Shown here: positions 1 to 64,000 of the stretch, piece by piece
Layout: each line of letters starts with the position of its first letter
Position numbering within the stretch: the stretch's first letter is position 1
Assembly (NCBI GenBank): GCA_964415565.1
Contig: CAYQAV010000131.1
Location: 291 to 64,290, forward strand
Source of the DNA: an uncultured Candidatus Peribacteria bacterium
Lineage (GTDB): Bacteria > Patescibacteriota > Gracilibacteria > BD1-5 > UBA6164
Direction of reading: 5' to 3'
Length of the DNA: 64,000 nt
Notes under the pieces: generated by a model
Seen by the model: only the letters and a program-made list of their open reading frames with translations
Told to the model about the DNA's origin: nothing
Database searches by the model: none
Made by a program: the position numbers and the translations under genes

Positions 1-1567
1 ATCTTTTAAAAATGATATCTCAATCTATATTTATTTTATCTTCTCATTTAATAATAAAAATTTTATCAAATGAATCATTTATAGTAGAATTAGTCTTTTT
101 TATATACATTCATACTATTGTATCTTCAAAAATAGGTTTTCATACTATATATTCACTTCACTTCCATACAGGTTCTTCCAAATTATCCATAAAATACCAT
201 TCTATTTTACCTAATTCTTCTAGACTTTTTGCATCAAATGTAGCAAGTTTTCATCAACTATTTAACTTTTTTTCTGTTATATTAACAACATAAGTTATAT
301 TTATATATGGCATTGTTTCTACTGTTTTTTTAATTTCTTTTCATTGAGAATCAATTCAATTAATAGTTAATTTTATATCAGTAGGTCAGATCTTATCAAA
401 TGTTTTTATTAAGCTAGGTAATACTGTTTCTTGCTTATCTTCTTCTCAAAAATCCCATGAAAAGTTTTTAATAGTTATTCAGTTTTTAATTTCAGCCTGT
501 GCTAAATATGTTAAATCAAACTTTAATTCTATAGGTCAAATTAGATTTTTTGTATCGCTTAATAATGCTGATTCTTTTGTAAAATTTTCATTTGTTAATT
601 TTGCATTATCATAAATTTGAATTTCTCAAAATGACATTTCTTGCCAGTTTGGTAGATTTATTATTTTTTGATCAATTATCATCCATGCAGTTGCCGTAGA
701 AAATGTAATTATTAATAATATAATTGATAATATAGCAAATTTTATTTTTTTCTTTTTAAATTCTTTTTTTGTAAGAAAAAATTTAAACAAAAATATAATT
801 AAAAAAATAGTTTCAGATAATAATATTGTAGAAAAAATGATTGTTATCAATTGAGAAATAAATGCATTTATTTCATTTAGATTTATTCATAACCCCGCAA
901 AAAATCTTACATCATCTACAGTTTTTGCATTTAGTACTACGAATCATAAAAAACTTCATCAAACTATAAGTCAAATTACTGTAATTATTAGTAAAAATGA
1001 GAATATTTGACCAGTACTCATTTTTTTACTTACTTTTTTTTGTTCTAGCTTTGTAACAATTTTTGATTTTATAAATAATTTTTCTCAAAAAGTACTAGGT
1101 ACTACTTTACTAATTAATTGAAAATTTTTATCATCAAAACTAACTCATCAATTTCATTCTTGATTTTTACTTGTATCTTCTAAATTTAATTTAGTTATTG
1201 ATTTAGTTTTTAATACTATATTTGAATAAATAGGATATTTGATATGTTTAGTATCTACAATTACATTATTTTTTCTAAATTCTATTTTTACCATATTTTC
1301 ATTTGGCTCAAAAGTAACAAAATCATAATTTTGTTCATCAAGTAAAAATAAAATATCTTTTAAGGAAGCAATATTTATATCAAAAATATTACTTTTTTTA
1401 TTTTTTATCTCTTCTTTTTTTTCTGGTTCATCAGGTAAATCGAACATTGATACCAAATCTTGGTTATCAATTAATTTTTCATTTTCTGATATATCAGAAC
1501 TGTTTTGGCTTAAATCAGACAATATATCATTTTCTAGATTATCATTATTTTCTTTAGGCGATACCAT
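1..1567 (-). CDS. hypothetical membrane protein, 3' end runs off the window
   Basis: Open from ATG at 1567 to the window edge when TGA=Gly. No in-frame TAA/TAG; checked by hand over 1-1153. Acidic N-terminus MVSPKENNDNLEND, then hydrophobic helices FSFLLIITVIGLIVGG, IIFSTILLSETIFLIIFLF, FAILSIILLIITF. Track ORFs 1154..1567 and 626..850 are fragments of it. Confidence 0.55.
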
Positions 1568-1673
1568 TTTTATTTATTTATAAATTATTTATATTATATT
1601 ATCATAAAATCAACAATTATCATATAAATATATATTGACAAAAAAAAAAGTCATTTTTTTATAATGACTTTTT

Positions 1674-1823
1674 TTATAATCCAGCAGCGGCTTGGTTTAA
1701 ATTACTTGCAACAACAGCAGCAGCAGTTAAGAAAATTAACATATATGTACCTGAGTGAAAACTTGTATTTTTTTCATCCCATGCTTTAATTGCTGCAAAA
1801 ATATTTTTTATTTTTGTTTTCAT
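1674..1823 (-). CDS. small (49 aa) single-helix membrane protein, hypothetical
   Basis: ATG 1823 to TAA 1674: MKTKIKNIFAAIKAWDEKNTSFHSGTYMLIFLTAAAVVASNLNQAAAGL. Followed by hairpin aagtcatt/aatgactt. No family recognised. Confidence 0.4.
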   Translation of the reverse strand: MKTKIKNIFAAIKAWDEKNTSFHSGTYMLIFLTAAAVVASNLNQAAAGL

Positions 1824-1879
1824 ATTTTCTATGATTAATATTAATGTAATAAAATTGTAACATAAAAAAAATAAAAAAA

Positions 1880-1912
1880 CAAAAAAATGAAAAGATTTTT
1901 TCTCTTTTCATT
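1880..1912 (-). terminator. intrinsic terminator after secA
   Basis: Stem atgaaaaga/tcttttcat followed by a T-run on the minus strand, directly after the secA stop. Confidence 0.6.
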
Positions 1913-1913
1913 T

Positions 1914-4511
1914 TTATACTCTAATTTTTTTAATATTTCCATTGTTTATTTTATTAAATAATGGATTTATTTTTTCTTTAATTTTAGTAGTTTCATCTAA
2001 ATTTACTTCATTTAATTCAAAATTTTCTTTAGATAAATCTATTTGCTCAACTTGTTCTATTTTTTTGATAGAAAATATAGCTTTTACAACTTTATATTCG
2101 ATTTCGTTTATTAAATCTCTAAATTTGTAATATGCTTTTTCTTTATAAACAGTTAAAGGATTTTTTCCGCTATATCATTCAAAAGCAACTTCTTCTCTAA
2201 GTTTACTCATTGCATCAATATGTCTCATCCAAAGTTCATCAATAGAACTTAAAACTATCCTTCTTTCTAAATTTAAATATTCATTTTCTGAAGCTGCATC
2301 TCTTTTTAAACTTTCAAATTCTTCAAAAGCTATATTAGAAATATATTTTGATAATTCTTCAGGATTAGAAATTCAAGATATATCATCAATTTCTATCTTG
2401 TCATTTAGAGCATCAATTCATAAAAATTCATTTACTTTTTTTATTATTTTATTGTTTGATGATTTACTAATATTTTCATTTTTTGAAAACTCAGCAGTAA
2501 CTAGAGTAGAAATTTGATTTTCAATCGTATTTCTTATATCCTCATGAATATTTTCACTATCAAGAATTTTATTTCTTCTAGAGTAAATTATATTTCTATG
2601 TTTATTTATAACATCATCGTATTCTAAAATATGTTTTCTTACATCAAAGTTATGTCATTCTACTTGTTTTTGAACTCAAGTAACTCTTTTTGTAAGCATT
2701 CCACTTTGAGCTAAAGGTTCGTCATCTGGAAGGGAAGCAAACATTGGTGAATTAAATACTGAAAATAATTTATCTCAACCAAAAATTCTCATGATATCAT
2801 CATTTGGTGAAATTAAAAATTGAGTAATTCAAGGATCTCATTGTCTACCAGCTCTTCATCTTAATTGGTTATCAATTCTTCTTGTTTCATGTTTTTCAGT
2901 ACCAAGAATTATTAATCAACCTAAATCAGCAACTCATTCTCATAATTTTATATCTGTACCTCTTCAAGCCATATTTGTAGCAATTGTTATTGCTGATTTT
3001 TGACCAGCATTAGCTACTATTTCAGCTTCTCTTTCATGATATTTAGCATTTAAAACATTGTGTTTTATACCTTCTGCTTTTAATCTTTCACTTAGATATT
3101 CACTTTTTTCAACTGAAACTGTACCAACAAGGATTGGTTGTCCAGTTGCATTCATTTCTTTTATAAGTCTAACTACATAATCAAATTTACCTTTTTCATT
3201 TTTGAAAAGTAAATCTGGTCTATCTTCTCTAGCTATTGGTTTATTTGTAGGGATTACAAGTGTATCAAGTCAGTATACTTTGTAAAATTCTTCAGCTTCT
3301 GTAACTGCAGTACCAGTCATACCAGCCAATTTCCAATACATTCTAAAATAATTTTGAAATGTTATTGAAGCCAATGTTTTACTTTCTTGTTTTATTTCTA
3401 CATTTTCTTTTGCTTCTATTGCTTGGTGAAGTCATTCAGAGTATCTTCTACCTGCTAAAACCCTACCTGTATGTTCATCAACTATTTGAACTTCTCAGTT
3501 TAAAACTAAATAATCTTTATCTTTATGATAAACTGCCATAGCTTTAAGTGCATTTTCTACATGATGAATATCATTATAATGATTTGAAACATATATATTA
3601 TCTATTCTTAATAATTCTTCTATTTTTTTAATTCAATCTTCAGTTAGAGTAGCTGTTTTTTGTTTTTCGTCTATCTTGTAATGAATACCATTTTGTAAAT
3701 GTTTTATAAGTGCAGCAAATTGCATATATTTGCTAGTTGGTTCATTGTCAGGCATAGAAATAATAAGTGGAGTTCTAGCTTCATCAATAAGGATAGAATC
3801 AACTTCATCTATAATAGCAAAAAATAATTTACTTTGAGCTTTTTCATCTTTTGAAATAACCATATTATCTCTAAGATAATCAAAACCTAATTCATTGTTT
3901 GTAGCATAAACTATATCACAAGAATAAGCAGCCTTTTTATCAAATTTATTTTGAGAATTTACAACAACTCAAGTTGTTAATCAAAGTGTACCATATAAGA
4001 TCCCCATTTCTCCACTATCTCTAGCAGCTAGGTAATCATTTACAGTAACAATATGAACACTATTTCAAGTAAGTGCATTTAAGTAAGCAGGAAGAGTAGC
4101 AACTAATGTTTTTCATTCTCAAGTTTTCATCTCACTTATATTTCATTCGTGAATTGCTAAACCTCAGATAAGTTGAACATTATAAGGAATCATATTCCAA
4201 GTTACACTTCTACCATCTTTTAATTCAAAAGTTTTACCATTTATAAGTTTTGCAGCAGTTTTTACCAACGCAAAAGCTTCACATTTTATAGTATTTAATA
4301 TTTCTTTTATTTTTTTTGTATCTTCTAAATCTCTAAAATTTAGTCATTCAAACAATTTTTTAAACTCTGCAGTTTTATTTTGTATATCTTCTAAAGTGAA
4401 TTTTTCTTGAGCTTTTTCAAATTCTTTTATTTTTTCTACAAGGCGAGAAATTTCTTTTACTTTCTTTTCACTAGGGTCTCCAAATATGGCTTTAATAATG
4501 CTTTCTATCAT
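1914..4511 (-). CDS. secA: preprotein translocase ATPase SecA (865 aa)
   Basis: N-terminus [25 protein letters not shown]. Motifs [71 protein letters not shown]. Track fragments 3633..3863 and 2964..3155 are in the same frame and join through TGA=Gly. Confidence 0.95.
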
Positions 4512-4639
4512 TTTTCGTGTGATTTTATAATTAAACCTTGAGATTATAATAAAAAAAAGATATAAATCAAAAATAGTTTTTGCTTTTTTGAAAAGTATTT
4601 ATATACTAGTTATATACTTATTTTTAATATAATGTAAAT

Positions 4640-5050
4640 ATGAGAAAAATAATTGTTTTATTAATAATGTTAACATTTGTTTTATCAAGTTGTTCAATAG
4701 ATTGGAATGATGAAAAAGATAAGAAAATTACTGAATTGGAAAATAAAGTCGAAGAAATAATAAAAGAAAAAGAAAGTGATTTATTTAATAAAAAACAAGA
4801 GTGTAAAAAATATCAAGATACTGCATTTTTATTTCTTAAAGAATGAGACGAAATTGACTCAATATTTTATAGTAAAAAATTAAATTCTTGTTTATTTTCA
4901 TTTATAACATATGAAACAGTATCATTAGAAGGTTTTGATAGAGATTATCCAATACATGTTATAAGAGATATATTTACACTTGAATATATTTTTAGAGAAA
5001 CTGATTATCCACTATGGCAAGAAAAAATAAAAGAACTTAAATGAGAATAG
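4640..5050 (+). CDS. lipoprotein, hypothetical (136 aa)
   Basis: Signal peptide with lipobox MRKIIVLLIMLTFVLSSC. The frame continues through TGA at 4847 and 5042 to TAG at 5048. Confidence 0.6.
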
Positions 5051-5051
5051 T

Positions 5052-5996
5052 ATGAATAAGTATATAATTGAACAAGAAATAGATTCTTTATTAAAAAATC
5101 ATTATTTTGAATGACAAAAATCTATAACATCATTTGAATTTGAATGAATAACTTTTTCTGAAAAAAATTATTCATTTTGAGAGTGAGCATTTTGAAACAA
5201 GTGGATAATAAATTGTGAGCTAGAATGAGAAAATTATAAAGATGTTTTAAAAAATTATTTTGATAAAATTAGTAGAATAATTACAAAAATTTCTTTTATA
5301 TGACAAGCATATATAAATTATAACTATTGAAGTTTATTAGTAAAAAAATGAGATATTTGATTATTTTTTTATAGATATAATGACGAGCCTGTATGACTAA
5401 ATTTTTGAAAAAATAAGCAAGATATACTTTTAGATATGTATTATAATAAAGATATTCCTCAAGAATTTTTTAGCTATTGGTATGATTTAATAAATACAAC
5501 TTCATATACATGAAAAATTTTATTATTATGTTGTTCTATAGAATCTTTATTGCCTAAAAAACATAAATGAAAAATATTAAATAAAGAACAATCTGAACAT
5601 AATAAAGAAGTTAACAAATTAAGAAAAAAAATAATTTGAAATGATTTAGATAATGATTTATTTTGAAGAGATGATAAATGATTAAGACATAGAATTATTC
5701 ATTGAGAATATTTTTCACCAGAAGACTTTAAAAAAAATTATGTTGTTGAAATTCATAATAGAATTATTGATTATTTTAATAAAGAAATAATTAATATAGA
5801 TGAAAAAATACCATTATGAATTATTGATCCTCAAAGAAATTTGTTTATTAATTATAAGAGTCAATGATGTTATTTAAAATGAAGTAAAAAATTTAAACTT
5901 AATATTGTAAATTTATTAGATAATATAAAACAAGATAGAATTTTAAAATTTAAGGAAGATACATATAAAATAGTTTCTAATGTAGATAATTTTTAA
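5052..5996 (+). CDS. hypothetical protein (314 aa) with an Rx4H HEPN-like motif
   Basis: Codon-by-codon translation from ATG 5052 to TAA 5994 with 21 TGA=Gly codons. C-terminal half has LLCCSIESLL ... GLRHRIIHGEYF. Confidence 0.6.
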
Positions 5997-6006
5997 CAAA
6001 AACACT

Positions 6007-6597
6007 ATGATTTCATATATAACTTGAAAAATAATTGATTTAGATTTCACTAATATGACTATTTTAACAAATAGTTGAGTAGGGTATGAAGTACTTATAA
6101 ATGAACTTACATATTCAAAACTTGCTACTTTAGAAGAAGTAGAATTATTTATTTATCACTATAAAACAGAAAATAGTGAAAACCTTTTTTGATTTATAGA
6201 AAAAGAAGAAAAAAAAGTTTTTGGAGAGCTTATAAAAATCTCTTGAATAGGTTGAAAAGTAGCTATGCAGATACTATCTCTTTGAATTGAAAGACTTATT
6301 ATGTCTATAAAATGAGAAGACAATAAAACTATAGAAAGTATAAAATGAGTAGGTAAAAAAATGGCTGAAAAAATAATTCTAGAATTAAAAGATAAAGAAT
6401 TTGCTATAGATTTCAGAAAAACTGAAAATGTATTAAAAGCAAACAATATAGATTCATCACTTCATAGCTCTATTAAATCAACTCTTACCGCTATGTGATA
6501 TAATCCAAAAGATATAGATAATATACTCTTTAATCTACCAGAAGGAATAAATGAAACAAAAGATATAATTCCATATGTTATTAAAAGTTTGAGTTAA
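6007..6597 (+). CDS. ruvA: Holliday junction DNA helicase subunit RuvA (196 aa)
   Basis: MISYITGKIIDL..GVGYEVLI..LFGFIEKEEKKVFGELIKISGIGGKVAMQILS..IKGVGKKMAEKIILELKDK, the typical RuvA OB fold plus two helix-hairpin-helix motifs. Confidence 0.9.
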
Positions 6598-6599
6598 TA

Positions 6600-6755
6600 A
6601 AAATCTAAAAAACTAACATCTGATAAAAAATAATCTTTTTTGTTAATTTCTTATCAAAAATTTTTCTCTTTACAAAGGCATAAGTAAAAATTTTTTCAAA
6701 AAAATTACCTAAAAAATCTTGATTTTTATATCTACGAAGTAGTTTTTTAGATTTT
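6600..6755. repeat. pair of perfect 16-bp inverted repeats (6600-6615 / 6740-6755)
   Basis: aaaatctaaaaaacta ... tagttttttagatttt, 124 nt apart, in the ruvA-rmuC spacer. Confidence 0.7.
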
Positions 6756-6782
6756 CTTTAAAATATTTTTTAAAAGAAAATT

Positions 6783-7829
6783 ATGAATTTAGAAGTAGTT
6801 TTAATACTCGTTGTTTTTGTATTGCTTGCAGTGATTTTTTATCTTTTTTCTAAATTGTGAAACAAATCTAATTCAAATGATAGTTTTAGATTACTTCAAG
6901 ATCAAATTCTAGCACTTAACAAAAGTCTTGATTTTAAATTGTCAGAATCAAATAGAAATACTATGAGACAGTGAGAAATAAATACTAGTATTTCAAAAGA
7001 GGCATCACAAAAAATAGAGGAAATAACAAAAAAATTATCAAGTTTAGAAGAAACAAATAAACAAATAAAAGATATTTGAAGTCAATTAGAATGACTTGAA
7101 TCTATACTTAAAAATCCAAAACAAAGAGGTATTTTGTGAGAATATTTTTTAGAAAATGTTTTAAAAAATATACTTCCTCCAGATAATTTTGAGTTGCAAT
7201 ATAGCTTTGCAAATGGTGAAATAGTAGATTGAGTTATATTCGTAAAAGAAAAGATTATTCCTATAGATTCTAAATTTTCGCTTGAAAATTATAATAGGGT
7301 ATTAAGTGAAGATAATCTAGTGCAAAAAGAAATCTATATAAAAGATTTCAAAAATGATTTAAAGAAAAGAATCGATGAAACAAGTAAATATATAAGACCT
7401 AGTGAGGGGACTATGGATTTTGCTTTTATGTTTATTCCAAGTGAATGAATTTATTATGATTTACTTGTAAATAAAATCTGAACTTTGAAATCAAATACCG
7501 TTGATTTAATAGAATATGCTTTTAAAGAAAAAAAAGTAATTATAGTAAGTCCAACTAGTTTTTATGCATATTTACAAACAGTTATGCAATGACTTAGAGC
7601 TCTACAAATAGAAGAAAAAGCACAAGATATTAAGAAACATGTTGAGAAATTATCTAAGCATCTTGATGCTTATGAAGAGTACTTAGAAAAGCTATGAAAT
7701 AGTTTGTGAACAAGTATAAATCATTATAATAATGCATATAAAAAATTTAATCTAATTGAAAAAGATGTTATTAAAATAACAGGTGAAGAACAAGAGAGTA
7801 ACATAATACAATTAAATTGACCAGAATAA
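6783..7829 (+). CDS. rmuC: DNA recombination protein RmuC (348 aa)
   Basis: N-terminal TM helix and coiled-coil region, then KQRGILGEYFLENVL..DGVIFVKEKIIPIDSKFSLENY..MDFAFMFIPSEGIYYD..VIIVSPTSFYAYLQ. Confidence 0.9.
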
Positions 7830-7833
7830 AATA

Positions 7834-7868
7834 AAAAGCCTTTAGTATAGACTAAAAGCTTTTTATTT
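7834..7868 (+). terminator. intrinsic terminator after rmuC
   Basis: Stem aaaagcctttagt/actaaaagctttt (one mismatch), loop atag, then a T-rich tail. Confidence 0.6.
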
Positions 7869-8078
7869 TATAAAAATATTATGTGATATAAAAATACAAT
7901 ATTGCTTATTTTTATTTTTATTGTTTTGTTAAATATTAAAAATAAAAAAATGACTATTAATAGAGTATTAATTATTGTTTTTAACATTGTGTAAAAAAGT
8001 TTTAACAAGGTTGTTCTAAAATTGTTAGCAAAAATTAGAAAAATAGTTAAATTTCTCTAAGACACTTTATTTTTTTAT

Positions 8079-10700
8079 ATGTTTGATATGGGTATTAAAG
8101 TTATTAAAACAAGAGATTGAGATTTGTTACACTTCGATAGAAGTAGAATAGAGAGAGTTATAGAAAAAGCAGCCGAAAGTGTATGAGAAAAAAACCTAGA
8201 TTTTGTAGATTTTATAACTGATAATGTAATTCAAGCATTAGAGTTAAAATTAGAAAAATTTGATAAATCTCAGTTTATAACTGTTGAAATGATTCAAGAC
8301 CAAGTAGAAAGAGAATTAATGGAATCTTGATATTTTCAAGTAATGAAACATTTTATTATCTACAGAAGTAAAAGAGCCGAAGCAAGAGAAAAAGCAAAAG
8401 AAAAAGTAGAAAAAAAATTATCTGAAAATACATTTAAAATTATTAAAACTACTTGAAAAAAAGAAAGTTTTGATATGGATAAAATAGAAAAAACTTATAA
8501 AATCGTAAGTTATTGATTAGCTAGAAAATGTAGATTTGAAGAAATAAGTGATAGTTTTAGAAAATATATCGTTGAATGAATGAAAACAAACGATATAACT
8601 AAGATGCTTATTAAATCAGCTATAGATTTGATTTCTATTGAAAATACTTCTTGGCAATTTATTGCTTGAAGATTGGCTTTAATTGATTTGTATAAAGAAG
8701 CTTCAAACAATAGAAAAATGGATATCAAAAAAATATATGAAGCAAAACATTATGCTGAATTATTTGATGAATATGTAAAATTATGATTATATTCTAAAAA
8801 TTTCTATAATTATTATACAAAAGAAGATATTTTAGAAGCAGGTAAATACTTGAAAAAAGATTATGATTTTGAATACAATTATACAACTATTTTGATGTAT
8901 AAAAAAAGATATCTTTTAAATCCAAATAAGAAAATAAAAGAATTACCTCAAGAAATGTATATGAGTATTGCTCTATTTTTAGCTATGCCTGAACCAAAGG
9001 AAAATAGATTAAAAATTGCAAAAAAGATATATGATTATTGTGCTACTGGTAAAATTTCTCTACCAACTCCAACTCTATTAAATGCTAGAACAAATTTTCA
9101 TCAATTATCTAGTTGTTTTAAATTTAATGTTGAAGATGATTTAAGAGCAATTTATCATTCTATTGAAAATATGGCACAAGTTTCTAAATTTTGAGGATGA
9201 ATTTGAGTTTATCTTTGAAATATTAGAAGTAGAGGGGCAAATATTAGATGAGTAAAAGGTGCTGCAGGTTGAGTTAATCCTTGGATTAAAGTTATAAATG
9301 ATACTGCAGTTGCAGTAAATCAATTGTGAGCTAGAGCTTGAGCAATAAGTGTAACTTTAGATGTTTTTCATAGAGATATATATAGTTTTCTTGATATTCA
9401 AACTGAAACTTGAGATATAAGAAATAAAAGTTTTGATGTATTTCCAGCGGTTTCATTTCCAGATTTATTTATGGAAAGAGTAGCAAATGATGAAAATTGG
9501 ACACTTTTTGATCCAAAAGAAGTAACTGATTTTACAGGTAAAAAATTACAAGATCACTTTTGAGCTGAATTTGAAGTTTTTTATTCTGAGTGTGAAAAAA
9601 ATGAAAAATTAGAATTAAAAGAAGTTATTTCTGCAAGAGATTTGTTTAAAAAATTTTTAAAAGCAACTGTTGAAACTGGTATGCCTTATGCATTTTTTAG
9701 AGATACAGTAAATAAAGCAAATCCAAATAAACATGCTTGAAATATATATTCAACTCAACTTTGTGTTGAAATATGTCAAAATACAAGTCCTTCTAAATTT
9801 ATAGAAGAAACAATTGAAGATGGAAAAATAATTATAAAATACGAGCCAGGAGATAGCGTAGTTTGTAACCTAGCATCAATAAATGTTGCAAAAGTTAATA
9901 CTCCTGACGATATCAAAAAAGTACTTCCAGTTGCTATGAGATTACTTGATAATGTAATTGATTTAAATTTCTATCCTATAAAAGAAGCTGAAAAAACTGC
10001 AAAAAAATATAGATCTGTTTGACTTGGATTTTTATGACTTGCTGAATATTTAGCTGTAAATAAATTGGCATACGATAGTAAAGAAGCAAGAACAGTTGTT
10101 GATGAATTATTTGAAAAATATGCATATCAAACTCTTAAATCTTCAAATGAATTAGCAACAGAAAGAGGAACTTATGAAGTTTATAAATGAAGTGAATGGT
10201 CTAAATGAATATTATTTCAAAAAGATGCTAATTGGTTTAGAAATAATTCAAAAATGAGTGCTGACTGGTTAGAATTAATAGAAAATATTAAAAAAACTTG
10301 AGTAAGATTTGCTTATCACTTAGCTCCAGCACCAAATACTTCTACTGCTTTAGTAGTTGGTACAACAGCTTCAATTTTACCTATTTATAAAAAATATTTT
10401 GTTGAAACAAATGCAATTGCACCAAGTGTAAATGTGGCACCAAACTTAGATGAAGAAAATTTTTGGTATTACAAAGAATATGTAAATATGAATATGAATG
10501 ATGTAATTGATATGGTTTCAGTTATATATAAATGGATAGATCAATCAATCTCATTTGAATGGATGATAAACCCTGCAAATGTTTCTCCAAAAGAGCTTTA
10601 TGAATACTATTTTAAAGCACATAGAGAATGAATTAAAACAGTTTATTATGTTAGATCTATGAGTCTTGAAGTAAAAGAATGTGTAAGTTGTAGTTGATAA
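8079..10700 (+). CDS. nrdA: class I ribonucleotide reductase alpha subunit with N-terminal ATP-cone (873 aa)
   Basis: ATP-cone VIKTRDGDLLHFDRSRIERVI. LPTPTLLNARTNFHQLSSCF. KFGGGIGVYLGNIRSRGANIRG with TGA at 9192, 9198, 9204. STQLCVEI. C-terminal CVSCSG. ATG at 8088 is an alternative start. Confidence 0.9.
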
Positions 10701-10741
10701 TAAAAATAGATATTTTATTTTTATTTTTAAATATATATATT

Positions 10742-11053
10742 ATGGAAAAATCTATAGAATTAAAAGAAAAAATACAACAAATCTATCAATTTGATTTATC
10801 TTCATGAAGTAGATTAGAGGATTATTTGTGAAATACTTTTTATGTATTATCACAGAGAGAATTTTTATTATGATGATGAAAAATTTCTATAGAAGATATT
10901 TTAATATTAGAGAATGAATATAAAAAAATAGTAGAAATAATTTTAAATTCACCAATTCAAAATTTAGTTGATAAATTAAATTCTAACAAACCATCTGAAA
11001 ATTGAACAAATCCAAATATAGAATCAATAAAAATAGCATTTTGAATTAATTAA
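10742..11053 (+). CDS. hypothetical protein (103 aa)
   Basis: ATG 10742 to TAA 11051, open with TGA=Gly: MEKSIELKEKIQQIYQFDLSSGSRLEDYLGNTFYVLSQREF. No family recognised. Confidence 0.45.
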
Positions 11054-11123
11054 TACTATATGTTGTAAAGTATATGATATAAATATAAAAATAGTCAATT
11101 CAAAATATATAAAAATTCTTTTA

Positions 11124-11176
11124 AAAAACTACATATTGTATATAGTTAAATTAACTATATACAATATGTAGTTTTT
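11124..11176. terminator. perfect hairpin with 25-bp arms and 3-nt loop; terminator and/or operator
   Basis: aaaaactacatattgtatatagtta-aat-taactatatacaatatgtagttttt, with an A-run before and a T-run after. It ends 22 nt upstream of the nrdD ATG. Confidence 0.7.
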
Positions 11177-11198
11177 GTTTTTCTAAATTTATTTTAAT

Positions 11199-13403
11199 AT
11201 GTCTATATATAAAGTTAAAAAAAGAAATTGAGCAATAACAACTTTTGAACAAAAAAAGATTGAAGATGCTATAATAAAAGCAATAAAATCAGTTGGTTGA
11301 GATGATTTTACTCAAGTTATTTCTATTACTAATACAATAATTAGTTTAGTTGAAAAAAAGGTTTGAAAAAACATACCAACTGTTGAGCAAATTCAGGATG
11401 AGATAGAAGAAGTATTAATTAAGGAATGACATGATAGTGTAGCTAAAAGTTTTATACTTTATAGACAAAAAAGAAATGAATCTAGAACTGATAAAAATGT
11501 AGTTATAGAAGTAGGTAAATCTATGGAAGAATATTTAGAAAAATCAGATTGGAGAATAAATGCAAATGCAAATTCTGGTTATTCACTTTGAGGTATGATT
11601 TTAAACATTTCTTGAAAAGTAACTGCAAATTATTGGTTATCTCATATATATCCAGCTGAAATTTGAAACTTACATAGAAGTGCAGATTTTCATATTCATG
11701 ATTTAGATATGTTTTCAGGTTATTGTGCTGGTTGGAGTTTAAGGGCATTACTTGAAGAATGATTTAATGGTAGTGATAAGAGAGTTGATTCTTCACCTGC
11801 AAGAAATCTGCAAGCAGCAGTTAATCAAATGATAAATTTCTTATGAACTCTTCAAAATGAATGGGCTTGAGCACAAGCATTTTCAAGTTTTGATACTTAT
11901 CTTTCACCATTTATTCATAAATACAAAGAAGAAATAGAAAAAGAATTAAATGAAGTAAATGCTTCATTTAAAGATGAAAAAGAAAAAAAAGACTATATTT
12001 ATAATAAAACATATAAATATGTTTATCAACAAATGCAAAACTTTATTTTTGGTTTAAATGTACCAAGTAGATGGTGAACACAATCTCCGTTTACAAATAT
12101 AACTCTTGATTGGACTTGTCCAGAAGATTTAAAAGAAAAGGCATTATTCTTAGGTTGAATTGAAAAAGGATATTATAAGAAAAAATATTGAGAATTAGAA
12201 GAGGAAATGAAAATTATAAATAGAGCTTTAATTGAAGTTTATATTAAATGAGATAGAAATGGTAGAGTTTTTACTTTTCCAATCCCAACTTATAATATCA
12301 CTCCAGATTTTCCTTGGGAAGATCCTGATATAGATTTATTGTTTGAAATGACAGCTAAATATTGATTACCATATTTTCAAAATTTTGTAGGGTCACAATA
12401 TAAAAGAGTTAAAAAACCAGATTGAACTATAGAAAAAATTGAAAATCCAGATGCATATAAACCAGGTGCAGTTAGATCAATGTGTTGTAGATTACAACTT
12501 GATTTAACTCAATTAGAAAAAAGATGAGGTTGATTATTTTGAAGTGCGGAAATGACTTGAAGTATATGAGTTGTTACTTTAAATATGGCTCGTATATGAT
12601 ATAACTCGGCTTGAGATAGAGAAGCATTTAAAAATCAAGTAGTTTATCTTATGGAACAAGCAAAAATATCTCTTGAACTAAAAAGAAAAACAATTACAAA
12701 ATGGCTAGAACAATGACTTTATCCTTATACTTATAGATATTTAAGAAGTTTTAGAAATCATTTTTCAACTATTGGTTTAAATGGTATGAATGAAGCAATT
12801 TTAAATTTTACATCTTGAAAAGAAGATATTTCAAGTGATTGGTGAAAAGAATTCACTATGGAAGTAATTGATTTGATGAGAGAAAAACTAAAAGAATATC
12901 AAGAAGAAACTTGAAATATGTATAATCTAGAAGCAACTCCAGCAGAATGAACAACATATAGATTTGCAAAAGAAGATAAGAAACAATTACCAAATATAAT
13001 TCAAGCAGGGACTGAAGAAGCTCCTTATTATACAAATTCTTCTCAATTACCAGTTTGATTTACATCTGATCCATTTGAAGCACTTGATGAACAAAATGAA
13101 CTTCAATGTAAATATACATGAGGAACTGTATTACATTTATATATGTGAGAAAGATTAACAGATAGTAAATCTTGTAAGAACTTTGTTAGAAATGTGTTAA
13201 CAAATTATAGTTTGCCATATATAACTATTTCTCCAACTTTTTCTATTTGTCCTAAACATTGATATGTAAATTGAGAACATGATTTTTGTCCTAAATGTGA
13301 TGCTGAAGTATGATATAATTGAAAAAAATTTGATATAAAAACTAGGGAAATATATACAGATGATAGTGAAAAAATGAAAAAAATTGAAAATGAAGATGTT
13401 TAA
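11199..13403 (+). CDS. nrdD: anaerobic (class III) ribonucleoside-triphosphate reductase, large chain lacking the glycyl-radical domain (734 aa)
   Basis: ATP-cone VKKRNGAITTFEQKKIEDAI. DWRINANANSGYSLGGM, FHIHDLDMFSGYCAGWSL, QAFSSFDTYLSP. Zn-ribbon-like CPKHGYVNGEHDFCPKC. The ORF then ends (..TREIYTDDSEKMKKIENEDV, TAA at 13401) before any RVxGY glycyl-radical motif. Confidence 0.9.
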
Positions 13404-13496
13404 AAATTAAAAATCCACCATTTAATTTACTAATTTATTAAATAAATAAGCAATTTAAGTAGGGGTTATATTATAATTAATTAACCAAATAATATT

Positions 13497-13685
13497 ATGT
13501 CAGCAGTATTTATAAATAAAGAAGGTATGGAAGTTGAAAGAACTAGATGTGAAATCTATACTAGAGTTATGTGATACCATAGGCCAGTTACAAGTTTTAA
13601 TATTTGAAAAAAGAGTGAATTTTATTCTAGAAATTATTTTAAAGAGACAAATCAAAATTTAGATTTCATAAATAAGTATTGTTAA
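13497..13685 (+). CDS. stand-alone NrdD glycyl-radical domain (62 aa)
   Basis: MSAVFINKEGMEVERTRCEIYTRVMGYHRPVTSFNIGKKSEFYSRNYF... matches the NrdD C-terminal consensus (sRv.GY.rpv..wN.GK..E...R). The radical Gly is the TGA at 13572-13574. Confidence 0.7.
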
Positions 13686-13723
13686 TTATAATAATTTAAA
13701 TTATATATTTAATATAAATATTT

Positions 13724-14617
13724 ATGAAGAGAGCCGATATTAAAGTTTGATTTGCTTGTAATAATCATTGTACTTTTTGTGTTCAGTGAGATAAAAGATA
13801 CAAATATAAACCTAGAACTTTAGATGAAATAAAATCAATTATATTAAATGAATATAATTTATGAGCTAGATCTGTAGTTTTCACTTGATGAGAACCAACT
13901 GTTCATCCAAATTTAGTTGAAGCTGTTTCATATTCTAAAGAATTATGATTTATACAAATTCAAATTCAATCTAATTGAACAAATTTTGATGATATAGAAT
14001 ATATAAAAAAATTACTTAATGCATGAGTAACAGAATTTAGTCCTTCAATTCATTGATTTAAAAAAGAAACTCATGATAAGCAAGTTTGAACACCTTGAGC
14101 TTGGGATAGGGTTGTAAGATGATTAATTAATTTAAGAAAACTAAAATGTTTGGTTATTATTAATTCTGTAATTACAAATGATAATTATAAAGAAATTCCA
14201 TTACTTGCTAAGTTACTTATAGATTTAAAAGTAAATCAATTTCAATTTGCATTTGTTCATATATTATGAAGTGCAGATAAAAATAAAGAAAGTGTTGTTC
14301 CTAAAAAATCTATTGTTATACCATATGTTCATAAAGCACTTGATTTAGCAAAAAATGCTTGAATTCCTGCTTATACTGAAGCAATTCCTTATTGTTTAAT
14401 GCAATGATATGAATATGCAATTTCAGAAAATATAATGCCAGAAACTTCTATAAATGATGCAGAAATGAGAACTGAAAGTTATGCAGAATATAGATGGAAT
14501 GAATGAAAAACAAAAAGAGAAGAATGTAAGTCTTGTTCTAAATATGAACTTTGTGAATGACCGTGGAAAGAGTATCCTGATATGTATGGTTGGGATGAAT
14601 TTGTTCCTTTAAAATAA
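13724..14617 (+). CDS. radical SAM protein (MoaA/NifB/PqqE-like) with C-terminal Cys-rich motif (297 aa)
   Basis: CxxxCxxC cluster GFACNNHCTFC, GGEPT motif VVFTGGEPTVHP, C-terminal CKSCSKYELCEGPW. Confidence 0.8.
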
Positions 14618-14621
14618 AAAT

Positions 14622-15323
14622 ATGCAAATATCTGCAATAAATAAATTTTCTTTGATAGAGTTTCCATGAGAAATTTCTACCATAGTTTTTACTCCTGGTT
14701 GTAATTTTAGGTGTGAGTATTGTCATAATAGTGAGTTCGTATTACCAGAAAAACTGAAAAATGTTTTAAAAAATTTAATAATGGAAAAAGCATTTTTTAA
14801 TTTTTTGGAAAAAAGAAAATGAAATCTTACTTGAGTTTCAATTTGTGGCTGAGAGCCTACTATGCAAACTGATTTAAAAGAGTTTTGTAGAAAAGTTAAA
14901 TCACTTTGATATAAAGTTAAGCTTGATACAAATTGAAGAGATCCATTTATAATTAAAGAACTTTTAGATGAAGATTTGCTTGATTATGTTGCAATGGATA
15001 TAAAATATGAGATATGAAATTTTTCTTATATAGCATGAATTAAATTAGAAGAAAAGATATATTTAGAAACTATAAATATACTTTTAAATTCAACTATAGA
15101 TTATGAATTTAGAACTACAGTTATTAAGTGAATTCATAATGAAGAAATAATAGAAAATATATCAAAATATATTTCTGGAGCAAAGAATTATTACTTACAA
15201 AATTATAGGTCAGGAAATACTTTAAATCAAAATTTTAATTGAGAAAGTTTTAACCAAAATGAGCTAGAAAAATTTAGCGAAATCTCAAATAAATATATAA
15301 AAAATGTATGAATTAGAAACTAA
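14622..15323 (+). CDS. nrdG: anaerobic RNR activating radical-SAM enzyme (233 aa)
   Basis: FSLIEFPGEISTIVFTPGCNFRCEYCHN..GVSICGGEPTMQ..KLDTNG, the PflA/NrdG-type activase, downstream of nrdD. Confidence 0.85.
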
Positions 15324-15356
15324 AATATTACTTTTATAAAAGTAATATTTTAGTTA
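15319..15356 (+). terminator. intrinsic terminator after nrdG
   Basis: Inverted repeat taaaatattactttt / aaaagtaatatttta followed by T-rich sequence. Confidence 0.6.
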
Positions 15357-15380
15357 TTTTAATAATTAATTTACAAATAA

Positions 15381-16124
15381 ATGAAAATAAATAAAACAGA
15401 TATTATATGAGAAGTTGCATCAAAATATCCAATTACAGTAAGTGTTTTTTTGAAATATTGAATAGAATTTTGTTGTAAATGAAATATTACTTTAGAGGAA
15501 TCATCAAAAAGAGATAATTTTGATTTAGATTTAGTTTTATCTGAGTTATCTAAGCTTGTTGATTTTAATAATTCTGAAGATATAGATTTATCATCAAAAA
15601 CATTACCTGAAATAGCAGAGTATATTAAAAATACTTTTCATTTACCAATTAGAGAGCTTTTGTATCCAACAGAAGTTCTTGCTAAGAAAGTTGCAATGGT
15701 TCACTGAGAATCACATAAAGAATTATATGAAATTAGAGATATAGTAGAGGGATTAGTTCCTGTTTTAGAAATGCATTTTGATAAGGAATGACAAATTTTA
15801 CATCCAATGTTAAATGAGTTACAAAATAATTTTGATAATAATACTGAATTAAAACCATTACATTGTGGAAGTATAAAAAATCCTATAAGACAAATGGAAT
15901 CAGAACATGATAATTATGGAGATATGCTTTTAGAGTTAAAAAAATTAACATCAAATTATACTTTGCCAGATGGAGCATGTAGAAGTTATCAAGCTTTGTA
16001 TGCTAATTTACAAAAACTAGAAGAGGATTTAATGAGACATACAAATTTAGAAAACTTTATTTTACACCCTAGAGCAATAGAAATTGAAAATAAAATTTCA
16101 TGAAATAGTAGTTGTGGTTTTTAA
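15381..16124 (+). CDS. ric: iron-sulfur cluster repair di-iron protein (RIC/ScdA/YtfE family, 247 aa)
   Basis: ScdA_N-like N-terminus (VASKYPITVSVFLKYGIEFCCKGNITLEES) plus hemerythrin-like His/Glu pattern (HGESHKEL..HFDKEGQILHP..ESEHD..HTNLENFILHP). Confidence 0.8.
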
Positions 16125-16134
16125 ATAAAAATAT

Positions 16135-16842
16135 ATGATAGAAAAAAAATTAAATTTAATAACTTTTTCATGACCACCTTCTTCTTGAAAAACTTCAGTT
16201 ATAATTAAGGTAATTAAAAATTTTTTGCAAAAATGAATTAAAGTTTGAGTTGTAAAAATGGATTGTCTTATGACTGATGATGATAAATTATATGGAGAAT
16301 TAGGTATTCCTGTAAAAAAAGCATTATCTGCAAATATTTGTCCAGATCATTTTTTTGTTAGTAATATAGAAGAGATATTTAATTGGTGAAAAAAACAAGA
16401 TTTAGAAGTACTTATAACTGAAAGCGCATGACTTTGCAACAGATGTAGTCCTTATATAAAGGAAATAAAAGCAGTTTGTGTTATTGATAATTTAAGCTGA
16501 ATAAATACTCCAAAAAAGATAGGACCAATGTTAAAATTAGCGGATATAGTTATAGTTACTAAGTGAGATATAGTTTCACAAGCAGAAAGAGAGGTTTTTG
16601 TTTCTAGAATAAAAACTGTAAACCCAAAATCAATAGTAATGAATGTAAATTGATTAAATTGACAATGAGCCTATGAATTATCAAACTTATTGATGGAAAA
16701 TAAGGAAATGTATGAAACACTAGAATGAATGAGTCTTAGATTTTCTATGCCAACAGCAGTTTGTTCTTATTGTTTAGGAGAAACTCGTATATGAAAAAGA
16801 TTTCAAATGTGAAATGTAAAAAAAGTAAATTTAGATGATTAA
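16135..16842 (+). CDS. G3E-family P-loop GTPase, HypB/UreG-like (235 aa)
   Basis: P-loop FSGPPSSGKTS, ITESAGLCNRCSP (compare HypB ENVGNLVCP), VTKGD (NKxD-like), C-terminal CSYC. Confidence 0.65.
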
Positions 16843-16851
16843 CAATATATT

Positions 16852-17859
16852 ATGATAAATTATTTAGAATTTTTAGATAAAAAATTATGATTTTTGTTGT
16901 CTTCAATTCCTAAATTAAAAGAATATTTAGATACAAATTGAATTGATTATTTAGAAAAAGATGAATTAAGTTTAAAAGATTTTTTTAATAGCTTTTCTGA
17001 TAATTTTTATATAGAAAAAGCTACAACTAAGCAAATATTATCAAGTAGTTTTTATGAATTTTATATAAACCTAATTAAGCAAAATAGTAATAATTTACTA
17101 TTGGATATACATGAAATTACTATAAAATCGTGAAAAAACAAAAACTGAATAAATGAAAATTTTTCATCTTTAACAATTAAAAGGTGAGAGGTAATATCAA
17201 TTGTTTGACCTACTTGATCTTGAAAATCTAGATTACTTGCAGATATAGAATGGATGGCCTGCAAAGATACACCAACAGATAGAACTATATTTGTAAATGG
17301 AATACTTCCACCAAAAGAACTTAGATATTCTAGTGATTTTAAGTTAGTTGCACAATTAACTCAAAATATGAATTTTATTATGGATTTAACAGTAGAGGAT
17401 TTTTTAGTATTACATGCAGAAAGTAGAAATATTTCTGATGTTGAAAATACTGTAAAAAAAATAATAGAAGAAGCAAATAAATTATCTTGAGAATCTTTTG
17501 ATTGAAAAACATTTATTACATCTCTCAGTTGATGACAGTCAAGAGCATTAATGATTGCAGATATTGCTATTTTAAGTAAATCTCCCATAGTTTTAATTGA
17601 TGAGATTGAAAATGCATGAGTTGATAGAAAAAAAGCACTTAGTTTATTACTTAGAGAAGATAAAATAGTTTTGATAGCAACTCATGACCCTATATTAGCA
17701 TTGTCTTGAAATAAAAGAATAGTTTTAAAAGATGGTTGAATAAATAATATAATAGAAATAAAAGAGGAAGAAAAAGCAATATTATTAAAATTAGAGGAAT
17801 TAGATAAAAGTATTTTGTTTTATAGAGAAAAGCTTAGAAAGTGAGAAAAATTAATATAA
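16852..17859 (+). CDS. ABC-type ATPase with ~110-aa N-terminal extension, no adjacent permease (335 aa)
   Basis: Walker A GPTGSGKS (the three Gly are TGA at 17206, 17215, 17221), signature LSGGQ (TGA 17530, 17533), Walker B VLIDE, H-loop ATHD. Confidence 0.8.
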
Positions 17860-17885
17860 AAAACTATAAATTTTATAGTTTTTTA
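17858..17885 (+). terminator. intrinsic terminator after the ABC ATPase gene
   Basis: aaaactata..tatagtttt palindrome with A-run and T-run flanks. Confidence 0.55.
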
Positions 17886-17895
17886 TATTGCAATA

Positions 17896-17943
17896 TTACT
17901 ATATTTAGTATAATTGTTTTATATAAAACTCAATATATTGTAA
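17896..17943. promoter_or_regulatory. two candidate NrdR boxes (17896-17911 and 17928-17943)
   Basis: ttaCTATATTTAGtat and actCAATATATTGtaa. The second core matches the remembered NrdR-box core CwAtATaTwG exactly, the first 9/10. Centre-to-centre spacing is 32 bp, ending 12 nt upstream of the nrdR ATG. Confidence 0.4.
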
Positions 17944-17954
17944 TTTTAGAAAAT

Positions 17955-18398
17955 ATGTATTGTATAAATTGCTGACATGATAATACCAGAGTAACTGATT
18001 CAAGAACTTCTGAAGATTGAAAAGCAATAAGAAGAAGAAGAGAGTGTGAAAATTGTCATAATAGATTTACTACTTTTGAAAAAATTGAAACTACTGATTT
18101 GATAGTTGAAAAATCTTGAAACAGAAAGCAAAGGTATGATAGAGATAAATTGGAAGACAGTATTTTAAAGGCTGTTAATAAAAGAAATATAAGTATAAAT
18201 CAAATAAATGACTTAATAAGAAAGATGGAATTTAAATGGTGAAATAGAAATGAAATAACATCAAAAGAAATTTGAAAAAATGTTTTAGATTCTTTATTTT
18301 TACTCGATGAAGTTGCATATATCAGATATGCTTCAGTTCATTTAAATTTTGAAAATTCTAGAGATTTTATTGAATTTATAAATAAAAAAACATTTTAA
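17955..18398 (+). CDS. nrdR: transcriptional repressor NrdR (147 aa)
   Basis: [42 protein letters not shown] (Zn ribbon) followed by an ATP-cone. Confidence 0.95.
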
Positions 18399-18501
18399 TT
18401 AATTTTTAACAAGAAATTAACATAATTTTAAAAAATAAAATGATTTTTAATTTAAAATCATTAAATTACTTTTTAAGTATATTTTTAACAAAAGTTTTAA
18501 A

Positions 18502-19548
18502 ATGACAGAACAACAACTGAAAGCAAATCCAATTTTTAATCCAAAATGAAATGATGATGTTGCAGATAGAACAATAATAAAATGAAATACAACTGGTTTA
18601 TTTCAATTAAATGCAGTTAAGTATAATTGGGCAAAAAGTTTATATCAAGTTATGGTTTGAAATTTTTGGCTTCCAGAAAAAGTAAAATGACTTTGAGAAG
18701 ATGCTAATCAATTTAAAAAAGAATTAACTGCTGATGAAGCTAGAGCATATAAATGAATATTATCTTTTTTGATATTCTTGGATAGTATACAAACTATGAA
18801 TTTGCCAAATTTTTCTGAATATGTAACTGCTCCTGAAGTTAATCTTATACTTTCTATACAAACTTATCAAGAAGCAATTCACTCTCAATCTTATGCTACT
18901 ATTTTAGAAACAGTTGTTGATTCTAAGGATAGAGAAGAAATATACTATTTTTGGAGAAATGATAAGCATTTACTTGAAAGAAATGAATTTATCGGAGGTA
19001 TTTATCAAAAATTTATTGATAATCCAAATGATGAAAATTTCTTTGCTTGAATAATTTGAAATTTTTTACTTGAAAGTATTTATTTCTATAACTGATTTGC
19101 ATTTTTTGATACTCTTGCTGATGCATGAAAAATGGTTGCGACAGATAGAATGATAAATTATATTAGAAGAGATGAATTAACTCATGTTACTATTTTTGCT
19201 AATTTAATTAAAGAAATCAAAAAAGAATTTCCTGAAATGTATAGTGAAAAACTTATACTTGAAATGATGGATACAGCAGTTAAACAAGAAGTAAAATGGT
19301 CTAAACATATTCTTTGAGAAAAAATTATAGGTATGGGTCATGAAAATATAGAAAACTATACAAAATGGCTAGCTAATGAAAGATTAAATATGTTAGGTAT
19401 AAAACCACTTTATCCAGATGTAATAAAAAATCCATATAAACATCTTGATAGATTACAAGATAATAATGGTGAAAAATGAAATTTCTTTGAATCTACAGTT
19501 ACAAATTATGCACAATCAAGTGCTATGAAATGAAGTTGGGATTTCTAG
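18502..19548 (+). CDS. nrdB: class I ribonucleotide reductase beta subunit (348 aa)
   Basis: NWAKSLYQVMVGNFWLPEKV, LDSIQT, IQTYQEAIHSQSY, FYNGFAFF, IRRDELTHV. Di-iron/tyrosyl ligand pattern. Confidence 0.9.
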
Positions 19549-19553
19549 ATAAT

Positions 19554-19581
19554 AAAAAAAACTGCCAAAGGCAGTTTTTTA
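19554..19581. terminator. bidirectional terminator shared by nrdB and trxB
   Basis: A-run, stem actgcc/ggcagt, T-run, lying between two convergent stops. Confidence 0.75.
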
Positions 19582-20496
19582 TTATCTTAAATTATCTTCA
19601 TGTACACTATTTGCTGCAAGACAACCTTCTGCAGCACTCATAATAGTTTGTTTAAATTTATTTGAATTTGTAGTTACATCTCAAGCAGCATAAAGTCATT
19701 TTACACTAGTTTCTTGTCTTGCATCAACTACTAAACATCATTCACTATCTTTTTCTAATCATAAATTATCAACAATTGAAGTATTTGGTAGTGTTCCAAC
19801 AGCTACAAATATACCATCTGCTTTTAATTCTTTACCTGATTTTAATTTTATTCAAGTCATACCAAGAGCGTCTCAAACTATCTCTTCAACTTCTTCATTT
19901 AATACCATTTCAATATTTTCTTTACTCATTGCTTTATCTACCCATGAAGTTTCAGCTCTAAAAGTATCTTTTCTATGAACAATATACACTTTTTTACAAA
20001 TATCTGACAAATAAAGAGCTTCAGTTATTGCAGTATTTCATCCTCAAACAATAATAACTTCTCTATTTCTAAAAAACAGTCAATCACAAGTAGCACAATA
20101 ACTTACTCATTTTCATAAAAATTCTTTTTCACCTTTTGCTCAAAGATGTCTATGATTATTTCAAGTTGCGATAATTACATATTTTGATTTAAATTCTTTT
20201 CAAGAAATTGTTTTTATATGGAAATTATCTTTGTGTTTAGTTACTTCACTAACAAATTCGCTTAGTATTTCACTTCCTGAACTTAAAGAGTGTTCTTTGA
20301 AAGAATCCATTATTTCTTTTCCTGGTGCAGAAATAGTTCATGGCCAATTTTCAACTCTATGAGAAGTTGCCAAAGCTCAACCAGGTTGTGCTCAAATAAT
20401 TAAGTTTTTTATCTTATATCTACTAGCATACATTCAAGCAGGGTATCAAGCTGAACCAGCTCAAACTATAATTAAATCATAATCTATATTAGTCAT
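19582..20496 (-). CDS. trxB: thioredoxin-disulfide reductase (304 aa)
   Basis: DLIIVGAGSAGYPAGMYASR, redox centre CATCDG, GGGNTAITEALYL, GLYAAGDV. By hand count, 20 of its 31 Gly codons are TGA. Confidence 0.9.
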
Positions 20497-20718
20497 TTTT
20501 AAATATTAGTTATTATTAATAAAATAATTTATAAAAATTATTTATGAAAGTATTTTAATAAGTTTCTATACTTTGTAAAGTAAATTTTATTATTATGAGA
20601 ATTATTCTCATTTATTAAAATTAATATAGGATTCAGAAATATTTAATTGACTTATATAATATTTTATTTATATTTATATTACTTTTTCAATTTTTTTCCT
20701 AAAAGGAGGAGGTTAATT

Positions 20719-21003
20719 ATGAATAAGCCTATTCCTATGAGTGGAAAAGGATATACTAAAACTAGCCGAAAAATTTGGCTTATGAAATATGAAAGGGATA
20801 CTTTTAATATTGAAGCAGCTTTTGCTAAAAAAGAAAAACAAGAGTTTGATTTTGAAAATAGAGTTGAAATTTCTTTATTAAAACAAAACAATCTATTAAT
20901 TATTCCAACTTGTTTTTGTATAAAAGAGAAAAAAAAGTTTTCCATATTTTACTTTATTATGGGATTAATCTTTTCTTTCTTTAAAATGATTAAGTCATCC
21001 TGA
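20719..21003 (+). CDS. small basic/hydrophobic protein, 94 aa if TGA terminates (106 aa, to 21039, if TGA=Gly)
   Basis: Canonical SD aaggaggagg (20703-20712) 6 nt before ATG 20719. No internal TGA. TTGACT-N16-TATATT promoter-like sequence from 20648. C-terminal hydrophobic helix FSIFYFIMGLIFSFF. TGA 21001 lies in a terminator stem. Confidence 0.45.
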   Translation: MNKPIPMSGKGYTKTSRKIWLMKYERDTFNIEAAFAKKEKQEFDFENRVEISLLKQNNLLIIPTCFCIKEKKKFSIFYFIMGLIFSFFKMIKSS

Positions 21004-21022
21004 TTTTCAGGATGGCTTTTTT
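20994..21022 (+). terminator. intrinsic terminator overlapping the TGA of the small ORF
   Basis: Stem catcctg/caggatg followed by gcttttttc. Confidence 0.65.
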
Positions 21023-21086
21023 CTTTAAGTATTTGATAAAATTAAGAAAAAATATAGAATACAATAAATAAAATTATAAAAAATAT

Positions 21087-22307
21087 ATGAGTAGACAAGT
21101 TTCAAATAGAGAATTAGAACAATTTCAAGAAAATATAGAATATCTAGGTTGAGAACTTAGAGTTTTTTTGGCTGATATTCTTCCAGAAGATATAGAAATA
21201 AGACACAACATGGAGGATAGGATGAGAGAACTTGAAAATCTTGTAAATACATACGGCTGAGTTGTTATCGTTAAGCATATTCAAAATAAAAGTGTTCCAG
21301 ATTACAATACTTTTATTTGAGAATGAAGACTTGATCAAATAATTGAAGAAATGCAAAGAGAGGAAGCAAATATTTTGATCTTATGAAATATTTTAAAGCC
21401 AAAACAAATCTATGCTATAAATGAAAAACTTAAACCAATTTGAGCAAAAGCTTGGGATAGAGTTGATCTTATCTTAAAAATATTTGAAAAAAATGCTAAA
21501 ACTAAAGAATCAAAGATTCAAATAGAATTAGCAGCAATAAAACATATGTGACCTCGTATTTTTGATATGTGAATGGAACTTTGAAAACAAGCTTGAAAAG
21601 GTAGTTGAGAGTCAAATACTGAAATAATGAAAAGACATCTTCAAAGAAGAGTTTTAAATATAAAAGAAGAACTTTCTCATTTTGAAAAAGTTAGAGCTCA
21701 ACATAGACAATCAAGAGATAGGAAATGAATTAAAACAGTTTGAGTTGTTGGTTATACAAATGCCTGAAAATCAACACTTACAAATAGTTTAACAAATAAA
21801 TGAGTATTGGCAGAAGATAAGCTTTTTGCTACACTTTGAACAAGTGTTTGAAAAATGTTTGTTGAAGCAAGTTATGATGAAAAAACATTTCAATATATTG
21901 CTCCAAAAGAGATTCTTATAAATGATACAATTTGATTTATAAGGGAACTTCCACCTCAATTAATAGAAGCATTTAAATCTACTCTTGAAGATTCAATAGA
22001 AGCAGATTTACTCTTACATGTTATAGATTGCTCTGATCCAAAACTTGAAAATAAAATAAAAGTAGTAGAAGAAATACTTGAAACAATAAAAGCAAATCAA
22101 AAAAGAATCTATGTTTTTAATAAGATAGATTTCTTATGAAATGATGAATTTATAGTAGAAGAAAACTGAGAAAAAATAGTTTATAAAACTAAAAAAGAAT
22201 ATTTAAAAGAAAAATACTCTAATTTATGTCCTATATTTATTTCTGCATCAAATAAGGAAAATTTAGAAGAATTAAAAACAAAAATAATAAATGAATTAAA
22301 TTTTTAA
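21087..22307 (+). CDS. hflX: GTPase HflX (406 aa)
   Basis: HflX N-domain ([14 protein letters not shown]), G1 GYTNAGKSTL (the G of AGKS is TGA 21765), G3 NDTIGFI, G4 FNKID. Confidence 0.9.
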
Positions 22308-22317
22308 AAATATCTAT

Positions 22318-22719
22318 ATGATTAATATGTATGTTTGATTATTAATAATTTTTTTTGTATGAATAATTTCATATGCTATTATTACTGTTATAAAATTTTC
22401 AATCAAGAAAAAATTACCAAATAATAGAAAAATTTATTTAAATAAGCTTTTTAAATGAATTTCAAAAAAAATATCAAGTAAAGAAAAAATAATAGACTAT
22501 GATAAACTTTATCATAAAATACTATTAGAAATGTGATATGAATGAACATTTTGAGATATATTAAAAAAAGAACCTAATGAAATTTGAAATATAAATAAGG
22601 TTTGGGAGCTTCATAAACTTAGAAATAAACTAGTTCATGATTTTGATTTAATTGATGAAGTGTTTTTAAGAAGAAAAGAAGAAGAGTATTTTAGAGAGTT
22701 ATTTTTTATATTAAAATAG
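22318..22719 (+). CDS. membrane-anchored hypothetical protein (133 aa) with RNxxxH motif
   Basis: N-terminal helix VGLLIIFFVGIISYAIITVI. C-terminal part ..FGDILKKEPNEIGNINKVWELHKLRNKLVHDFD. Confidence 0.55.
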
Positions 22720-22780
22720 ATAAAAAATAAATGTCAATCTAAATTTTCTTTAATTTTAAGCCAAAAAAATAAAAAAATAA

Positions 22781-22823
22781 AAACAATTTAATGCGAATTT
22801 AATGTCGTATGAGTACAATAAAA
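22781..22823 (+). promoter_or_regulatory. promoter-like 43-nt element, copy 1 (tandem ATTTAATG repeats + TACAAT)
   Basis: aaacaATTTAATGcgaATTTAATGtcgtatgagTACAATaaaa; 37/43 identical to 34358-34400. Confidence 0.5.
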
Positions 22824-22825
22824 AT

Positions 22826-22884
22826 ATCCCGAGAAAATAATGAGAATTTAGGAGAGCTCACATTATGTTTCCGGGATTTTTTTA
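22826..22884. terminator. long imperfect hairpin with flanking A/T runs; terminator for the DAHP synthase gene and possibly a short transcript
   Basis: atcccgaGAAAATAATGAG...CTCACATTATGTTTCcgggat followed by ttttttt. The DAHP synthase stop lies 12 nt beyond on the opposite strand. Confidence 0.55.
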
Positions 22885-22895
22885 TTGTAATAAAT

Positions 22896-23960
22896 TTAAG
22901 CTCTTTTTCAAGAAGCAGAACTTAATCTATCAATCATTTCATCATTTGTTTGCCAATTAACACAAGCATCAGTTATACTAACTCAATGTTTCAAAGAATC
23001 ACTTAAAGGTTGATTTCATTCATTTATATTTGATTCAATCATAACTCAAATAATTCTTTTATTTCAAGCTTCTATTTGTCTTGCTATATCTTCACATACA
23101 ATTGGTTGATTATTGTGATTTTTACTACTATTTGCATGAGAAAAATCTACAACTATACCAGTTTTTATTCATGCTTTATCTAATTTTTCAGTAGTTGCTT
23201 TTATATTTTCAGAATCATAATTTGTTCAATTTGCACCACCTCTAAGAATTATATGTCAGTCAGGATTTCATGATGTTTTTACTTTTGCAACTCTTCATTC
23301 TTTTGTTACTGATAAAAAACTATGCTTTCATCTAGCTGATTTTATAGCATCAACAGCAATTTGTAAATCTCATGTTGTACCATTTTTAAATCAAACTGGC
23401 ATAGATAATCCTGAAACTAGTTTTCTATGTTCTTGACTTTCAGTTGTTCTAGCTCAAATTGCTCACCAAGTTACTAAATCTCAAATATATTGTGGAGTTA
23501 TAGTATCAAGAAATTCAACAGCAGTTGGAATTCACATCTTATTTATTTTTAGAAGCAAATCTCTAGCTATTTCCAAGCCAGAGTTTATATCACAACTATC
23601 ATCTAAATATGGGTCATTTAATAATCATTTCCACCCAACTGTTGTTCTTGGTTTTTCAAAATATGTTCTCATAACAAGAAATAAATGAGGATTTTTTTCT
23701 TGTATTGATTTTAAAAGTTCAGCATATTCTAGAGCTTCATCTGGATTGTGAATAGAACAAGGTCAAGTTATAACAAGTAATCTTGGATCATTTAATTGAA
23801 TAATATTACTAGTTGCTATTCTACTTAATTCTATAAATTCTGCAGTTTTTTCATCAAGAGGAAATTTTTCAACTAATTCTTTTGGAGTTATAATTTCTTC
23901 AATTTCTTCAATCCTCTTATCATCAACAACTGATAGGGTATCTTTTCTAGGTTGGTTCAT
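22896..23960 (-). CDS. aroG: 3-deoxy-7-phosphoheptulonate (DAHP) synthase, class I AroF/G/H type (354 aa)
   Basis: [72 protein letters not shown]. The isozyme (feedback specificity) cannot be told from sequence alone. Confidence 0.9.
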
Positions 23961-23990
23961 AAAAATATTTTTAAAAAATAAATAAGTTAT

Positions 23991-24018
23991 AAAAAAAGAC
24001 CTTTTTTCAAAGGTCTTT
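23991..24018 (-). terminator. intrinsic terminator inside the DAHP synthase leader (candidate attenuator)
   Basis: Minus strand AAAGACCTTT-GAAA-AAAGGTCTTT followed by TTTTTAT, ending about 30 nt upstream of the ATG at 23960. Confidence 0.65.
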
Positions 24019-24044
24019 AGTTTTTATAAAAAGTTGTTTAAATT

Positions 24045-24122
24045 TTATATACTAAAAAATCATCCTTTGAAGAAGAATTTGTTTCAAAAGAAGAAAAAAT
24101 AATTTTGTTTTAAATTTCTCAT
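24045..24122 (-). CDS. Phe-rich leader peptide (25 aa with TGA=Gly; 12 aa if TGA stops)
   Basis: ATG AGA AAT TTA AAA CAA AAT TAT TTT TTC TTC TTT TGA AAC AAA TTC TTC TTC AAA GGA TGA TTT TTT AGT ATA TAA = MRNLKQNYFFFFGNKFFFKGGFFSI. Nine Phe codons. Confidence 0.55.
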
Positions 24123-24261
24123 TTTTTTTAGTTAAAATTTACATATATATTTTTATGTATTTTTTGTGTTATGTCAAATGTTTTTTTTAAAAATATAATT
24201 TTTTTGTTTTTTATTTTAAAATTATATAATAATAATAGATTACTTATTAAACTAATTTTTA

Positions 24262-24924
24262 ATGTCAAAAATAGCAATTGTAACAGCGATGAAAGAGGAA
24301 TCAGAACATATTATTTCTCTTTATGATTTACATAAAACAAAAAAACTAAAAAATATAACTATATTTGAAAATGAAAAAATGGTTTTAGCTTTAGCTTGAA
24401 TTTGAAAAGTACAAGCAAGTATAGCTACAACTTATCTTTTTTTAAATTATGAAATATCAAAATTAATAAATATTTGAATTGCATGAAGTTTACTATGAGA
24501 TAAAGCTTCAATAGGAGATGTTTTTCTACTAAATAAAATTTCTCAACATGATATGTATTTGCCATTTGATGGCGAACATTTGTATTATGCAAAAAAAGAA
24601 ATAATTATAGAAAATACTATTAATTTAGATTTTTCAGACTTACCATTTAGTGTTACAAAAAATGCATATTGTCTTACTTGAGACCAGTTTATTGATGATG
24701 CAGAAAAGGTTTTAGAAATTAAAAAAATTTATAATGCAGATGTTATAGAAATGGAAGCATTTGCCATAGCTTCAGTTGCTCGTGAATTTGATAGTTTAGA
24801 AAAATGTATATTTATAAAAGCTATTTCAGATTGAGCTGACAATGATGCAAAAGATGCTCATATGTGAAATCTAGATTTTGCAATGAATAATAGTATAAAA
24901 GTTTTAGAAAAAATAATATCTTAA
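24262..24924 (+). CDS. mtnN: 5'-methylthioadenosine/S-adenosylhomocysteine nucleosidase (220 aa)
   Basis: IAIVTAMKEE..LAGIGKVQAS..NIGIAGSL..VIEMEAFAIA..ISDGAD. Confidence 0.85.
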
Positions 24925-24941
24925 TTTATAAATAAAAAAAA

Positions 24942-25421
24942 ATGGAAAAAATAGCAAGTTTTATGATAGATCATACAAGAATGTTTCCTTGAGTTTATGT
25001 TTCAAGAAAAGATGAAGTTGGAAATAGTACAATAACTACTTTTGACTTAAGGATGACAAAACCAAATTGTGAACCAGTTATGAATACTGCAGAAATGCAT
25101 GCAATCGAACATTTAGCAGCAACTTTTTTGAGAAATCATAGTGAATATGGTTCAAAAACTATTTATTTTTGACCAATGTGATGTAGAACTGGGTTTTATC
25201 TTTTATTAAGTTGAGAATATGAATCTAAAGATATAGTTCCATTACTTATAGAATTATATACTTTTATGTCAGAGTTTGAATGACATATTCCTGGACAAAG
25301 TGCTATGGATTGTGGAAATTATTTAGATATGAATTTACCAATGGCTAGATATATATCTAAAAAATATTTAAATGAAGTTTTGCTTAATTTAAAAGATTAT
25401 AATTTAGTTTATCCTCAATAA
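24942..25421 (+). CDS. luxS: S-ribosylhomocysteine lyase LuxS (159 aa)
   Basis: FMIDHTRM..TFDLRMTKPN..MHAIEHLAATFLRN..GPMGCRTGFYL; HxxEH and Cys metal ligands. Confidence 0.9.
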
Positions 25422-25431
25422 TTTTTAAACC

Positions 25432-25938
25432 ATGGATTTTAAAAAATATATTAGAGAAGTTAAAGATTTTCCAAAAGAGTGAATTGATTTCAAAGATATA
25501 ACAACTCTTTTACAAGAACCAAAAGTTTTTAGTGAAGTAATAGATCAAATATCTAAAAATATAAGTGATGCAGATTTGATTATATGACTTGATGCAAGAT
25601 GATTTTTGTTTGCAGGAGCATTGGCATACAAATTGTGAATACCACTTGTAATAGTTAGAAAAAAAGGGAAATTACCATATGAAACAATTTCTGTTGATTA
25701 TGAATTAGAGTATTGAAAAAATACTTTTGATTTAAATATAGATGCAGTTGAAAAATGACAAAAAGTTGCAATAATTGATGATTTATTGGCTACTTGATGA
25801 ACAGCTCTTGCTGCTTGTCAATTGGTTGAAAAATTGTGATGAAAAATTCATTCACTAAATTTTTTAATAGATTTAACTTTTATAGATAGAAAAGATATTT
25901 TAAAGTGATATAAAATTAATTCACTTTGTGAATATTAA
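25432..25938 (+). CDS. apt: adenine phosphoribosyltransferase (168 aa)
   Basis: [66 protein letters not shown]. Confidence 0.9.
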
Positions 25939-25966
25939 AAAAAGCTAGAAAACTCTAGCTTTTTTT
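25937..25966. terminator. bidirectional terminator shared by apt and the TagA-like gene
   Basis: A-run, stem agctaga/tctagct, T-run. The minus-strand gene's TAG stop (25955-25957) lies in the stem. Confidence 0.7.
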
Positions 25967-26770
25967 GTTTCTGATAACTTCAAAAATAAATACAAATATA
26001 GCATTGTATAGTCTTTTTAATCTATCTATTTTTCTAGGTCAAGTAATTAGTCTATAAAGCCATTCTATTCATAATTTTCTCCATAGTTTAGGTGCTCTTT
26101 TTTGAAATCCTATAAAGTAATCAAAACTTGATCATATAGCTAGTCATATCTTTATATTTTCACATTCTTTCATTATTTCAACAACTGATTTTTCTTGGCA
26201 TTTCATTCAAAGAGTTGAAAAAATTATCTTGCTCTTACTATTTTTAACCTTGTCTATAATTTCTTCTTTTTTACTTGGTTCATAAATAAAATAATCAAAA
26301 TCTAGTTTTTTAAACTTTTCTTTTAAAAGTTTAAAAAACACTTTTTGAGACTCTACTTTTTTTGTATCAGATGGATTGTATAAATCAATAATTGTAACTT
26401 TTATCTTGTTCTTTTCACTGTATTTTATTAAATCTTTTGTTAAATCACTTCAACAAATTCTTTCACCATATTTTTTGTAAAGATATTTTCTTTTGAAAAA
26501 TAAATTGAAAAAAAAGTAGGGAAGAAATAGTGTATTTATTATTTTTCCGTAATTATTATCTATTATTTGATATGCAATATAAAGTCATATTCAGTCAGAA
26601 GTCTTGTAAGTTGCTTTATTTATCAAGTTTTTAAATTCGCTATCTTTCTTTGTTTTTAAAAGTATTTCAGGATTTGGTGTGAAAACTATATTTTGTATTT
26701 CAAACTTAGTTATTTTTTCAAATAATTCTTTGGAAGAGATATTATCTATTTTTATTCAAAATATTTGCAT
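25955..26770 (-). CDS. WecG/TagA/CpsF-family glycosyltransferase (271 aa)
   Basis: MQIFGIKIDNIS..IVFTPNPEILL..DGIGLY..FSTLGMKCQEKS..AIGSSFDYFIGFQKRAPKLWRKLGIEWLYRLITGPRK. Confidence 0.8.
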
Positions 26771-26820
26771 ATATTTGTATTAGTTTTATTATTTACTAAA
26801 GTATAAATAAATAAATCAAA

Positions 26821-27939
26821 ATGCAAAATTTACAAGAAAAAAATATAGCTATAGTTTGCGATTGGATAAAAGATTGGTGAGGAGCAGAAATAGTTTTAGA
26901 ACAAATGCTTGAGATATTTCCTAAAGCAGATATTTTTACTAGTATTTTTTTCTGAGAAGAAAATGCTATTTTTAAAAATAGAAATATTAAAACTTCATTT
27001 ATTCAAAAAATACCATTTCTAAATAAATATCATAAATTAGCACTGATTTTTAGACCATTAGCTTTTGAAAGTTTTGATTTGAGTAGTTATGATATAGTTA
27101 TAAGTTTAAGTAGTGCAGAGAGTAAGTGAGTTATCACTAAACCTGAAACGCTACATATTTGTTATTGTCATACTCCGACTAGATATTTTTGGAGTCATTA
27201 TCATGAATATATAAATATGATGGAGTTTGGGATTTTTAATCCTATTTGAAAATGGCTTATGCCAAAAATAGTTCATAAACTTAGAATTTGGGATTTTGTA
27301 GCTTCAAAAAGACCAGATTATTTTATAGCAAATAGCAAAAATACAGCAAATAGAATAAAAAAATATTACTCTAGAGAAAGTGAAGTTATACATCCTTGTT
27401 TAGATATAGAACAAATACCTTTTGAAATGGTAAAAGAAGATTATTATTTTTATAATGGTAGGTGTATTCCATATAAAAAATTTGATTTAATTGTTGATAC
27501 TTTTAATGAAAATTGAAAAAAAATAAAGATTGCTACAAATACAGACAATAAACTTTACAGAGACTTAAAAGCAAAATCTAAATCAAATATAGAGTGGATT
27601 TTTACAAATAATTTAGAATATATAAATAATCTTCATTCTAAAGCAAAAGCTTTTTTATTTCCACCTGAAGAAGATTTTTGACTTGTTACAATTGCAGCAA
27701 TGGCTTCTTGAACACCAGTTATAGCTTACTGAAAATGATGAGCATTAGAAACAGTTGTTTATGGAATTACTTGAGTTTTTTTTAAAGAACAAACAGTTAA
27801 TTCACTAAATATTGCTATTGATAAATTTGAAACACTAAATTTTAATCCTGATGACATTAGAAATCACGCAATGAAATTTGATAAAAAAATTTTTAAGGAA
27901 AATATAGTTGAGTTTATAAATAAAAAACTAGGAAATTAA
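26821..27939 (+). CDS. GT4-family glycosyltransferase (372 aa)
   Basis: [61 protein letters not shown] (EX7E-type region). Confidence 0.8.
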
Positions 27940-27956
27940 TTTCCTAGTTTTTTTTT
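27922..27956. terminator. palindromic bidirectional terminator containing both convergent stop codons
   Basis: aaaaaaCTAGGAAATT/AATTTCCTAGttttttttt. Plus-strand gene stop 27937-27939, minus-strand gene stop 27936-27938. Confidence 0.7.
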
Positions 27957-28874
27957 AAAATTTTCTAAAATTAAAGATCTTTCATTTTGATTTAATAATG
28001 GATTTAAATCTCATAAATCAGAATGTTTATTATCTATTTCTCAGATGCTATGATTATCGCTTCAAGCAGTTATTATAATCCCATATTTTTCTCTGAATTT
28101 ATAAATTGTTTCTATCCATTCTTTACTTGCTATTGAATTAATTTCAATTCAATTTATTCAGTTTTCAACATAATATGGATATATGCTTTTAAAATATTCT
28201 AATCATTCTTTTTTGAAACTTAGATTTGGATGAGCAATTGATATAATTGCATTATTTGTTCTTGCTAGAACTCAACATATTTCAATATTTGGTTCATATT
28301 CTGGTACGTCAATTCAGTATTTTAATCAATATTTACTATATTGTTCTCAAACTTCTTTTAAAAATATTTCAAAAAAACTTTGAGGATTTATATCTATTTT
28401 TCAACTTATTTTTTGAGCTAAAATTCTATTTTCTGGAGTTAGAAAAATATATTGTCATATATTATACCTATTTAAAGTTTCTAGTTTTTTTCACATAGAT
28501 AAAAAATAATTTAGAAATTCATTTAAATCTATTTTAAATCCAGAATTTTTTAATTTTTCAACTTGTTTTATTATAAGAAGTTGCTTTTTTTCTACTGTAT
28601 TTTCTAAAATATCTCTTATATTTTTTCAGAAATTTCTTGAATAACAAGTTAAGTGAAGACTTTTTTTATTTTTTAAATCTCTAGCAGATATTTCAGTAGA
28701 ATAACAAGAATTTATTCATTTTTCTGCAGCTTCATTTATAAAATCCTCTCAACTTATAACATCATGATCTGTTAATGCTATAAATTGTAAACTTTTATTA
28801 AAAGCATAGTTTACAATTTCTTCATTTGAATTTTTTCAATCTGAGGCGATTGAATGAAAATGCATATCAAACAT
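27936..28874 (-). CDS. PHP-domain metal-dependent phosphoesterase (312 aa)
   Basis: MFDMHFHSIASDG..FIALTDHD..SIAHPN..TAGSDNH, the PHP His/Asp motif set. Confidence 0.75.
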
Positions 28875-29043
28875 ATATCTATATTTAAGAAGTAAAATAT
28901 ATTTATATCATGTCTATATTTCAAAAAATATATTTTATTTTATATGCTTTTGTAATTTATTATTTTAAAAATTTATAATTATCTTTATTTTAAAGTAAAA
29001 TATTGTATAATTAAAAGTGTAATATATTTTTACATATTTATAT

Positions 29044-29784
29044 ATGAGTGAACAAATATTAAAGAAAATTTGATTAAATGAAGATGAATCAAAAATCTAT
29101 CTTTTTCTAATTTCAAATCCGAAAAAAACAATAATGGATTTATCAAAAGAGTTAAGTATAAATAGACCAAAACTTTATAAAATACTTCCTTCAATGCTAG
29201 AACAATGACTTATTTCAAAGGTATTAATTTGAAAAAGAATTTATTTTATTGCTGAAAATCCGAAAATTTTTAATTCATATCTAGATAATATAAAAAAGGA
29301 TTTTGAAGATTATATTCCAGAGCTTGAAAGTTTGTTTTCAAATAATTTTTCTAAACCTGTTTTTAAGCACCTATCTTGAAAAACTGGTATTAGAAATATA
29401 TTTTTAGATATATGAAATACACTTAACAAATGAGATATTTTTTACAGATATAGCTCAAGAAACAATGTTTCAAAAACAAGCATAAATAAAAGTGAATATG
29501 ATAAATACAAAAAACTAAGAGATGAGAAAAGACTTGAAAGGATGGTTATAACTAACGATTATTTAAATAATTTAAAAGGAAACAAACTTGATAAAGAAGT
29601 TGTTATTGTTCCTAAAAATTTTGATCTTTTTGAAGATAATATAACAAAGATTATTTATGCTAATAAAGTGGCAATTATAGATTACAATACCGAAGAATCT
29701 TTTATTATTGAAAGTTATATTTTTGCAAATTTTGAAAAAAAATTATTTAAATTACTTTTCAATTTTTTGAAGAAAATAAAATAG
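29044..29784 (+). CDS. TrmB-like winged-helix transcriptional regulator (246 aa)
   Basis: N-terminus KIGLNEDESKIYLFLISNPKKTIMDLSKELSINRPKLYKILPSMLEQGLI. Track ORF 29542..29784 is its C-terminus. Confidence 0.6.
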
Positions 29785-29849
29785 ATGAAATATTGTAAAT
29801 ATATTATTTTTATGTTAAAATATTTTTACTTATTAATTAATACAATTTT

Positions 29850-30455
29850 ATGGAAACACAAACTTTTGGTTTATTATGAGAATGATTAAATTTATTTTTA
29901 TGAATTGGTTGAATACTTTTATTTTGTTTAATTTATTTTATTGTTACTTATAACTCAATAATTAATTCAAAAAATAATGTTAAAGAATCATTTTGATCAA
30001 TTGATACAGTTTTACAAAATAGATATAATTTAATACCAAATTTAGTTGAAGTTGTTAAACAATATATGCAACATGAATCATGAGTTATCTCTAAAGTTAC
30101 TGAACTTAGAGCTAGTCTTATGTCAAATTCAAATAAAACTTCATCTGAAAGATTTGAAAAAGAAAATCAATTACAAGCAGGATTAAAATCTATTTTTGCT
30201 GTTGCAGAAAATTATCCAGATTTAAAAGCAAGTGCAAATTTTTTAGAACTTCAAAATTCTTGGTCAGAAATAGAAGATAGATTACAATGAGCTCGTAGAG
30301 CATACAACTCTTCAGTAAAAGAATTAAATAATAAAAAAGAAATGTTTCCTTCAAGTATGATTGCATCAATGATGACAATTGAAGAATATAAAATGTTTGA
30401 AGCAGATGCTAGTGCTAAAGTTGAAAAAATGGATGCAAAAGCAATGTTTTCATAG
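29850..30455 (+). CDS. lemA: LemA family protein (201 aa)
   Basis: TM helix then YNSIINSKNNVKESFGSIDTVLQNRYNLIPNLVEVVKQYMQHESGV..AENYPDLKA..EDRLQGARRAYN. Confidence 0.85.
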
Positions 30456-30485
30456 AATAAATAAAATATAAAATAAAAACAAAAT

Positions 30486-31802
30486 ATGAATTGATTAAGA
30501 GAATATGCTATAAAAAAATGACTAAATGATGAAAGTGAAATAAATAAATTAGAATCATTTTTTGATGATTATGAAGTAATAAAAGGTTTAGAAGAAGCTG
30601 AAAAAAATCGTATAAAAAGATATATGTGGCTTTTTCCATCTTGTTTAATAGCTTTTTTTGGAGTTGTTTTCATAGCATCTTTATGAGTTATTCAAGTTGA
30701 GATAGGTGATACTTGAAATTATAGAAATAGTGTTGCTTTTGATGGTATTTACTATTGATCAATATTATGATTCTTAGTTTTCGGAATAATTGTTGGTATT
30801 TTTCGTAAAAGAATTGAATGAGCTATAAAAGAAAATATCTTATCAAAACTTTCTAAACAAATATATGAAAAATTAGAGTATAATTGAAACAAAAAATATG
30901 CATTTTGAGATATTAAGGAACTTAGAAATGTTAATTTTCTAAACTCATATGAAAGAATTGATAAAATAGAAGATTCTATTGCTTTTACACTACAAAAAGA
31001 TTGAAGATATGCAACAATTCAAGGTTATGAGCTTGAAACTTCTGAAGTTAGATGATCTTGAAAAAATAGAAGAAGAGTAACTACTAATCATTGTTATCTT
31101 TTAAAAACAAGACTTCCAAGTGCTCGTATAAATATAAATACTGATATATTTATAAAAACTGATAAAGCTGATAATTTTTGACATAATATTATTATTTCTA
31201 TTATTATTTGATTAATAGTATGATTTTTTATAGGTATGTTTTCTCAAAATATGTCTGTTTGAATTATTTCTTTTTTAGTTGTTTCATGAATTGTTTACTT
31301 TTTTGTAAAAAAAAGTAATAATAAAAATCGTGTTAAACTTGAAAGTATAGAATTTGAAAAACTTTATGATGTTCAATGTTTAGATCAAGTAACAAGTCGT
31401 ATGATTATTACTCCAGCTTTTATGGATAGATTAGTTCAATTATCGCAAAAAACTAAAAACAAGTATGAATTTCTTTTTAGATGAGATGTATTTTATGTAA
31501 AATGGAATTTATCAAAATCATATTTAGAAATAAATACTTGGAAAAAGATAACAAAAAATATAGAAACTTTTATAGATTGGTATTGAGAAATGAAGGAAAT
31601 TATTTCTTTTATTAAAGATATGCAAATACTTTATTTATCTAAAACTGAACAAATATATGTAGACTGAGAATTAGCACCTCAATATGAAACAATGAATGAA
31701 TCAGATTTAGTTTGAACAAATAATGTATTTGGTAATATGTTAGGTTGAAAATTTTGAAATATATGAATTGGTAATTTTTCTTGAAAATTTACCTTAAAAT
31801 AA
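30486..31802 (+). CDS. membrane protein, LemA-associated (DUF3137-like), 438 aa
   Basis: Two hydrophobic helix pairs and a central soluble domain. The position right after lemA is typical for this family. The assignment is weak. Confidence 0.55.
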
Positions 31803-31833
31803 AAAACTAGGAACCGAAGGTTCCTAGTTTTTT
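31801..31833. terminator. bidirectional terminator
   Basis: aaaaaaCTAGGAACC-gaa-GGTTCCTAGtttttt between convergent genes. Confidence 0.75.
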
Positions 31834-33268
31834 ATTTTAACATCACTTTTGATAAAAATGTATTTATTTTTTCTTTATTTTCATCTAAATTGAAACAATT
31901 ATAATTTCTATAATGTTTTAAAATTAAATTTATTAAATTTCAATTTTTAGATATATCTAAATCATTTATAGGATTAATTAAAACAATATCATTTTTTGTA
32001 TCAATATTTAAATTTCATATACTTGTAGTATCAAAAGTATTATAAGTTGCAGTTCACCAAATACCATTTGGATATTTTAAATTTGGAATAGCAACTTCTA
32101 ATTTATTATCTGTTTTTGTATATATTTTTTCGTCTCACTGAGTGAAAAAATAAAATTCTTTTTCATTAGATCATATCCTTAATTTTATAGTATAATTTCA
32201 AGGATTTGAAAAATCTATTAAGTTTGTTAGTCAAATAGTATATGTACTTGTTCATATAAAATTTTTATACTCTTGAGTTGCTCAACTCATAAAAGTATAA
32301 GTAAATATATTGGTATTAAAATCTTTTTCATCACTTACTTCATCAATATTGAAGTCAGTATTTATATTAAGAGAAGTTATATTAGAATTTATATTATTAT
32401 TATAAAAACTTAAATAAATTTTATCAATATTATTTTCAGTTACTCATGAAAAAGTAAATATTTTATTTGGTACAATTACTGATTCACTACTAAATTTTAA
32501 TATTTCTCAATTTCAACTATTGGCTATATAAAGTGTTTTTCAAACACTATCATAATATAATCAAGTTGGTTCGTTTAATCCATCATTTTCATCTAAAAGT
32601 GTGTGAATAGTTGTTCATGAAAGGTATAAAATCCTATTATTTAAAGTATCACTTACATATAAAACATCTCAATCAGAAGCCATTCAAGTAGGAGAATTTA
32701 AATATATTCAAGTAGCACTTGTTCACTCACTAAATTTATCTCAAAAAACTCATCTTCAAATAACTGTATTTCATAAATTATCTGTAACCTTATGTTCTTT
32801 TTGATATGAAATATAAGTATTTCATTTATGACTAATACTTCAAGTTAGATAATTATTTGTAGTTATATCTTCTCAATTTTCAAAAAATGGAATAAAGTTT
32901 TTTATAAAAATATGTTTTGTTTTTGTATCTTCGCTACTTACATCATTACAATAATATCAATCTAAAATAGAAGATCCAATATATGTAAAACCTCATTTAT
33001 CAAATATATTTTGTCTTTTAAATATAACTCATGAACTTGTAAAATGTAAACTTCCTGAATTTTCTATACTTCAAAGCGTTTCATATATGTCAGATGCAAA
33101 ATCGTTTAAATCTGAAGCATTTGTCAGAGATTTTTGTTGCAAAAAAATATTTTGCATTCAACTTGATACAAAAACTCAAATAGAAACCATAAGAATCATA
33201 GAAATAGTTATTCAAACTATTAATTCTATCAGTGAAAAGGCTCTTTTTATTTTATTTTTAGAATCCAT
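31832..33268 (-). CDS. type IV pilin-like (prepilin N-terminal methylation motif) protein with NHL-repeat domain (478 aa)
   Basis: MDSKNKIKRA|FSLIELIVGITISMILMVSIGVFV (class III signal peptide). Later DVLYVSDTLNNRILY and GLNEPTGLYYDSVGKTLYIANSGNGEILKF (NHL-like repeats). The start overlaps the end of the holB-like gene by 22 nt. Confidence 0.7.
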
Positions 33269-33936
33269 TTATCAACTATATATTTAGCATTTAAATTATT
33301 TTGTTTTATAGAATTTATATCTTCATTTATTTCTTCTAAATAATTTATAAAAGTTAAATTATTTTTAGAATATATGATTAAATTTTCTAAGAAATCTATG
33401 TATTCTTGTTTTTCTAATTTACTTTTAAAAAAGTAAGCTATTAGTTCATTACTTTCTTCTTTTAAATAGCTTTTTATCAAACTTAAATAAAATGCATTTT
33501 CTTTTTTAATTTGTGAAATATTTAAGTCAATTATTTGAACTCTTGAAATAATTGTTTCTAAAATATTATTTTCTCCAGAATTTGTAGTAAAAATGATGTT
33601 TCAAACTCAAGGTTCTTCAAAAAATTTTAAAAGTGAATTGCTTGAAGTAGGGGTTAATCTAGAGATATTTTCTATAAAAAATATTTGAAATTTAAAAGGT
33701 GATTTTGAGTTAGAATATTCTACAAAGCTTTTTATTTCTTTAATTTTTATTTTTTCTCAGTCATCTTTTAATATATATAAATATACATTTGGAATCTCAA
33801 ATTCTTTAAGTAAGGAAATTGCAATATTTTCTACTTTCTCATTTAGTAAATCTAGGTTTTTTCCAATAAACAAAAAAGGAGACACTTCACCTCCTTTTTT
33901 TATTTTTTCACTTATTTTTGATACTATATTATCCAT
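33247..33936 (-). CDS. holB: DNA polymerase III delta-prime-like subunit (229 aa)
   Basis: PFLFIGKNLDLL..IKEIKSFVEYSNSKSPFKFQIFFIENISRLTPTSSNSLLKFFEEPGVGNIIFTT..ILETIISRVQ; clamp-loader box motifs without an intact Walker A. Confidence 0.65.
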
Positions 33937-34294
33937 TTTCAGCTGAATTAATTATGTCATTTATTAAAGAGTCTATATCATTTAATATTTCTTCTTCAGT
34001 TATGTTGTCTTTAGAAGCTTCTTCATTTGTTTCAACTATAGTTTCTATATTTTTTTCTACACTTGCATTTTGTCCACCAGAATTTGTTTCTATTTTAATT
34101 TCTGTTCACTTTTCATAAAAAGTGTATTTTCATTCTTCACTTATTTCTCCTGTTCAAGTTACAGTTCAAGAATCAGTATTATCAATACTTATAATAGCCC
34201 CAGAATCAGTTTTTGGAGTTGTATTATCGTCTTTAGAAAGAGTACAAGAACTAATAATTAGAGTAAAAAGAGTTATTATTATTAATTTTTTCAT
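33929..34294 (-). CDS. lipoprotein, hypothetical (121 aa)
   Basis: MKKLIIITLFTLIISSC lipobox. Acidic Thr/Glu-rich mature part. The stop overlaps the holB-like ATG (ATGGATAA). Confidence 0.6.
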
Positions 34295-34357
34295 AGATAA
34301 AGCATTAAAAATTACAATTGTTATTATTTTAATTCAAAAATAAAAAAAATCAACAAA

Positions 34358-34400
34358 AAACAATTTAATGCAAATTTAATGTGCCATGAGTATAATGATA
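34358..34400 (+). promoter_or_regulatory. promoter-like 43-nt element, copy 2 (tandem ATTTAATG repeats + TATAAT), upstream of comM
   Basis: aaacaATTTAATGcaaATTTAATGtgccatgagTATAATgata. The TATAAT lies 25 nt before the comM ATG. Confidence 0.6.
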
Positions 34401-34421
34401 TTTTATTATTAAATTTGAAAA

Positions 34422-35960
34422 ATGATAAGTAAAATAAACTCTATTGCTATAAACTGAATTGTTTCTGATTTGATAGAAGTTGAAGTTGATATAAATACAT
34501 GACTTCCTAGTTTTACGATAGTTTGATTGCCTGACCAATGAGTTCAAGAAAGTAAGGAAAGGATTAGATCAGCTTTAAAGTCTAGTAATTCAAAATTACC
34601 AACTTCTAGAATTACTATAAATCTAGCACCAGCAGATATAAAAAAATCATGACCTAATTTTGATCTAGCAATTGCAATTGGGATATTAAATCATGAATGA
34701 GTTATAAATGATGATTATTTAATAGATAGTATATTTGTCTGAGAATTGTCTCTTGATTGAAAACTTAGAAAGATTTCAGGAGTGCTACCAAGTACTATTT
34801 GAGCAAAGGAAAAATGATTTAAAAGAATATTTTTACCACTTGAAAACTCACTAGAAGCATCAATTATTCCTTGAATTGATATAGTTTGAATAAATAATTT
34901 AACTGATTTAATTGATATCTTAAATAAAGATAAACCGTTAGAATTAATTCCAAAACTGGATTTTAAAAATTTAAATAAAGATGATTTTATAGATTCTAAA
35001 TATGATTTAAAATATATTTTATGACAAAATCATGCAAAAAGAGCTCTTGAAATAGCTGCAAGTTGAGGACACAATATAATTATGAGCTGACCACCAGGTT
35101 CTGGAAAAACTATGCTTAGTAGAGCATTTTCAACAATACTTCCTGATTTAACAATTGATGAAGCAATAGAAGTTTCAAAAATTTATAGTATTTCAGGACT
35201 TTTAAATAGTGAAAATCCTATAATTACAAGAAGACCATTTAGAGTTATACATCATACTGCAAGTTCTGTGAGTATTATTTGATGATGAAGAAATGCAAAA
35301 CCAGGTGAGATTTCTCTAGCACATAAATGAGTTTTGTTTTTGGATGAAGTTTTGGAGTTTAATAAAAGTGTTTTGGAGGTTTTAAGACAACCAATCGAAG
35401 ATTGAGAAATCACAGTAAATAGGATAAATGCAAGTCTGACTTATCCAGCTAAATTTATATTAGTTTGAGCTATGAATCCTTGTCCTTGTGGTTTTTTATC
35501 TGATCCAGACAAAGATTGTATTTGTACTTTTAGGCAAATAGAAAATTATAAAAGCAAACTTTCATGACCACTTATAGACAGGATAGATATATTTATAGAA
35601 GTACCAAAAGTAAAAGTATGAGAATTTAAAGTTGATGAAAAATATGAAAATGCAGTTACTTCTAAAATCATAAAAGACAAGGTTGAAAAGTCTAGAATTA
35701 TCCAATTAGCTAGATTTAAAAATACAAAAATCACTTTTAATAGTGAGATGACAACAAAGGAAATAAACAAATATTGTCAGCTTGATAGTGAAAGTGAAAA
35801 TATCTTAAAACAAGCAATTGCAAGTTTAAATCTGTCAGCTAGAGCTTATTATAGGATACTCAAATTATCCAGGACTATAGCGGATTTAGAGTGAAGTGAT
35901 GATATAAAAAAAGAGCATATATTGGAAGCTCTTAGTTTTAGGAAGAGGGAGGAGAAATAA
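34422..35960 (+). CDS. comM: Mg-chelatase-like competence protein ComM/YifB (512 aa)
   Basis: [102 protein letters not shown]. Confidence 0.9.
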
Positions 35961-35967
35961 TATTTAA

Positions 35968-36022
35968 CTAGCATTTTCAAAAATTATTTTTATAATAAAA
36001 ACAAAAATTAAATATAATTATA
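35968..36022 (+). repeat. 55-bp direct repeat, left copy
   Basis: ctagcattttcaaaaattatttttataataaaaacaaaaattaaatataattata; 52/55 identical to 39566-39620. Contains a TATAAT. Confidence 0.85.
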
Positions 36023-36040
36023 GATTAATAAAAAAAATTT

Positions 36041-37510
36041 ATGAATAATCAAATATTATCAAAATATGATACAAAAATAACTCTAGATTTTTTATTAAAA
36101 GAAAAAGAGTCAGTTATTTTTGAAAGAAAATGAATTTTTAAACCAGATGGAGATATTTGATTTTCTCCTTCAAAAGTTGCTAGTGAGATTATTTGAATGT
36201 TAAATGCTGATGGTGGTATTTTGGTTTTATGAATTAATTCTGGAGAAATACAAGATTTAAAACTTTTATCAAACACAAAATTTAATGATTATTTACAAGT
36301 TGTTCATCAATTTATAACTCCACCTGCAATAGTTAAATTAGAGGAAATTTATATAGATTGAAAATGTATTTTAGTCTATCATATACCATCAGAAAAAGAA
36401 AGAATTTTTTGTAGAAAAGATAATGAGGAAGTTTGGTTCAGAAATTGAGATGAAACAATAAAATTAGATAGAGAAGCAGTAAAGGTACTAGAATATAATA
36501 AATCTATAAGAAAATTTGAAGAAGAAAAAAGAGATGACTTTGATAAAGAAGACCTGAGAGAAAGTGTTTTGGAATATTACAAAAAGAAAATAAATTTTAA
36601 CTGAAGTTATGATGATTTATTAGTATATAGAAATTTAGCAATAAAAAAAGATTGAAAGTATATTTATAATAATGCAGCAATCTTACTATTTGCTGAAAAT
36701 ACTGAAAAGTATATAAGTTCTTCTTCAGTAAGATATGTAAGATATTCTTGAATAAAATTAGAATCAGGAAGAAATTTTAATGTTATAAAAGATCAACCAT
36801 TTGAATGATGTATACCAAGACTTATAGAATTAGTAAAAAGATTTTTGAGTAGTGTTTTTAGAGATTATTATTATTTAGATTTAGAAACTTGAAAATTTAA
36901 TAAAATTCCTGAGTATCCTGAAGATGCTTGGCTGGAATGATTAGTAAATGCATTAACTCACAGGTCTTATAATATTCACTGAAATGTTATTTATATTAAA
37001 CATTATGATGATAGACTTGAAATTTCAAATTCTTGACCATTGCCAATGTGAGTAACTGTCAAAAATATAAGAGAAAGGAGATTTTCAAGAAATCCAAAGA
37101 TAGCAAAAGTTTTATATGAAATGTGATATGTAAGAGAATTAAATGAATGAGTAAAAAGAATCTATGAATCAATGGAAAAGTCTTTTTTATGTGAACCAGA
37201 ATATATTGATAAAGAAAATATTGTTACTCTTGTGTTAAAAAATAATGTATCAAAGGATGAAGACACTATTTCTGAAAAAACTATGAAAAGAATAGAAAAT
37301 ATATTTATTTCTTTGAATGATAGTGAAAAACAAATACTTAGTTATTTATTGATTAATAAAAAATCTACAGTTCTAGAATTGAAAGAGAATATTAATATTT
37401 CAATTCAAATGATTAGACAGTATATTAACAATTTTATAGAAATTGAAATAGTTTCTAGAGATAGTGAAAAAATTAGAGACAAAAATGCTATATATAAAAT
37501 TAAGAAATAG
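36041..37510 (+). CDS. AlbA_2/Schlafen-type putative DNA-binding ATPase-like protein with C-terminal wHTH (COG2865-like, 489 aa)
   Basis: ESVIFERKG..SEIIGMLNADGGILVLGI (AlbA_2), RFSRNPKIAKVLYEMGYVRELNEGVKRI (HATPase_c_4-like), C-terminal QILSYLLINKKSTVLELKENINISIQMIRQYINNFIE. Confidence 0.75.
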
Positions 37511-37528
37511 ATTAATCTAAATTAATTT

Positions 37529-37631
37529 AAAATAAGGAAAGTAAAATTAAATATAAATTTGTCTTTATTTTAAGCTATTTTATAAAAACAAGGAAAGTTT
37601 AATAAAAAATAAGGAAAGTAAAATTAATATT
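37529..37631 (+). promoter_or_regulatory. three direct repeats centred on AAGGAAAGT
   Basis: aaaatAAGGAAAGTaaaattaa (core 37534), aaaacAAGGAAAGTttaataa (core 37590), aaaatAAGGAAAGTaaaattaa (core 37611). The last two cores are 21 bp apart. The third copy ends 13 nt before the ATG at 37644. Confidence 0.5.
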
Positions 37632-37643
37632 AAAATCTATATT

Positions 37644-38363
37644 ATGCAAAACAAAGAAATCACATTTTCAGATGCAATAGAACAAGTTATGATAAATAAT
37701 TGATTTTATGCACCACTTTCTCTTATTTATAAAGAATTTTGAAAATATAGAGAAAAAACTTGATTAACTACAGATAATACAATTCAAGAAAGAGTTCAAA
37801 GAGATAAAAGATTTACTAAAATTGGTTATTGAGTTTATGCTTTAACTGAATTTTTAGATAAATTACCAAAAGAAAAGCCTATAAAAACAGAAAAAGATAA
37901 GATTGAAAGAATGCATTCAAGAATTCAATGAATGCTTATTGAAATTTGAAATATGAATTGATATGATACATATACTCCTGATAAAAATTGAATTTTTATA
38001 AACAAAGAAATTTGAAAACTAGCTACTCTTGATAAAATTCCACAATTCACATATGAAAAAATTATCAATGATTCTATAAGATTTGTTGATGTAATTTGGT
38101 TTAATGAAAGATGATTTCCTGCAAAATTGATAGAAGTTGAAAATTCTACAGATTTTAGAGCTTGATTTATAAAAATGAATGAAATTCAAGATTTTAGAAC
38201 TGATTTTTTATTTATTGCACCAGAAGAAAGAAAAAATAAATTTGATACTGAAAGACAAAAAATTGCATTTAAAAATATAAAAGATAGATGTATATTTCAA
38301 ACTTATGATTTTGTAGAAAATTGGTACAATAATCATATTGAATGAAAAAAGTTTAAAATATAA
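37644..38363 (+). CDS. HARE-HTH domain + PD-(D/E)XK-like nuclease candidate (239 aa); putative restriction endonuclease
   Basis: N-terminus ITFSDAIEQVMINNGFYAPLSLIYKEF..TIQERVQRDKRFTKIGYGVYAL (HARE-HTH pattern). C-terminus HSRIQGMLIEIGNMNGY..VDVIWFNERGFPAKLIEVENS (D...EVE core). Confidence 0.55.
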
Positions 38364-38441
38364 TTTTACTACTTATAATCTGTTGTAATTCATGAGTTTT
38401 CATGTAAAATAAGCCAATATTTAATATTGACTTATTTTTTT

Positions 38442-39512
38442 ATGAACTACCTTTGATCAAAAAAATCATTAATAGAATTTATAGAAAAATCTATAAATTC
38501 TATAGTTAGTGAAAAAAAATATACATTTTCTGATCTTTTTGCTTGAACTTGAATAGTTTGAAGATATTTTAAAGAGAAATGACATAGTGTAATCGCAAAT
38601 GATTTGCAATATTATAGCTTTGTATTAAATAAAAACTATATCTGAAATCATACTGATTTATATTTTTCTTGATTAAGAGAAAAAATCCCAGAATTATTTG
38701 TTTGAGATGTAAATAATTATAAAGAAATAGTTTGTAATTATCTAAATTGATTGAAATGAAAAAAATGATTTATATATAAAAACTATTCTGTTTGATGAAC
38801 AAAATGAGAAGAATACGAAAGAATGTATTTCTCAGATGAAAATGCAATGAAATGTGATGCAATAAGAAGTAAGATTGAAAAATGGAAAGATAAAGAACTT
38901 ATAACTGAAAACGAATATTATTTTTTATTAACAAGTTTATTAGAAAATATAGATAAGGTTGCAAATACTGCTTCTGTTTACTGAGCTTTTTTGAAAAAAT
39001 TAAAAAAATCAGCAGAAAAAGTTATGTTTTTAAAACCAGCAGATTTTTTCTTAAATGATCACGAACATACAGTTTATAATTCAGATGTAAATGAATTAAT
39101 TAAAAATACTTCTCACGAAGTTGTATATTTGGATCCACCATATAATGAAAGACAATATAGTGCAAATTATCATGTACTTGAAACAATAGCAAAATATGAT
39201 AAACCAAAACTAAAATGAAAAACTTGAATGAGAGATTATAGTAAACAAAAATCACTTTATTGTAAAAAAACAGAAGTTAAGAATTCATTTAGAGAATTAA
39301 TCCAAAATATAGATGCAAAATATGTATTTTTGAGCTATAATTGTGAATGATTAATGAATATAGATGAAATAAAAGAAATAATGTCTTCAAGATGAGAATA
39401 TTGAGTTTTTACTAAAGAATATAAAAGATTTAAAGCAGATAAAACAGAAAATAGAAATCATAAAAAAGTATGAGTAACTGAATATTTACATTATGTTAAA
39501 ATAATGAATTAA
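38442..39512 (+). CDS. D12-class N6-adenine DNA methyltransferase (356 aa)
   Basis: MNYLGSKKSLIEFI, motif I DLFAGTGIVG, motif IV VYLDPPYN. Target sequence cannot be inferred. Confidence 0.85.
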
Positions 39513-39515
39513 ATA

Positions 39516-39560
39516 AAAAACAATCATTTTGTCGGAGCTGACAAAATGGTTGTTTTTTAT
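39516..39560 (+). terminator. intrinsic terminator after the methylase gene
   Basis: Stem aaaaacaatcattttgtc/gacaaaatggttgttttt, loop ggagct, T-run. Confidence 0.7.
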
Positions 39561-39565
39561 TTTTT

Positions 39566-39620
39566 CTAGCATTTTCAAAAAATATTTTTATAATAAAAAC
39601 CAAAATTAAATTTAATTATA
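39566..39620 (+). repeat. 55-bp direct repeat, right copy
   Basis: ctagcattttcaaaaaatatttttataataaaaaccaaaattaaatttaattata; it ends 4 nt before the ATG at 39625. Confidence 0.85.
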
Positions 39621-39624
39621 AAAG

Positions 39625-40650
39625 ATGAAAATAAGTATTTTTGCTTCGATTTGAGCACAAAACCTTTGAGATGAACTGATATTAAAAAACGAAATAAAAC
39701 TTTTAAAGAAAGAGTATTGAGAAGATACTAAATTTAGAGTTTTTACTTACGATAAAAAAAATCCATTTTTTATTGACGAAAATGTAGTTTATAGTGAATA
39801 TTTTCCAATTTTAATAAGAGAATGAAAAAAAATATTTAAAAATTTAATCAATTTTTTTATATTTATTTTTAGTGTTATTTGAAGTGATTTAATAGTTATA
39901 GGTTGAGGTTGAATCATATATGACAATGAAGTACAATCTACAAAAAATCCTCTAGATTCTTGGATTTTTAGAGTAAGAGTTTTTAGATTTTTTAGAAAGA
40001 AATTCAGATTTTTTAGAGTTTGAATAAATATTAAAAATGAACTTAGTTTAAAAAAAGTTAAAAAAATATTTAAAAAAGCTTATAAAATAGAAGTAAGAGA
40101 TAATTATAGTTTTGAATTATTGAAATCTTTGTGAATAGAATCAAGTATAGAAAAAGACCCAGTTTTCTATGATGCTTGAGAATTAGTAATTGATAAATCT
40201 ATAATTTGAACTATTTCATCATATCATTTTGATAAAACTTTATTTAAAGATTTTGACTTAGTTTGAAAAAAAATTGGTTTGGCAATAAGAGCTTGATATT
40301 TTTTTGAACAATCAAACATATCTTCAAGGATGGAAGAGTGAAGAGTTAGAGAAATAATAAATTATTTAGTTTCAGAGTGAGCAAGTGTTGTTTTATTACC
40401 TCATAGTTTTCACGAAACTGATGAATTGGCAAATGATTTCTTGTTTATGAGTAATTTTATTTGAGAAGAGTGAGTTAGTATAAAAGAAAATATGACAGAA
40501 GTTTATGAAACTTATACAAAAAAAGAAATTGATATCTGCATTGCTATGAGATTACACTCTATAATTCTTAGTCATGTTTATAAGATTCCTTTTATTTGAG
40601 TTAGTTATTCTACAAAAACAGATGAAGTTTTAAATGAATTAAAAAAATAA
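39625..40650 (+). CDS. polysaccharide pyruvyl transferase family protein (341 aa)
   Basis: MKISIFASIGAQNLGDELIL..LIVIGGGGIIYD..VVLLPHSF..CIAMRLHSIILS. Confidence 0.7.
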
Positions 40651-40651
40651 T

Positions 40652-40933
40652 ATGAAACAAGAAATCTTGAATTATCTTCTAACTATTCCTAAGTGAAAAG
40701 TTACAACATATAAAAATATTGCTAATATATTTGGTGTTCATCCTAGAACTGTTTCTCAAACTATGAGATATAATAAAAATCCAGAAATTTTTCCTTGTTA
40801 TAAAGTTATAGCATCAACTTGAAAAATAAGTTGATACAATACTTCAAGATGAGTAGAAGAAAAAATAGAAAAATTAAAAAATGATGGTATTGAAGTTATA
40901 AATTGAGTTGTTGATAAAAAATTTATTATATAA
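40652..40933 (+). CDS. MGMT-family DNA-binding domain protein (93 aa, C-terminal domain only)
   Basis: IPKGKVTTYKNIANIFGVHPRTVSQTMRYNKNPEIFPCYKVI. The canonical PCHRV is PCYKV here (Cys retained). Confidence 0.7.
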
Positions 40934-40969
40934 AAAAAACTCTGATTTTTAAAAATCAGAGTTTTTTTT
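40932..40969. terminator. bidirectional terminator
   Basis: aactctgattttt/aaaaatcagagtt with A-run and T-run flanks. The ung stop lies at its edge. Confidence 0.7.
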
Positions 40970-41645
40970 ATATCTTCCAATCTATTTCTTTTTCTCATCT
41001 TTCAAGTAATATTTCGTTTACTTTTTTAAAATGATTATTTCATAAAAATCATCTGTGTGCTGAAAATGGGGAAGGATGTGGACTCTCTAAAACTATGTGT
41101 TTTTTTGTATCAATTAGTGATTTTTTACCTTGTGCAAATGCTCACCAAAGTAAAAAAATAACATTTTCTTTCTCAATACTTATAGTTTTTATTATCTCGT
41201 TTGTAAATTTTTCCCAACCAATTTTAGAATGACTTGCTGGATTTCAAGCTTGTACAGTTAGAATTGCATTTAGTAAGAAAACTCATTGTTTTGTCCAAGG
41301 AGTTAAATCTCAAGAAGTAGAGTTTTTTATTCACAAACTAAATTCAATCTCCTTGTAAATATTTTTTAAACTTGGAGGAAGTTTTGTTCATTCTGGAACT
41401 GAAAAACAAAAACCTTGTGCTTGTCATGCTCAATGATATGGATCTTGTCACAAGATAACAACTTTTAAATCTTTGAAATTTGTTTTCTCAAATGCATTAA
41501 AAACCATATTTAAAGGAGGATATATAGTTATAGAAGAGTCTATATCTTTTTGTATTTCAGTTCTTATTCATGAAAAATAATCTTTTCTAAACTCTTTTTC
41601 AATAATATCTTTCCAATCATTTTTTATATAGTTTTCTAGTTTCAT
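40968..41645 (-). CDS. ung: uracil-DNA glycosylase (225 aa)
   Basis: [48 protein letters not shown]. Confidence 0.9.
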
Positions 41646-41716
41646 TATTTCTTGAAATTATATTTTAAATTCATAAAATCATCTTACTTAAATTTTCTAA
41701 AAAATAAATAATTATT

Positions 41717-43711
41717 ATGGAATTAAAAACAAAGATTATAAACGAGTTAAAAAATAAAAATTTTCCAGACTTAAAATTTCTTATGAGTGTTGAAGTTTTA
41801 GAATTGGCAACTGAGATATTAAATGAAGAATTAGAAAATGAAAAAACAAAATTTGAAGATATTTTAAAAAAAGAAAATTCATCCCTAACTTTTGATAGTT
41901 TTGAAGATGATTCTATTCTTGATTATTTTTGGAGTTTATTAAATCATTTTGAAAATGTAGAATCAAGTGAAAAACTTAGAAATATAATAGAAGATTTTAG
42001 ACCAAAATTACAAGATTTTTGAAATGAAGTTGCTTATAATAAGCCTTATTTTGAAAAAGTTAAATATGTAAATGAAAATTTAAAACTTGATACAGAGCAA
42101 AAGAGAATAATGGATTTGAGAATAAAATCATATATAGATAGATGAATTGATTTAGCAGTTGAACAACAAGAAGAAATCAAAAAAATAAACAAAAAACTAG
42201 GAGAATTAAGTGATAAATTCACAAATAATATAGTAGATGACCAAAAAACTTTTGAGTATTTAATTATTGATTTTGAGCTTATAAAAGATTTGCCAAATGA
42301 AGTTTTGGAAATTGCAAAAGAAGCTTGAAGTGAAAAGTGATGATATCTTTTTGATAGTGATCCAACAAGTTATTCTGCTATTATGAAATATTGTTCTAGT
42401 CAGGAAATAAGACAAGATTTTGAAAAAGCTTCTTATACAACTGCATCAAATTGAAAATTTGATAATAGAAAAATAGTTTTAGAATTATTAAAACTAAAAG
42501 ATACAAAATCAAAATTGCTTTGATATAAAAATTATGCAGAACTTAGTTTAAATGATAAGATGGCAGATTCTCCAGAACAAGTTTTTGAATTATTAAATTC
42601 TATAAGTGAAAAAGCTATAAAAAAAGCAGATTTAGATATACAAGAATTGAAAGATTATTTTTCACTAGATAATATAGAAACTTATGATTTAGGTTATTAC
42701 ACAAGGATATTAAAAGAAAAAAAATATGATTTAGACGAAAAAGAGATAAAAAAATATTTTGAATTTGAAGATGTTTTAAATTATCTACATAGATTTGTAG
42801 AAAATTTTTACTCTATAGAAATAAAAGAAACAAAGATTGAATCATACAATAGTGAAGTAAGAGTTTACGAAATATATAAAGATAATAAATTAATTTCTTA
42901 TTATTTTTTAGATGCATTTTATAGAAAAGGGAAAAGACCAGGTGCTTGGGCTGATAACTTGAGAGAAAAAATGTATTTTCCAGAATCAAGTGTTCCAGTT
43001 ATCTTAAATGTTTGTAATTTTCAAAAGGCAAATAATTGAAAAACAACTCTTTATTTAAGAGATGTTGAAACAATCTTTCATGAATTTGGACATGCACTTC
43101 ACGAAATGCTTTCTGAAAGTAAATATAGTGAATTATCAGGTTTTTGAGTTGAGTGGGATTTTGTAGAACTTCCAAGTCAATTGCTTGAAAATTGGGTAAG
43201 TGATAAAGATAGTTTAAAAAAATTATCAAAACATATTGAAACTTGAGAAAATTTTAGTGAAGAAATTATGTCAAAATTGGAAAAATTGAAGACTTTTATG
43301 ACTTGAGTTTTTGTTGCTAGACAAAATGAATTTGCACTTTTAGATATGAATTTATACAGTTCTGAAATTCCTGACAATATAGAACAACTAGATAAAAAAA
43401 TACTTGAAATAGTAAACAAATATAGCATCTTTAAAAGATTAGATGATTACAAGATGTATTGTTCTTTTAATCATATATTTGGTTGATGATATGCAGCAGG
43501 TTATTATTCATACACTTGGGCAGAAATAATTGAAGCAGATATTTTTTCAAGAATCAAAGAAATGTGAATGTTTGAAAAATCAACATGAGAAAAATTTCTA
43601 AAAACTATTTTATGACAATGAACTAGAAAAAAAGCGACAGAGTTATTTTTTGATTTTATGTGAAGAGAAGTTGAAAATGAAGCATATATGAAAAGATATT
43701 GATTAATATAA
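41717..43711 (+). CDS. M3-family zinc metallopeptidase (oligopeptidase A / dipeptidyl carboxypeptidase type, 664 aa)
   Basis: [11 protein letters not shown] zinc motif, [32 protein letters not shown]. Track ORFs 41717..42022 and 42560..43039 are in the same frame. Confidence 0.85.
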
Positions 43712-43713
43712 TC

Positions 43714-43748
43714 AAAAACCCCACGCATGCGTGGGGTTTTTCTTTTTT
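43714..43748. terminator. GC-rich bidirectional terminator
   Basis: aaaaaCCCCACGCatGCGTGGGGttttt. This is the only G+C-rich terminator stem I saw in the window. Confidence 0.75.
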
Positions 43749-44504
43749 TCAAAATCTGAGATGCAATCTATCTTTTAATTTCAGATAGAATGACGCAAAT
43801 GTGAAGATAGCACTAATCACAAGTAATATTCCACCAATATAGTCAAGATATAAATCAAACCTGTTAAGGCTGACTACATATATGGTAATTACTTTAAATA
43901 CTGTTTTTGTTTTTCCGACCCAATTTGCTGCAGGGTTGCTAGTTTTTGATCTCATGAATTGACCAGCGATGTCTACCATTGAGATAAATATCGCAGTAAA
44001 TACAAAAAAGTTATTATTAGCAAACAAGCAAACTATTGCAAGGATTATTAAGTCCAAGAATTTGTCTGCAAATGGGTCTAATACTTTTCCCAAGTTTGTT
44101 ACATTATTCAAGCTCCTTGCAACTGCACCATCAAGTGCATCGGTTACGAATAAAAACACATAGAATTGCAATAAAATTGAGCTAATTACAGTTTCTTTGT
44201 AAAAGATTACTGTAATTATTGCCAATGGTATAGAGAGATAAACTCTCCACATGCAAATTCCATTTCCGGATAGGAGAGGTGCATCAATATAAAGTTTAAA
44301 CCTTTCAATTGTATTTACAGGTTCTATTTCATACTTATGAATAGCAAAACACTCTCTTATTTTTCTATATCGAAGTCCTCTGTAAACAATCCAAAGAATA
44401 ACGATAACAACTATCAAACTACTCAAAAATTCCATTTGTAAAATTTGATTTTCAGCAAAAGAATTTTTTAGCAGTAGAAACTCTAATGCATAATTATCAA
44501 ACAT
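43749..44504 (-). CDS. CDP-alcohol phosphatidyltransferase family membrane protein (251 aa as a standard-code ORF)
   Basis: DALDGAVARSLNNVTNLGKVLDPFADKFLD = D-G-x2-A-R-x8-G-x3-D-x3-D signature. SD GGAGG 7 nt before the ATG. No internal TGA. The apparent stop is TGA (43749-43751). Under code 25 it would extend 31 codons to TAA at 43656-43658. Confidence 0.85.
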   Translation of the reverse strand: MFDNYALEFLLLKNSFAENQILQMEFLSSLIVVIVILWIVYRGLRYRKIRECFAIHKYEIEPVNTIERFKLYIDAPLLSGNGICMWRVYLSIPLAIITVIFYKETVISSILLQFYVFLFVTDALDGAVARSLNNVTNLGKVLDPFADKFLDLIILAIVCLFANNNFFVFTAIFISMVDIAGQFMRSKTSNPAANWVGKTKTVFKVITIYVVSLNRFDLYLDYIGGILLVISAIFTFASFYLKLKDRLHLRF

Positions 44505-44638
44505 GACACTTCCTCCAAAAGCAAAAATTTGATGTTATTTATTTTAGATTAATATTATAAATAGTCAAGAATAAAATTTGTTTTGATTTAATATTTATTT
44601 TAAATATTATAAAACTAATTAATTAATAAAAAAAATAG

Positions 44639-45655
44639 ATGAAGATTTTGGCTTTTGAAACAAGTTGTGATGATACAAGTATAGCACTTTTTGAAGATAA
44701 TAATCTTATTTTTATGGATACTGCAAGTCAGATTAAGATTCATCTTGAAACTGGTTGAGTTGTTCCTGAAGTTGCAGCAAGAGAACATGCAAATGTAATA
44801 TTTGAAGTTTTAGATAATGTATTAAAAACTACTAACACTAAACTTGAAGAAGTGGATTATATATGAATTACTACAAGTCCTTGATTATTACCATCTCTTT
44901 TAACAGGAACTACTGTAGCGAGCACTATTTCTATGGTTTTAAATATTCCTATTATTCCTATAAATCATATTCAAGCTCATATATTTTCAAATTTTTTAGA
45001 AAGAAAAGAAGAAGAAATAAAATTTTCACTTGCTTGTTTAACAGTTTCATGAGGACATAACGATATTTATCTTATGAAAAATATGTGGGATTTCACAAAG
45101 ATTTGAAGTTCAAGTGACGATGCAGGTTGAGAAGCTTTTGATAAAGTGGCAAAAATGATGTGATTATGATATCCAGGATGACCAGTTATCTCTAAATTGG
45201 CATCAGAGTATGAAAATGAAAATTGAACCTCTACAAATCTATTTCCTAGGGTTTGGCTTGTAAAAAAAGAATCAAATTTTAGTTTTTCAGGATTAAAAAG
45301 TAGTGTAAAAAGGGAAGTAGATAAAAGAATTTCTCTTAAATGAGAGTTAAGTATAGAAGATAAAAAACAAATAAGTTTTGAATTTGAAAATGCTATAACA
45401 GAAGTTTTGGCTTGGAAGCTTATTTATGCAGCAAAAGAAAATAATTTAAAAACTGTTATGCTTTCATGATGAGTTAGTGCAAATAATAAATTAAAAGATG
45501 AAATACAAAAATTGGCAATAAAAGAAAAAATTGAATTTATCTATCCAAAAAAATTGGTTTATTGTATGGATAATGCTGCAATGGTTTGAATTATAACTTA
45601 TTATAAGATAAAATATAATCAATTTGAGCCTACAATTTGAGTTGTAAAAATATAA
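44639..45655 (+). CDS. tsaD: tRNA N6-adenosine threonylcarbamoyltransferase TsaD (338 aa)
   Basis: [74 protein letters not shown]. Confidence 0.9.
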
Positions 45656-45682
45656 AAGAGATAAACAATTTTGTTTATCTCT

Positions 45683-46297
45683 TTATTCTTTTCATTCTAA
45701 TTTTTCTTTTATTTTTAAATTATCTTTTAAATATATATTTCCATTTTCAGTTAATATATTTTTTATAAGTTTATCTCAAAATTCAAGTCTGTTATAGAAA
45801 TCTTCTGTTGTAATTATTGCATATTTTATCTTTCTACCATAAAATATTTCTGAAAGAAAAGTTCATAATTCTTCTTTATCTATCTCTCAAATAAGAAATA
45901 TATCAAGTATAGATTTTCAAGGATTTAATAGTTTAGTTTTTACGGATTCATTTACTATAATTAATTCTAAATCATTTTTATTTTTGAAAAATTCTTTGAT
46001 TTTTTCCATTGGATTGTATGATTTCACAAATATATTTACAAAGTCATTAATTAAATAAAATTTATTATTTACAAAAAATATCTTCTTTTTTAATTCTGTT
46101 TTGTTTTTTAATATTCATAATTCACTTAGACTATCTAGTTCTCTTTTTATTGAATTTATTTGTTCATTTAAGTCACGAGATAATAATCTCATGTGAAATC
46201 CTTCATTGTTTCCAGATTCGTATTCTAGAAAAAATTTCTCAAGTAGTTTGGTTCTACATTTTGATCAGAATATTTTAGATATATCTATTTCTCTCAT
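45683..46297 (-). CDS. hypothetical winged-helix protein (204 aa)
   Basis: N-terminus KCRTKLLEKFFLEYESGNNEGFHMRLLSRDLNEQINSIKRELDSLSELGIL. Its start overlaps the stop of the HIT gene. Confidence 0.5.
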
Positions 46298-46707
46298 TTT
46301 GAAATATTTTTTACTTTAAATAATGTATTATCTTCTTTATCATGAATAAAAATTCATTCAAGATAGTGATAGTGTAAATGTTCAGCACTTCTTCAACTAG
46401 TTGTTTGTCTTATAAATGAAAAATAATTATTTTCTCAAAAATAATTTTTCATATATATTTCTATATTTTTATAATCAATTAATTCTTCATCACTTAATTC
46501 AATTGTATGTATTCTATGTTCTATGGGAAAAACTAGTAGATTTTGCTTATGTCAATAATAAGGATATTTGTTATATCTTATTTCCCAATATTTAGTTTTA
46601 TGAACTAAAAGTTGCTTTTCATCTTCTTCAATTTTGCAAAAAGGACATATATCTTTTGTAAGATAAATGTTTTTTTCAGTGTATTTTTTTCTATCCAAAA
46701 ATATCAT
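46285..46707 (-). CDS. HIT (histidine triad) family protein (140 aa)
   Basis: CPFCKIEE ... AEHLHYHYL (HxHxHxx triad). Confidence 0.8.
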
Positions 46708-46831
46708 ATTTTTATAAGTATTTTTTAATCTAACTAAATTTAACTAAAAGTGTATAAAAATCAAATTTTTATTGATTTATAGCACTTTTTAAATATATTA
46801 TTTTAGATATTTATTTATAAAATATATTTGT

Positions 46832-48127
46832 ATGAAGAATAAAATGAAGAGTTTAAAACAAGAACTTACAGATAGAGGATTATTATACCAATTTTCAAGT
46901 GATGAATTATTTAAAAAATTTGATGAATGAAAAGGTAGTTTTTATTGTGGATTTGATCCAACTGCTGATTCTTTGCATCTATGAAATTTTATTGGTTTTA
47001 TGGTTTGAGTTCATCTTATGAGAAGATGAAATAAATACTTTGCATTAACTGGTTGAGCAACTGGTATGATTTGAGATCCAGGATGAAAAGATAGTGAAAG
47101 AAGTTTTCTTTCACCAGAAATTTTGGACAATAATCAAAAGAAAATATCATCTCAAATTACATGAATCTTAGAAAATTTGAAAAATTTTACTTGAAATGAA
47201 TTTAAGTATGATTTTGTAAATAATAAATATTTTTATGATTGAATGTGATACTTAGATTTTCTTAGAGAAGTATGAAAATACATAACTATAAATGTTATGA
47301 TGAGTAAGGATACAGTTAAAAAAAGAATTGAAGATCCAGATAAATCTATAAGTTATACAGAGTTTTCATATATGCTTTTACAAGGTTATGATTATTGTAG
47401 ATTATTTAAAGATGACTGAGTTACTCTGCAAATTTGAGGTCAAGATCAATGGTGAAATCTAGTAACTTGAACTGAACTTATTAGAAAAAAATATGAAAGT
47501 GAAGCTTATGCTTTAACTTGGCCATTGATTACTGATTCAACTTGAAAAAAATTTGGTAAAAGTGAATGAAATGCTATGTTTTTAGACAAATCTAAAACAA
47601 GTCCATATTTCATATATCAATATTTTATGAATACTGCTGATGATGATTTAGCTAAATATATGAAGATGTTGACTTTAATCGAAACTGAAGAAGTAGATGA
47701 AATAGTTGCTAATCATATGGAACATCCAGAAAATAGGGAAGGACAAAAAATGCTTGCTTACAAGATAGTTGAAATAATTCATGGAACTGAGGAAGCTAAT
47801 CTAGCTTTGAAAATTTCAGATTTTATGTTTTGAGATAATGATAAATTAGGGATATTAAAATCACTTAATTCAGAAGAAATTGATACTTTTAAATTAGCTA
47901 TGTGAGGTTTTAAATATAATTGAGAAAACTTATTTGAAACAATAGTTACTTCTGGACTTGAATCTTCAAATTCAAATGCTAGAAATGCAGTAAAATCAGG
48001 CTCAATTTATATAAATGAAGAAAAAGTAATTGATTTTAACTTAGAATTAAAAGATAGATTTATAAATGATAAAGTATTACTTTTAAGAAAAGGGAAGAAG
48101 AATTTTAGGATAATTGTTAAGTATTAA
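46832..48127 (+). CDS. tyrS: tyrosine--tRNA ligase (431 aa)
   Basis: [16 protein letters not shown] (HIGH), GGATGMIGDPGG, GGQDQWGN, KFGKSEGN (KMSKS), C-terminal S4-like domain. Confidence 0.95.
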
Positions 48128-48202
48128 TTGATATTTATATATTAATAATATAATAAAATTGTATTATGTAATATTATTTTTAATTTTTAATTTATATTAT
48201 TT

Positions 48203-50563
48203 ATGAAGAAAATACTTTCATTTATTATAACTGTTTTTATATTGTCTATATCTTTTTGAGCTATTGTTAACTCAAATGTTTCATACAATATTTTACCAAC
48301 TACAATCACAAATGTAGCAAACAAATCAAAATTAGATTTGTTTTTAAATAAAGTTTTTGATGCAAGATTTACTTTTAATAATGATCTAAATTATTTACTT
48401 TTTCTAAATAATTTAAATTCAAGACTTACTTCTTTGGGAAATAAATATTCATCAAATTCTGATATACAAGATATGATAAAATATCTAAATCTATGAATTA
48501 ATAATATTATTACTATAACAAAACAAAATTCTGATGTAGATAGTTTTTTATGTGAAATACTTTGAGATTGTTGAGGTGATACTACATGAAGTACTGGAAC
48601 TAATACTAATCAAACTATTTCTAATAATGATTTGGTTTGTAAAAATATATGAACTAGAAGTGAATGATGGTATAACTCTGATTGAAAATTAATTAAATAT
48701 GATACTTGTTCTTCTAATACTAATACAAATACAACATTGGATCAAGTAACTCCGCCAGATCTTTGTGAATGTACCTTTACAATGGATTCATATGGATGAG
48801 GTGGAACATGTCAAGGAGCTATTACTAGTAGCGTACCTAATTACACTGTCAAAAATTCTACTGTTTGCAAAATTTATAAAAAAGATTACACAGATGCAAG
48901 TTGTAATAAGATGGTTATGAATTGAAAAACATCTTCATATACCGATAATAATAAATGTGATATTACAGCTATTAGTAACACTAATACTAACACTAACACT
49001 AATACTAATACAAACACAAACACTAATACAAACACAAACACTAATACTAATACTAATACAAATCAAACTACTACTGTCTATGTATCAAGATTTTCAAGAG
49101 TAGTTGAATATTATATGTGCTGAAATAAAGAGAAAGATGCTAATTGAGATATTAAATGACTAAGAATGACTGCTATTTATGGTAAAGATACATGGACAGC
49201 AGATGCAAAACCTATTTGATTTCCTGTGAATTCTTCAAATATAAAAGATATAAATGGAAGTTCTCCATCTTATACAGACTGTAATGTGAGATGTCCTTAT
49301 CCTTCAGCACAATATAATGAACTATGTTGAGCTACTAAAATTATAGAATCTACTGAAGATGTGACAAAAGAAGTCTCTGCTGATGAAATAAATAAAGAAA
49401 AATCTGATCCTATATTAACAGCTAATGTAACAAAACAACAAGTAAAAGCTTGATGAGAATCTATTACATTTTCATGAAATTTCCCTTTAGTAAATGAATG
49501 TAGATTAGATTATAGTTCAGTTTGATGAGGTGGTTCTAGTTCTATTACTTATAAAGTTTCATATCCATTATTTGTTAAAAATGGTAGTTTTATAAAAATT
49601 ACTTGTAAAGGACAATTATTCAAAGAATTTAAATTTACTGAAGAATCATCTGAAGTAGGAACAACAACTAATTCAAAACCAACTTTATCAGTAGATAAAA
49701 CTAGTACAAATATATGATGATTTGTTATTTTTTCTTGGAATTCAAATTGATGAACTAATTGTTATACAGTTGTAAATTGAAATAAATCTTGAGATTTAAG
49801 TTGAATATCATGAACTATTCCTATTAATAATCTTCAAACTGCAACTACTTATAATAATTATGTTAAATGTAAGTTTAACTGAATTGATAAATCATCTGAT
49901 TTAGTAACAGTAACAGTATTACCAGCTCCAGCTCCTATTCCAACTGTAATGTGAAAATCATCATGATCTCAAGATTTTATTGATCTTTTAGCTACAAATA
50001 ATGATGGAACAAGAGTAAATAACTTAAGAACAAGAGCTTGAGAAAATGCAACGATGAAATTTTGAAATATTGGGTGAACTGCTACTTGTACTCTTAATTG
50101 AGATAATGTTCCTAATTATATCACTACTTCAGGTACATATACTTATTCTTGTAAAAATACTACATCTACTAAAACAGTTACTTTTTCTATTACTGTTTTA
50201 CCTACTGCAACTCTTTCTCCAACATGTAACACACCAGAAGATTATTATCATAATTTACGGCCAGATGTACCAGTAAATCAATGATTTATTCATTGGAATA
50301 AATTTTGATATAAAGAACAAAGACAATCTTGTTGGCCTAAACCAGATTATGCTTGAGAAGTAAGACCATATGTACAAGGTATAATAGCTCAATATTGACA
50401 AACAGATCAAGCTTATCAATTAATTACTACTGCAGCAAAAAAATTAGAAGCATCATGATATGATATGGAACAAATTATTCCAGAAGTAGCTTATGGTATA
50501 ATAGGAAAATCTCCTACAACATCAGAAATAAATACAATAAGAACTTATTTTAGTACCCATTAA
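48203..50563 (+). CDS. large secreted Cys-rich repeat protein, hypothetical (786 aa)
   Basis: Signal-like MKKILSFIITVFILSISFGA. Many Cys, an (NT)14 tract, and several about 90-aa Ig-like-looking segments. The frame was checked at the start, at the repeat and at the end. Confidence 0.55.
48977..49063 (+). repeat. hexanucleotide tandem repeat (AAY ACN)14 + AAT
   Basis: aacactaatactaacactaacact...aatacaaat, in frame, encoding (Asn-Thr)14-Asn. Confidence 0.9.
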
Positions 50564-50762
50564 TAATTTTTATATTCCATATTATTAAAATATATATATA
50601 TTATTTAATAATTCAGTTTAGTTATATTAATTTTAAATTGATAATTGAAATTAAATATTGTTTCTTGCCAAAATAAACAATATTATTTATAAAATAAAAA
50701 GGAAAAATGGATTTTTACTCCAATTTTTCCTTTTTATTAATTTAATCTATTTTAATTATATT

Positions 50763-51155
50763 TTATAATTTTAAATTTTCTTCAATTCTTTCAATAATTA
50801 TTTTATTTATATTGTTTGCATCATTATTAATTATATTTATTAAATCACCTAGATTTAAAACAATAACTTCTAAATCAGTTATTGCACTTACTGTTGCAGT
50901 TCTTTCTTCTTCATTTAATAAAGCAATTTCTCAGAAAATATCTCAAGGATTTAACTCTGCAATTCTTTTTCATCAGATTGATATTGCGACTTTTCATCTT
51001 TTTAAGATATATCATTCTCAATTTGAATTTTCTCATTCAATAATTATTAATTCTCAATTTGAATATTTTCTTTGTTCACAATTGTTTATTATTGAATCTA
51101 CTATTTCTCTATTAAATCAATGAAATATTTTTAATGAATATATATTTTCAGGCAT
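50763..51155 (-). CDS. cyclic-nucleotide-binding domain protein (130 aa)
   Basis: GELIIIEGENSNGEGYILKRGKVAI..LNPGDIFGEIALLNEEERTATVSA. Confidence 0.75.
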
Positions 51156-51217
51156 AAAAAAATGTTAATATTTAAATTATAATTAAATATTAACATAGAT
51201 TTTTTTATTTTGCAAAA

Positions 51218-51970
51218 TTACATACTATAACCATCTTTTTCGTATTTTTCTCTAAAATCTTTTATTAAAGCCCAAAACATATTTTCAGTATATTTAGGAA
51301 AATTTTTTTCATTTTCCCATATTATATTGTATTTTATCTTGTTTCTCATTGTATTTTCTCAAACGGGACAATTACATGAAGAATATGGAATTTCTTTTTG
51401 TTTTACAAAATTAACTAAGTCTTTTTCTCTTATATATGCCATTGGTCTAATAAATGTTATATCTCATTTGCTCATTTTATTTACTGGAGGCATAATTTTT
51501 AGTTTTCTTCATTCTATCATATTCATCATAGTTGTAACAACTATATCATCCATATGATGTCAAAAAGCAATCTTAGTTGCATTGTATTTTTTACATAATT
51601 TAAACATTGCAATTCTTCTAGCATATGCACACCATTGGCAACTTTGTCATACTCAATCGTTTAATTTTGATTCTTCTGGTAAATTTATATTCACTTTCTC
51701 TAATGGAATATTTAATACTTCTTCAAAATATTTTCTTTTTTCTTCAAAATTTATATCACAATCAATTAAAAATTCTTTAAAAATATAAATTCATCTTATT
51801 TCAAATTTATCTTTTGCTTGTTTTCTATATTCATTTAGTAAATATCATAAAACCATTGAGTCTTTTCATCCTGAGACTCAAAGAAGTACAGTTTCTCCTG
51901 ATTTTATCATCTCAAAATCTAGTAATGCACCTCTTAAATTTTTTAGTAATTTTTTTTCTAGAGCAGTCAT
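51218..51970 (-). CDS. ttcA: tRNA 2-thiocytidine biosynthesis protein TtcA-like PP-loop ATPase (250 aa)
   Basis: VLLGVSGGKDSMVL (PP-loop), CQWCAYARR, AFGHHMDD, CNCP. Confidence 0.8.
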
Positions 51971-52081
51971 ATCTTATATTATTTTTTAAATTTTCTTGAT
52001 TTTATTTATTTTTATTTTTTAAACAAATAAAAAACTAAATTTTTATAAATTTAGTTTTTTATATTTTAAATGAACAAATAA

Positions 52082-52339
52082 TTATTTAATCATTTCAACT
52101 TCTACACCAGAAGCAGTAACTTCAACACTAGTTGTATCTTCCATAGTAGTACCAGTAGTAGTTTCTTCAGTAGGAACTACATCTTCAGTATTAATTTCTA
52201 ATGGTTCTTCTATATTTATTTCAACATTAGTTGGATTAACTATATCATCAACAGGAGTTTCAACTTCATTTTCACCACAAGATGCAAGTAAAGTTAAAGC
52301 TAATACACTTAATAGTGCAATTAATTTTTTCATAAGCAT
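52082..52339 (-). CDS. lipoprotein, hypothetical (85 aa)
   Basis: MLMKKLIALLSVLALTLLASC lipobox. Acidic Thr/Glu/Val-rich mature part. TAA stop. Confidence 0.6.
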   Translation of the reverse strand: MLMKKLIALLSVLALTLLASCGENEVETPVDDIVNPTNVEINIEEPLEINTEDVVPTEETTTGTTMEDTTSVEVTASGVEVEMIK

Positions 52340-52547
52340 TTTATTATATATATATAAAAAGTGAGCTAATTATAAATAAATTTATAATAAAGCAATATAT
52401 AATTATTAAAATAACTATTTTTAAATTTACAAGTAAATTTTTAGTTGTATAATATATAAATTATATTTTTTTATCAATAATTTTTGTAATTTTTAATATT
52501 TTACTTATAGTATACAAATAATATTATATTTATAACATCATTTAATA

Positions 52548-53978
52548 ATGATAAGAAGAAGATGAAGTAATTCTGTATTACAAAAAAATATAAAAGATTA
52601 TATAGTTCCAATTATATGATGAATATTAGTTTTATTTTTAATATTTTCTTTATTTTCATGAGATTCGTGAAATGAAACTAAAACTAATATTGAAAATCAA
52701 TCTTGAATTTCAGTAAAATTGGATTCTGATTTATCAAGTGCTACATTAATCTATCCTTGAGATTATAAAAAAGAATTAGAGTGAGATCAAACTTTATACA
52801 AATGAGAAAAAGTTTTAGTAAAACAAGGAACGGTTAGTTTAAGTCTTGATAATTTAGTTAATTTTAAGGTTAATAGACTTTGAGAATTAACTTATCTTGA
52901 AAACTGAGATTTTTTAGTTACATCATGAGAAATATGGCTTGATACTTCAAAATCTATTAATTTGAATATGAATTTTGCAAGTCTAAAAATAGATGAAAAT
53001 TCACATTTATCTTTTTCTCAAAATGAAGTTGAATCAACAATTTATTTAATATCTTGATTTGTAGAAGTTACTAATTTGGTATGAAAAAATACAGTTTTAG
53101 CACCAGGTGAAAAAATAACAATTTCAAGGGCTGATGCTTCAAAAAAAGATTTAGATTTAACAATTATTAAAGAAAATATAGATCAATTTTTCTTAAAATC
53201 TGATTGGTTTATATTAAATAAATGAGCAATATATGTTTCTTTAAATTCTAAAGAAAATACTGATAATATTGGCTCTTGAACAACATTTACTTGATCTACT
53301 ATAGTTTGAAGTAACGGTGATTTATTAACTTTTAATAATTTAGTTGATGAATCAAATGTTTCTTCTTCTTTGATTAAAATTTCTTGATCATATGTCAATT
53401 CAGATATTTCAAGTATTACTGTAAATTGAAAAAGTGCAGTATTGGATAAAACTACAAATACTTTTAAATTTGAAAATATTGATGTATCAAATAAAGAAAA
53501 TGATTTAGTTTTCAAAATTTACGATGACTCAAATGATATAATTTCTAGATTTGTTTATACAGTTTATTATAGTTTAGGTTCATCAGGTAATATTACTTCT
53601 ACAAGTTGAAGTACAACTAATTGATTTAAGGTTCAAACTTTTTCAGCAGATTGATCAGATTTTACATTTACAGCACCAACTACAACTAATACTTATACTT
53701 CAAATGAAAACTTTATAACAATAAAATGAAAAGTTAATGCTGAATGAATTGATAAGGTTACAGTTAACGATTTTGAGTTATGATCATTTAATGGTTCTAC
53801 TTGGAGATATCATGCTGATGTTGAATATAATAATTTAGCAGATTGAACAAATGTATATGAAGTAAAATATTTTTCAGATTGAAAATTAGTGTTTACTAAT
53901 TATTATACTATAATTAGAAAATGAAATAAAACTAATGATGAACCATTAATTGAAATTTCTACTGAAAATACACAATAA
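52548..53978 (+). CDS. membrane-anchored hypothetical protein (476 aa)
   Basis: N-terminal helix IVPIIGGILVLFLIFSLF, then a Ser/Thr/Asn-rich, beta-rich extracellular-looking region. Open with TGA=Gly from ATG 52548 to TAA 53976. Confidence 0.5.
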
Positions 53979-54007
53979 AAAAATCCTTAAAGGATTTTTT
54001 TATTGTG
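53971..54007. terminator. 18-bp-arm palindrome, bidirectional terminator
   Basis: cacaataaaaaaatcctt-a-aaggatttttttattgtg between convergent genes. Confidence 0.7.
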
Positions 54008-54014
54008 TATTTTT

Positions 54015-54335
54015 TTAACAAGAACATCAACTTCCACACCCACCAGGAGCACAACTAGAACCAGTTTCTCATCCACCAATTATACTTATGAACATAGCTT
54101 TAATTTCTTCATCACTTGGAATTATTCATTCAAAGATTGTATCCTTAAAATCAATAGATTCTTCTTCAACAATTAACGCAGGTTCACTTTTTATATTTAA
54201 TTCAGTTTTTAGTGTTTCATCATTTGTAAGTTCAATACTTATAAAATCTGATAATCCAAGTTCTTCTAATGCATTAATTACTTTTGTATTTAGTTCATTA
54301 GTATTCTCTACACTTCAATATATTTTTACTTTCAT
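54015..54335 (-). CDS. thioredoxin-fold (Thioredoxin_3-like) protein with Cys-rich C-terminal tail (106 aa)
   Basis: MKVKIYGSVENTNELNTKVINALEELGL..EPALIVEEESIDF..IPSDEEIKAMF then GGGETGSSCAPGGCGSGCSC. No N-terminal CxxC. Confidence 0.5.
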
Positions 54336-54412
54336 TTTTTTGTATGTTATCATATAAATAAAAATAGTATTTGAATTATACTTCAAATACTATTTTTTAA
54401 AAATTATTTTTA

Positions 54413-55015
54413 TTATTTTGTTTCTTCAACAGGAGTTTCAACTACAACTGTCTCTTCAATTTCAACTTTAGCTGGTTTATTTGCAGATACAACTATATCA
54501 TCAGAATTAGCATGAATTTCAAATTTATCAGAAATTTCTAAATCAGAAATCCTAATAACATCTCAAATTTCAACTAATTTTGATAAATCAACTACAAAAG
54601 AATCTACTAAATCTTTAGGTAAAACTTTTACTTCTATTTCTTTGATATGTTCTTCTAATATAGCACCTTCTTTTATAGCTTTTGAATTACCAACAAAAGA
54701 TAAATGAATTTTAGTATGAACTTTTTCACCTTTAGTAATAGCAATAAAGTCAATATGTTGAAAATCTCAGTTAACTGGTTCTCTTTGAATATCATGAACT
54801 AAAACTTCAATAGATTTTTTTTCTATTTTTATATTAATAATATGAGATTCTCAAGATATTCTAAATAGTTTTAAAAACTCTGAATAATCTATTTTTATAG
54901 CTATAGGTTCTTGTTTTTTTCAGTAAACTACAGCTGGTATCATTTTTGCCGCTCTTATTTCTTTGTTTTTTTCCTCAGTATTTCTAATTTGAGCATTTAA
55001 ATTTAGGTTTTCCAT
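54413..55015 (-). CDS. rplY: 50S ribosomal protein L25/general stress protein Ctc (200 aa)
   Basis: NLNAQIRNTEEKNKEIRAAKMIPAVVYGKKQEPIAIKID..HIINIKIE..VLVHDIQREPVNGDFQHIDF. Confidence 0.9.
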
Positions 55016-55165
55016 AGTCTTGATTTGATATATAATAATATTTTAAATTAAAAAGCCTGCAAATTCTAATCATAAAACTTAAATTTGCAAAACTTTTTTG
55101 AAAAATTCTATTTTTATGTTTTAAATATAAAATTGCAGTTTTAAACTTTTATTTTTTTTGCAATT

Positions 55166-57061
55166 TTATCTAATTATAATTTTATTATCACTTATTTCAA
55201 AAGTTAGTTTGTATAATCAAGATTCATTTAATACCAATATTTCTCAATCATAATTTATATAAAAATCTTTAATTATTTTAGTATTTCATTCAATTTGTCA
55301 TACATATGTTAAATTTTGAGTATTTTTATAGTTAGTAGTATTTGGTTTAAATATCCAAATTTTATTGTTTAATAAAATATAAACATAATTTAGATTAGCT
55401 CTAGCAATTATACTTGTACTTTTTCACTCTTCTAATACATAACTTTTAGGTAATTTATTTATCATTATTGATTCAAGTCTATATGGTGAAGAAAAAAATT
55501 TAACTATTGATAAATCTTTTTTTAACATATAAAATCATCAATCAATCGCAATTGATAATACATCTCAAATTTGTTTTAAGTCTTCATCTTTTAAATATGA
55601 TTCTGCTGCTTTGAAATTATCTCAAGAAGCAATATGTTTATTTAATTGATTATTAGTTCATAGAGTATATATATTTGTTGAATATGTGCTAATTGATTTA
55701 ATATCTTCCCATTTAGTTTGTCATATTACATTCACGAAATTAAAATATCAATTTTTTGTAAATTTAACTATTTTAGATGTATTTGTTAATAAAAATAAAT
55801 TGTTATCTATAAATAATCAATCAATAAAATATTCGTTTTCAGCTAAATTATTAAAAGTATATATTTGAGGTTTTGCTGTTGATAATATAGGTCATACAAC
55901 TCATTTTTTCTCAATTATATAAGGAATTAAATTATTTTTAGCTATTTTTACTGTGTTATTTCATTCTATCAATTGAATTAAATTATTTTCATTTTCTTCA
56001 AATATTTCTATTTTATTGAATTGTTTTTTTAATATATTTATACTTTCAGTTAATTTTGCTAAATCTCATAAATATATTTCTTGTTTTTGTACTTCGGAAA
56101 CTAAAGTTTCAGCTTCTTTTATATTTTTTTCAAATGCATCTGGATTTGCTATATTTTCAGATGCCTGACTAATAATATTTTTAATTTCATTTATGTTTAC
56201 TTTTGCAGTTTCTTTAACTTCTGTTTGAGTAGTTATTGAAACTATTGTTGAAAGTGAATAATACAAGAAAAATACTGCAATACTAATTCATCAAATTAGA
56301 ATTATATTTTTTATAAGTTTAGATTGTGTTTTTAATTTATCAAATACAATTAAACTTTTTCATATTATTTTTTTTGAAAAATTATTGTCTATAGCTTTTG
56401 CTAAATGATTTTTTAATATTTCAAATTTTTCATTTTCTTTTATATATTTTTTACTTTTAAATTTCATTGAACTAACTAGACAATTAGAATCAAGAATTTC
56501 ACTTTTTAGTATATTTTTAATATTTTTATTAAAAATTTTTATATCTTCTGAAAGTATCAATCAGTCAATAATATCACTTTTAGATAGAAAATTTAATAAT
56601 TCAATAGTTGAAGAAATAACTATTTCTCAAGAAGTTAATTTTCATTCTGAAATATATGAAAATTCTTCTTTATTTTCTCATTTTTCAGTTAATTCAATTA
56701 TTTCAGAGTTTTTGTTTATAAGACAAGCAGATGATTTTCAAATATTTGAAAATGTATAAATATTTTCATTTAGTATTCAAATAATCATATCAAGTTCATC
56801 CTTTTGTTCTTGATCTTGTTTCCAATTTTTAATATATAAATTTATATGCTCTAATGCAATCATAAAATCATTATAAGTATCTGTTTTACTTATTTTATCT
56901 ATTAAATACTCAAGAGTATTATTTAATAAATTTTCAGCTAATTTTTGGCTTGAAGAACTTATTAATATAAAACATTCTAGATTATTATCTAGATTTATAT
57001 TTCTTTTTATAATTGTATTTTGTTTTTCAAAATCTACTTTTTTTACACTAATTTCAAACAT
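55166..57061 (-). CDS. membrane protein with degenerate PP2C-like N-terminal domain and beta-rich C-terminal domain (631 aa)
   Basis: Track ORFs 56777..57061, 56360..56560 and 56066..56266 share one frame and join through TGA. GILNENIYTFSNIGKSSACLINKNSEIIELT..LTSGEIVISSTIELLNFLS resembles the PPM fold. TM helix IILIGGISIAVFFLYYSLSTIV. Confidence 0.55.
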
Positions 57062-57184
57062 TTTTATTTTATTAAAAATTATTTTTCCTTTAAAAAATTA
57101 TATAAAAAAGTTTTAAATTTCAAAATTGAAATATATTTTTTTTTAAATATAATTTAAATCTAAATATATTTTAACTTCAAAAAA

Positions 57185-58447
57185 TTGTTATTAGTAAGAT
57201 GAAAAAAAGAACTTATTTGAAAAGTTCAAATAAGTGGTTCAAAAAATGCAGCACTACCTATGCTTTGAGCGGCTTTACTTTTAAACTGAAAAGTTAAATT
57301 AAAATCTATGCCTAAAATTTGAGATGTTCAAACATTTCTTGATATTTTGGAATGAATTTGAGTTAAGTATTCTTGGGAAGGGAATACATTATTTTTTGAT
57401 TCATCAAATATAAATAATGTTAATCTTAATTTTGAAAAGATAAAAAAAATCAGATCTTCTATTTTCTTACTTTCACCATTATTACATTTTTTTGGTAAGA
57501 TAAAAATACCATTTCCAGGTTGATGTAGCATAGGTAAGAGACCAATTGATGCACATTTAAATTGATTGGAAGCAATTTGATATAATTATACTTTTGAAAA
57601 TGACGAAATTATTCTTGATTGAGTTTTAAAAAGTTGAGACAAGATTTTAAATGCTTGATTTTGAGTTAGCTCAACTGAAAATTTAATTGTTGCAAATGTA
57701 CTTAGAAATTGAGTAACAATTATAAAATCGGCAGCAATAGAACCACATGTTATGAATTTAATTAGTTTTCTAAGAAGGGCAGGAGCTGACATAAAGATAA
57801 GATATAATCATGAAATTATTATATCTTGAGTTAGTAAATTATCGTCAGATTTTGAATTTGAAGTTGTTACTGATTATATAGAATCAGGAACATATATGAT
57901 TATTTGAGCATTAGCTTCAAAAGAATACTTGGATATAGTTGATGCAAGAATAGATGATTTATATGTTTTTATAGAAAAATTAAAGGAAGCTTGAGTAAGA
58001 GTAGAAGATTTATGAAATGATACACTTAGAGTTTATAGAGCTGAAAAATTAAAAGCTATACAAGTACAAACAAATTTATTTCCAGGTTTTCCAACAGATT
58101 TACAATCGCCATTTGCTATACTTCAATCGCAAGCAGAGTGAGTAAGTAAGATTCATGAAGTATTATTTGAATGAAGATTAAATTTTTTAGTAGAACTTGA
58201 AAAAATGAGAGCAAATGTTGCAGTTATGAATCCTCATGAAGCACTTATATTTTGACCAAATAAGTTAAAATGAGGTGTTACAGTAACTTCTTGGGATTTA
58301 AGAGCATGAGCTGCAATGGTTATTGCTTGACTTATAGCCGAATGAGAAACAAAAATTACAAATGTTGAATACATATATAGATGATATGAAGATTTTGTAA
58401 ATAAATTAAAAGATATATGAGCTGATTTAGAAGAAGTTAATGATTAA
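57185..58447 (+). CDS. murA: UDP-N-acetylglucosamine 1-carboxyvinyltransferase (420 aa, TTG start assumed)
   Basis: LLVRGKKELIGKVQISGSKNAALPMLGAALL, GGCSIGKRPID (active-site Cys), SSTENLIVANVL, AIEPHVMNL, TDLQSPFAIL, GYEDFVNKL. No in-frame ATG occurs between the upstream TAA (57161) and the conserved N-terminus. Confidence 0.85.
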
Positions 58448-58465
58448 TTTTTAAAATAAAGTATT

Positions 58466-58657
58466 ATGAGAGCATTTTGAATATTTTTAATAATTTTTTG
58501 AGCTATAATTATTTATTTTCCTGAAATTATAGCTTATTTATTATGATGATTATTAGTTTTTATATGATTTAATATATTATGATTTGGTATCATATCTAAA
58601 AAGAAAAATCCAACTGAAAATTATGTTAAATTTTGAAACTACAAAATTTTTAGGTAA
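58466..58657 (+). CDS. small two-helix membrane protein (63 aa)
   Basis: MRAFGIFLIIFGAIIIYFPEIIAYLLGGLLVFIGFNILGFGIISKKK...; followed by a terminator (aaagagagtttt/aaaactctcttt). Confidence 0.45.
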
Positions 58658-58736
58658 AAAGAGAGTTTTTTAAAACTCTCTTTTTATTTTGTTAAAAAAT
58701 TATATAATAAAACTAATTTAAAAATAAATTTAATAT

Positions 58737-59711
58737 ATGTTAGAGTCAATTTTTATATACATATTACTTTTTTTGATTTCATTTTTTCCAATTGTTATTT
58801 GGGCTTATTCATTTTCATTTATAGATGATAATCCACTTAATAAAAAGAGATTTATGGTTTGAATCTTGTGATGAATCTTGTCTGTAATCCCTATATTACA
58901 TTTAGATAAGATTATGAACTTTTTGAACTTTGAATATTTAAATGTTTTTTATTTTGCATCTAAGATAAAAGATTTACTTACAAGTTTTGAATTTTGAGTT
59001 TCTCTTAGTTTATTTTTATTTTTAGTTGTTATATTTTCGTTTTTTCTAGGTTGATTTTTTAAGCAAAAATCTAGTATATTAAAAATTTATATTAAAAATA
59101 TAATTAGTTTTTTGATATTTATATTTATCTTAAGTTTTGTTTTATTTATAGTGAATTTTTTATTACAAAAAGTAGATTTTAGCATAGAAAATCCGATAAT
59201 GTTTTGAACTATTATTTTCAATACATTTAAATTAGTTATATTTTATTATGTAATAGTTGCTTTTATCGAAGAAGCATCTAAGCATTTTAATTTTTTACAA
59301 TCAAGTGTTTTTTATATAAAAAATGTAAAAGATTGAGTTTTATATGCTATATTTGTAGCTCTTTGATTTAGTTTTATAGAAAATATGTTATATCTATATA
59401 ATTATTATTTAGTATCTGGTTTATCTTTTGAGCTTATAAAATTGTATTTTTTCCGTTCCGCTTTTTCAATTATGGTTCACATCTTATCAAGTAGTGTTTT
59501 AGCTTATTATTTTTCAAAAGCACTTATTTTATATAGATGAAAAGATTTAAGTTTGCCTTATTTAAAGATATTTTCTTACGGTTTATTACTAAGCATAGTT
59601 CTGCATCTTATTTTTGATGTTGCTCTTACACTAGGTTTTATTTTTATTATTTTTATATATTTTATTTGAGGATATCTTTATGTAAGTTTTATATTTTATA
59701 AGGAAGACTAA
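58737..59711 (+). CDS. PrsW-like intramembrane protease family protein (324 aa)
   Basis: Multi-pass membrane protein with VAFIEEASKH (EExxK) and FSIMVHILSS / HLIFD motifs. Confidence 0.6.
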
Positions 59712-59829
59712 ACTTAAAAATATAATAACTATATTGTCTAGTCATAATTTTTTGAAAAGAGTATGTATTATATATAATTTGTTTAGTTATAATAATATTA
59801 GGCTAATGTAAAAATTGTGTGCTAGAAAT

Positions 59830-60399
59830 TTATAAATTTCTTTCATAAAGCCATAGTGAAATAAACGAAATTAATCTCTTTAAATCTTTTCAACAATTAC
59901 TCTGAGGTTTCTTTGAAATATTATTTTTAATCTATCTTTTTATATGAGTCAAACATCTTTGAATTTTAGCATTTGGAAATACTTTTTCAATTGCTTTTTT
60001 AATATTTTTAGCTCATTCTACAACAACTCACTCTATTTGATATTTAAATTCATCTTTAAGAACTTTCAAGTCTTCTTTTATATATTCATATCTTTCTGAA
60101 TTATAAAATCAAAAATAGATTACTTTTTTATTTATATAATCATAGTAAATAATTAAACAAATCTTTTTAGTAATCCAAGTTCAATCAATCATAATATATT
60201 TAACATTATCAAAAATTAGATCAATTTGATATATAAAATTATTATCTAATTTTCCTCTGATATATTTTAATAAATCTAGTGTATATTTTGATTTTTGAAG
60301 TCATAATTGTCTTGATGAATATCATTCAGTTAACCAATCAGTAAATATTTTTTCTAATTTAATTTGATGGATTTTTGTATCATGATTTTGCGTGACGAA
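59830..60399 (-). pseudogene. relic of an IS256/Mutator-type DDE transposase
   Basis: ..IMIDGTWITKKICLIIYYDY..VVVEGAKNIKKAIEKVFPNAKIQRCLTHIKR-TAG-IKNNISKKPQSNCGKDLKRLI. No start codon at the open end (TAG at 60400-60402), an in-frame TAG at 59932-59934, and the C-terminal catalytic region is missing. Confidence 0.55.
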
Positions 60400-60517
60400 C
60401 TAAGATTATAGTTTTTATATTATTTATAAATATTTTTAAATATAATTATTTATTATTATATTGCAATTTACTCTAAAAAACTATAATTAAACTAAAGTAT
60501 TTTTAACACAAAAAAAT

Positions 60518-61030
60518 ATGCTGTACGAAAAAATAAAGCAAACCTTAAAAGAAAAAGATATTTATTTTGATGAAATAAAACATGAAGTTTCTGAAACTTG
60601 TGATGATTCAAAGAAATTTAGGATTGAGGCTTGATTGGATTGAGTATGAAGTAAGAATATAGTTTTTCATGCTAAGTGAGAATTTTATCTTGTTACTACG
60701 ATTTGAGACAAAGAAATAAAAGCAAGGAAATTTAAAAAAGAATTTTGCACAAAAGATATCAGATTTGCTTACGGGGAGGAAATTAAAAGTCTACTTTGAG
60801 CAACTATTTGAAGTATTCCACCATTTGGTTTTTGAAATGAAAATATAAAAATATTTATTGATAAAGAAATATTTTTTCATGATTATTTTATGTTTAACCC
60901 TTGAATTCCTACAAAAACAATTAGAGTTAAAACTTCGGATTTATTACAGATATATAAATCACTTAAAAATGAAATAAAAATCTTTGATTTTTCTATGGAA
61001 GATGCAAGTTTTGAGGAATTAATTAAATAA
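60518..61030 (+). CDS. YbaK/ProX-type aminoacyl-tRNA editing domain protein (170 aa)
   Basis: GSKNIVFHAKGEFYLVTTIGDKEIKARKF..GATIGSIPPFGF..FMFNPG. Confidence 0.75.
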
Positions 61031-61052
61031 CTTATTTTTTAAATATATAAAA

Positions 61053-62411
61053 ATGAATGTAGATATAATCTTACAATTTTTTTTAGCAATGTGACTTTGA
61101 GCTCTTGTTTGAATGGAAAGATGAATAAATGAAAAAACTAAATTACTTAGTAAATCATCTATTTCTTTTTGAGATATAAGAACTTTTTCTTTGATTGCAC
61201 TTATGTGAGCTATAAGTACATATTTAACTATGGATTCTGGTAATATTTTTTTTATAGCCTGAGCTTTGGTTATAGTATGACTTTTTATATTGGTTTATTA
61301 TACTTATAGTATTTTTAAAGAAAAACAATTTTGATTAACTACAGAATTAGCATCAATTATAACATTTTTTCTTTGAGTTTTTATTATGGTTTGATATTCA
61401 CAAATTGCAATAATCATGTCTATTGTTTTGACATTTTTATTATCATCTAAATGACTTTTGACTACTATTCTTGATAAAGTTAGTAGAGAAGAGTTAAATA
61501 ATACGATAAAATTTGCGGTTATATCAATGGTTGTTCTACCTCTTTTACCAAATGAAAAATTTTCTATTTCAGAATTATTGAGTTATATTTGATATACAAA
61601 TCCAATAAATAACAATATATTAAATCTAGAATTTTTAAATTTTTATTGAATTTGGTTTTTCGTAGTTTTGATGTCAGCAATTTCATATGCATGATATGTA
61701 ATGAGTAAAGTTATTTGAGAAAAAGGTAGTATTTTGGCAAGTTGAGCTATTGGTTGACTTGTGTCAAGTACGGCAGTTGCAGCTTCTATGTCAGAATCAA
61801 GTAAAAATGATTTTAAAAATACTTCTATGTATGTAGTTTCTACTCTTTTAGCTTCAACAATAATGTTTGTTAGAGTTATAATTATAGTATTATTTTTTAA
61901 TATAAATATGATTTCTTCAATACTTCTGCCAAGTTTATTAATGCTTTGTTGAATGATTTTATATATGGTATATTTTTATCATAGTTCTATAAATAAGGAA
62001 TTAAAAGTTGAAACATTAAATTTTGAAGAAAAGAAATACAGTAGCCCTTTTAGTGTTGCTCCAGCATTAAAATTTGCATTATTTGTATTATTTATTAAAT
62101 TTGTTGCTTGAGTTTGATCTTTGTATCAAGATGTTTGGTGAGATTATTTTTTCTATGTATTATGAGTTATATCATGACTTGCAGATGTAGATGCGATAAG
62201 TCAAACAATGTCAGTTGATGCAATTGACTGAAAAGTATCAGCTGAACTTGCTGCAATGACTATAATTATAGCAGTTATTTCAAACAATTTAGTTAAGTGA
62301 TCTATTGCTATTAAATTTTGAGAAAAGAAGTTTTGAAATTCAGTTATGATGTGATTTGTGGTTTCTATGATTATGTGAATTGTTGGGATTGTGTTCTTAA
62401 AAGTAGTGTAA
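61053..62411 (+). CDS. MgtC/SapB-family + DUF4010 membrane protein (452 aa)
   Basis: QFFLAMGLGALVGMERG (MgtC N-terminal motif), then about 10 hydrophobic helices. Track ORF 61761..61952 is in the same frame. Confidence 0.75.
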
Positions 62412-62414
62412 AAC

Positions 62415-62447
62415 AAAAAAAGTTCTAGAAAATCTAGAACTTTTTTT
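62415..62447 (+). terminator. intrinsic terminator after the MgtC-like gene
   Basis: aaaaaaAGTTCTAGA-aaa-TCTAGAACTttttttt. Confidence 0.75.
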
Positions 62448-62464
62448 GTAAAATATTTTATGTC

Positions 62465-62786
62465 CTTTTGTGAAATATCTTCATACTTTTGTCACCAAAA
62501 GGTAGCAAAAGTTTTAGGGGTTTTTGAACTAGCTTGTTAAGTTTTATCTCTTACGGCTAATAATCACTATCTCAACCTCTAAGACCCCTGGATGTTTCTA
62601 GAAGTTTTTTAAAAAATAATTTTAAGAAAAAAAATGCAATATAACACTCAATGAGAATTTACATCTGTTTTGTGCTCATTGCGGATTTTTAAGGCTGCAT
62701 AAGCCTTAAAGAATTTTGGTACCTTTTGGTCACAAAAGTACATATTGTTTTCTTTTGGTTACAAAAGTAGGAAGTGTTTTCTTTTG
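62465..62786. repeat. cluster of CTTTTG/CAAAAG hexamers including three 16-bp palindromes CTTTTG-N4-CAAAAG
   Basis: Palindromes at 62486-62501 (tcac spacer), 62723-62738 (gtca) and 62752-62767 (gtta). Extra half-sites at 62465, 62506 and 62781. No convincing ORF on either strand. Confidence 0.7.
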
Positions 62787-62838
62787 CCTTTAATCATATT
62801 TAAAATATAATCAACTTATTATTAATAATAAAAAATAA

Positions 62839-63945
62839 ATGAAATTTGTATTATCAACAATCGCTTGAGTAGAAAGTATGGCAAAAAAAGAAATAGAAAA
62901 ACAAGGTTGAATTATAGAAGAAACTATAGATAGACTTATAACTTTTTCATGACCAATTGAACTTATTCCTAGAATAAATTTATGGTCTAGAGTATGAAAT
63001 AAAATGTATATTTTATTAGCAGAAAAGGAAAATGTAGTTACATTTGATGAACTTTTTGATTTAGTTTCAACTATTTCTTGGAAGAGTTATTTTAAAAAAA
63101 ATTTTCCTATTATTGTGAAATCAAACTCTACTAGAAGTGAACTTTTTTCTGAGAGAACGCTTCAAAGTTTAACTAAAAAAGCGATTATAAAATCAAGAGT
63201 TTGAAATGATTGAATAGTTGATGAAGATATTTCTTTAGAAAAAATGGAAATTTTGGTTTTACTTATTGATAATAAAACTAGAATTTTACTAAATACTTCT
63301 TGAAATGCTCTGCATATGAGAGGTTATAGAAGTAAAGCTTGAGAAGCTCCTATAAAAGAATCTCTTGCGGCAGCTCTTGTTTTATTATCTGGTTGGAAAT
63401 TTAGAGAACCATTTTATGATGTTTTCTGTGGTTCTTGAACTATTGCAATTGAGGCTCTTATGCTTGCAAAAAATATAGCACCAGGACTTAAAAGAAAATT
63501 TGCTTTTGAAAAATTATGATTAGTAAATCCTGAAATAATAGAAAATGAAAGAGTTTTAGCTAGTAAAAAACAATTTGCTTGAGAATATATAATTAGAGCA
63601 ACTGATATAGATCCTGAGATGATAGAATTAGCAAAAGAAAATGCTAGAATTGCATGATTAGGATGAGAAATAAATTTTGAAGTAAAAGATTTCAGAGAAT
63701 ATATGGATAAACCAATTTCATGAACTCTTGTTTCAAATCCTCCTTATGGAGAAAGATTGAAAGATGAAAATTTAAAATCTATGTATAATTCGATAGATAA
63801 ATTATTTAGATTAAATCCAGATTTAAATGGTTGAATAATTTCTAGTCTTATGGAATTTGATAATTTGATTAAAAAAGAAACATACAAAAAAAGAAAACTT
63901 TATAATGGTGGGGAAATGTGTTATTTTTGGAAGAAAAAAATATAA
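62839..63945 (+). CDS. THUMP-domain SAM-dependent RNA methyltransferase (RlmL/UPF0020-like, 368 aa)
   Basis: THUMP-like N-terminal half, [36 protein letters not shown] (motif I), [11 protein letters not shown] (motif IV). Confidence 0.8.
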
Positions 63946-64000
63946 TTTTTTATTCATTTTATTAATTTATACTTGAGCAAATTAGTCATTTATTTTTAAT

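Follow-up and report, generated by a model that had tools for sequence, protein, structure and literature searches.

Gene organization of the comM–PT region

We analysed a 64-kb stretch of DNA (the window) from a member of Ca. Gracilibacteria, a lineage in which TGA encodes glycine, and examined the region between comM and a polysaccharide pyruvyl transferase (PT) gene. The following features were located in this region.

34422–35960, + strand: comM/YifB-family Mg-chelatase-like AAA+ ATPase gene (512 aa, 24 TGA=Gly codons), the conserved left flank
34481–35411, no strand assigned: tract of foreign ancestry inside comM, with informative sites that mostly match the distant L019/L003/L023 clade
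35961–36022, + strand: left spacer copy (62 nt; head TATTTAA; core 35968–36022), now 5΄ of the first cargo gene
36023–39557: comM–PT islet, 3,535 bp between the spacer copies, with three genes and its own terminator
36041–37510, + strand: cargo gene 1, protein with Schlafen/AlbA_2, HATPase_c_4 and C-terminal winged-helix domains (489 aa)
37511–37643, + strand: stretch between cargo genes 1 and 2 in which AAGGAAAGTWWAAT occurs three times (at 37534, 37590 and 37611)
37644–38363, + strand: cargo gene 2, type II restriction endonuclease homologue of the NmeDI_C family (239 aa)
38442–39512, + strand: cargo gene 3, D12-class N6-adenine DNA methyltransferase (356 aa, DPPY motif)
39514–39559, + strand: predicted intrinsic terminator of the cargo (20-bp stem and T-tract; inverted repeat I2), abutting the right spacer copy
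39558–39620, + strand: right spacer copy (63 nt; head TATTTTTT; core 39566–39620), in its native place 4 nt upstream of PT
39625–40650, + strand: PT gene (Pfam PS_pyruv_trans, 4.9e-30), the conserved right flank

The three cargo ORFs, which contain 17, 12 and 21 in-frame TGA codons in order, are intact under code 25 only. The product of cargo gene 1 matched HATPase_c_4 (5.4e-20), SLFN_AlbA_2 (3.6e-12) and a TrmB-like HTH in Pfam, as well as a pAgo-associated model in PADLOC (1.1e-44), and its homologues (69–74% identity) adjoin other restriction-modification (R-M) or defence genes. Cargo gene 2 matched REase_II in PADLOC (2.9e-10); every homologue carries a precomputed PF27126 (NmeDI_C) assignment, and a D12 methylase always adjoins the gene, in three different contexts. 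Cargo gene 3 matched MethyltransfD12 in Pfam (1.8e-47) and MTase_II in PADLOC (2.4e-116), and its DPPY motif conforms to the catalytic motif of methylases, (D/N)PP(Y/F). Together, cargo genes 2 and 3 are a predicted type II R-M pair, in which the endonuclease is assigned by homology only. Sequence searches of the PDB with the R and M proteins gave no matches, the NCBIfam search of the cargo gave nothing useful, and Rfam had no match on the window or on the insert of one related locus (L023). The motif AAGGAAAGTWWAAT between cargo genes 1 and 2 was matched three times, compared with 0.08 expected, and is absent from the rest of the window; we infer that the restriction gene may be controlled from region 37511–37643. 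At the end of the cargo, the terminator scan gave four overlapping calls, compared with 0.2 expected.

Integrase or transposase domains were found in none of the three cargo proteins (Pfam, PADLOC and NCBIfam), in agreement with a preliminary description of this DNA, according to which the cassette contains no recombinase. The neighbours of the islet are housekeeping genes with no integrase among them, the 64-kb window contains no tRNA or tmRNA gene, and terminal inverted repeats are lacking at the cargo ends. The flanking genes are conserved: comM matched Mg_chelatase (5.9e-91), ChlI and Mg_chelatase_C in Pfam and has orthologues of 73–93% identity in Ca. Gracilibacteria, and the nucleotide identity of the PT gene to the related loci L001 and L006 is 95–97%.

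A putative promoter-bearing spacer flanks the cargo as direct repeats

The cargo lies between two copies of a spacer sequence, whose cores (35968–36022 and 39566–39620) are 3598 nt apart and identical at 52 of 55 positions. The left core starts at the 8th nucleotide past the comM stop codon (TAA, 35958–35960), and the right core is separated from the PT ATG at 39625 by four nucleotides (AAAG). The repeat coordinates, identity, direct orientation and flank distances given in the preliminary description were all reproduced on the window. A search with a 35-nt core, allowing up to three mismatches, gave matches at these two positions and nowhere else in the 64 kb; none of 100 dinucleotide shuffles contained even one match. 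In addition, at least eight independent assemblies (contigs L009–L016) match the window at 99.9–100% identity and contain the left, the right or both copies wherever the contig spans them; the arrangement is therefore not an assembly artefact. The strain occurs in the samples of ENA assemblies ERZ27293356, ERZ27293358, ERZ27293382-84 and ERZ17986938 and of JGI 3300025839 and 3300025034. The genome has a GC content of 23%, and dozens of weak repeats (70–80% identity) were also listed in its AT-rich intergenic DNA.

Alignment to unoccupied sites in relatives (see below) indicates that the duplicated segment probably begins directly past the comM stop codon. We give the length of the duplication as 55–63 nt, because the first 7–8 nt are T-rich and overlap the T-tract of the cargo terminator. 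The two copies differ at three of the 55 core positions and in the head. The right core is identical to the single spacer copy of L001, and the right head TATTTTTT is that of the L019 spacer, whereas the left head TATTTAA matches the one found in the L001 and L007 spacers. A recent in situ duplication would be near-identical, so this divergence implies that the event is old or that the copies are of different origin.

Within the spacer, a promoter-like motif (CTAGCATTTT...TATAAT) is conserved and is carried by the left copy. Moreover, a T>A change specific to the left copy creates a second perfect TATAAT at 36013–36018, 22 nt 5΄ of the cargo ATG. A sigma-70 promoter scan was uninformative in DNA of 23% GC (32 found, compared with 36.7 expected from shuffles). 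Comparison with relatives places the spacer as the native region upstream of PT, and conservation together with the TATAAT motif marks it as the predicted PT promoter region.

Unoccupied sites and uniqueness of the spacer

In four related Gracilibacteria lineages (loci L002, L003/4/5, L006 and L019), the site is empty, that is, the comM stop codon, a single 67-nt spacer and the PT ATG follow one another, and both copies of the window align to this spacer. High-scoring pairs from BLAST searches with the two flanks of the window overlap by 60–63 nt on L002, L003 and L006. A deletion between the repeats of the window would leave 66–67 nt, as found at these empty sites. The preliminary description had predicted exactly such a site (comM, a single repeat and PT) as the product of a precise excision, and the predicted site exists in these four lineages; its reading of a cassette inserted between comM and PT is supported as well.

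Four GTDB Gracilibacteria assemblies and two JGI contigs each contain a single copy of the spacer motif, and in the 427 kb of related DNA it is always upstream of PT. The possibility raised earlier that the 55-mer is a common dispersed repeat is at odds with this distribution. A plain search of metagenome contigs with the spacer motif gave two contigs only, and a gapped-pattern search of the same kind of contigs for the empty site gave no match but also missed the known empty site on the JGI contig L004. We observed no excision products or circles and no empty site within the same strain, the sole direct search being this gapped pattern.

The position downstream of comM holds different cargos in different lineages

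In addition to the four empty lineages, the comM–PT position was found with five different cargos, including that of the window. The cargos of the other loci are as follows.

L001: cargo of 765 bp, without repeats
L007: type IIG R-M islet of 7.9 kb, without repeats
L023/24: ncRNA-like element of 210 nt, without repeats
L030: Gp49/HTH_3 (HigBA-like) toxin-antitoxin pair, without repeats

Among these repeat-free cargos is a small membrane ORF. No homology was found among the different cargos of the site, and no direct repeats surround those of L001, L007 and L030. The nucleotide at which the cargo meets the spacer, right behind the comM stop codon, is shared by at least four different cargos, and at three of the occupied repeat-free sites this stop codon is TAG instead of TAA. 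The position directly downstream of comM is thus a genuine local hotspot for selfish and defence cargo in this clade, and, although small, it accommodates defence and addiction modules in lineages that share only ~73% identity in their ComM proteins.

The R-M pair was also found at other locations. At one of them, a nucleotide identity of 90% is limited to the two ORFs (37650–39512) and the context is UvrD/DpnI_C; at another, the pair lies between a Mur ligase gene and dnaX, with an amino-acid identity of 80%. All contexts found for the pair are TGA-recoded genomes, and the recurrence of the pair with 90% nucleotide identity in a recoded but unrelated context bears out the earlier proposal that the cargo moves within the recoded lineage. 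Recoded R-M modules thus circulate among recoded genomes. Like the cargos of L001, L007 and L030, the R-M pair of L017 and L027 has no direct repeats around it, which indicates that the long duplication is specific to the insertion in the window. Viral contigs searched with the methylase gave no relatives, and we accordingly saw no sign of phage carriage of the R-M unit.

We further analysed the ancestry of the flanks, using sliding-window identities and 293 informative sites. Sites 33094–34451 are about 97% native (close L001/L006 clade), those from 34481 to 35411 are mostly foreign, and those from 39676 onward are again mostly native; the mosaic in comM is patchy, and its last ~170 nt look native-like at the few informative sites there. 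This recombination mosaic beside the islet suggests turnover by homologous recombination. The pattern is consistent with, but does not prove, a joint import of the comM tract and the cargo, the signal being patchy near the comM 3΄ end.

Origin of the islet

On the basis of these results, we consider it probable that a recombinase-less defence islet of ~3.5 kb was inserted into the 67-nt comM–PT spacer with a direct duplication of 55–63 nt, that is, by 'insertion with long target duplication'. The left copy would supply a promoter for the cargo, and the right copy would keep PT expressed, with the cargo terminator insulating PT. Selection would therefore tolerate only insertions upstream of its promoter (L001, L007, L023 and L030) or insertions that duplicate the promoter (the window). 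In this way, duplication of a promoter-bearing target could allow the cargo to be expressed and yet leave transcription of the gene behind it unaffected. The islet would spread among lineages by homologous recombination via comM and PT following DNA uptake, without machinery of its own, and recombination between the repeats could remove it precisely or amplify it. As to how the duplication formed, we infer that one-sided, homology-anchored illegitimate joining or staggered-break repair may have been involved. With existing metagenomic reads, excision, amplification and homology-anchored illegitimate recombination could conveniently be studied at this locus.

The bond just past the comM stop codon might be more than a permissive gap, namely the true target site of a trans-acting or host-encoded insertion process in Gracilibacteria. 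This idea is suggested by the five unrelated cargos that abut the spacer at the same nucleotide and by the TAA to TAG change at three repeat-free occupied sites, and we regard it as unlikely. If it were true, the window would represent a variant outcome in which the 63-nt spacer was copied, and the site would offer a handle on the entry of recombinase-less defence islets into CPR genomes.

Among the alternatives to a single insertion with duplication, a two-step origin is the most viable, and we judge it distinctly improbable. The cargo would first have been inserted without duplication, as in L001 and L007, and a copy of the PT promoter would have been gained later by local duplication or gene conversion and selected for cargo expression. 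Such a history would account for the right cargo boundary (39557/39558), which coincides with the junction used by other cargos, for the substitutions private to the left copy, including the one that makes a perfect TATAAT 22 nt before the cargo ATG, and for the left head shared with the L001 and L007 spacers. However, it requires two events where one is enough, and an intermediate with the cargo and without the left copy was found neither among the relatives nor among the eight same-strain assemblies. A two-step origin and a one-step long target duplication give the same final structure.

We attach still less probability to site-specific integration, in which the 55–63-nt repeats would be attL and attR, the integrase would act in trans and the comM-proximal spacer would be attB. 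In its favour, at least four cargos abut the spacer at one shared nucleotide past the comM stop codon, and the direct repeats have a length that is also covered by tRNA-type att sites (PMC2853133). However, there is no integrase in the cargo or its neighbours and no tRNA gene in the window, other cargos occupy the site without any flanking repeats, the repeat corresponds to the entire promoter spacer of the host and not to a core common to element and target, and the motif occurs nowhere else in the genomes of the relatives. An integrase-type island or prophage-like element was rejected for the same reasons, namely the absence of a recombinase and of tRNA or tmRNA genes in the window and the repeat-free cargos. 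The earlier suggestion of a native, promoter-bearing spacer duplicated on insertion is retained, whereas its comparison with an att site is not.

Finally, a dispersed repeat, a chance AT-rich similarity or an assembly artefact has next to no probability and was rejected: the genome has 23% GC and many weak intergenic repeats (70–80% identity), but the two copies agree at 52/55 positions, are the only ones in 64 kb, had no match in 100 shuffles, align to the orthologous empty site, have a single counterpart in each genome of the relatives, invariably located 5΄ of PT, and were reproduced in independent assemblies.

Comparison with known systems

The preliminary description compared the locus with comM as a landing site of genomic islands in other bacteria. 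In Acinetobacter, Tn7-like transposons of the AbaR/Tn6022 type insert inside comM and disrupt it, and they carry tns genes, terminal inverted repeats and 5-bp target duplications. The landmark is common to both; in the window, however, comM is intact (512 aa), the insertion lies past its stop codon, no tns-like domains or terminal inverted repeats are present, and the duplication is 55–63 nt long. A Tn7-like or AbaR transposon was rejected on these grounds. The analogy is therefore superficial, although the site downstream of comM is indeed a local hotspot.

The endonuclease shares a homologous C-terminal catalytic region with the NmeDI family (PF27126), as well as tight linkage to a methyltransferase gene. 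NmeDI itself has a C5-cytosine methylase as its partner, whereas the endonuclease of the window is partnered with a D12 N6-adenine methylase.

The comM–PT position also resembles defence-island hotspots, of which the hsd 'immigration control region' is another example. As in the E. coli pan-genome (PMC10121019), one position between core genes is either empty or occupied by different defence or addiction modules, and the mosaicism of the flank at comM also points to exchange by homologous recombination. In E. coli, hotspot cargo is mostly located on prophages, integrative elements or satellites (PMC10121019), whereas the comM–PT islets are very small (0.2–8 kb) and lack a mobile-element backbone.

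The closest parallel is the insertion of R-M units with long target duplication, which has been described for Helicobacter, Haemophilus, Neisseria and others (Furuta, Abe & Kobayashi 2010, NAR 38:2428, PMC2853133) and for which Nobusato et al. 2000 is cited there (ref. 37 in PMC2853133). Furuta et al. defined such cases by the presence of R and M genes, an insert of <20 kb, a direct duplication of >30 bp that is single in an insert-free relative, the absence of mobility genes and a repeat that is otherwise unique (PMC2853133). In the window, homologues of R and M (REase_II/NmeDI_C and MethyltransfD12) lie in an insert of 3,535 bp, the duplication is 55–63 nt long, both copies align to one 67-nt spacer in relatives, no mobility genes occur in or beside the unit, and the repeat has two copies only in the 64-kb window and one per assembly in four related MAGs. 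Both systems thus share R, M and accessory genes, repeats of >30 bp that are single-copy at the empty site and a lack of mobility genes. The H. influenzae cases are particularly similar: the repeat begins at the 3΄ terminus of the gene that precedes it, as at comM, and is 46 bp long with 44/46 identity between the copies, and in one case an 'ATP-binding protein' and a regulator are found among the R-M genes, like the cargo of the window (PMC2853133).

The window differs from the published cases in its host, a member of the CPR (Ca. Gracilibacteria) that reads TGA as Gly, and its fully recoded cargo; in its duplicated target, a complete predicted promoter spacer with an obvious consequence for expression; in its site, which also holds unrelated cargos without duplication; and in its copies, which are somewhat more diverged (52/55 and the head). 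The altered code of Ca. Gracilibacteria constrains gene flow, and to our knowledge almost nothing is known about mobile DNA in this lineage. With occupied, empty and differently occupied sites all in hand, the locus is a well-resolved case of recombinase-free R-M entry. It represents no new kind of system, but a further clean case of a known mode of R-M insertion, from a candidate-phylum bacterium with a recoded genome.

Duplicated spacer and its cargo

The window has a GC content of 23.3%, and long ORFs emerged in it only when TGA was treated as a sense codon (ORF scan). Because the ComM homologues at 73–93% identity were all from Candidatus Gracilibacteria, sequences were translated throughout with code 25 (TGA = Gly). 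The segment at 35968–36022 recurs in direct orientation at 39566–39620 with 52 of 55 nucleotides identical, which confirms the repeat pair reported in the preliminary description. The left copy follows the comM stop codon (TAA, 35958–35960), and the right copy ends 4 nt before the ATG (39625) of the polysaccharide pyruvyl-transferase (PT) gene. With up to three mismatches, the 35-nt repeat core was found at only two sites in 64 kb, and matches appeared in 0 of 100 dinucleotide shuffles. An assembly artefact was ruled out, because at least eight independent same-strain assemblies (L009–L016; ENA and JGI), with 99.9–100% identity to the window, reproduced the arrangement wherever they covered it.

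When the window was compared by BLAST with empty-site loci, where PT directly follows comM, two HSPs overlapped by 60–63 nt on the subject; on this basis, the duplicated segment probably starts at the first base past the comM stop and ends 4 nt short of the PT ATG. The assignment of the first 7–8 nt (TATTTAA in the left copy, TATTTTTT in the right) is less certain, because they merge into the T-tract of a terminator. The features are as follows:

35961–36022, + strand: left spacer copy (BLAST to empty sites)
36041–37510, + strand: Schlafen-like gene; Schlafen/AlbA_2, HATPase_c_4 and C-terminal winged helix protein, 489 aa (Pfam 3.6e-12 and 5.4e-20)
37644–38363, + strand: type II restriction endonuclease (R) homologue, 239 aa (PADLOC REase_II 2.9e-10; PF27126 NmeDI_C on every database homologue)
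38442–39512, + strand: D12-class N6-adenine methyltransferase (M), DPPY motif, 356 aa (Pfam 1.8e-47; PADLOC MTase_II 2.4e-116)
39514–39559, + strand: strong intrinsic terminator (terminator scan)
39558–39620, + strand: right spacer copy (BLAST to empty sites)

The head of the right copy is identical to that of the spacer in L019 (distant clade) and its core to the spacer of L001 (close clade), and the left copy carries three substitutions that are private or differently shared. The left copy may either have arrived with donor DNA or have diverged in place, and the sequences fit both alike. One left-copy-specific change (T>A at 36014) converts AAATTTAAT to AAATATAAT, giving a perfect TATAAT at 36013–36018, 22 nt upstream of the first cargo ATG, which may represent adaptive retuning of a duplicated promoter.

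The cargo GC content (20–23%) equals that of the host, and in-frame TGA codons number 17, 12 and 21 in its three genes, respectively. As described previously, the cassette encodes no integrase or transposase: domain searches of the three cargo proteins revealed no recombinase or transposase domain. No tRNA genes were detected in the 64-kb window (tRNA scan), and no terminal inverted repeats at the cargo ends (repeat search). The 133-nt gap separating the Schlafen-like and restriction genes holds three copies of AAGGAAAGTWWAAT (37534–37547, 37590–37603 and 37611–37624; 0.08 expected), and the rest of the 64 kb has none. These boxes may be operators for restriction-gene expression; the gap is not shared with the R-M pair of another locus, L017. 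Four same-strain contigs from independent assemblies (L011, L012, L013 and L015) all end within ~60 nt (38585–38647) close to the 5' end of the methylase gene, which may reflect k-mers shared with a paralogous R-M copy in co-occurring Gracilibacteria, or strain-level structural variation inside the cassette.

Empty sites

In the contexts of close ComM homologues, comM is directly followed by PT in L002 (GCA_028689115.1), L003/L004/L005, L006 and L019. All four empty lineages have a spacer of exactly 67 nt from the comM stop to the PT ATG, with one repeat copy in it. Deletion between the two copies in the window is predicted to leave 66–67 nt, in agreement with the earlier proposal that loss of the three bracketed genes restores a single spacer. 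The possibility that the repeat is a dispersed one, also raised previously, was rejected because the spacer motif is single-copy among relatives and lies upstream of PT: a degenerate 29-nt motif had one match in each of four GTDB Gracilibacteria assemblies and two JGI contigs, and a looser regular expression matched, in 427 kb of related Gracilibacteria DNA, only upstream of PT, save for one match that, in the strain of the window, precedes the Schlafen-like gene. The CTAGC(A/T)TTTT...TATAAT motif is retained as far out as L030, which has a ComM of only 73% identity, and from this conservation we infer that the spacer motif is the PT promoter; a generic promoter scan of the window was uninformative on this point.

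Ancestry of the flanks

Upstream of comM, 33061–34451 is 93–100% identical to L001 and L006 and 58–89% to the L019/L003/L023 clade. From ~34480, identity to L001/L006 drops to 83–87% and that to L019 climbs to 89–96%, while L001 and L006 are still 97–100% identical to each other; PT and all downstream DNA are native again (95–98% to L001). Across 293 informative sites, the sequence was ~97% native up to 34451, mostly foreign at 34481–35411 and mostly native from 39676; informative sites are few in the final ~170 nt of comM and look native there. Since the mosaic is patchy near the comM 3' end, it suggests, but does not show, that comM and the cargo were transferred together. Over the final 500 nt of comM there is also a sharp divergence between occupied L001 and empty L006. 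These patterns fit site turnover by homologous recombination through the flanks, and patchy donor segments are described as a known outcome of natural transformation (PMC13344027).

Distribution of the cargo genes

The R and M genes recur in L017/L018 at 90% nucleotide identity, beside UvrD-like and DpnI_C genes, with homology limited to the two ORFs (37650–39512), and in L027–L029, where they lie between a Mur ligase gene and dnaX, with 80% protein identity. These loci all have low GC and are TGA-recoded; flanking repeats are absent from each. The units lack the Schlafen-like gene, whose closest non-self homologues (69–74%) adjoin other R-M or defence genes. Because the R-M pair recurs without the Schlafen-like gene and always in recoded loci, the cargo is, judging from these comparisons, a composite defence islet whose R-M core circulates within recoded lineages, as the TGA-rich cargo had led the preliminary description to propose. 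In L017, a gene for a 173-aa DpnI_C-domain (methyl-DNA-binding winged helix) protein (4088–4609) overlaps the restriction gene start by 16 nt and occupies the slot of the Schlafen-like gene, which suggests modular swapping of accessory genes upstream of the core.

Other insertions downstream of comM

Cargos between comM and the spacer at other loci
L001 (closest NCBI relative): 765 bp with a 148-aa membrane ORF
L007: 7.9 kb; type IIG-like N6_Mtase/Eco57I protein, Methylase_S subunit, HTH_3/Peptidase_M78 protein, HARE-HTH protein
L023:6492–6712 (= L024:3135–3355): ~210-nt element, core far GC-richer than the 23% genome, with its own promoter-like (TTGACA-N17-TATAGAAT) and strong terminator-like signals
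L030:9554–10235 (complete genome CP042461.1, Ca. Gracilibacteria bacterium 28_42_T64): Gp49 (HigB-like)/HTH_3 (HigA-like) toxin-antitoxin pair

All of these abut the first base of the spacer; no long flanking repeats were found around them, and no sequence was found in common between different hotspot cargos. Because the distant L030 is also occupied, the hotspot reaches well past the close relatives of the window. It is plausible that selection sets the insertion position: only additions a few bases past the comM stop, sparing comM and the linkage of PT to its promoter, would be tolerated, or else the promoter would be duplicated, as in the window. The L023/L024 insert, with no convincing ORF, Rfam match or copy in the window, is a candidate small RNA gene.

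The comM stop is TAG at three occupied sites without repeats (L001:11537–11539, L007:11537–11539 and L030:9534–9536) and TAA at all four empty sites, L023 and the window. This hints at a left junction inside the stop codon, and could be chance (p~0.06, roughly, for L001 and L007) because code 25 leaves only two usable stop codons. A second presence/absence polymorphism lies directly 3' of PT: a gene (40652–40933) for a 93-aa 6-O-methylguanine-DNA-methyltransferase DNA-binding-domain (Atl-like) protein is carried by the window, L007 and L002 (with three extra genes in L002) and missing from L001, L003 and L006. Next in the window comes a perfect 23+23-nt palindrome (40928–40973) resembling a bidirectional terminator.

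Comparison with known systems

Furuta, Abe and Kobayashi described R-M 'insertion with long target duplication', in which an insert of <20 kb holds R and M genes without another mobile element, the duplicated target exceeds 30 bp and a related genome has an empty site (PMC2853133). All these features are seen here; for uniqueness of the repeat, the 64-kb window (two copies) and the relatives' genomes (one copy each) were covered. Their Haemophilus influenzae examples have 46-bp duplications starting at the upstream gene's 3' end; the copies are 44/46 identical, and one example also holds an ATP-binding protein and a regulator. Of the 'att site or target duplication' proposed earlier, target duplication stands; the defining features of an att-site island, and those of a comM-targeting Tn7-like element, were sought at the locus and not found, and both were rejected. 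Otherwise the earlier interpretation was essentially right.

The locus is a defence islet centred on a putative type II R-M pair, with a long duplication of a target bearing the predicted promoter, at a local hotspot that directly follows comM in this recoded member of the CPR. It adds a further case to an insertion type already described, for which R-M double-strand breakage and amplification via repeats were proposed as possible contributors (PMC2853133). The locus also behaves, at a far smaller scale, like the core-gene-flanked defence hotspots of E. coli (PMC10121019). With its sites in empty, occupied and differently occupied states, and with read data already available, it is a practical place to test the insertion mechanism.

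Follow-up and report, generated by a model that had tools for sequence, protein, structure and literature searches.

Insertion of a Schlafen-ATPase gene and a restriction–modification-like gene pair between comM and pyrT in a code-25 Peribacteria bacterium

Restriction–modification (R-M) genes can enter chromosomes by 'insertion with long target duplication' (Furuta, Abe and Kobayashi 2010, PMC2853133), in which R and M genes on less than 20 kb of DNA, with no mobility genes, are bordered by a repeat of more than 30 bp present only once at the empty site. Among R-M nucleases, R.NmeDI of Neisseria meningitidis is a Type II enzyme of 351 aa that recognises RCCGGY and cleaves on both sides of its site (PMC2095814). 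Stand-alone fusions of a winged helix (wH) with a nuclease are m6A-dependent and have frameshifted methylase genes adjacent to them (Helbrecht et al. 2024, PMC11037411). The Schlatpase architecture, which combines SLFN_AlbA_2 and GHKL domains, is widespread and accompanies diverse nuclease-based systems without fixed partners; HTH tails are reported for over 90% of these proteins and belong to the majority architecture. Related Schlafen–GHKL modules are tRNases, activated via ATP-driven oligomerisation.

Genes resembling members of each of these groups lie next to one another in the window, the 64,000-nucleotide stretch of DNA from an uncultured Candidatus Peribacteria bacterium analysed here. 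Translation with table 11 fragments the cassette region, and reading TGA as a sense codon raises the ORF content from 10.5 kb to 79 kb. TGA encodes glycine in this host, corresponding to code 25 (Gracilibacteria-type), because it sits at glycines of the GPPGSGKT and FAGTG motifs and because standard-code homologues show glycine at each TGA position of gene B. Under this code, the coordinates given for the three cassette genes in a first-pass annotation are exact, and all three are on the plus strand. The features of the locus are as follows.

34422–35960, plus strand: upstream flank and left border, a comM-like Mg-chelatase/AAA gene; code-25 ORF with GPPGSGKT, and Pfam ChlI/Mg_chelatase on the identical gene in locus L089
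35963–36036, plus strand: left target copy, the comM–pyrT intergenic leader, aligning to the single-copy intergenic region of L098; promoter-like site at 35989–36018
36041–37510, plus strand: gene A, 489 aa, code 25
36107–36466, plus strand: Schlafen/AlbA_2 domain of gene A, putative catalytic E23-x4-E28-x-K30
36926–37237, plus strand: GHKL (HATPase_c_4) ATPase core of gene A, PF13749, with E299 and N303
37313–37498, plus strand: C-terminal winged helix-turn-helix of gene A, sub-threshold TrmB/HTH_24
37521–37641, plus strand: A–B intergenic region, a tandem 44-nt duplication of the gene B leader (37521–37564 and 37598–37641) with the motif AAGGAAAG
37644–38363, plus strand: gene B, 239 aa, code 25; candidate two-domain Type II restriction endonuclease
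37644–37877, plus strand: N-domain of gene B (aa 1–78), a HARE-HTH-like winged helix, presumed DNA-binding
37893–38348, plus strand: C-domain of gene B (aa 84–235), NmeDI_C, putatively PD-(D/E)XK-type, with E100, D149, E164-V-E166 and K177
38442–39512, plus strand: gene C, 356 aa, code 25; predicted alpha-class D12 N6-adenine DNA methyltransferase
39514–39559, plus strand: terminator-like hairpin with a 20-bp stem and a T-run, closing the cassette
39561–39634, plus strand: right target copy, running into the start of pyrT, with a core found in the two copies only
39625–40650, plus strand: downstream flank and right border, the polysaccharide pyruvyl-transferase gene pyrT; PF04230 on the identical gene in L089

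The A-B-C block, ~3.5 kb in length (roughly 36025–39562), is an insertion between comM and pyrT that is specific to this lineage. Flanking it are the two copies of a 74-nt direct repeat (85% identical), the 35-nt core of which has exactly two occurrences in the window, where none would be expected by chance. In the relatives L098–L101, comM directly adjoins pyrT in otherwise conserved synteny, and the single-copy target, as present in L098, aligns to both copies of the repeat. The co-directional, repeat-flanked unit noticed in the first-pass annotation is thereby confirmed, with the empty sites additionally showing that it was inserted. The locus agrees with the description of Furuta et al. 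in having R and M genes within a 3.5-kb, three-gene insert devoid of mobility genes, and in having a direct repeat that matches a single-copy empty site in relatives. It differs from their cases in that a defence gene outside R-M, gene A, is included in the insert, in that the host is a code-25 bacterium of the candidate phyla radiation, and in that the empty sites are those of other, related species or strains rather than of the same strain. No terminator-like site was found in the A–B intergenic region, and the hairpin following gene C has no counterpart elsewhere in 35900–39700 (four overlapping calls, compared with 0.2 expected). A promoter in the duplicated leader probably drives all three genes as one transcript.

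Each of the three gene products matched a family in checks against PADLOC and Pfam profiles. Gene C aligns with Pfam MethyltransfD12 (PF02086; E=1.8e-47, aa 3–312) and with PADLOC MTase_II (E=2.4e-116), and its FAGTG motif (aa 33, 38538–38552) is N-terminal to the catalytic DPPY (aa 231, 39132–39143). By these matches gene C is an alpha-class D12 N6-adenine DNA methyltransferase, in line with the methylase recognised earlier from the same two motifs. Membership of the Dam family (TIGR00571) was rejected, the score of 21.3 bits lying far below the cutoff of 114.85. In a word-depletion analysis, GATC depletion was not tied to the presence of gene B.

Gene B is composed of two domains. The N-terminal domain is predicted to adopt a winged-helix fold, with Foldseek matches to forkhead winged helices (probability 0.99 over 72 columns). 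Its earlier assignment as HARE-HTH-like is weakly supported: PF05066, the sole recurrent family, matches 11 of 18 N-domains of the gene B family below threshold (best E=0.0015) and gives no match to the N-domain of the window's own gene B. The C-terminal domain had been described as a D...EVE-type nuclease core resembling no restriction enzyme family that could be named. The core is present, with the motif VDVIWFNERGFPAKLIEVENS at aa 148–168, and E100, D149, E164, E166 and K177 are invariant among 57 homologues, an E...D...ExE arrangement that we take to be BamHI-like. The claim of no resemblance does not hold: gene B and all 120 of the homologues listed have a precomputed Pfam assignment to PF27126 (NmeDI_C), residues ~86–233 align to positions 173–329 of the 351-position PADLOC REase_II profile (E=2.9e-10), and plasmid relatives of the domain are annotated as type II restriction endonucleases.

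In the AlphaFold model of gene B (pLDDT 90, pTM 0.86), the secondary structure is compatible with an alpha-beta-beta-beta-alpha-beta core, in which D149 precedes the strand at 150–153, E164 and E166 end the strand at 159–165, and E100 is located on the preceding helix. No solved structure was significantly similar to gene B (no Foldseek match at E<=0.001, profile searches empty), and although its best PDB matches, next to winged-helix domains, include the restriction enzyme EcoT38I (probability 0.97) and PD-(D/E)XK/ERCC4 nucleases, the Foldseek matches to EcoT38I, MUS81, Can2, BsaWI and YaeQ are all weak, with a best E of 0.016 and TM values of 0.2–0.3.

The C-domain aligns to the C-terminal half of a profile equal in length to R.NmeDI, and both proteins appear to be modular, with a recognition part and a separate cleavage domain. 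With 239 instead of 351 aa, gene B has an unrelated winged helix of ~78 aa in place of the N-terminal half. The partners of the two nucleases also differ, M.NmeDI being a C5-cytosine methylase and the partner of gene B a D12 adenine methylase. Both domains are found in other combinations. In locus L006 an N-domain of 73% identity forms a fusion with HNH_2, and NmeDI_C occurs alone and as the C-terminal part of proteins of 295–418 aa with other N-termini. Proteins with the architecture of gene B (~240 aa, winged helix plus NmeDI_C) account for more than 1,100 representative clusters (50% identity, E <= 0.001), a count that includes domain-only matches.

Gene C starts 78 nt downstream of gene B and is inherited together with it. 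A full-length D12 gene directly follows B in all Gracilibacteria and Peribacteria relatives and in several other phyla, and the identities of B and C co-vary (Spearman rho=0.945). Another Gracilibacteria genome (locus L009) shares only positions 37599–39512 with the window, at 91% nucleotide identity and in a different context; the homology begins ~45 nt upstream of gene B and excludes gene A. From these comparisons, B and C look like an ordinary cognate Type II-like R-M pair, as proposed in the first-pass annotation. In the enzymatic activities, cognate specificity and cleavage position predicted for such a pair, gene C would presumably methylate adenine in a target sequence, the N-terminal winged helix of gene B would bind DNA and its NmeDI_C domain would cut DNA that is unmethylated, possibly at a short distance from the site, by analogy with R.NmeDI.

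MboI/DpnII-type systems have two adenine methylases, one D12 and one N6_N4, around a single nuclease. A similar order, N6_N4 methylase, B, (Zn-ribbon), D12 methylase, is observed in L027, L040 and L041, the relatives with the fullest gene set. Gene B differs from the DpnII and MboI nucleases in having no similarity to them in any search, and the window has the D12 methylase only.

Across the family, the nuclease is often found without an intact methylase. An intact D12 or N6_N4 methylase adjoins the B homologue in ~13 of 80 species, methylase fragments or frameshifts are the only such neighbours in 22, and no methylase is present beside it in 42; by these counts, which cover adjacent genes, ~64 of the 80 species are without an intact adjacent D12 or N6_N4 methylase. 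The N6_N4 genes next to intact B are truncated ahead of the catalytic motif or frameshifted. As far as adjacent genes go, the rule that a nuclease needs a protecting methylase does not hold at the level of the family, and the window's own pair is intact. Orphan copies of B are under purifying selection (dN/dS 0.06–0.18), and in three Dehalococcoidia genomes some of them have kept the same neighbour, gltX. A copy on a Halobacterium plasmid has no methylase annotated nearby, and at another locus a B homologue of 90% identity overlaps at its start with a DpnI_C reader protein.

These observations would fit a gene B that is a modification-dependent (Type IV-like) or methylase-independent wH–nuclease, accompanied by gene C as an unrelated or non-conflicting fellow traveller. 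Gene B resembles the Type IV fusions DpnI, HhiV4I, FcyTI and SruGXI (PMC11037411) in being a small two-domain protein with a winged helix and a nuclease, and its family in often standing alone beside broken methylase genes, and the m6A dependence of such stand-alone fusions lends this reading further support. It differs from them in domain order and in domain families (an N-terminal HARE-like wH followed by NmeDI_C), and in that B is accompanied, in the window and in its clade, by an adenine methylase gene that is intact and inherited with it. Methylases or remnants of the same two families, co-directional and mostly with N6_N4 upstream and D12 downstream, are found near B in 38 of the 80 species, which is far above the expectation for a Type IV enzyme. 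The co-varying divergence of B and C, the transfer of the pair as a unit with both genes intact, and the naming of the catalytic domain family after a classical Type II enzyme also argue against a Type IV-like gene B, as does the consideration that a cell with an m6A-dependent nuclease next to a working m6A methylase would attack its own DNA, unless the two enzymes had different specificities. Owing to these points, we regard a Type IV-like or methylase-independent gene B as unlikely, and retain the reading of B and C as a Type II-like pair.

That B mostly survives, across bacteria and archaea, intact and under purifying selection beside broken methylases or none suggests that its activity may be controlled by something other than a cognate neighbour. 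Such control might be provided by dependence on DNA modification, by small conserved partner proteins or by a methylase acting in trans. We put forward, as a tentative suggestion and somewhat doubtful, that the HARE-like-HTH plus NmeDI_C family escapes orthodox restriction logic, the intact B–C pair seen here being ancestral or exceptional in a family that has repeatedly escaped its methylase.

The remaining gene of the insert, gene A, is by its domain composition a Schlatpase-HTH protein (SLFN_AlbA_2, GHKL and HTH; COG2865), a common architecture. Pfam matches to SLFN_AlbA_2 (PF04326; aa 44–142, E=3.6e-12) and HATPase_c_4 (PF13749; aa 314–399, E=5.4e-20) agree with the COG2865-type protein described previously, and the C-terminal wHTH (aa 425–486) is weak. 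Among 18 homologues, E23, E28, K30, E299 and N303 are invariant. Gene A shares with SLFN-pAgo and Cash proteins the combination of SLFN_AlbA_2 and GHKL, the E-x4-(D/E)-x-K triad and the E-x3-N ATP/Mg motif; the residues equivalent by spacing only are E17/D22/K24 of Cash Schlafen tRNases (PMC13462974) and E314/N318 of the SLFN-pAgo protein RzAgo (bioRxiv 10.64898/2026.05.29.728809). Unlike these proteins, it has neither an Argonaute core nor a CARF/Csx15 sensor. Assignment as SLFN-pAgo was rejected: the PADLOC SLFN-pAgo profile matches (E=1.1e-44), but at 489 aa gene A covers only positions 67–460 of its 1121. Gene A may act as a stand-alone Schlatpase-HTH protein with a putative tRNase/Abi mechanism, its HTH serving as a DNA-binding or sensor module.

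An alternative role for gene A is that of a transcription factor only, as in the old COG2865 label 'predicted transcriptional regulator', which would control the R-M operon downstream as a controller protein does. Its C-terminal winged HTH, its position as the co-directional gene directly preceding that of the nuclease, and weak NCBIfam matches to small transcriptional regulators would be consistent with this. The invariance of the Schlafen triad and of the GHKL Mg/ATP residues argues instead for an enzymatic activity, as found in the kindred tRNase modules with their ATP-driven oligomerisation, and B–C pairs elsewhere do without such a regulator; a purely regulatory gene A is therefore very improbable.

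The surroundings of its relatives indicate that gene A is a defence-island protein, as had been supposed. Relatives adjoin an EcoRI-type methylase with GmrSD_N-HNH, or PLD-SNF2/Eco57I/MORC genes, and the closest (locus L095) lies directly upstream of a methylase–nuclease pair of another kind. Neither B nor C was found at the loci of gene A relatives that were examined.

The first-pass annotation had raised two readings of the cassette, a three-component defence module and two independent systems sharing an island. As an integrated system, gene A would sense infection, control the B–C pair or provide an abortive-infection back-up, and the three genes would move as one. They do lie inside a single insertion footprint with a single target duplication, co-directional and with no terminator before the end of gene C. 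Schlafen-ATPase-DNA-binding proteins are moreover 'tightly associated' with R-M, BREX and type I CRISPR systems in the literature, and the position of the L095 relative resembles that of gene A. Set against this is the co-occurrence of the COG2865 gene with B and C, which had been named beforehand as the refuting check: at none of 88 loci (80 from different species, plus eight loci collected earlier) do the ±7 kb around B contain a relative of gene A. In ten contexts with close B–C pairs (L009–L016, L103 and L105) the upstream slot is occupied by other, varying genes, and the unit shared with L009 stops short of gene A. Relatives of gene A are paired with unrelated systems, and the A-B-C order is seen in one population only, at least 99.96% identical to the window. 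An integrated three-component system is thus quite improbable.

The evidence favours the reading of independent systems. In our judgement the cassette is probably an islet of two functionally independent known modules, the B–C pair and gene A, inserted together in the comM–pyrT region, with gene A a neighbour and not a dedicated partner of B–C. Given the shared insertion footprint and the apparent single transcription unit, gene A and the pair may yet be functionally linked in this lineage.

The cassette would accordingly be no new three-part system, and would combine a known kind of R-M pair with a known kind of Schlafen-ATPase gene. It provides a clean case of R-M insertion with long target duplication and empty sites in a recoded-stop bacterium of the candidate phyla radiation, and it places a stand-alone Schlatpase-HTH protein, one of a very abundant class, in a native operon context. 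The family of gene B is widespread and uncharacterised, and the way its nucleases outlast their methylases, kept by purifying selection, is a genuine puzzle; if sequence-specific, this architecture could provide a compact new restriction enzyme.

Under the standard bacterial code, only short ORF fragments are found at 36041–39512. When TGA is read as sense, ORFs of 100 aa or more in the window (G+C of about 23%) grow from a combined 10.5 kb to 79 kb, without a comparable gain for TAG or TAA, and three co-directional ORFs emerge exactly where the first-pass annotation had placed them:

36041–37510, co-directional with B and C: gene A, encoding a Schlafen-like protein of 489 aa (17 in-frame TGA codons)
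37644–38363, co-directional with A and C: gene B, encoding a candidate nuclease of 239 aa (12 in-frame TGA codons)
38442–39512, co-directional with A and B: gene C, encoding a D12 methylase of 356 aa (21 in-frame TGA codons)

TGA codons specify the glycines in GPPGSGKT, the Walker A motif of the ComM-like gene upstream, and in the methylase motif FAGTG, and standard-code homologues of B carry glycine at every one of its TGA positions; the window thus belongs to a code-25 organism. The closest relatives of the window genes are labelled Candidatus Gracilibacteria. As ARAGORN finds no tRNA gene in the 64-kb window, the suppressor tRNA-Gly(UCA) is placed outside it. Public protein databases show Trp at TGA, the entries P0001 (the window's own B) and P0121 being 95% and 97% identical to the code-25 translation.

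Enclosing the three genes, as the first-pass annotation had proposed, is a 74-nt direct repeat (35963–36036 and 39561–39634, 85% identical), the longest repeat of the region, the core of which occurs twice in the window against zero expected occurrences. The left copy lies between the comM stop codon and A, ending immediately ahead of the latter; the right copy comes after a strong hairpin terminator 3′ of C and extends into the start of pyrT, a polysaccharide pyruvyl-transferase gene. In four related metagenomic genomes (ComM 76–94% identical) comM is followed directly by pyrT, the order holB-orf121-comM-pyrT-ogt-udg-pepM3 is kept, and A, B and C are absent from the comM–pyrT site; both of the window's repeat copies align with the one intergenic sequence that L098, a member of this group, has at the site. 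Insertion with long target duplication has been described for R-M systems of all types, and is recognized by R and M genes within an insert of <20 kb, the lack of mobility genes and a repeat of >30 bp (PMC2853133). The A–B–C block has all of these features and arrived by this published mode.

The only terminator-like structure within 35900–39700 follows C, and the left repeat copy has a promoter-like site; A, B and C are therefore probably co-transcribed, with the duplicated leader probably shared by the cassette and pyrT. Five independent assemblies of the window's population (L090–L094) end inside the cassette, at ~36995 and 38585–39011, within A or B/C, which may reflect strain heterogeneity in the form of presence/absence variants at the locus. 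The unoccupied comM–pyrT intergenic region of L099 (6740–6935; the same in L100) is ~215 nt longer than that of the other relatives. Within it, a segment that is richer in G+C and looks structured precedes a hairpin terminator; this may be a small RNA gene; searches of the window and L099 for Rfam families gave no match.

Loci of B homologues from 80 species, one genome per species, were fetched and queried with A, B and C. Directly downstream of B is a full-length C relative in every Gracilibacteria/Peribacteria relative with enough flank (L009, L010, L012–L016), as well as in some other phyla (L027, L043, L075), and the identities of B and C to the window proteins co-vary (Spearman 0.945). 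The closest genome, L009 (translated under code 25, its nuclease is 97% and its methylase 92% identical), has just 37599–39512 in common with the window, at 91% nucleotide identity, a span made up of the B leader, B, the spacer and C up to its stop codon. No shared sequence is found on either side, and no flanking repeats surround the L009 pair. B–C is thus a two-gene mobile unit. The adjacency across the clade, the co-varying identities and the sharing of these two genes alone bear out the earlier reading of B and C as a Type II R-M pair; judged by sequence, the pair is a new member of this kind, with a candidate nuclease formed by a winged-helix (HARE-like) module and an NmeDI_C domain.

Gene A had been proposed as the third component of an A+B+C defence module, with co-occurrence in other genomes as the criterion. 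No A relative is present in any of the 88 B loci, 80 of them from different species, or in two further close B–C contexts; by this criterion the proposal is refuted, and a three-component system is not supported. The A–B–C order has been observed solely in contigs that match the window at 99.96% identity or more; being this similar, those of its own population (L089–L094) provide no independent context and were not counted as such. Among B–C loci, the slot upstream of B differs almost every time, and is occupied by a DndB-like protein, a Mur ligase, an AAA_15/AbiEii-like ATPase, NYN proteins, an N6_N4 methylase, an HTH–HNH protein, a membrane-anchored DpnI_C protein or GmrSD. The closest relatives of A (L095–L097) lie in other defence contexts. 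With A relatives in other defence contexts and B–C pairs lacking A, the fallback of the first-pass annotation, two independent systems sharing an island, is the reading that stands. In L095 (7870–10100) the A relative is directly upstream of an EcoRI-type methylase and a GmrSD_N–HNH protein, and in L096 and L097 (1–9575) it lies between a PLD–SNF2/Eco57I-methylase block and a MORC-like HATPase_c_3 protein.

A, B and C all lie within one insertion footprint; they probably came in as one, unless A was a subsequent addition between the left repeat and B. Located in the A–B spacer is a tandem 44-nt duplication of the B leader (37521–37564 and 37598–37641, 73–86% identical), which contains AAGGAAAG; homology to the R-M unit of L009 starts at its second copy. 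The duplication may mark the junction of two originally separate pieces.

Protein A is composed of an SLFN_AlbA_2 domain (residues 44–142, E = 3.6e-12), a HATPase_c_4 domain (PF13749, residues 314–399, E = 5.4e-20) and a C-terminal segment with sub-threshold winged-HTH matches (residues 425–486). Of 103,533 prokaryotic Schlafen proteins, 60,692 have the Schlafen domain joined to a GHKL ATPase, a widespread supradomain named 'Schlatpase'; Schlatpase proteins are mostly small, with HTH domains accounting for >90% of their tails (bioRxiv 10.64898/2026.05.29.728809). This shared supradomain explains the partial match of A to the PADLOC pAgo profile (E = 1.1e-44, positions 67–460 of 1121). The family of A has >1,500 relatives at E ≤ 1e-10, and A is 52–54% identical to Bacteroidota and Pasteurellaceae proteins. 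Invariant in the family are E23, E28 and K30 (ESVIFERK), E299 and N303; the first three are spaced as in the E17/D22/K24 triad through which Cash (CRISPR-associated Schlafen) cleaves tRNA (PMC13462974), and the last two as E314/N318 of RzAgo. Since its domains, relatives and invariant residues fit, A can be assigned as an ordinary member of the commonest Schlatpase-HTH class that is probably enzymatically active and, by analogy, might work as an ATP-switched tRNase. Proteins combining Schlafen, ATPase and DNA-binding domains have been described as 'tightly associated' with BREX, R-M and type I CRISPR systems (PMC13462974), and the loose association of A with nuclease-based defence systems is already published.

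Protein B has no match in local copies of Pfam and NCBIfam. Residues 86–233 match the PADLOC Type II REase profile (E = 2.9e-10, positions 173–329 of 351), and a newer Pfam family, PF27126 (NmeDI_C), is listed for the window's own B and all homologues in a large protein database. It is therefore incorrect that, as stated earlier, the nuclease is unlike every known restriction enzyme family: B has both this PADLOC match and an NmeDI_C domain, named after R.NmeDI, a characterized Type II enzyme of 351 aa that recognizes RCCGGY and cleaves on both sides of its site, at a distance (PMC2095814). The B family is large, with >455 clusters at 90% identity; a 50%-identity library yields 1,144 representatives at E ≤ 0.001. 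Its members are spread over many phyla of bacteria and archaea; no relatives were found in the viral contigs searched.

Five residues of B are invariant: E100, D149, E164, E166 and K177. In the AlphaFold model (pLDDT 90, pTM 0.86; a 57-sequence alignment with the stored TGA=Trp version as first row and glycine columns from standard-code homologues), D149 opens one strand and E164 and E166 close the next, with E100 on the long helix that comes before and K177 on the one that comes after, which we take to be the usual PD-(D/E)XK layout in its BamHI-like ExE variant. Foldseek returned no PDB match to the model at E ≤ 0.001; the best matches, weak and suggestive, to the restriction enzyme EcoT38I (probability 0.97), to MUS81, Can2, BsaWI and YaeQ nucleases and, for the first ~72 residues, to forkhead winged-helix domains (probability 0.99), are coherent though none is significant. 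Queries of PDB sequences with B and with each of its two domains, by sequence and by profile, yielded no genuine match, a lectin hit being a repeat artefact. The HARE-HTH label given earlier to the N-domain is plausible and sub-threshold, with 11 of 18 members matching (best E = 0.0015). The C-domain also occurs at the C terminus of 295–418-aa proteins and alone in ~180-aa proteins, its plasmid relatives being annotated 'type II restriction endonuclease', and the N-domain is present in other fusions; both are independent modules. In L005, L006 and L013, a 230-aa protein has its first 76 residues 73% identical to B and an HNH_2 nuclease as the remainder; this HTH–HNH_2 nuclease (for example, L006 5274–5966) is directly upstream of a B homologue and beside an N6_N4 methylase, one winged-helix module having been shuffled between two nuclease types within one locus.

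Protein C is a D12-class N6-adenine methyltransferase (PF02086, E = 1.8e-47; PADLOC Type II MTase profile, E = 2.4e-116) with FAGTG at residue 33 and DPPY at residue 231, the alpha-class order. It is not a canonical Dam/GATC enzyme, scoring 21 bits on TIGR00571, for which the cutoff is 115. C is similar to one half (positions 1–337 of 646) of a double methylase profile that is FokI-sized (E = 4e-86), and no PDB sequence is related to it at E ≤ 0.01. Of all words in the window, GATC is the most depleted (ratio 0.47, z −10.6), and was rejected as evidence of B–C specificity: its depletion is just as strong in Gracilibacteria loci that lack B and is not seen in L015 and L016, both with an intact B–C pair. 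ACGT is almost absent from the window (1 site against ~15 expected under a Markov model, ratio 0.06), and TCGA (0.42) and GAATTC (0.34) are also depleted, which suggests pressure from restriction systems outside this cassette. Beside the B homologue of L043 is a 649-aa double D12 methylase, which we take to resemble the FokI methylase and to hint, as a lead only, at an asymmetric site.

Outside the window's clade, B homologues rarely have a working methylase nearby. By tblastn with D12 and N6_N4 queries and coverage classes, an intact methylase adjoins B in ~13 of the 80 species (7 of them Gracilibacteria/Peribacteria), only fragments or frameshifted copies are present in 22, contig ends make the status indeterminable in 3, and no D12 or N6_N4 methylase is found near B in 42. 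By motif scan, just 1 of these 42 loci has a methylase-like ORF; in ~22 of them the flanks extend 5.5 kb or more to either side. Neighbours of B in the 42, as we read them, include glutamyl-tRNA synthetase, DnaB and aspartate kinase. Upstream N6_N4 remnants typically consist of the N-terminal part, lack the catalytic PPY motif and abut an intact B. N-terminal halves of this kind are found directly next to B in L019, L026, L061 and L086; L040 and L041 have a frameshifted methylase. Insertion of B inside an N6_N4 methylase gene was rejected, as the fragments are mostly N-terminal halves upstream and are not split on either side.

The orphan B genes are full-length, keep the catalytic residues and are under purifying selection (dN/dS 0.06–0.18, similar to 0.015–0.19 for copies with methylases). 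An orthodox restriction enzyme should not outlive the loss of its methylase. Its persistence could be explained by a second methylase, of the same specificity and encoded at another place in the genome, by control through one of the conserved small neighbouring proteins, or by different enzymology. One form of the last is that the window's B is a modification-dependent, Type IV-like enzyme, as are stand-alone winged-helix–nuclease fusions, which were shown to be m6A-dependent and some of which have frameshifted methylases beside them (Helbrecht et al. 2024, PMC11037411). We consider this unlikely: most B homologues do persist under purifying selection without an intact neighbouring methylase, but in the window C is intact, co-inherited and co-transferred with B, and methylases of the same two classes flank B as a recurring arrangement in 38 of the 80 species. 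For these two reasons, descent from a genuine two-methylase R-M system fits.

The conserved small neighbours of B comprise a 92-aa zinc ribbon and several 62–91-aa families. Small ORFs lie beside B homologues in L025–L027, L032, L038, L040, L041, L044, L046, L051, L053 and L087 (mostly at +1), in L003, L004, L007, L008, L020 and L021 (−1) and in L042 (+1). The ~92-aa CxxC...CxxC protein is present in 12 loci, lying between B and the D12 methylase in complete ones; proteins of 62–66 aa overlap the start of B in L003, L004, L007 and L008, and an 85–91-aa family is another companion. No Pfam family is matched above threshold by any of them, and the window's cassette lacks them all. NYN-domain (ribonuclease-like) proteins adjoin B homologues in L003, L004 and L021 (+1) and in L014 and L015 (−1), a neighbourhood recurring in Omnitrophota, Peribacteria and Gracilibacteria. 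In L103 (4088–4609) and L104 (113–634), a 173-aa predicted membrane-anchored protein with a DpnI_C domain (an m6A-GATC-reading winged helix, E = 1e-13) overlaps the start of a 90%-identical B homologue, adjoining the adenine-methylase R-M pair.

No element of the cassette is categorically new. Its interest lies in a compact candidate restriction enzyme family combining a winged helix with NmeDI_C, and in the unexplained persistence of this nuclease without methylases across many lineages. The locus also offers a native operon context for a stand-alone Schlatpase, and a clean example of insertion in a recoded candidate-phyla-radiation genome.

Follow-up and report, generated by a model that had tools for sequence, protein, structure and literature searches.

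A Shine-Dalgarno-led, UGA-free gene for a PgsA-like phosphatidyltransferase conserved in genomes that read UGA as glycine

The locus and the genetic code of the window

The window, that is the whole stretch of 64 kb analysed here, comes from a genome that reads UGA as glycine. Under code 11 it contains five ORFs of at least 100 aa and, when TGA is read as sense, 65. Glycine in the native genes of the window is encoded by 815 TGA and 294 GGN codons (73% TGA), and TGA is found at the invariant Walker-A glycines of SecA, HflX, an ABC ATPase and ComM. Scans for tRNA genes and with Rfam gave neither tRNA nor rRNA genes in the 64 kb. Genomes of the BD1-5 group have been described as lacking prfB (PMC6851277), and the tRNA-Gly(UCA) may be ambiguous between UGA and UGG (PMC8629427). 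Four of the five long code-11 ORFs are Gly-poor fragments of bigger genes containing TGA. The other one, the CDS at 43752..44504 on the minus strand, is referred to below as the focal gene. The features of the locus are as follows (all coordinates are window positions).

43752..44504, minus strand: focal gene CDS, 251 sense codons without in-frame TGA, PgsA-like CDP-alcohol phosphatidyltransferase
44563..44568, minus strand: TTGACT, the -35 box of a promoter of sigma70 consensus type, invariant in the eight aligned syntenic orthologues
44541..44546, minus strand: -10 box TAAAAT, 16 nt downstream of the -35 box; the 16-nt spacer and TAnnnT are kept in orthologues
44512..44516, minus strand: Shine-Dalgarno (SD) sequence GGAGG, 7 nt upstream of the ATG
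43749..43751, minus strand: TGA closing the conserved protein; the standard code reads it as stop, the resident one as Gly
43656..43748, minus strand: read-through extension if TGA is Gly, 31 codons (the TGA at 43749-43751 being the first codon)
43714..43741, bidirectional: intrinsic terminator AAAAACCCCACG-catg-CGTGGGGTTTTT, common to the convergent peptidase gene
41717..43711, plus strand: convergent neighbour, peptidase M3 (oligoendopeptidase F-like), native, with 19 TGA and 8 GGN
44639..45655, plus strand: divergent neighbour, TsaD, native, with 15 TGA and 6 GGN, synteny kept

The focal gene is a true outlier within the window. It runs from an ATG at 44504-44502 to a TGA at 43751-43749, and its nine Gly codons (six GGA and three GGT) include no TGA, for which the probability is 6.5e-6. 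The first-pass annotation had described it as a standard-code-style ORF of 251 codons with nine Gly codons, none of them TGA, more G+C-rich than its neighbours. The ORF and the recounted codons agree with that description, its chance estimate of about 1e-4 was conservative, and the difference in composition is clear, with a GC3 of 0.263 (GC 0.311) versus 0.06-0.19 in all other window genes. The label itself holds, given the absence of sense TGA, the SD, the gene's own terminator and the atypical codon usage. Composition and codon usage (GC3, lack of TGA, rare codons) are in this respect those expected of an alien gene.

A PgsA-like CDP-alcohol phosphatidyltransferase

The product matches PF01066 in Pfam (E=7e-22, 78.9 bits, the cut-off being 22), with residues 81-236 covering positions 5-151 of the 152 of the profile. 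The CDP-alcohol phosphotransferase signature is complete, D122-x2-D125-G126-x2-A129-R130-x8-G139-x3-D143-x3-D147 (the stretch reads DALDGAVARSLNNVTNLGKVLDPFADK), and D122, D125, G126, A129, R130, G139, D143 and D147 were invariant in alignments of 30 and 35 sequences. An AlphaFold2 model (pLDDT 88.2, pTM 0.84) predicts a polytopic all-helical membrane fold like that of the solved members. The top fold matches in the PDB all belong to the CDP-alcohol phosphatidyltransferase family, the best being 7DRK/7DRJ with a target-normalised TM-score of ~0.7, and the profile match to the Staphylococcus aureus PgsA 7DRJ, the best by sequence as well, had an E-value of 3e-32. Family profile, catalytic signature and predicted fold thus agree with the initial identification as a CDP-alcohol phosphatidyltransferase. 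The score for TIGR00560 (79.9 bits) falls under its equivalog cut-off of 109.1 and therefore we name the protein PgsA-like, not PgsA, its activity being putative. Like PgsA (CDP-diacylglycerol--glycerol-3-phosphate 3-phosphatidyltransferase) it has the six-helix membrane core and the signature, but it is only 25-26% identical to 7DRJ/7DRK and carries an additional N-terminal region of ~75 residues, in which the family motif SAPLLSGNGICMWR and a long pair of helices are found. The text and supplements of a metaproteomic paper on Gracilibacteria do not mention the enzyme. The lineage has been reported to be without lipid synthesis (PMC6851277, PMC8080830).

Expression signals and the terminal TGA

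Consensus sigma70-type promoters precede only two of the 57 window genes, and 55 of the 57 lack an SD; the focal gene and the gene at 20719-21003 are the two with either signal. Upstream of the focal gene both the -35 consensus and the SD are present, at variance with what is typical of native genes. The motif TTGAC[T/A] was located 61-72 nt upstream of the start in 13 of the 13 orthologues scanned from the true start, the deepest included, and an SD-like motif (AGGAGG, AAGGA or GGTGGAG) in 15 of 15. The energy of the duplex between the focal SD and the anti-SD is -9.3 kcal/mol, the window itself being without an rRNA gene. The GGAGG noted at first pass 7 nt before the ATG is indeed there (44516-44512). 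The accompanying statement that native starts, of which about 12 had been inspected, have no SD is correct for 55 of the 57 genes and fails for gene 20719, which has a strong one. Within the window SD and absence of TGA are combined only in the focal gene and in gene 20719 (two SD-led genes in 57).

The hairpin of the terminator is kept in the orthologues by compensatory changes (GCCACGC/GCGTGGC, CCGCCTAGGCGG, GCCGCTTAAGCGGC, CCAGAGC/GCTCTGG). It is the richest terminator hairpin of the window, with six GC pairs. It is not the sole G+C-rich one, as had been proposed, since three more hairpins with at least four GC pairs are found at 19556-19580, 20992-21018 and 31803-31831.

The position of the terminal TGA is kept in the sub-clade of the window (L081, L082/L095/L097 and P0004-P0011), and in P0004-P0011 it shows up as a W or a G that follows the last conserved residue; in deeper orthologues the ORF is closed by TAA or TAG. 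Read in code 25 the focal ORF extends to 43656 (282 codons). As the first reading of the locus had it, the 31 added residues span the terminator and enter the peptidase M3 gene, overlapping its 3' end (43711) by 56 nt. This extension is unconserved among orthologues, in length (31, 22 and 18 codons, TGA counted) as well as in sequence, and the in-frame TAA or TAG, where there is one, is located past the T-tract of the terminator. Without RF2 the terminal UGA cannot serve as a stop in the resident cell and, if it is read as Gly, the terminated transcripts have no stop codon. Gene callers working in code 4 or 25 append spurious C-terminal tails here, and the lengths predicted in public data go from 248 to 417 aa.

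Orthologues and synteny

Fifteen orthologues were found in UGA=Gly genomes, with identities of 45-89%, mostly located between TsaD and peptidase M3. The eight closest are fully syntenic, with the focal gene between these two genes, and the order TsaD, focal gene, peptidase M3, uracil-DNA glycosylase (UDG) is identical in independent assemblies. Peptidase M3 is the convergent partner in every syntenic locus and also in the deep orthologues L089, L098 and L099. The gene is thus inherited vertically with its gene order kept, as expected of an ordinary native gene. Neither missing from nor displaced in close relatives, it occupies the same locus in the syntenic ones, is present in the deep ones, and has its closest homologues in UGA=Gly genomes rather than in a donor clade or mobile element.

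Members of the family were met on UGA=Gly contigs only. Next to it stands a sister tier of shorter homologues, 36-46% identical, whose source genomes are unplaced; one of these proteins carries the annotation of a Tenacibaculum MAG. Standard-code genomes, viral contigs, INPHARED phages and PLSDB plasmids yielded no close copy; there the best matches outside the family and the sister tier were generic PgsA proteins (26-42% identical). The scan of genome contigs was likewise dominated by generic pgsA and gave a single true orthologue, L001. In a pattern scan of metagenomes one Gly codon was left open to TGA (KGN), and the six loci recovered were all TGA-free. Three entries that could have been genes split by an internal TGA proved otherwise: P0021 is full-length with a GTG start, P0029 stems from a low-quality draft with Ns and frameshifts, and P0075 shares its cluster with a full-length protein of 244 aa in which every Gly column has G. 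P0043, on a 1.4-kb contig, joins the C-terminal half of the focal gene to a DUF5131 phage-type protein and is probably chimeric.

In-frame TGA is absent from the whole family

None of the 166 Gly codons of the 15 orthologues is an in-frame TGA, and in their neighbours 2725 of 3749 are (73%, range 14-85%). The large TGA share of native genes is thus missing throughout the family. Over six deep lineages the probability of this absence is ~1e-33, and the 95% upper bound on the TGA share is 1.8%. Out of frame TGA is frequent, 60 and 122 in the 3649 codons of the orthologues. At the invariant Gly columns the codons rotate among GGA, GGT, GGG and GGC and never become TGA, nor is TGA ever used at the ~25 variable Gly columns. 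In neighbouring genes, 43-53% of the conserved Gly residues that the window writes as GGN are written as TGA by the other genome. The focal gene evolves faster than its neighbours, what excludes inertia as the cause of the absence of TGA. Together, the absence restricted to the reading frame, the free change among GGN codons and the TGA/GGN switching of the neighbours indicate that selection on decoding maintains it. Antisense or overlapping ORFs, strand or skew effects and gene conversion were rejected as causes of the in-frame loss, because neighbours on that strand, UDG for example, are rich in TGA and the triplet is plentiful out of frame.

Orthologues down to ~45% identity retain the promoter, the SD and the UGA-free state, and purifying selection on the reading frame, all-or-none in character, holds them. 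The closest relatives are indeed code-25 genomes, but their copies do not carry the sense TGA codons that would mark an ordinary resident gene. As they too are without sense TGA, the foreign look is an old, selected state and not the trace of a recent transfer.

Other SD-led, TGA-free genes

A second cassette in the same style was found in the window, with these features.

20647..21026, plus strand: whole cassette, with a -35 box TTGACT at 20647-20652 and a -10 box TATATT at 20669-20674
20703-20712, plus strand: SD AAGGAGGAGG
20719-21000, plus strand: ORF of 94 codons, TGA-free
21001-21003, plus strand: TGA, lying within the terminator stem CATCCTGA/TCAGGATG, with a T-tract to 21026

This gene is conserved in L101 (same genome as L081), including its CGA codons and the position of the TGA. 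Its product, an ORFan, matches no Pfam family and has a transmembrane helix at the C-terminus. More SD-led, TGA-free genes were found in L082 (9927-10346), L090 (3773-3453) and L091 (4076-3840). The accessory ORFans of this kind (L082 9927, L090 3773 and window 20719) have two or three homologues each, and those adjoining the focal gene in L082 and L090 showed no homology to each other. In the window plus the 15 loci (~236 genes scanned) 204 genes have neither promoter nor SD and are not TGA-free, and 16 gene instances combine promoter, SD and absence of TGA. The UGA=Gly sequence surveyed amounts to ~0.3 Mb in total, which bounds what can be said about the size and exclusivity of this UGA-free class. 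The pattern shares part of its features with ordinary high expression, since the DnaK gene of L090 has a promoter of the same type as the focal gene (TTGACA-16-TAnnnT) and a low TGA use (21%).

Interpretation

The focal gene is old in these UGA=Gly, Gracilibacteria-type bacteria and has been inherited vertically. We tentatively favour, while granting it somewhat less than even chances, that it has been kept in a classical cassette so that its translation is independent of the UGA-decoding tRNA. The unit maintained comprises the TTGACT-16-TAnnnT promoter, a 5' UTR of ~35 nt with the SD, the UGA-free ORF and the intrinsic terminator, in a genome where nearly all remaining genes appear to have neither -35 box nor SD and to write ~73% of their glycines as UGA. 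The focal gene would be one of a few SD-led genes deliberately independent of tRNA-Gly(UCA), so that the enzyme could be made complete and accurate while UGA decoding was limiting, unreliable or attacked, and ribosomes would be loaded by SD pairing instead of by the default SD-less route of the genome. In the sub-clade of the window, where the UGA closes the ORF by the terminator, the resident cell would make either a protein with a short, unconserved tail or a transcript lacking a stop. The terminal UGA, here and in gene 20719, fits the model poorly, and the model leaves unexplained the unusually stable predicted folding of the mRNA and the raised GC3 (0.15-0.36 in 14 of the 15 orthologues, above the neighbours in 13; those of L102 are as GC-rich).

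Partial parallels are known. The TGA-avoiding ("code-agnostic") phages with predicted Gracilibacteria/Absconditabacteria hosts have TGA-free genes whose product, as that of the focal gene, is identical in either code; they are entire phage genomes, and the reason proposed is host range (Liu et al. 2023, PMC10746230). The focal gene, unlike them, is a chromosomal, syntenic and vertically inherited cellular gene, and the phage collections searched contain no member of its family. In Flavobacterium johnsoniae rpsU is the lone SD-led gene of an SD-blind lineage; ribosomes without bS21 translate it, and its SD forms a separate regulatory translational channel (PMC9976891, PMC13000453). There too an SD-poor genome retains a strong conserved SD on very few genes, but codon reassignment is absent and rpsU codes for a self-regulating ribosomal protein. 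In Gracilibacteria bS21 is often missing altogether (PMC9297842), therefore the mechanism cannot be identical here. In stop-codon-recoded phages with code-neutral early and recoded late genes (bioRxiv 10.1101/2021.08.26.457843) the reassigned codon also decides in which decoding state a gene can be translated. That partition is temporal and takes place within a standard-code host, and no decoding-state switch is known in UGA=Gly bacteria.

A rather unlikely alternative is extreme translational optimisation, in which the focal gene would be among the most strongly expressed of the cell and would avoid UGA because this codon, decoded by a young tRNA confusable with Trp decoding, would be slow or prone to error, while promoter, SD and a stabilising terminator maximise output. 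Every element of the cassette is a classical high-expression feature, the TGA share drops in presumed highly expressed genes (DnaK 11/52, MetK 15/35, SecA 25/51, thioredoxin-like 4/11, small lipoprotein 0/4), many others being at 85-100%, and the DnaK gene of L090 shares the promoter type. Yet the avoidance is all-or-none and goes far past the 21% of DnaK, expression above that of chaperones would be surprising for a phospholipid head-group transferase, and the gene for ribosomal protein L25 has TGA at four of its seven Gly codons and no SD. The codon data also run against it: the shift in non-Gly codons of the family shows no correlation with the one in native genes low in TGA (rho 0.11, p=0.43), whose GC3 is not raised (0.109), and it takes in the near-extinct and presumably poorly decoded CGA, CTC, CCG and GTC. 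CGA for instance appears eight times in 3635 family codons, at invariant Arg columns, versus once in 59,708 native codons. The stop-less transcripts of the window's sub-clade would moreover be wasteful. More improbable, in our estimation, is that these UGA=Gly episymbionts keep a few genes in standard format because a standard-code system, most simply the host or prey cell, expresses them, or because the genes are frequently exported, by analogy with the Agrobacterium T-DNA genes and their host-style signals. Such a use would cover all the features together: the consensus sigma70 promoter, the SD, the intrinsic terminators, the complete absence of sense UGA, UGA at the stop position of two unrelated cassettes (focal gene and 20719), CGA as Arg, and a codon usage less extreme regardless of the AT drift of the genome (GC3 staying at 0.2-0.36). 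Both products are membrane proteins, the focal one evolves faster than the products of the neighbours, and the standard-code phages tied to these hosts avoid TGA as well (PMC10746230). Against it, no mechanism is known by which such bacteria deliver chromosomal DNA or mRNA to a host, the genes are dispersed among housekeeping genes with synteny kept, border repeats, transfer genes and mobile elements are not found nearby, close copies were not found in standard-code genomes, phages or plasmids, and native dnaK is driven from a promoter of this type too, so that the resident cell can use the signals. A weaker variant is conceivable in which UGA is read as Gly or as stop depending on its position near the transcript end.

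The initial reading had been a recent import from a standard-code donor, together with SD and terminator; in a milder form, the gene would have been acquired horizontally with its promoter as well and would still await amelioration. Its unusual composition and codon usage would agree with this, and the accessory SD-led ORFans, with their two or three homologues, could themselves be recent imports. As a recent event it is refuted, and horizontal acquisition in general is a very unlikely explanation of the pattern. All homologues at 45-100% identity are in UGA=Gly genomes, the sister tier aside, with 15 orthologues of which the closest eight keep the full gene order; a search for the donor clade of the 251-aa protein, or for a mobile reservoir, gave none; and promoter, SD and TGA-free state persist at 45% identity, where synonymous change is saturated and while TGA/GGN turnover in the neighbouring genes is fast. 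At the base of the clade the gene may still have been acquired by an ancient transfer, given the Tenacibaculum MAG protein in the 36-46% sister tier. Even less credence can be given to a compositional cause, be it GC-biased gene conversion, a recombination hot spot or an mRNA-structure constraint, with the loss of TGA as by-product. GC3 is up in most orthologues, a similarity mosaic surrounds the locus in L001, and the predicted folding of the mRNA is far more stable than that of synonymous-codon shuffles in four orthologues (z from -4.0 to -5.7, compared with -2.8 to +0.9, about -0.5, in ten native genes). Nonetheless, scaling the TGA:GGN odds by the GC3 shift predicts, by our own estimate, ~45% TGA and not 0%, TGA is avoided only in frame, the flanking genes do not share the effect, L088 is TGA-free at a normal GC3 (0.094), and conserved helices with covariation were not found in the family mRNA (covariation term +4.27). 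Finally, a chimeric assembly or contaminating contig, raised at first pass as the dull alternative, has nothing beyond the atypical composition in its favour and its probability is close to nil: synteny with the same two junctions recurs in at least eight independent assemblies from NCBI, ENA, JGI and Logan, which refutes it.

Implications

Codon reassignment is usually regarded as genome-wide. Here a cellular gene family and a few companions have remained exempt from the reassignment during a long radiation, with a distinct signature of transcription and initiation. It follows that decoding UGA as Gly has a gene-specific cost or risk visible to selection, and UGA-free genes of this kind may serve as internal controls for code-inference tools. 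If expression by standard-code machinery inside a host were true, they would be a bacterial counterpart of the T-DNA genes. The family also provides a handle on the reliability and regulation of the new UGA decoding, on the role of SD pairing in lineages that hardly use it, and on whether these host-dependent bacteria remodel scavenged lipids with a head-group transferase of their own.

Gene content and genetic code of the locus

In the window, TGA occupies the invariant Walker-A glycines of SecA (MKT-TGA-E-TGA-KT), HflX, an ABC ATPase and ComM, as well as the HLG glycine of TyrRS, indicating that UGA is read as glycine. Among 56 native genes TGA makes up 815 of the 1109 Gly codons, and ORFs of at least 100 aa number 65 with TGA as sense versus 5 under code 11. 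One of these encodes a CDP-alcohol phosphatidyltransferase (the focal gene), located between TsaD and peptidase M3; the remaining long code-11 ORFs are Gly-poor parts of bigger genes containing TGA. The focal gene has the following elements:

ATG at 44504, 251 codons, TGA at 43751-43749, minus strand: focal ORF in the code-11 reading
7 nt upstream of the ATG, minus strand: Shine-Dalgarno (SD) sequence GGAGG
43714-43741: hairpin AAAAACCCCACG-catg-CGTGGGGTTTTT, 3' of the TGA and also 3 nt past the point where peptidase M3, the convergent gene, stops

None of its nine Gly codons is TGA (P=6.5e-6 against the window background). Its GC (0.311) is the top value in the window, and its G+C at third codon positions (GC3) is 0.263 versus 0.06-0.19 in all other genes. 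An SD of any kind precedes only 2 of 57 window genes, strength being scored against the canonical anti-SD, from which that of the organism may differ; scans of the window detected no tRNA or rRNA gene. The first-pass annotation had described a standard-code-style ORF without sense TGA, with GGAGG and a terminator, richer in G+C than its neighbours and set among native genes with no SD at about 12 inspected starts, and all of this was borne out.

The protein matches Pfam PF01066 (E=7e-22), and the catalytic signature D-x2-DG-x2-AR-x8-G-x3-D-x3-D is complete and invariant in the alignments. The best solved relative was PgsA of S. aureus (7DRJ, E=3e-32), and the AlphaFold2 model (pLDDT 88) had 7DRK/7DRJ as its top fold match. 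Since the score falls below the TIGR00560 equivalog cut-off and a segment of ~75 N-terminal residues is extra to PgsA, we refer to it as PgsA-like, a putative head-group transferase.

Orthologues and synteny

Protein searches retrieved ~42 clusters at 45-100% identity, followed by a gap down to generic PgsA; those with a name were MAG proteins from Gracilibacteria or Patescibacteria. Shorter proteins at 36-46% identity form a sister tier, and beyond family and tier the matches in the genomes, phages and plasmids searched were only 26-42% identical. Gene callers set to code 4 or 25 run on beyond the terminal TGA or attach upstream sequence to the gene (P0002-P0011, database predictions of 248-417 aa), so that family entries carry spurious tails. 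Another prediction, P0043 (ENA contig of 1376 bp), carries a C-terminal transferase half (75% identical) joined to a protein of the DUF5131 (phage Gp37/Gp68) type; an assembly chimera is the probable cause, but the disruption could be real.

DNA was obtained for 15 distinct orthologues, counting the window's own copy: a syntenic set (the window, L081, L082 with the identical L095 and L097, L001, L084, L086, L092 and L094) and deeper ones (L088, L089, L090, L091, L098, L099 and L102). The order L25 ... TyrRS ... TsaD / focal gene / peptidase M3 / UDG ... is identical across the syntenic set and recurs in independent NCBI, ENA, JGI and Logan assemblies; in the deeper L089, L098 and L099 the convergent neighbour is still peptidase M3. 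TGA represents 64-85% of the Gly codons in the genes neighbouring the orthologues, with lower shares beside dnaK and metK in L090 (36%) and in the GC-richer L102 (14%). The recent acquisition from a standard-code donor put forward initially is excluded by these orthologues, placed in TGA-rich genomes, with synteny kept in the closer set and with no close match outside family and sister tier in the genomes, phages and plasmids searched, and its alternative, a chimeric assembly, by the same junctions in independent assemblies.

Locus L001 is a mosaic relative to the window (peptidase M3 and TyrRS 91-92% identical, TsaD 81%, focal gene 74%), which suggests that different lineages have recombined in this region. 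In L086 (12844-14384 and 15375-15581) a reverse transcriptase and bAvd pair, a diversity-generating retroelement, adjoins peptidase M3, and a nearby Gly-rich, TGA-free and GC3-rich ORF of 68 codons may represent the variable region or the template of this element.

Absence of in-frame TGA

Within the conserved protein, in-frame TGA was found at 0 of 166 Gly codons in the 15 orthologues versus 2725 of 3749 in neighbouring genes (P ~1e-33 with six deep lineages treated as independent; 95% upper bound of the family share, 1.8%). The closest homologues do belong to UGA=Gly relatives, one of the two things that would have spoken for a native gene, but their copies lack the other, sense TGA. In agreement, Gly82, Gly126, Gly139, Gly181 and Gly197 are invariant G in an alignment of 30 proteins, in which those called under code 4 would carry W wherever TGA stood.

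Inertia is ruled out as the cause. The focal gene evolves faster than the genes around it, with an amino-acid identity to the window (0.60-0.84) below nearly every neighbour (0.56-0.99) and the same codon kept at 0.53-0.75 of identical residues (0.60-0.95 in neighbours). GGA, GGG, GGT and GGC alternate at its invariant Gly columns, and at conserved Gly positions of neighbouring genes a GGN of the window corresponds to TGA in the compared genome in 43-53% of cases. Out of frame TGA is common (60 and 122 occurrences per 3649 codons), indicating selection on decoding and not on the trinucleotide. L088, with a GC3 of 0.094, still has TGA at 0 of 10 Gly codons, so G+C content does not account for the absence, and a purely compositional cause is excluded. 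On these codon counts, from ~0.3 Mb of UGA=Gly sequence read in all, UGA absence is a family-wide property that is actively maintained.

Promoter, SD and terminator

An SD-like motif lies 5-9 nt upstream of the start in 15/15 orthologues, and TTGAC[T/A], a 16-nt spacer and TAnnnT are found 61-72 nt before it in the 13/13 scanned from the true start. L091 and L092 fall outside this count because the scan took an internal ATG, and the L092 alignment shows the same TTGAC[T/A] box upstream. Within the window this promoter pattern precedes 2 of 57 genes, and these are the two SD-led ones. In the window plus 15 loci, promoter, SD and TGA-free state are all lacking from 204 genes and all present in 16 gene instances, and three native genes, dnaK among them, have the promoter without the other two. 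Compensatory changes preserve the terminator hairpin among orthologues. Judged by these signals, the focal gene is a full cassette of the classical kind, and the rest of the genome is without one.

Other SD-led, TGA-free genes were located:

window 20647-21026, plus strand, and 9911-10303 of L101 (same genome as L081): second cassette with promoter, SD, TGA-free ORF and terminator
L082 9927-10346 (also L095, L097): gene of 139 codons, an insertion immediately upstream of the focal gene, same signals, TGA in 0/10 Gly codons
L090 3453-3773, minus strand: small SD-led TGA-free gene
L091 3840-4076, minus strand: small SD-led TGA-free gene

The window gene (20719-21003) has a TTGACT-16-TATATT promoter, the SD AAGGAGGAGG and 94 TGA-free codons (4 GGA), one of them CGA; its first in-frame TGA falls within the terminator stem. 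All these features are kept in L101, and the product is a tail-anchored ORFan protein. The L082, L090 and L091 genes carry GC-rich terminators, and two of them, each in a different lineage, directly adjoin the focal gene; they share no mutual homology and have only 2-3 homologues among 5.8 billion proteins. Companion genes are ORFans, mostly small membrane proteins. Defined by signals and codon content, SD-led, TGA-free genes form a small class. The ORF of holB (DNA polymerase III delta') contains, in its 5' part, a conserved AAAGGAGGTGAA followed by GTG (window 33885, minus strand; L081 17515; L082 17675). This may be the true SD-led start of holB, a TGA-containing gene, which would then be the single exception to the link of SD with TGA-free ORFs.

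Terminal TGA

Deep orthologues have a longer C-terminal helix and end in TAA or TAG. The sub-clade of the window has a shorter C-terminus with a conserved TGA and the terminator next, and beyond this TGA only a hairpin is conserved. Gene 20719 shares the arrangement; native genes carry TAA there. As prfB is missing from this group (PMC6851277), the terminal UGA should be read as Gly, which should add 18-31 unconserved residues as a tail or, where the transcript has been terminated, leave the mRNA stop-less.

Codon usage and mRNA folding

Codon usage of the family is displaced toward C-ending and G-ending codons alike. CGA appears in 8 of 3635 family codons, at basic columns that include invariant Arg, versus 1 in 59,708 codons of native genes (window and 14 loci), where CGG and CGC appear 3 times each; SD-led genes do use CGA, at Arg positions. 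CGA and CGG are predicted to be under reassignment in the related Absconditabacteria (PMC8629427), and the lineage of the window may have reached the "unassigned" stage of that process. Family GC3 stays at ~0.2-0.36 irrespective of the AT drift of the genome, and equals the genomic value in L102. The coding mRNAs (window 43749-44504, L082, L084, L086) are predicted to be far more stably folded than their synonymous shuffles, with z of -4.0 to -5.7 versus about -0.5 in ten native genes; a search of the family mRNAs for conserved helices backed by covariation gave none.

The TGA share of Gly codons is 21% in dnaK (L090 1450-3363), 43% in metK (L090 4769-5896), 49% in secA (window 1914-4511) and 0/4 in a small lipoprotein gene (L081 4762-5031), all presumed from their identity to be highly expressed, and 85-100% in many other genes. 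These genomes thus treat UGA as a non-preferred codon.

Possible explanations

In the explanation that we propose, the resident cell would need a way of translating the focal gene without tRNA-Gly(UCA), namely a UGA-independent, SD-led translation channel. Such a channel accounts for the all-or-none absence of TGA and its link with SD but leaves GC3 and the terminal UGA unexplained, and we hold it tentatively, at somewhat less than an even chance. Extreme optimisation for expression is supported by dnaK and similar genes, in which the TGA share declines by degrees, and by dnaK having the same promoter type; we consider it unlikely, given that the avoidance is absolute, that rare codons are in use and that the codon shift of the family is uncorrelated with that of native low-TGA genes (rho 0.11). 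Selection for expression by standard-code machinery would cover all the features, among them UGA in the place of a stop and CGA for Arg, but no delivery route is known for it and no supporting copy was found in the standard-code genomes searched, making it improbable. The three rejected explanations (a recent transfer, a chimeric assembly and a cause of composition alone) jointly retain a very small probability, and what is left over belongs to causes not yet conceived.

In the literature we found no account of cellular genes in UGA=Gly bacteria that do without the reassigned codon. The nearest concepts are phages of UGA=Gly hosts that avoid TGA (PMC10746230), rpsU as the lone SD-led gene in Flavobacterium (PMC9976891, PMC13000453) and recoded phages, whose early genes are code-neutral (10.1101/2021.08.26.457843). 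According to published genome analyses, these lineages are unable to make their own lipids (PMC6851277, PMC8080830), and a conserved head-group transferase would fit a remodelling of scavenged lipids.
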